DNA from: Candidatus Thorarchaeota archaeon
Lineage (GTDB): Archaea; Asgardarchaeota; Thorarchaeia; Thorarchaeales; Thorarchaeaceae
Assembly (NCBI GenBank): GCA_038893995.1
Contig: JAWAQK010000066.1
Coordinates: 1-11,828, forward strand
Direction: 5' to 3'
DNA length: 11,828 nucleotides
Program-made: the position numbers and the translations under genes
Notes under the pieces: generated by a model
What the model was told of the DNA's origin: nothing
Seen by the model: only the letters and a program-made list of their open reading frames with translations
The model's database searches: none
In this document: piece after piece, positions 1-11,828 of the stretch
Layout of the letters: each line of letters starts with the position of its first letter
How positions within the stretch are numbered: position 1 is the stretch's first letter

Positions 1-1242
1 ACTGAAATAGTCGGAAACGTCCTTGCGGACTTTCCAGTTGGTGACGACTACACGATCTATCTCTATTTCAACGACACGCTGAACAACCGGCCCGTTGAGA
101 ACGCCTCTGCAACTGCCATATGGGAGAATGGGACGGTGTTGCTCACCCACGTGGGCAATGGTGTCTATCGCTTTGGTCCGTCGGAGACCGGCATTAGTAG
201 GCTCGAGATAAGGAGTCTGCCCTACTATATCACAGTCATCATGTCGAAGGGCAACTACAGCAGAGAACAGGTGACAGTCGGCATTGTCATCCGCCCCATT
301 AGGACGCAGATCATGATACTTAGTGCACCCGTGGAGGTCTATGTGGGCCAGGAGTTCACGGTCACGATCACCTACTGGGACTTGGACCACAACTTGCCAA
401 TCGCCGGAGCGATGAACTCTACAACTGGCACTCAGCTCGTGAGAGTGGGGCGGCTTGACAAGATGTATGGCAATGGTACATACGTCTTTGGATTCATGGG
501 TAGGTCTGTACAACAGTACCTGCTCAAGATAGCCCTCAGCAAGACGGACTACTCCGTTGCAGAGGCCACACTGGTGGTCTTTGTCCTGCTGTCACCAGAA
601 CAACAGATGCTCACCACGAGCATCTTCTATGGCGCTCTCCTGATCATGGCCGCGGTGGCATTGGGGACTGCATATGTGAGAGTATGGTCGGTGCCCAAGC
701 TGCTGAGACGCATCAGGTCGATGATAAAGGCACTGGACAAGGGAGTCATACCGACAGCACCACCTGTTCGTGACAGGAGATCATTGATATTGTCCTTCAT
801 GAACGAGGATCTTCGACCCCTATCTATCGTGAAGGGAGAGGAGGACCTGGCAAGATCTACAGTCGATGTCACAGTCCTTGATGTTGATCTGCTACTCGAG
901 GAGCTTCGGGCTGTCGTTGGCCTGACAGACTCTGACATAGCGGTCCTGCGCGAGGACCTTGAGAAGATGAGACCCAGTGAACGGGCCGGCTTCATAAGCG
1001 AGGTCATCAAACAGGAGCGGGCGCGTAGAGCCCGAGAGATAGCTGAGAGTACTAGACCGCCCGAAGAGAGGGCTGCTATGGCAAGGAAACCCACGGAGGA
1101 GGAACTTGCCCTGTTCAAGGAGAAACTACTTGCTATGGGAATTGAAGAGACCGAGGCCGACCTCATGGTGGAACAGGCCAGGACTCTGACAAAGGCCGAG
1201 ATAGATGCGCTGCTGGATCAGATAGGAGGTGACAAGGATTGA
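1..1242 (+). CDS. 5'-truncated large surface protein (paralog A): last two Ig-like repeats, single TM helix, ~185-aa helical cytoplasmic tail
   Basis: Frame 1 is open from base 1 (TEIVGNVLADFPVGDDYTIYLYFNDTLNNRPVENASATAIWENGTV...), so the GTG at 136 is internal. Two ~100-aa beta-rich repeats carry Y/F-x-D...A...GNG-x-Y motifs. A hydrophobic segment (IFYGALLIMAAVALGTAYVRVW, ~622-687) is followed by basic residues, and the tail is homologous to that of the downstream ORF. Stop is TGA at 1240-1242. Confidence 0.92.
   Translation, partial: TEIVGNVLADFPVGDDYTIYLYFNDTLNNRPVENASATAIWENGTVLLTHVGNGVYRFGPSETGISRLEIRSLPYYITVIMSKGNYSREQVTVGIVIRPIRTQIMILSAPVEVYVGQEFTVTITYWDLDHNLPIAGAMNSTTGTQLVRVGRLDKMYGNGTYVFGFMGRSVQQYLLKIALSKTDYSVAEATLVVFVLLSPEQQMLTTSIFYGALLIMAAVALGTAYVRVWSVPKLLRRIRSMIKALDKGVIPTAPPVRDRRSLILSFMNEDLRPLSIVKGEEDLARSTVDVTVLDVDLLLEELRAVVGLTDSDIAVLREDLEKMRPSERAGFISEVIKQERARRAREIAESTRPPEERAAMARKPTEEELALFKEKLLAMGIEETEADLMVEQARTLTKAEIDALLDQIGGDKD
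1224..1232 (+). promoter_or_regulatory. Shine-Dalgarno site AGGAGGTGA for the giant ORF
   Basis: Perfect AGGAGGTGA 6 nt upstream of the TTG at 1239. The TTG overlaps the upstream TGA stop (TTGA). Confidence 0.85.
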
Positions 1243-4200
1243 GGCACTTGAGGACCATCCTGGTATTCGTCGGACTGCTGCTGGTGATTGGCATCCCGGC
1301 AATCGTCTGGGCCCCCTCATACGAGCAGGTCACGCCTTCTGCAGTGACTGCTCCAGGTAGCGAAGGTCCCTCACGCCTGGTCGACCTTGGTGATGGCTTC
1401 GTCGTCGAAGTGGGGCCCTCCGAAACCCTGTACAGGTACACCCTGACAGAACAGGGTCTTGTAGAATGGGTGTCTCAGTCAGACCCGCTCCTGGCCTATG
1501 AGTACGGTCGTGGCGTCCATTCACAGCAACAACTTACCATGCGCTACATTCCGGGGTCAGGCACTACTGGCACATCACTCGTCGTGCCCACTGGGGCCGG
1601 CTGGGAGGGGTACCACGTAGATGTCTCTGTGAGCGGACTGACTGAGAACCGCACATGGGTCCAGAATCCGGACTTCACGACTTCGCTCACTCCCTGGACG
1701 GCAGGGACATCAAATGCGGGTTCTTTCAGCCTACCCATAACCCGATACCTCGCAGACGGTCGTGGCCCCGGTGACGGGTGTGTCGAGTTCGAGATCGACT
1801 CCCAATCCACTTCTGCGCCGTACTTCTACGATGCCGACGATCTCGCGTACGTGAGCCAGACCCTGACCATCAATAGGGGTACCGTGGTCTGGGCCGGGTT
1901 CAGGATGGACTACTGGGCCGATACGCAGGACGACACTCATTACGGAATGGAGGGTTCGTTCGCGATCTATGTTGATATTGAGGGTCAGAGGGAGTACATC
2001 CTGGTCTTCGGCGACATAGGTGCTGAGGAGACATGGTTTACCTCGCCAATGGTAGAGGTGAACCCCTCGATATTCGCCCTGCCCTCCGATCAGTCCGTGA
2101 GCCTGCAGATTGGTCTCTGGAGCAAGGTCACAGTCGGCTACACTCCCGAGATTGGCCCCCGTGCTAGAGTAGACAACTTCGAGCTCTACCTGAAGACCAG
2201 GGCAACACCAAGCAGTGTCAGTCTCACGATGAATGGAATAGCTGTGCAGGACGGGTCCGGGTATGGTCAGGGCTCCGTGAGTCAGACGCCGGGCACACCA
2301 TGGCACATGAATCCCATACTACTGAATTTCACATGGACGCCCAGTCCAAACCCGCCAAGTCCCAATCGTGTCATAGTGGTCGAGTTTGACGTGTCCGCGA
2401 CAATGTTCGCAAGAAGGTTGAACGTTCCGACGGTGTGGGACATATCTCCCACGGCCTACGGAGAGACTCTCCGTGTCCAAAACGGCACGGATGTGTTCCA
2501 CGCCACATACTTCTACGCTGACATCCCGTTCGGCTACGAGGACATGTACTTCTTCAACGTGTCATTAGATACGGACCGCGATGTCTACACTGTTGCAAGA
2601 CCTCTGGCACCATCAACGAATCTCACGAGCGGATGGACTGGTGGCCAGCCGGGTGACGGGTTCTTGAACGTATCAGCATATCTCGTCGCCACTGGTGCTG
2701 GAAGGTACGGTTACTGGCGTATACTCAGCAGGTCTCCCAATATGATCTCCGAAATCCAGATGTTCGACAAGACGAGTCTGACCTGGAAGAGGACAGTCGA
2801 CCTACGTGCTGGTATGACCACTAGGGCAAGGGCATTTGTCGGTGCCGCCTACCAGAACTCACTGGTGAACTTCACAGTCTACGCTCCTAGCGGCGCGACC
2901 TGGACGACTCTGAGTGCGGTTGTAGATGCTCAGGGATATGCCACGACCACCACCTTCACCCTGGGCGGAGGCAACGCCACGGCTGGACAATGGATGGTTG
3001 AGGCAAGGTCGAACGACAGGGGAACAAGTGGCCACTGGACACATGCAGGATTCTTCAAGAGGACGTTCTCGGTGACACACGCATCGAGCCTGAAGATGGT
3101 GTATCCCACCGAGGCTGCACAGACTTGGGTCACCAATGTCACGTACGGTGACCTGATGCTCTTGATAGTGAGAGCGAACGACACTGACAGTGGGACACCC
3201 ATCGCTGGCGGTTCCCTTCAGTACAGCTGGATCGGTGGCAGTGGCTCATTTGATGACACAGGCACCGGCGACTACACGAAGGTATTGGACACATCTGTGA
3301 TTCAGCAATATGGCTCCGGCCAGTATGTCATCACTCTGAGCTGGTCGGCGTCCTACTATGATCCGCGCGTCGCGTATCTGACTGTCAATGTCAACTATCG
3401 TGCGACTCTGACTTCTCCACAGTATCCTGGTATCTCAGGGGCAGTCGGGTCAGGACAGTGGTTCGATGTAGTCTTCCAGAATGTCAACGGCACCGGCATA
3501 ACAGGCGCACTCATCACCTGCAACTGGACCAGCTCCTATTCTGTGAACCCTCAAGGAGGAGGTCTCTACCGGGTCAGCCTGTCAGGATCTGGTGTTCCAC
3601 TGGGCCGATACCTTCTGCAGGTCTATGCCCGCGCGCCGTTTGTTGTGACTCAATCACTATTGATCTATGTTGACGTACGTGAGATCTACAACATTGTGGA
3701 CTACTCGGCCAACCAGCTATCGATACCGGTTGGTGAATCACGATCTTTCACTCTCAGATGGACTGACGTAGAGACTGGCCTGCCAATAACTGGAGGTAGT
3801 TCCTACATCACATGTAACTGGACATCAGCTGCGCCCGTGGACTACACTGTCACTGAGAAGTCTTCAGGTCTATACGAGATCGTCATCTACACTAGTGATT
3901 CCGACCCTCTTACTGGACCGAACGAGTTTCGTAACGTGGTGTTCAATGTAAACAGACGGTACTACCAGAACCATACGTTCACGATTGGAGTACAAGTCCG
4001 TACACATAACACCCTGTTCGTGTTGGACTCTCCAGTGGAGCAGACCCCGTATGGGTCCACCATTGTGGTGCTCGTCTACTATGAAGACATTGACCTGATG
4101 CTACCTATCACTAATGGCACGGGCAATGTCCGCATCGTAGTCACTTCGTCCGGTGTCTCTGACCTACGATATCACGTCCTGCCCTCTAGTCTGGGAAACG

Positions 4201-7200
4201 GTCACTATAACATAACCATCGGTGCAAACCAGTGGGGCAACATTGGGTGGAAAGATCTGGTCATCACCGTTGAATGGACAGGACCTGTCCTGAAGTACAT
4301 GGGTAAGACTATCATGACGTCTGTGCGAGTCCTGGGAACGAATACGGACCTATTCATCGAGCAGGCTCCGCCGGTCACCTACTACCTTGAGACGGTGTCC
4401 TTCACCATAGTGTACTACGACTCGGTCAACGCGACGAGGATATCAAACAGTACGTTCCACGTCCATCTGTCGATCTCACCCATCACACCCGGTCATCCTG
4501 TGACCCAGTCAGACTTCGTCATTCATGAGATTGGCACCTCGGGGGTGTACTCTCTCTCGATCGACAGCACGAAGTTCGGAAAGACTGGAGTCTTCTCATT
4601 CTTGATTGGAGTGTCTTGGGACCTCGGAGTCGCGCCGCACTACGAGAATCGAACCCTTCTCGTGACACTGGTGATCCTCGAACGTCCCACCTACCTGGAT
4701 TACCAGATTGCCCCCTCGGCGCCATACGGCCTGCCAGTGACATTCGTGTTTGCCTACGTTGACTCATTGACCGCCACCAGGATACCACAGTCCGCATCGC
4801 TACACATTCTTATCAACGAGCCCTATGTCGTCTACAGCTACGAATACAGTGCAGTTGATCGGTCGTTCACGCTGACGATCAACACATCCAGTCTGGGTGG
4901 CGTAGGGACCTTCATCATCCATCTGAACATCACCTGGGTCGGTGCGCCATACTACGCATCTATCCCCGCGTATTCCCTCAGTGTGAGCGTTCTGTACAGG
5001 AACACACAGCTGGTGCATGAACCATTCCAGCTGCCTCAGTACGGCAGCAGTGTGGTGTTCACATTCACCTACATCGATCTGGTATCCGGCAGTCCTCAGG
5101 GAATGGTCGGCGTGCTCAGTCTGAATGAGACTCTGTACGGGTACTACTCGGTAGTCTTCCTGGGCGACGGAGTCTTTCGCGTCACGCTAGACACGTCAGG
5201 ATTTCCATCCACTGGCAGGTACACCATTCTGGCCAGGGTGGTGTACACTGGCACCAATTTTGAGAACAACGCGACCGAGACCCTTGCAATCACAGTGTTG
5301 CCAAGGTCTACTCAGATGATCTATTATAGCCCTGACCCCGCCCAGTACTTGGACTCTGTTGTCTTCGTGCTCACATACGTTGACGACTTGTCTGGCAGTG
5401 GAATCGATGGTGCATCAATCACTGTGAGTTGCAACACATCCAGTCTGCCCCTAGTCAGAGACAGCAATTACTGGGTCACACCTCTTGGGAACGGAAACTA
5501 CAGGGTCTCTGTCAGCACCGTTGCACTCGGTAGCCTTGGGACATTCATCCTCAACGTTACTGCATCCTATTCCGGTGCTCCCTTCTACCACGCGAACAGT
5601 AGGACGTTGAACGCCCGAGTGACTGAGAGAGCGACGGCCATCCTCATTGTTCGGACTCCAGGCGACACGCCGTTCCTCGAGAACGTGACTCTGAGGTTCA
5701 GATACATCGACAGCACTACAGGCGCTCTCATAATCCTGTCCAAGAGCAACATAGTCCTCAAGCACGGGCCATCCCAGTCTGTGATTGCTGCGAGTCAGTA
5801 CTACCTGCTCTACTCCGGGACCTACTACGAAATAGGGTTCAACTCCACTCTCCTGAGCCCAACGTCACTGGTCACAAACTGGGAGATTCTGATGGAGATC
5901 GATATGGGTCTCGTTGAACCGTTCTATGCTGCAAAGTCCGCAACGACTCGGGCCAACACCATAGAGCGTCCAACCACTATCACGTTCCCGCAGGTCTCGG
6001 TAGTCCCATACCTGAGTAACCTCACGATTGTCGTCAGGTACCTCGACTATCTCCGGGGCGTTGGCGTGAGCGGAGCCGATGTCTCGGTCTCCTTCTTGAA
6101 CATCTCGAATCCAGTATATCACCTGATAGTGCTACCCGGTGGAGAGTATAAGCTCATCGTACCCACTGGTCAGTTTGGCAGACCCGGAACCGTCTACTTC
6201 AGCCTGACCCTCAGCAGATCAGGACTGCCCTTCTATGCGTCCAGGTCTATCACCGATGTTCCAGCTGTTGTCAGGCCTATTCAGGCTCTCCTTGTTGTCC
6301 CAGCTGCCTCTCTCGGTGTCTTGCCTCCAGGGTATCCAATAGTCATCAATGCCACACTGTACGACATGGACTACGGCGGGGTGGTGTCGGGTGCCACTGT
6401 CACGACGACTTGGACAGCGGTGACAGGCAGACCGTACCAGGTGCATGAGATTCAACCCGGTGTGTACAGGATCACACTCGATACACAGGGACTCCTGGCT
6501 CAGAAGTATACGTTTAGTGTGATTGCTCAGAAGCAGCACTTCGCTGATGCCTCCGCACCTGTAGTCGTTCAGCCAGGTTCACAGATATTGGCCGTTGAAC
6601 CGAGAACGTTGTACTTCTCTGCGGAATGGGGTCAACTCATACATGTGGTCGTTGATGTCAGACAGTTCCAGGACAACACTCCAGTCCCCGGGGCCAGTGT
6701 CGTCCTGTCATGGGGCACTCTCAATCTGGAGTTTGCAGATCTGGGAAATGGAACATACTCCCTTGACCTAGACACATCTCTCGGCAGGGCCGGAGCATAC
6801 ACCCCGACTATCACCGTGTCAAGGGCATTCTACCAGCCCCGACAGGTCGTTGTAGACCTGTTGGTATTCAAGGCAAATGGTGTCATTATTCCCTCCGTCC
6901 CAGTCCTCAACATAGTGAGGTCGACAAGTCAGTACCTGGTGGTCTATCTCAGCGACGTCAGAAGAGGTATACCGATTTCCGATGCACTGGTGAGTGTGGA
7001 GTGGAATACTGTCACCTATCCGATGTCCTACAATGGGACTCCGGGTTATTACGCTGCACTCATCGATACAGTGGGACTCCCCATGGGTCTACACTCCGCC
7101 GTTGTGCGGGCCAGTCACGACAATCTTATGTTCCTCGACCTGACAGTCGACGTAAGTATCATCCCTGTTCCTGCCAGAGTAGGCCTCGTGGGCGGGGCGA

Positions 7201-8978
7201 TCTCGATATCTCTATACTATGGTGAGATCCTCCACCTAGCTGCAGAGTACAACGACACCTACTTCGGGGGTCACATATCTGGAGCGAATGTGACTCTCAT
7301 CATAGGTTCCTTCACAGTAGTCCTGGAAGAGGGTCTTCCAGGAGTATATGCTGGGACCTTCAATACATCTCTTCTGAATGCCCAGAGCCTGTTGGTGAGA
7401 GTGGTGGCCTCAAAGGAAGGGTACGCGCGTGTACAGTCCACCGTTCTTGTAGTGATTCGACCGTTACCCACACTGGCTACCTCCCCAATGCCTATCCAGT
7501 CTGCCTACCGTGGCGACGAACTCAGCTACCTGGTGACTCTCTATCAGACCCTGACCAACAGCACAATAGCTGGGGCCGATGTGACTGTCACATGGACTGG
7601 TACTGTCAGTGGCGTGTTGGATCTTGGCAACGGATCGTACCTGATATCTCTCGTGGCTAGCGTAGACCTGCCCAGAGCCTACACTGTGGAAGTCACCCTA
7701 GTGGTCCCAAACCACGAGATCGCAACGATAGATCTTGAACTTCTCGTGAGGCGCACTCCAGCGTACGTCGTAGGTGACACCAGTTACGATACTCCCGTGG
7801 GAAGAGCTGGTCAGGTGTCCTTCTATGTCGTGAACGCGCTCACCGGGGGTAATATCACCGGTCTCAACGGCATTGCTATCTGGGACCTGTTCGGCGAACA
7901 GCCCCTCCTCATCTCGGGAGACCTCTACATCCTGACCGTCAGCAGTGATTTCCCTATTGGAGTCTATGGCGTGGCAATCACTTTCCCGACAAGTCTGTAC
8001 GAGATTGCCACATTTGCACTGGTCGTGGAGGTGCGCACGATCAGGACTACGATCCAGATCGAGAATACGACAATACAGACATCGCCAGGTGCTGCATTCG
8101 AGGTGACGCTCCGGTATGTTGATCTCGACAGCGGCGGAGTCGGCATAGATGGCGCTACGATTGACGTCTATCTTCAGGGCACTAGTCTGATCTACTATCC
8201 TGATCGTGTCAGATATCTTGGCGACGGCATCTATGTGCTGCTCTTCCAGTCCAACGAGGGTGGAGTCTTCACAGTGACTGTCACGCTCCTGAAGGAGCGC
8301 CACGAGCCCAAGACGATCGTATTGAACGTCATCTCTGATGTGTCTCAGCAGCAGCTCCTCGTTCAGAGCCTCCTCCAGTGGGGCAGTGTTCTGATAGTCC
8401 TGGCCTCCGCAATCACGGTCCTCTGGGTGAAGTATCTGAGCGTCCCCCGCATGATCCGTATCATGAACGGAATGATCTCGACACTCTCCAAGGGCCGCAT
8501 TCCCAAGATCCCGGTCGTCCTCTCAAGGCAGAGCATTGCTGCAGGAATTGTCAACGACGAACTGAGGGCAATCGGGCTCAGCAAGTCACTTGACGACATA
8601 GACGGAGAACCGATCAAACCGATAGTTCCAGAGGTCAACGAGCTACTACAGCGCCTGGCTGAGATAACGGGCCTGGGTGATGCAGAGCTTGACGCATTCA
8701 GGGCCGACCTTGCACGGATGAAACCCAGCGAGAGACCAGGCTTCCTCCGTGAGGTCATCAGACAAGAGGAGGCTCGCAGGGCTGAGCAGCTGGCTCGTGT
8801 TGAGGCTCCCACAGTCATTCCGTCTGGTGTCACGCCTGCTGATCTGGAGGAACTGAAACTGAAGCTGAAGCGCAAGGGTATTGCGCCAGAGGAGATAGAG
8901 CTCATCCTGGAGCACGCAAAGAGTCTGTCGAGGGCTGACCTCGAGGCTCTACTTGATAGCCTTGGAATAGACCTGTAG
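1239..8978 (+). CDS. Giant (2579 aa) type I membrane surface glycoprotein (paralog B): signal peptide, CBM-like head, ~17 Ig-like repeats, TM helix, cytoplasmic helical tail
   Basis: Uninterrupted 7.7-kb ORF with a strong SD. N-terminus MRHLRTILVFVGLLLVIGIPAIVWA has a basic n-region, an h-region and a V-x-A end. Periodic motifs YxD..G..I.GA / (L)GNG.Y / LDT / R.T.L recur. C-terminal hydrophobic helix LLQWGSVLIVLASAITVLWVKYL (~8370-8438) is followed by a charged helical tail. Confidence 0.95.
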   Translation: MRHLRTILVFVGLLLVIGIPAIVWAPSYEQVTPSAVTAPGSEGPSRLVDLGDGFVVEVGPSETLYRYTLTEQGLVEWVSQSDPLLAYEYGRGVHSQQQLTMRYIPGSGTTGTSLVVPTGAGWEGYHVDVSVSGLTENRTWVQNPDFTTSLTPWTAGTSNAGSFSLPITRYLADGRGPGDGCVEFEIDSQSTSAPYFYDADDLAYVSQTLTINRGTVVWAGFRMDYWADTQDDTHYGMEGSFAIYVDIEGQREYILVFGDIGAEETWFTSPMVEVNPSIFALPSDQSVSLQIGLWSKVTVGYTPEIGPRARVDNFELYLKTRATPSSVSLTMNGIAVQDGSGYGQGSVSQTPGTPWHMNPILLNFTWTPSPNPPSPNRVIVVEFDVSATMFARRLNVPTVWDISPTAYGETLRVQNGTDVFHATYFYADIPFGYEDMYFFNVSLDTDRDVYTVARPLAPSTNLTSGWTGGQPGDGFLNVSAYLVATGAGRYGYWRILSRSPNMISEIQMFDKTSLTWKRTVDLRAGMTTRARAFVGAAYQNSLVNFTVYAPSGATWTTLSAVVDAQGYATTTTFTLGGGNATAGQWMVEARSNDRGTSGHWTHAGFFKRTFSVTHASSLKMVYPTEAAQTWVTNVTYGDLMLLIVRANDTDSGTPIAGGSLQYSWIGGSGSFDDTGTGDYTKVLDTSVIQQYGSGQYVITLSWSASYYDPRVAYLTVNVNYRATLTSPQYPGISGAVGSGQWFDVVFQNVNGTGITGALITCNWTSSYSVNPQGGGLYRVSLSGSGVPLGRYLLQVYARAPFVVTQSLLIYVDVREIYNIVDYSANQLSIPVGESRSFTLRWTDVETGLPITGGSSYITCNWTSAAPVDYTVTEKSSGLYEIVIYTSDSDPLTGPNEFRNVVFNVNRRYYQNHTFTIGVQVRTHNTLFVLDSPVEQTPYGSTIVVLVYYEDIDLMLPITNGTGNVRIVVTSSGVSDLRYHVLPSSLGNGHYNITIGANQWGNIGWKDLVITVEWTGPVLKYMGKTIMTSVRVLGTNTDLFIEQAPPVTYYLETVSFTIVYYDSVNATRISNSTFHVHLSISPITPGHPVTQSDFVIHEIGTSGVYSLSIDSTKFGKTGVFSFLIGVSWDLGVAPHYENRTLLVTLVILERPTYLDYQIAPSAPYGLPVTFVFAYVDSLTATRIPQSASLHILINEPYVVYSYEYSAVDRSFTLTINTSSLGGVGTFIIHLNITWVGAPYYASIPAYSLSVSVLYRNTQLVHEPFQLPQYGSSVVFTFTYIDLVSGSPQGMVGVLSLNETLYGYYSVVFLGDGVFRVTLDTSGFPSTGRYTILARVVYTGTNFENNATETLAITVLPRSTQMIYYSPDPAQYLDSVVFVLTYVDDLSGSGIDGASITVSCNTSSLPLVRDSNYWVTPLGNGNYRVSVSTVALGSLGTFILNVTASYSGAPFYHANSRTLNARVTERATAILIVRTPGDTPFLENVTLRFRYIDSTTGALIILSKSNIVLKHGPSQSVIAASQYYLLYSGTYYEIGFNSTLLSPTSLVTNWEILMEIDMGLVEPFYAAKSATTRANTIERPTTITFPQVSVVPYLSNLTIVVRYLDYLRGVGVSGADVSVSFLNISNPVYHLIVLPGGEYKLIVPTGQFGRPGTVYFSLTLSRSGLPFYASRSITDVPAVVRPIQALLVVPAASLGVLPPGYPIVINATLYDMDYGGVVSGATVTTTWTAVTGRPYQVHEIQPGVYRITLDTQGLLAQKYTFSVIAQKQHFADASAPVVVQPGSQILAVEPRTLYFSAEWGQLIHVVVDVRQFQDNTPVPGASVVLSWGTLNLEFADLGNGTYSLDLDTSLGRAGAYTPTITVSRAFYQPRQVVVDLLVFKANGVIIPSVPVLNIVRSTSQYLVVYLSDVRRGIPISDALVSVEWNTVTYPMSYNGTPGYYAALIDTVGLPMGLHSAVVRASHDNLMFLDLTVDVSIIPVPARVGLVGGAISISLYYGEILHLAAEYNDTYFGGHISGANVTLIIGSFTVVLEEGLPGVYAGTFNTSLLNAQSLLVRVVASKEGYARVQSTVLVVIRPLPTLATSPMPIQSAYRGDELSYLVTLYQTLTNSTIAGADVTVTWTGTVSGVLDLGNGSYLISLVASVDLPRAYTVEVTLVVPNHEIATIDLELLVRRTPAYVVGDTSYDTPVGRAGQVSFYVVNALTGGNITGLNGIAIWDLFGEQPLLISGDLYILTVSSDFPIGVYGVAITFPTSLYEIATFALVVEVRTIRTTIQIENTTIQTSPGAAFEVTLRYVDLDSGGVGIDGATIDVYLQGTSLIYYPDRVRYLGDGIYVLLFQSNEGGVFTVTVTLLKERHEPKTIVLNVISDVSQQQLLVQSLLQWGSVLIVLASAITVLWVKYLSVPRMIRIMNGMISTLSKGRIPKIPVVLSRQSIAAGIVNDELRAIGLSKSLDDIDGEPIKPIVPEVNELLQRLAEITGLGDAELDAFRADLARMKPSERPGFLREVIRQEEARRAEQLARVEAPTVIPSGVTPADLEELKLKLKRKGIAPEEIELILEHAKSLSRADLEALLDSLGIDL
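1656..2195 (+). other. Putative galactose-binding-like / CBM4-9-type jelly-roll domain in the head of paralog B
   Basis: Begins WVQNPDFTTSLTPW (N-x-x-F...W pattern typical of CBM4/9/16/22 starts) and ends ARVDNFELYLK (x-D-[DN]-hydrophobic-x-L terminal strand). Aromatic- and Asp-rich in between. Pattern recognition only. Confidence 0.5.
3072..8340 (+). repeat. Protein-level tandem array of ~17 degenerate ~95-115-aa Ig-like beta-sandwich repeats
   Basis: Hand-delineated units such as ...YGSTIVVLVYYEDIDLMLPITNG...LGNGHY..., ...YLDSVVFVLTYVDDLSGSGIDGASITV...LGNGNY..., ...DNTPVPGASVVLSW...DLGNGTYSLDLDTS..., ...NSTIAGADVTVTW...DLGNGSY.... Average ~103 aa. No obvious DNA-level identity between units. 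Confidence 0.8.
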
Positions 8979-8989
8979 ATGACGATAGT

Positions 8990-9019
8990 AGGAGGTGTGG
9001 GCTGCGGCCCAGACCTCCT
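8990..9019. terminator. GC-rich inverted repeat in the 58-bp gap between convergent genes (candidate bidirectional terminator or 3'-end stabiliser)
   Basis: AGGAGGT-G-TGGGC-[TGCG]-GCCCA-G-ACCTCCT gives a 7-bp plus 5-bp stem with one mismatch and a 4-nt loop. There is no flanking T-tract, so the function is inferred from position. Confidence 0.55.
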
Positions 9020-9036
9020 GCGACCAAACAGGCGTT

Positions 9037-10062
9037 CTAAGATCCCTGGGTCGCCCAACTCCTTTCGAGCTCTTGAAGGAGCTCTGGCTCCCTATCGCTG
9101 ATGTCTCTGGCGGGAGCAAGCACATCGACTAGGTAATCCGCAACAGCCCTCTTCAGGTCCTGTGGATGGAGCTGGCCAGAGATGTATGCAGACTCTAGCT
9201 CTGCATAGGAGTTGAATGTCACATCCCCACCGAACTTCTCCTTTCTCCTCACGGTGAGGGTACCGGTTCGTGGAAATATGATCAACTTCGCGGTGGATGT
9301 GATAGGGTTCTGATCGACTGAACCCTGGGGACAGTACGCCTTGTCGATCTTGGTCCTGATATCGTCGGGCGGGTCGGTCACTCGAATGTGCGAGAGAGGA
9401 TCGCTGGCGGACATCTTGGATCCTCCACCCCTGAGCGACGGGAGCAGCGGTGTAAAGAGATAGCTCCCGCTCTTGAAGCCGATTTCTGGGAGTACCTCTC
9501 GTCCCAGCATGTAGATCTTTCTCTGGTCTGTGCCACCGACAGTTATGTCGGCCTTGAGATACTTCACATCGAGTATCTGCAGCAGCGGGTACAGGAGTTC
9601 TGATACTTTCGCCTCCTCCTTCATCCTCACTACCTCTGTGGCAGCCCGCTTTGCTCTGACTGCGGTGACCAGGCCTGCTACGAGGTAGAGGTCTTCGACA
9701 TAGTCTCGCTTGTGCTGGTAGCTGGAACCACGTACGAACCGGATCCTGTCGGCGTATGGTCCAAGTAATGCCCGGATGCACATCTCGTAGTACCTGGAAC
9801 GCAGGTCCATGAGTTCGAACGGTGTCTTCCGATCGTCCAGATAAGCATGGTAGTCAGCGATAAGGACTGTGCCCTTGCCACCCACCTCCGCCAGCTGCAT
9901 CAGCTTCGTGAGTGGGACCAGGTATGCAAAGTGGAAGGGTCCCGTGGGAGCCGTGCCGTAGTAGAAGTTGAAACTACGCCTGCTCTCTAGTATCTCACGG
10001 ACTTCTTCCTTGGTCACAACCTCTTCTGTGTTGCTGATCACCAGTTCGAATGTGTCCTTCAC
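9037..10062 (-). CDS. tyrS: Tyrosine--tRNA ligase (class Ic, archaeal/eukaryotic type), 341 aa
   Basis: [12 protein letters not shown] (HIGH-equivalent), [25 protein letters not shown], KMSAS (KMSKS-equivalent), KAYCP, and the EKFGG and LHPQDLK anticodon-domain motifs. GTG start has an in-frame TGA three codons upstream. Confidence 0.97.
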   Translation of the reverse strand: [341 protein letters not shown]

Positions 10063-10099
10063 GGATACTCACTGACTCTGAGCTTCATGGTGCTCTGTT

Positions 10100-11152
10100 T
10101 TAATCTTGCTGGGTTTTCTGGGCGGGTGTACATGTCTTCCTAGGCAGCATTGACAATGCGACAAACCCGACTGCCACGCTGAACCACAGGGTCACCGACC
10201 TTATGATGAGTACTGCCGCGAATGCTGAGGCCCTGGCAATGCCAAGTACTCTCTCAAGTACGGCCTGTGCAAATCCCTCGTATCCACCGAGTCCCCCCGG
10301 CAGAAACACAAGGACTGCACCAACTACTGATGCCCCTGCATGAACGAATGTGGCCTGTGCAAGCAACACGAGTGATTCTGAAGACAGCGAGGGAGTCCCC
10401 AATCCCGTAAGCACACTCAGTAGGAGCCAGAGCTCCACACACTCGACGAACCATCCCGGGATGCTTATCCCCGTAGTCCAGATGAGTGACCTCGGGGTGA
10501 GGGTCCTGACCATTGTGTCTTCGACGTGGTCGCAGCTGTCGCTGAACCTATTGAGACCTCGTGACTTGACCAGTCTTCTGACGATCTTCTGGTAGAACTC
10601 TCGTTTCCCAAGCACGATGGCAGCCAGAAGGACAAGCGCTCCCACAATCGCCATGAGCACGAGTTCGTTTCCTTGACTGAGCCCTCCGATGTAGCCGACT
10701 GCTGCGAGGACGACAAGCGCCAGCATGTCAGTGAGCCTCTCGGAGAGGACAATTGGTGAGGTCTTGGCAATCGGTGCGCCAGTCAGGTCCTTGCAGAATA
10801 TTCCCTTCACCATCTCCCCCATCTTTCCCGGTGTTGCTGTCAGCGTGAAACCTGCTAGAAACACCTTGAACGAGTCTGAAGGTCGGATAGAGACACCCAC
10901 CTTGCCGAGGAAGTACTGCCACTTCCCGAAACGGATCAGATAGTTCGTGAATGACAAGACCATCATGGTCGGTAGTATCCACATGGGGACTGTGCTCAGG
11001 GCAGAAAGGACATCCTCTATCTTCGCGTAGAGGGCCAATACGAGGTATACCACTATGGCCAGCGCAGCCACCAGTGCTAGCCTACGCAGAGTAAGCATAC
11101 GCCCGGCATGTTCCCCGGCCCCTGTCTCCTGATCGCTTGCTCTCACAGACAT
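10100..11152 (-). CDS. UPF0104 / lysylphosphatidylglycerol-synthase TM-domain (flippase-like, AglD2/YbhN family) membrane protein, ~350 aa
   Basis: Multiple TM helices and family motifs RFGKWQYFL, TPGKMGEMVK, ERLTD, PGGLGGYEG, R-x-x-T-x-W. I prefer the ATG at 11152 (GAGG 4 nt upstream, 10-nt overlap with the PHP gene end) over 11284, which overlaps the PHP gene by ~140 nt. ATG 11098 is an alternative. Confidence 0.88.
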   Translation of the reverse strand: MSVRASDQETGAGEHAGRMLTLRRLALVAALAIVVYLVLALYAKIEDVLSALSTVPMWILPTMMVLSFTNYLIRFGKWQYFLGKVGVSIRPSDSFKVFLAGFTLTATPGKMGEMVKGIFCKDLTGAPIAKTSPIVLSERLTDMLALVVLAAVGYIGGLSQGNELVLMAIVGALVLLAAIVLGKREFYQKIVRRLVKSRGLNRFSDSCDHVEDTMVRTLTPRSLIWTTGISIPGWFVECVELWLLLSVLTGLGTPSLSSESLVLLAQATFVHAGASVVGAVLVFLPGGLGGYEGFAQAVLERVLGIARASAFAAVLIIRSVTLWFSVAVGFVALSMLPRKTCTPAQKTQQD

Positions 11153-11802
11153 AGTTTCCTCGCCCTCTGCCAAGCCATTGTAGGGAGTTGCCACAGGAAT
11201 AGCGACGAGTGTCCAGAGATGATGGTCTCTCCTCTCCTCAGGCGGTCGAATATACAGTCTGCAGAACTGATATCGGCGAGCCATGTCTTTGCATGTCCGA
11301 GTTCCAGAAAGCTGTGTGAGTCACTCCCTGCTGTCATTGGTTTCTCGAGTCGTCGTGCAAGATTCTGCGCCCAGCTGTTAAACACTGGAAGTATGCATCT
11401 CGAGTTGATCCCCTCTATGAGGTCAATGTGCCTCCTGATGAGCGCATCTGGCAACGATCTTCTCATCGCGGTGTGCTTTCTCATGGGGTCCCTCGGGTGA
11501 GGCAGGACGGTTATCCCAGACTGTTCGTGAATTGCCTCGGCAGTCTCCTCAAAGCTGCTACGTCTTATCGGGTCACTGACGAATAGTCCGATCAGCTCTC
11601 CAAAGTCCGTCGTCATGAACTCGCAGCCGTTGATGATGTAGATGTCGTCGCTGATGATTGGTCTAGTCAGCGATGGCGTCCCATGGTCTGTGAGTGCAAT
11701 CCCTGAGAGTCCCCTCCGTCTGGCCCATCTTGGGATGTCTCTTGGCCTCATGAGGCCATCTTTCGAGTGGTGACTGTGGGTATGCAGGTCGAATGCTGAC
11801 AT
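11143..11802 (-). CDS. PHP-domain metal-dependent phosphoesterase, ~219 aa
   Basis: PHP motifs DLHTHS..S.DG, ALTDHG, GCE, HP, IEGIN and GSDSH. An in-frame TAG at 11826-11824 shows the gene is complete. Start is ATG 11802 or GTG 11823/11820. Confidence 0.92.
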   Translation of the reverse strand: MSAFDLHTHSHHSKDGLMRPRDIPRWARRRGLSGIALTDHGTPSLTRPIISDDIYIINGCEFMTTDFGELIGLFVSDPIRRSSFEETAEAIHEQSGITVLPHPRDPMRKHTAMRRSLPDALIRRHIDLIEGINSRCILPVFNSWAQNLARRLEKPMTAGSDSHSFLELGHAKTWLADISSADCIFDRLRRGETIISGHSSLFLWQLPTMAWQRARKLCL

Positions 11803-11828
11803 CCTGGTCGTCCCGGTCACCACCTATG

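Follow-up and report, generated by a model that had tools for sequence, protein, structure and literature searches.

A conserved, overlapping pair of giant Ig-repeat genes in Thorarchaeota encodes candidate partners in one surface structure

Two very large genes that overlap by four bases, and whose products share a stalk of Ig-like modules, a membrane helix and a tail facing the cytoplasm, raise the question of whether these products act together at the cell surface or lie side by side as independent proteins. We addressed this question for a window of 11,828 bases, the whole stretch of DNA analysed here, which forms the beginning of contig C66 in a genome of 2.33 Mb (91% complete) that is placed in the Thorarchaeota, Asgard archaea, by its protein hits. 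The upstream gene, hereafter A, is present as a 3' fragment on the plus strand (positions 1 to 1242; 413 codons plus stop) whose frame, +1, is open from base 1 because the contig start cuts the gene. The downstream gene, hereafter B, is complete on the same strand (1239 to 8978), starts with TTG and encodes 2,579 amino acids. A preliminary description, made from this DNA alone, had reported two adjacent genes with Ig-like modules, one transmembrane helix and a homologous tail of ~180 residues, and each of these features was found again in our analysis. Rfam and tRNA scans found no RNA genes in the window.

The A/B junction reads GGAGGTGAcaaggaTTGA. The start codon of B (TTG, 1239-1241) overlaps the stop codon of A (TGA, 1240-1242), giving a four-base TTGA at 1239 to 1242 on the plus strand. 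A Shine-Dalgarno-like sequence for B, GGAGGTGA (1225 to 1232, plus strand), lies inside the codons of the conserved C-terminal I-G-G of A, and the GGAGG at 1225-1229 stands 9 nt ahead of the B start.

The window holds the C-terminal seventh of A, consisting of part of module 16, module 17, the membrane helix and the cytoplasmic tail. We recovered the upstream sequence on contig C53, where an open frame of 2,476 amino acids runs off the contig start on the minus strand and is 35% identical to B over ~2,000 collinear residues. A search for an exact overlap between the ends of C53 and C66 found none. We joined the two contigs because together they are collinear with an intact A ortholog (GCA_024275415.1, locus L005), an arrangement that leaves ~12-14 codons unassembled between them. 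In this arrangement, the N-terminal part of A spans ~2,460 codons (C53 3 to ~7379-7415, minus strand), and the gene probably starts at GTG 7379 or TTG 7385 of C53, behind a GGAGG. Full-length A would comprise ~2,885 amino acids, and intact orthologs have 2,883-2,884.

From their sequences, A and B appear to be sister surface glycoproteins of ~280-310 kDa, paralogous over their whole length, with a predicted type I membrane topology. The A fragment and the last 430 residues of B are 30% identical over 420 columns (E 5e-48). Each protein contains one hydrophobic, C-proximal membrane helix (A residues 203-226, at 607 to 678; B residues 2377-2402, at 8367 to 8444; both plus strand), and B has an additional hydrophobic segment at its N-terminus, a putative signal or anchor (residues 1-28; 1239 to 1322, plus strand) that may be cleaved after V-W-A. 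The ectodomain of B contains 39 N-x-S/T sequons, compared with 16.9 ± 3.6 in shuffled sequences, and the tail of B contains none. Past the membrane helix of B, the net charge is +6 over 30 residues, and lysine accounts for 1.0% of the residues outside and 5.6% of those inside. This excess of sequons outside, together with the positive-inside charge, argues for a type I orientation of B, in agreement with the single-pass topology and cytoplasmic tail that had been proposed for the pair.

The stalk of B consists of 17 contiguous modules of ~105 amino acids (residues 626-2375; 3114 to 8363, plus strand), as delimited by an iterated module profile. With the same profile we counted 14 modules of A plus one module-sized gap on C53 and two modules on C66, namely module 16 (residues 1-99, truncated by the contig boundary) and module 17 (residues 98-206; together 1 to 618, plus strand), so that the reassembled A also has 17. 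The figure of 17 repeat units in the preliminary description therefore holds for both proteins. In FdeC (4e9l), the module profile matches the Ig-like domains (E 5.8e-7), and it has weaker matches to other β-sandwiches. Orthologs carry precomputed matches to Invasin_D3, MG2 or CarboxypepD_reg; an Ig-like fold is thus predicted for the modules.

The head of B (residues 29-625; 1323 to 3113, plus strand) is 39-40% identical to that of A. The A head contains an extra insert of ~295 residues, a six-bladed propeller according to its Pfam match to NHL repeats (E 8e-38). When B residues 36-335 were modelled with AlphaFold, residues ~136-325 (1644 to 2213, plus strand) were predicted with confidence; they form a β-jelly-roll resembling a carbohydrate-binding module (CBM). 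Its best PDB matches are all carbohydrate-binding modules: TmCBM61 (Foldseek E 4.5e-6), CBM11, CBM4, CBM22 and CBM27.

To ask how widely this arrangement is kept, we used a profile of the tail, which detected the family in 81 of the 85 genomes of the window's Thorarchaeota family and also in the sister family. We scored a pair as abutting when two short-tail genes lay on one strand with a spacing equal to the length of the downstream gene. By this definition an A-then-B pair is present in 20 of the 32 genomes that are at least 92% complete. In most of the other 12, the two short-tail genes are cut by contig ends, as they are in the window's genome; G331 has one short-tail gene, and G348 has none. 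Two intact contigs from other Thorarchaeota carry A and B with a 4-nt overlap, and in genome G370 two copies of the pair stand in tandem. A and B form a conserved unit in this Thorarchaeota family. Synteny upstream of the pair is not preserved in the window's genome.

In a maximum-likelihood tree of the tails, all 16 upstream copies fall into one clade together with copies 1 and 3 of G370 (100/99), all 16 downstream copies fall into another together with copies 2 and 4 (100/100), and the same sister pairs recur within the A clade and the B clade. Separate upstream and downstream clades with matching inner groupings indicate that the duplication is older than the family, that the gene order was never reversed and that the two genes have been co-inherited. 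The preliminary description had proposed to check whether A and B subtypes always occur as an adjacent pair; profile and tree support this, with two distinct tail clades and an order that is always A then B. In the sister family, the two genes of the G311 pair do not overlap, and their tails belong to neither the A nor the B clade.

The junction is conserved as well. Across 19 junctions from about 16 genera, the overlap takes the form NTGA in 16 and TAATG in three, and a GGAGG lies in the codons of A's C-terminal (I/L)-G-G at every one of them. As the GGAGG falls within these (I/L)GG codons, the last residues of A double as the ribosome-binding site of B. The TTGA overlap and Shine-Dalgarno sequence first noticed in the window are therefore a regular feature, found in 19/19 of the family junctions examined.

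The same tail is also found on proteins that have no paired partner. One or more C-type genes, in which a long acidic linker accompanies this tail, are present in every good genome. In the window's genome the C-type gene encodes a singleton giant of 4,213 residues (C7:34016-46654), and elsewhere it is either a singleton of ~5,000 residues or a pair of ~4,100 and 3,170; the C-type singletons range in size over ~4,200-5,600 amino acids. A further clade, designated 'x', is sister to B and consists of singletons of 3,094-4,618 residues; it is absent from the window's genome. Since both C-type and 'x' relatives occur as singletons, the tail itself needs no paired paralog. What is special to A and B, compared with these unpaired relatives, is the strict coupling and the fixed stalk.

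These relatives bear on the possibility that the two proteins serve as adhesins or receptors independently of each other, with an adjacency that stems from tandem duplication and a shared promoter, and with each rod working alone, for example on different ligands through NHL-bearing and NHL-free heads. Singletons with the same tail are consistent with this explanation, as are the charges of the A and B tails, which are both basic near the membrane and acidic further on and so are not complementary. The distribution of the NHL propeller, present in the A head only, also fits. B orthologs of full-length size span 2,528-2,600 amino acids, and untruncated A orthologs in the family form two length classes (~2,618-2,649 and 2,882-2,916) that we read as lacking and containing the NHL insert, which was seen directly here and, through precomputed Pfam matches, in one ortholog. 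Judged by length, ~two thirds of the intact family pairs carry it. However, independent rods do not explain why gene order, overlap and Shine-Dalgarno sequence are kept at 19/19 junctions across about 16 genera, why both proteins keep 17 modules when their singleton relatives range from ~2,300 to ~6,500 amino acids, or why the A clade and the B clade show the same internal grouping. We consider it unlikely that the two rods act independently.

We instead favour the explanation that an ancient duplication gave rise to A and B as translationally coupled type I glycoproteins, which probably act in one surface structure and have tails tied to the cytoplasm. The indications of a shared structure are indirect: translation is coupled, the two genes are strictly inherited together, and both stalks keep the same fixed number of modules, whereas the singletons vary more than two-fold. 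In the mechanism we envisage, the overlap and the Shine-Dalgarno sequence in A's last codons would cause A and B to be made in fixed proportion. As long glycosylated rods, of ~60-70 nm at full extension, both would enter the membrane next to each other and build one structure, either a coat or fibres, whose tips would bind sugars. Through the tails, this structure would be tied to cytoplasmic partners: the juxtamembrane motif would probably dock a longin/winged-helix adaptor, and two acidic helical segments specific to Thorarchaeota might bind a further partner. Co-assembly, glycan binding and adaptor docking are the steps that we infer from the architecture and gene context described here.

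Based on an alignment of tails, the cytoplasmic part of A covers residues 227-413 (679 to 1239, plus strand; 187 amino acids, ending GGDKD). In order, it contains a basic juxtamembrane stretch (W-S-VP-K-x-L-R-x-I..K-G-x-IP), a first helical segment with a long K-M-R-P-SERAGF helix, a variable linker and a terminal helical segment that ends ..DQIGGDKD. The B tail, assigned from the alignment and a structural model, covers residues 2403-2579 (8445 to 8975, plus strand; 177 amino acids, ending GIDL). The same four parts are evident in an alignment of 22 tails, which gives the juxtamembrane consensus WSVPK.LR.IN.MIK.L.KGKIPKP..SRQ and a first helical segment ending in a near-invariant KMKPSERAGF.KEVI.QE..RRA helix. 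The tail model contains nine helices (mean pLDDT 84), with a relative placement of the parts that is uncertain (pTM 0.38). When we compared the first helical segment with the terminal one by hhalign, the probability was 74% over 21 columns only, in a register that differs from the proposed internal duplication.

We measured conservation as mean pairwise identity among 21 full-length B orthologs. The first and terminal helical segments are the best-conserved regions of B among those scored (72% and 68%, versus 47% for the ectodomain overall), and the linker between them is 31% identical. The juxtamembrane motif stands at 49%, the membrane helix at 38% and the five membrane-proximal modules at 36-44%; the distal modules of the stalk are better conserved than these membrane-proximal ones.

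Searches for a known relative of the tail returned little. Neither the A fragment nor B has a Pfam or NCBIfam match above curated cut-offs, and Pfam run on the 22 tails gave a sub-threshold RecX_HTH1 match only, in 6/22. Against the PDB, the tail fold had a best Foldseek E of 0.22, the tail profile had a best sequence match at E 0.0076 to an unrelated repressor, and a wide VIA-align comparison of the fold reached a best Z of 6.8 over 62 residues, which is the noise level for helical models. Among 1.84 billion proteins searched, 110 cluster representatives match the tail, and in full-length giants, some of >5,000 residues, the match sits at the C-terminal end. We found no description of the tailed A/B family in the literature. 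The preliminary description could name no described family for the pair; in line with this, the tail matched no characterised anchor family above threshold, whether in Pfam, in NCBIfam or among the sequences and folds of the PDB, which suggests a novel cytoplasmic domain relative to the families searched. By kind, A and B are best described as giant archaeal Ig-repeat surface proteins, here paired, with this putatively novel domain on the inside.

One part of the tail extends well beyond Thorarchaeota. Outside this group, the tail profile matches only the membrane helix and ~60 juxtamembrane residues, except in family f14, where the first helical segment is matched as well. Among the genomes examined, f14 is the one place outside the Thorarchaeota family and its sister family where the two extra helical segments occur, and there only in part. 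A W-x-VP..K/R..I..K..G motif directly after the membrane helix is present in both A and B and recurs across Asgard archaea.

The neighbours of genes with this motif point to a possible cytoplasmic partner. In the complete genome G304, the gene directly after a juxtamembrane-motif protein encodes a 363-residue adaptor without a Pfam match, and this adaptor has three clear homologs plus one weak match in the window's genome. One homolog, which has a C-terminal winged helix (C14:12135-13265), lies directly before the gene for a 2,162-residue surface protein in which a helix is followed by W-K-VP...K.I......I..G; the next genes encode an Arf-like GTPase and a coiled-coil protein. Another homolog (C7:24364-25464) adjoins genes for a further Arf-like GTPase and coiled-coil protein and lies 8.6 kb from the C-type giant of that contig, which carries the same three-part tail. 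The third copy is split across two contig ends, those of C1 and C24. Members of the adaptor family are found in 313 of 400 Asgard genomes, including 85/85 of the window's Thorarchaeota family. They are absent or rare in families f8, f10, f11, f13 and f30, and the same five families are without any tail match. A distance of 9-18 kb separates an adaptor gene from a C-type giant in at least 10 genomes, which come from several genera; the two are mostly divergent in orientation. We found no publication on these Asgard cassettes, in which a surface protein is encoded with a longin adaptor and an Arf-like GTPase.

As the juxtamembrane motif is found near adaptors and Arf-like GTPases across Asgard archaea, we propose that the motif of A and B probably docks such a longin/winged-helix adaptor. 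A and B resemble the surface proteins of the cassettes in having the same juxtamembrane motif, and at least three adaptor copies are present in the window's genome. They differ in lacking an adjacent adaptor or GTPase gene and in having two extra helical segments in the tail. Neither the window nor C53 contains an adaptor gene next to A-B, and none was found on the A-B contig of at least 13 relatives among the best 150 of 984 matches. A 388-residue protein encoded upstream of A-B in one relative was considered as a candidate and is not an adaptor.

A more specific proposal is that the shared tail turns A, B and the C-type protein into transmembrane couplers, in which the juxtamembrane motif recruits a longin/winged-helix adaptor, the adaptor in turn brings in an Arf-like GTPase, and the two acidic segments bind a second cytoplasmic partner. 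We regard this full arrangement as quite unlikely. If it were true, glycan-binding surface fibres would be linked to a eukaryote-like GTPase system in Thorarchaeota, and a logic akin to that of adhesion receptors would exist in archaeal relatives of eukaryotes independently of integrins and cadherins.

The arrangement of heads, stalks and anchors can also be compared with published surface layers. The nearest published analogue of A and B, by description only, appears to be PySLP of Pyrobaculum arsenaticum, a 292-kDa protein with 19 Ig-like domains and a C-terminal membrane helix that forms hexameric pillars, that has a short, basic cytoplasmic tail ending in lysine, and whose homologs occur in Thermoproteota (bioRxiv 10.64898/2026.08.21.746120). 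Proteins of this type are further characterised by a conserved membrane-proximal β-hairpin and by a hexagonal lattice on cells. The overall plan of PySLP recurs in A and B: a surface glycoprotein of ~290 kDa in which a signal peptide and a non-canonical distal region precede a run of Ig-like domains and a single C-terminal helix. This shared plan raises the possibility that the pair builds a true paracrystalline S-layer of the PySLP type, in which heads and distal modules form the lattice, proximal modules the pillars and the tail an elaborated anchor. The occurrence of the pair in nearly every genome of the family is consistent with such a layer, as is the better conservation of the distal modules relative to the membrane-proximal ones. 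However, a PySLP-like protein, as described, acts as a single protein and its tail is short and basic, whereas here there are two coupled paralogs with folded helical tails of 177-187 amino acids. In addition, the one Asgard archaeon that has been imaged in detail, Lokiarchaeum ossiferum, has complex, unordered surface proteins and no ordered S-layer (PMC9834061), which leaves room for fibres rather than a lattice. Given these differences, we judge a paracrystalline S-layer to be very unlikely and retain the proposal of a coupled pair of rods acting in one coat or set of fibres.

Other known systems resemble the proposed pair in part. The giant bacterial Big-domain adhesins of the intimin, invasin and FdeC type have a comparable plan of head, stalk and anchor, with Ig-like stalk modules of the kind that matched FdeC and a lectin-like distal head. 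These adhesins lack a cytoplasmic domain and depend on an outer-membrane barrel or a secretion-system plug for anchoring, whereas A and B are predicted type I membrane proteins with a tail of ~180 residues in a single-membrane archaeon. In the SlaA/SlaB operon of Sulfolobales, two co-transcribed genes provide one envelope structure; SlaA and SlaB are unrelated proteins, and SlaB alone is membrane-anchored. Two genes for one envelope structure would be the common point with A and B, which differ in being paralogs that are both anchored in the membrane.

The preliminary description had read the pair as a candidate alpha/beta-like receptor complex. The receptor-like architecture, the paralogy and the coupling in that reading stand, and no integrin-defining domain accompanies them. 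The likeness to integrin α and β chains lies in two single-pass chains, a propeller in one of the two heads, large glycosylated ectodomains and, if our proposal for the juxtamembrane motif is correct, adaptor-docking tails. Unlike the integrin chains, A and B are mutual paralogs, and their tails are far longer and unrelated, so the comparison is one of analogy only. We rejected an identification of A and B as integrins, as no VWA/beta-I, FG-GAP or other integrin domain was found and the Pfam match is to NHL in the A head only.

Nearly all genomes of one large Asgard family contain the pair, which ranks among the largest genes there and has its best-conserved segments on the side predicted to face the cytoplasm. 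A and B are thus candidates for the surface coat or fibres of Thorarchaeota, and they may also provide a link from the surface to the cell interior, possibly via eukaryote-like longin and Arf-like GTPase proteins.

On the 3' side of B, the opposite strand encodes a tyrosyl-tRNA synthetase, a flippase-like LPG_synthase_TM protein and a PHP-domain protein. A 58-nt spacer separates B from tyrS, with which it is convergent, and contains a stable hairpin (8988 to 9021), which is possibly a transcript end or stabiliser.

The paralogous giant Ig-repeat surface proteins A and B differ in the terminal segments of their cytoplasmic tails, encoded at positions 1093-1239 (A) and 8832-8975 (B) of the window. 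The A tail invariably ends in (I/L)GG followed by 2-4 acidic residues, and the codons of this ending provide the GGAGG of gene B. The B tail instead terminates in SLGI(D/S)L and lacks this feature. Therefore, the C-terminal peptide of A may be under nucleotide-level constraint as strong as its protein-level constraint.

In one related genome (G370), the pair is present twice in tandem, in the order A-B-A'-B' (contig C22, positions 5919-30111). As each of these copies is placed in the matching A or B clade of the tail tree, it is the entire two-gene unit, and not one gene alone, that was recently duplicated.

The bulk of gene A lies on contig C53 of the source genome, where the gene immediately upstream of it (7758-9995, minus strand) encodes a protein of 745 aa that has both a signal peptide and a membrane helix at its C-terminus. 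A Pfam search with this protein returned no match; it contains the sequence HETMHAIGIMH, which corresponds to the metzincin-like motif HExxHxxGxxH. As a candidate membrane-anchored extracellular metalloprotease beside the giant genes, it could participate in surface-protein processing. Its position beside A is not kept in the related locus L005, which contains an intact A ortholog.

Longin-type adaptor genes occur in cassettes on contigs C14 and C7 of the source genome. On contig C14, a tight run of four genes (3136-12430) encodes, in order, a 386-aa adaptor with a C-terminal winged helix, a surface protein of 2,162 aa whose juxtamembrane motif is short and whose tail is long, acidic and disordered, a 301-aa Arf-like GTPase extended at its N-terminus, and a 188-aa coiled-coil protein. 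On contig C7, genes for a coiled-coil protein, a 283-aa Arf-like GTPase and a 370-aa adaptor lie on the same strand (2775-7995), 8.6 kb upstream of the unpaired 4,213-aa C-type giant; a spacing of 9-18 kb between adaptor and giant is seen again in at least 10 related genomes. Divergent from this cassette is a gene whose 876-aa product contains a CarboxypepD_reg domain and, at its C-terminus, an EAP30/Vps36-like (ESCRT-II type winged-helix) match.

Within the window, the convergent genes B and tyrS are separated by a 58-nt spacer (8979-9036) that folds into a hairpin of 14 pairs (-30.8 kcal/mol; z = -4.9 versus shuffles). The hairpin is not followed by a T-run, and may act as a transcript end or stabiliser serving both genes. 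Further along lie the minus-strand flippase-like and PHP genes, whose longest frames (10100-11284 and 11143-11823, respectively) overlap by 142 nt. Because the flippase-like protein of one relative is 343 aa long and its gene shares just 8 nt with the PHP gene, the flippase-like gene in the window probably starts at a later codon, near 11131.

Follow-up and report, generated by a model that had tools for sequence, protein, structure and literature searches.

Archaeal surface proteins normally end in few cytoplasmic residues. In the window (the whole 11,828-nucleotide stretch of DNA from a Candidatus Thorarchaeota archaeon analyzed here), two adjacent genes encode giant surface proteins that each end in about 180 residues beyond the membrane helix, which raises the question of what such a tail is and what it may contact. 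The tail is an uncharacterized, lineage-specific domain. New here are the finding that its membrane-proximal block combines an Asgard-wide with a family-specific part, the absence of gaps throughout the family, the set of invariant residues, and the predicted geometry that places a conserved motif on one face of a helix.

Two coupled genes with related C-terminal tails

The window starts at a contig end, and its plus strand carries two long frames, 1-1242 and 1239-8978 (Table 1). Because the first frame is open from base 1 at the contig end, gene A is the 3′ part of a cut gene. Its visible product has the same layout as protein B, which begins with a hydrophobic signal or anchor sequence (residues 1-29) and has 39 NxS/T sequons in its ectodomain. 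We consider these giant surface proteins to be probably N-glycosylated. The genes are translationally coupled. The TTG start codon of B (1239-1241) and the TGA stop codon of A (1240-1242) overlap in the tetranucleotide TTGA, with a Shine-Dalgarno site upstream, and the tails of about 180 residues form the C-terminus of each protein. In the A tail, residues 1-58 start with S-V-P and a basic amphipathic helix (2-17); a K-G-x-I-P turn separates this helix from another at about residues 30-45.

Table 1. Positions of genes, tail segments and neighboring genes in the window; helices and helical units are predicted.
Feature	Position	Strand	Comment
Gene A, giant surface protein, 3′ part	1-1242	+	413 codons visible; ectodomain part with 6 N-glycosylation sequons
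Protein A transmembrane helix	619-687	+	visible-frame residues ~207-229; hydropathy scan
A tail residues 1-58, juxtamembrane element	688-861	+	
A tail residues 59-122, motif-bearing three-helix unit	862-1053	+	
A motif	967-1032	+	MRPSERAGFISEVIKQERARRA; loop and first half of long helix
A tail variable linker	1054-1083	+	
A C-terminal three-helix module	1084-1239	+	
Gene junction	1225-1242	+	GGAGGTGA at 1225-1232, a Shine-Dalgarno site
Gene B, giant single-pass surface protein	1239-8978	+	2579 residues
Protein B transmembrane helix	8367-8438	+	residues ~2377-2400; hydropathy; one C-terminal membrane helix
B tail residues 1-58, juxtamembrane element	8439-8612	+	
B tail residues 59-122, three-helix unit	8613-8804	+	helices 64-77, 81-92, 99-122
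B motif	8718-8783	+	MKPSERPGFLREVIRQEEARRA
B tail linker	8805-8819	+	
B C-terminal three-helix module	8820-8975	+	helices 133-145, 150-162, 165-175
Class I Tyr/Trp-type tRNA synthetase	9037-10062	-	downstream of B
Lysyl-phosphatidylglycerol-synthase-type membrane protein	10100-11284	-	downstream of B
PHP-domain protein	11143-11823	-	downstream of B

The first-pass annotation, made from the sequence of the window, had described a 119-residue gapless block shared by A (688-1044) and B (8439-8795), and the alignment bears this out: 48 of 119 residues are identical and 75 of 119 are positives, with 0 gaps and a BLASTP E value of 5e-30. The similarity of the two blocks is far beyond chance. Conservation had been said to peak in a motif at 967-1017 and 8718-8768. 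The motif itself stands, with 16 of 22 residues identical between A and B, but those spans hold its first 17 residues only, and the full motif occupies 967-1032 and 8718-8783. The homology also extends past residue 119 to both C-termini (688-1239 and 8439-8975), with 37% identity over 182 columns (E 6e-37) and one 4-residue gap, which falls in a Pro-containing linker. The ectodomains are more diverged than the tails, as had been noted. The last 204 ectodomain residues of A match their B counterpart at 25% identity in a gapped alignment (E 4e-6), and the best repeat-to-repeat match between the two ectodomains is 30%.

In the three relatives in which gene order was inspected, a gene for a secreted protease-like protein is followed by A, B, and a convergent gene for TyrRS. 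In these three genomes the protein encoded upstream of A is secreted and membrane-anchored, and it contains an HExxHxxGxxH zinc-protease motif.

Distribution and conservation of the tail

The same genome encodes a third copy of the tail, which ends a 4213-residue frame on contig 7; its layout is unchanged apart from a longer linker. A profile built from the three tails has matches in all 24 same-family genomes searched and in the one same-order genome, 2-11 in each. Nearly all matches lie within open frames of up to ~5,900 residues, and the shorter frames are mostly on short contigs. Among 1.84 billion representative proteins, 130 match the tail at E <= 1e-3. The named public records that carry it are mostly labeled Candidatus Thorarchaeota, and a few are labeled Promethearchaeota, Hermodarchaeota, or uncultured archaeon. 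Full-length relatives of B have 2553-2600 residues, and nearly all are annotated as "hypothetical protein". A literature search found no description of these surface proteins or their tails, which is not proof that none exists.

We aligned the block from 93 tails (26 A-type and 67 B-type) over 122 columns without a gap. A strict length from the membrane had been proposed from the A/B pair, and it holds family-wide, as none of the 26 A-type and 67 B-type tails has an indel in the first 121-124 columns. Seventeen positions are invariant in the 93 tails: P3, R7, P22, R30, K49, L69, L70, L73, L79, M94, S97, R99, G101, F102, E105, V106, and R113. Both tails in the window carry all 17. At least 90% conservation is found at S1, M12, G19, N39, A74, G78, D90, L91, E98, Q109, E110, R114, and A115. 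The motif is the most conserved stretch of the family and is not peculiar to the A/B pair, and among orthologs it is invariant. The third paralog class keeps M94, S97, E98, F102, E105, V106, Q109, E110, and R113. Tail identity is 37-40% between paralogs and ~60% between orthologs, higher than that of the ectodomain.

Only five positions (10, 65, 77, 87, and 100) consistently separate A-type from B-type tails. The A-type tails form a clade with support 1.0. Rooted on the third paralog class, the tail tree has no clean B clade, and the B bin is heterogeneous. Beyond the block, the tails in the window continue with a variable linker and a terminal three-helix module that has G147, A160, L163, and L171 (B numbering). 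Some tails carry as many as four copies of this module in tandem.

Residues 59-122 and 1-58 were each searched against the same 251 Asgard genomes, and the supposed single block of 119 residues turns out to consist of two modules that differ in phyletic range. For residues 59-122, 57 of the 59 same-family genomes and the one same-order genome have a match, against 2 weak matches in ~190 others (26 families); completeness is 74% and 84% for the two same-family genomes in which no match was found. The juxtamembrane residues 1-58 match in 58 of 59 same-family genomes, in the same-order genome, and in 35 genomes from 8 other Asgard families. This distribution suggests that the juxtamembrane element is older than the Thorarchaeota tail family and that the three-helix unit 59-122 is specific to the family and order. 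In distant Asgard tails the juxtamembrane element is followed by a looser hairpin (G-L-T-x-x-E ... [DE]-R ... K-x-Q), so the hairpin of residues 59-122 may be older, though it is recognizable mainly in the Thorarchaeota family.

Predicted structure and comparison with known folds

The tail is predicted to be folded and all helical. An AlphaFold2 model of the B tail (28 sequences) has a mean pLDDT of 90.0 and a pTM of 0.50, with helices at residues 2-17, 30-45, 64-77, 81-92, 99-122, 133-145, 150-162, and 165-175. The sole weak block in this model is the linker (residues ~121-130), and no segment is predicted to be disordered. The 122-residue block modeled alone (93 sequences) has a pLDDT of 90.5 and a pTM of 0.49. 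The combination of high pLDDT and low pTM means that the pieces are confidently helical while their mutual packing is not predicted, so residues 1-58 and 59-122 are treated here as separate units. For the same reason (a pTM of only ~0.5), the fixed distance of the motif from the membrane rests on the absence of indels and not on a compact fold.

In helix 99-122, residues F102, E105, V106, Q109, E110, and R113 fall within a 140-degree arc. A binding surface had been suggested for the motif, and this single helix face of invariant or near-invariant residues is a plausible candidate for one. The invariant charged residues on the face could also form intramolecular salt bridges. Ser97 is at the N-terminal end of the long helix, whose start differs between the models (residue 96 or 99), and this position suits a helix-capping role. 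Ser97 is invariant in the 93 tails, but where distant Asgard homologs were aligned by eye, their hairpin loop shows Ala or Pro instead. Use of this serine (of P-S-E-R) as a phosphosite, raised in the first-pass annotation, is still speculative.

Charge is unevenly distributed along the tail. Residues 1-30 have a net charge of about +7 (in A-type tails about +6.6), the modules that follow are all acidic (about -5 to -8 each), and the whole tail has a net charge of -10 to -13. From the basic residues 1-30 we infer, by the positive-inside rule, that the tail is cytoplasmic. Helix 2-17 is strongly amphipathic (muH 0.57-0.71, with 0.71 in the A tail), and its charge and amphipathicity suggest that it most likely lies on the inner face of the membrane. 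There are 0 sequons in the two tails of the window, but the 93 tails have 34 against 25 expected, so sequons are not depleted in the relatives and give no independent support for cytoplasmic topology. Nucleic-acid binding by the tail was considered and set aside, as its acidic charge is unsuited to this.

The first reading had called the tail probably an unannotated domain, and our searches agree: it has no Pfam or NCBIfam family, no meaningful PDB sequence match, and no significant fold match, and it corresponds to no known housekeeping domain. Searches of Pfam with the tails and whole proteins gave best scores of 11-14 bits against cut-offs of 24-28 bits. NCBIfam gave nothing near cut-off for the tails or for the whole 2579-residue protein B. 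When 67 tails were scanned singly against Pfam, there were sub-threshold matches only, the commonest being RecX_HTH1 (PF21982), to the terminal module, in 34 of 67 tails (best E 4e-4). We rejected this identity, as the protein in the window scores 14.3 bits (E 0.04) against a gathering score of 26, in the C-terminal module only. Like the first three-helix domain of RecX, the terminal module is a three-helix unit of ~45 residues, and it lies outside the 119-residue block; unlike RecX, it is acidic and membrane-tethered, and not a RecA regulator.

A PDB sequence search with the tail profile returned only designed helical proteins and scattered weak matches. Foldseek, run with the whole-tail and 122-residue models, found nothing at E <= 1e-3. 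The best VIA-align scores (Z 7.1-7.2 over 60-62 residues) are to generic three-helix bundles and are inside the noise range of this tool for helical models. The known folds compared were three-helix bundles such as KIX, protein A, and adenovirus cement proteins. Matches from Foldseek and VIA-align cover residues 55-127 or 130-179 only, and residues 1-55 were hardly probed. The 119-residue block is uncatalogued and strongly constrained, and it is predicted to be folded.

Within the tail, an hhalign comparison of residues 59-122 with the terminal module aligned 22 columns, pairing helix 81-92 with 133-145 (probability 72%, E 3.4e-5), and an internal duplication is possible. We also considered and set aside an archaeal S-layer protein with a C-terminal sorting signal of the PGF-CTERM/archaeosortase type, in which the cytoplasmic end would be very short. 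The NCBIfam scan of whole protein B matched no family, and its cytoplasmic end has 179 residues that are predicted to be folded.

Candidate functions and partners

We predict that the tail serves all paralog classes (A, B, and the third) as a docking surface for one shared cytoplasmic partner, a reading that we give about an even chance of being right. The block would make up those two-thirds of a folded, modular cytoplasmic tail that lie nearest the membrane, in giant single-pass Thorarchaeota surface proteins. Residues 1-58 would continue from the membrane helix with S-[VI]-P and a basic amphipathic helix that lies against the inside of the membrane; a G-x-[IV]-P turn would then lead into the second helix. 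Residues 59-122 would form a small three-helix bundle, in which the motif M-x-P-S-E-R-x-G-F...E-V-I-x-Q-E-x-x-R-R-A makes up a loop and the start of the last long helix. The motif would thereby place an invariant Phe/Val core, flanked by invariant or near-invariant Glu, Gln, Glu, and Arg, on one helix face, and this face, kept at a fixed distance from the membrane, would dock the partner. The terminal three-helix module may add a further contact on its flexible linker.

The layout is reminiscent of receptors and adhesion molecules that communicate with the inside of the cell. As in eukaryotic single-pass adhesion receptors, one membrane helix joins a large, probably glycosylated ectodomain of repeats to a juxtamembrane segment that is conserved, as are segments beyond it, and paralogous chains are encoded together. 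Integrin beta tails bind talin and kindlin, and classical cadherin tails bind p120 and beta-catenin. Eukaryotic adhesion-receptor tails are mostly short and disordered until bound, whereas the Thorarchaeota tail is predicted to consist of folded helical modules, and we found no sequence or fold relationship between them.

Another possible function, akin to the in-register dimer suggested in the first-pass annotation, is that co-translated A and B tails, or like tails, bind each other in register under the membrane. Such pairing would set both the stoichiometry of the giant ectodomains and their spacing, as in an S-layer organized from the inside. The TTGA overlap behind a Shine-Dalgarno site suggests 1:1 synthesis, and pairs of tail matches lie on the same contig and strand as an A-then-B tandem, 7.6-7.9 kb (one gene length) apart, in 15 of 25 family and order relatives. 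The full support for the A-type clade points to an old duplication of which both copies were kept, and strict gaplessness would suit register-dependent packing. We nevertheless think pairing unlikely. The third paralog shares tail and motif, yet its gene is on a different contig and no partner gene is visible there, and strongly acidic tails disfavor simple self-association. With just five consistent differences, A and B give no sign of complementary surfaces, and a shared partner fits better. A complex prediction with the A tail (26 rows) and B tail (67 rows), run without controls, scored 0.00 in both runs and speaks neither for nor against pairing.

It is quite unlikely, in our estimate, that the tail is a structural anchor only, with the amphipathic helix and helical units locking the very large ectodomain into the membrane and setting its topology, and with conservation reflecting folding and lipid contacts. 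Strong positive charge and amphipathicity right after the membrane helix are what such an anchor would have. A 168-residue membrane protein of the same genome (contig 7, 19149-19655) that is almost without an ectodomain carries the juxtamembrane element too, and so do proteins of several Asgard lineages, as would be expected of a generic device near the membrane. An anchor, however, has no need for ~120 more residues, eight of which, between 90 and 114, are polar and invariant or nearly so, or for a second module that is repeated in tandem in some tails, and it does not call for a tail better conserved than the ectodomain. The protease-like neighbor of A would fit a different fate for the tail, in which shedding and intramembrane cleavage free it as a signaling fragment that acts, for example, on DNA, as in Notch. 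The three-helix RecX matches of the C-terminal module point in the same direction, but all are under the Pfam cut-off, the modules beyond residues 1-30 have a charge unsuited to nucleic-acid binding, and in the regions examined we found no intramembrane protease that is linked to the locus. We regard release of the tail as highly improbable.

For the docking surface, the leading candidate partner class is that of NPRL2-like longin/winged-helix proteins encoded beside Arf-like GTPases, a lead that has the support of co-distribution and one gene fusion. The same genome encodes four NPRL2-like longin/winged-helix paralogs (here called adaptors), at least three of which adjoin Arf-like GTPases; three of the four lie at 12135-13292 on contig 14, 24358-25110 on contig 7, and 125240-125947 on contig 1. 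On contig 14, a gene for a 386-residue winged-helix protein is translationally abutted to that for a 2162-residue giant, followed by genes for a longin-Arf-type GTPase and coiled-coil proteins. In the 386-residue protein Pfam detects the winged helix only and a PDB sequence search finds MarR/ArsR-type proteins only, so the label "NPRL2-like" is confirmed by neither. The tail of the contig-14 giant aligns weakly with the block profile (E 1.3e-4 in a six-sequence test), at the expected place just behind the membrane helix. The tail itself, unlike the NPRL2-like proteins, is not a longin domain. No adaptor gene lies beside the A-B pair in the 3 relatives examined. In the passages of Liu et al. 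consulted, NPRL2-like longin/winged-helix proteins are not tied to surface proteins.

The adaptor family is present in 180 of 251 Asgard genomes and the juxtamembrane element in 95 of 251. Adaptors were found in every family with the element, and the element was found in none without adaptors, a co-distribution that lends weak support because related genomes are not independent. The two distributions are nested and not matched, the adaptor being far more widespread. In another Asgard family, a whole adaptor-like protein forms the cytoplasmic end of surface giants of 2655-2678 residues. The one fused giant inspected has, in order, an ectodomain, a membrane helix, a basic stretch, and the adaptor-like domain. 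We do not claim homology of its juxtamembrane region, given E values of 0.09 (58-residue profile) and 0.0055 (122-residue profile) in a six-sequence test. The evidence on adaptors has no direct bearing on residues 59-122.

A broader and tentative reading, which we think unlikely on the whole, is that an Asgard outside-in device, of which the tail would be the inner half, couples giant surface glycoproteins to regulators of Arf-like GTPases and to a second cytoplasmic component. The Asgard-wide juxtamembrane element would recruit the NPRL2-like longin/winged-helix regulators of Arf-like GTPases, and the motif-bearing bundle together with the terminal module would recruit the second component, such as a cytoskeletal or ESCRT-related protein. 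If this were true, surface events would be wired to eukaryote-like GTPase switches in a prokaryote. Asgard archaea are the archaeal group closest to eukaryotes, and to our knowledge their many small GTPases and longin proteins are still without known inputs. A whole archaeal family keeps 2-11 giants per genome that end in ~180 conserved cytoplasmic residues predicted to be folded, and the tail offers three short, expressible baits: residues 1-58, residues 59-122, and the terminal module.

Genes flanking the giants

The coordinates of the features discussed here are collected in the table. The tRNA synthetase keeps its convergent position beside gene B in the two relatives examined, and the enzyme is 73% identical between those two; this is probably merely conserved synteny. 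The LPG-synthase-type and PHP-domain frames as listed overlap by 142 bases, and the downstream gene of the pair probably has a later start codon.

A protein on contig 53 carries a zinc-protease-type motif and a membrane anchor at its C-terminus; Pfam returned no match to it. Orthologs with 46-53% identity are encoded immediately upstream of an A-type giant gene in three relatives, and contig 53 therefore probably adjoins the start of the window. The protein may be involved in processing or trimming of the giants.

Features in the window and in other contigs (G, genome, with G000 that of the window; C, contig; L, locus)
Feature	Position	Strand	Remark
Tyr/Trp-type tRNA synthetase	window 9037-10062	minus	convergent with gene B
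LPG-synthase-type membrane protein	window 10100-11284	minus	
PHP-domain protein	window 11143-11823	minus	
Secreted HExxHxxGxxH protein, 745 residues	G000:C53:7773-9893 (L127:1486-3723)	minus	motif HETMHAIGIMH
Membrane protein, 168 residues	G000:C7:19149-19655 (L118:1369-1875)		
Soluble protein, 876 residues	G000:C7:25364-27994 (L120:1365-3995)		
Tandem array of five giant genes (products of 2655-2678 residues)	G212:C9:430361-464784 (one copy, L139)		

NPRL2-like proteins and giants

In another Asgard family (genome G212), five giants are encoded in tandem, and in each of them an entire NPRL2-like longin/winged-helix protein follows the membrane helix as a fused C-terminal end; one of the five copies was read in sequence. 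The soluble contig-7 protein has a coiled coil and a CarboxypepD_reg-type Ig-like domain, and its C-terminus is formed by an EAP30/Vps36 domain of the ESCRT-II type. An NPRL2-like paralog is encoded beside it, as is an Arf-like GTPase, and the third giant is encoded on the same contig.

Tail elements in other proteins

The small contig-7 membrane protein has a single membrane helix at its N-terminus; the rest of it consists of a juxtamembrane-like segment, which covers profile positions 11-48, and a small helical domain. Comparably small frames (137-214 residues) in many relatives also match the tail profile. The terminal three-helix module occurs in up to four tandem copies in P0097, P0100, and P0101, which are tails or metagenomic tail fragments, so its number differs among paralogs. 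In P0119, a metagenomic protein of 129 residues, an acidic linker joins the module to a lipobox-like signal peptide; the module would thus be extracellular there, unlike its position in the giants, and P0119 may be a mis-called frame. The public record of P0191, a fragment of a B-type giant, is titled “type II toxin-antitoxin system VapB family antitoxin”. The title is probably an annotation error that stems from weak Rv0623/VapB-like matches (PF07704) in the helical tail, which were found in 15 of 67 tails.
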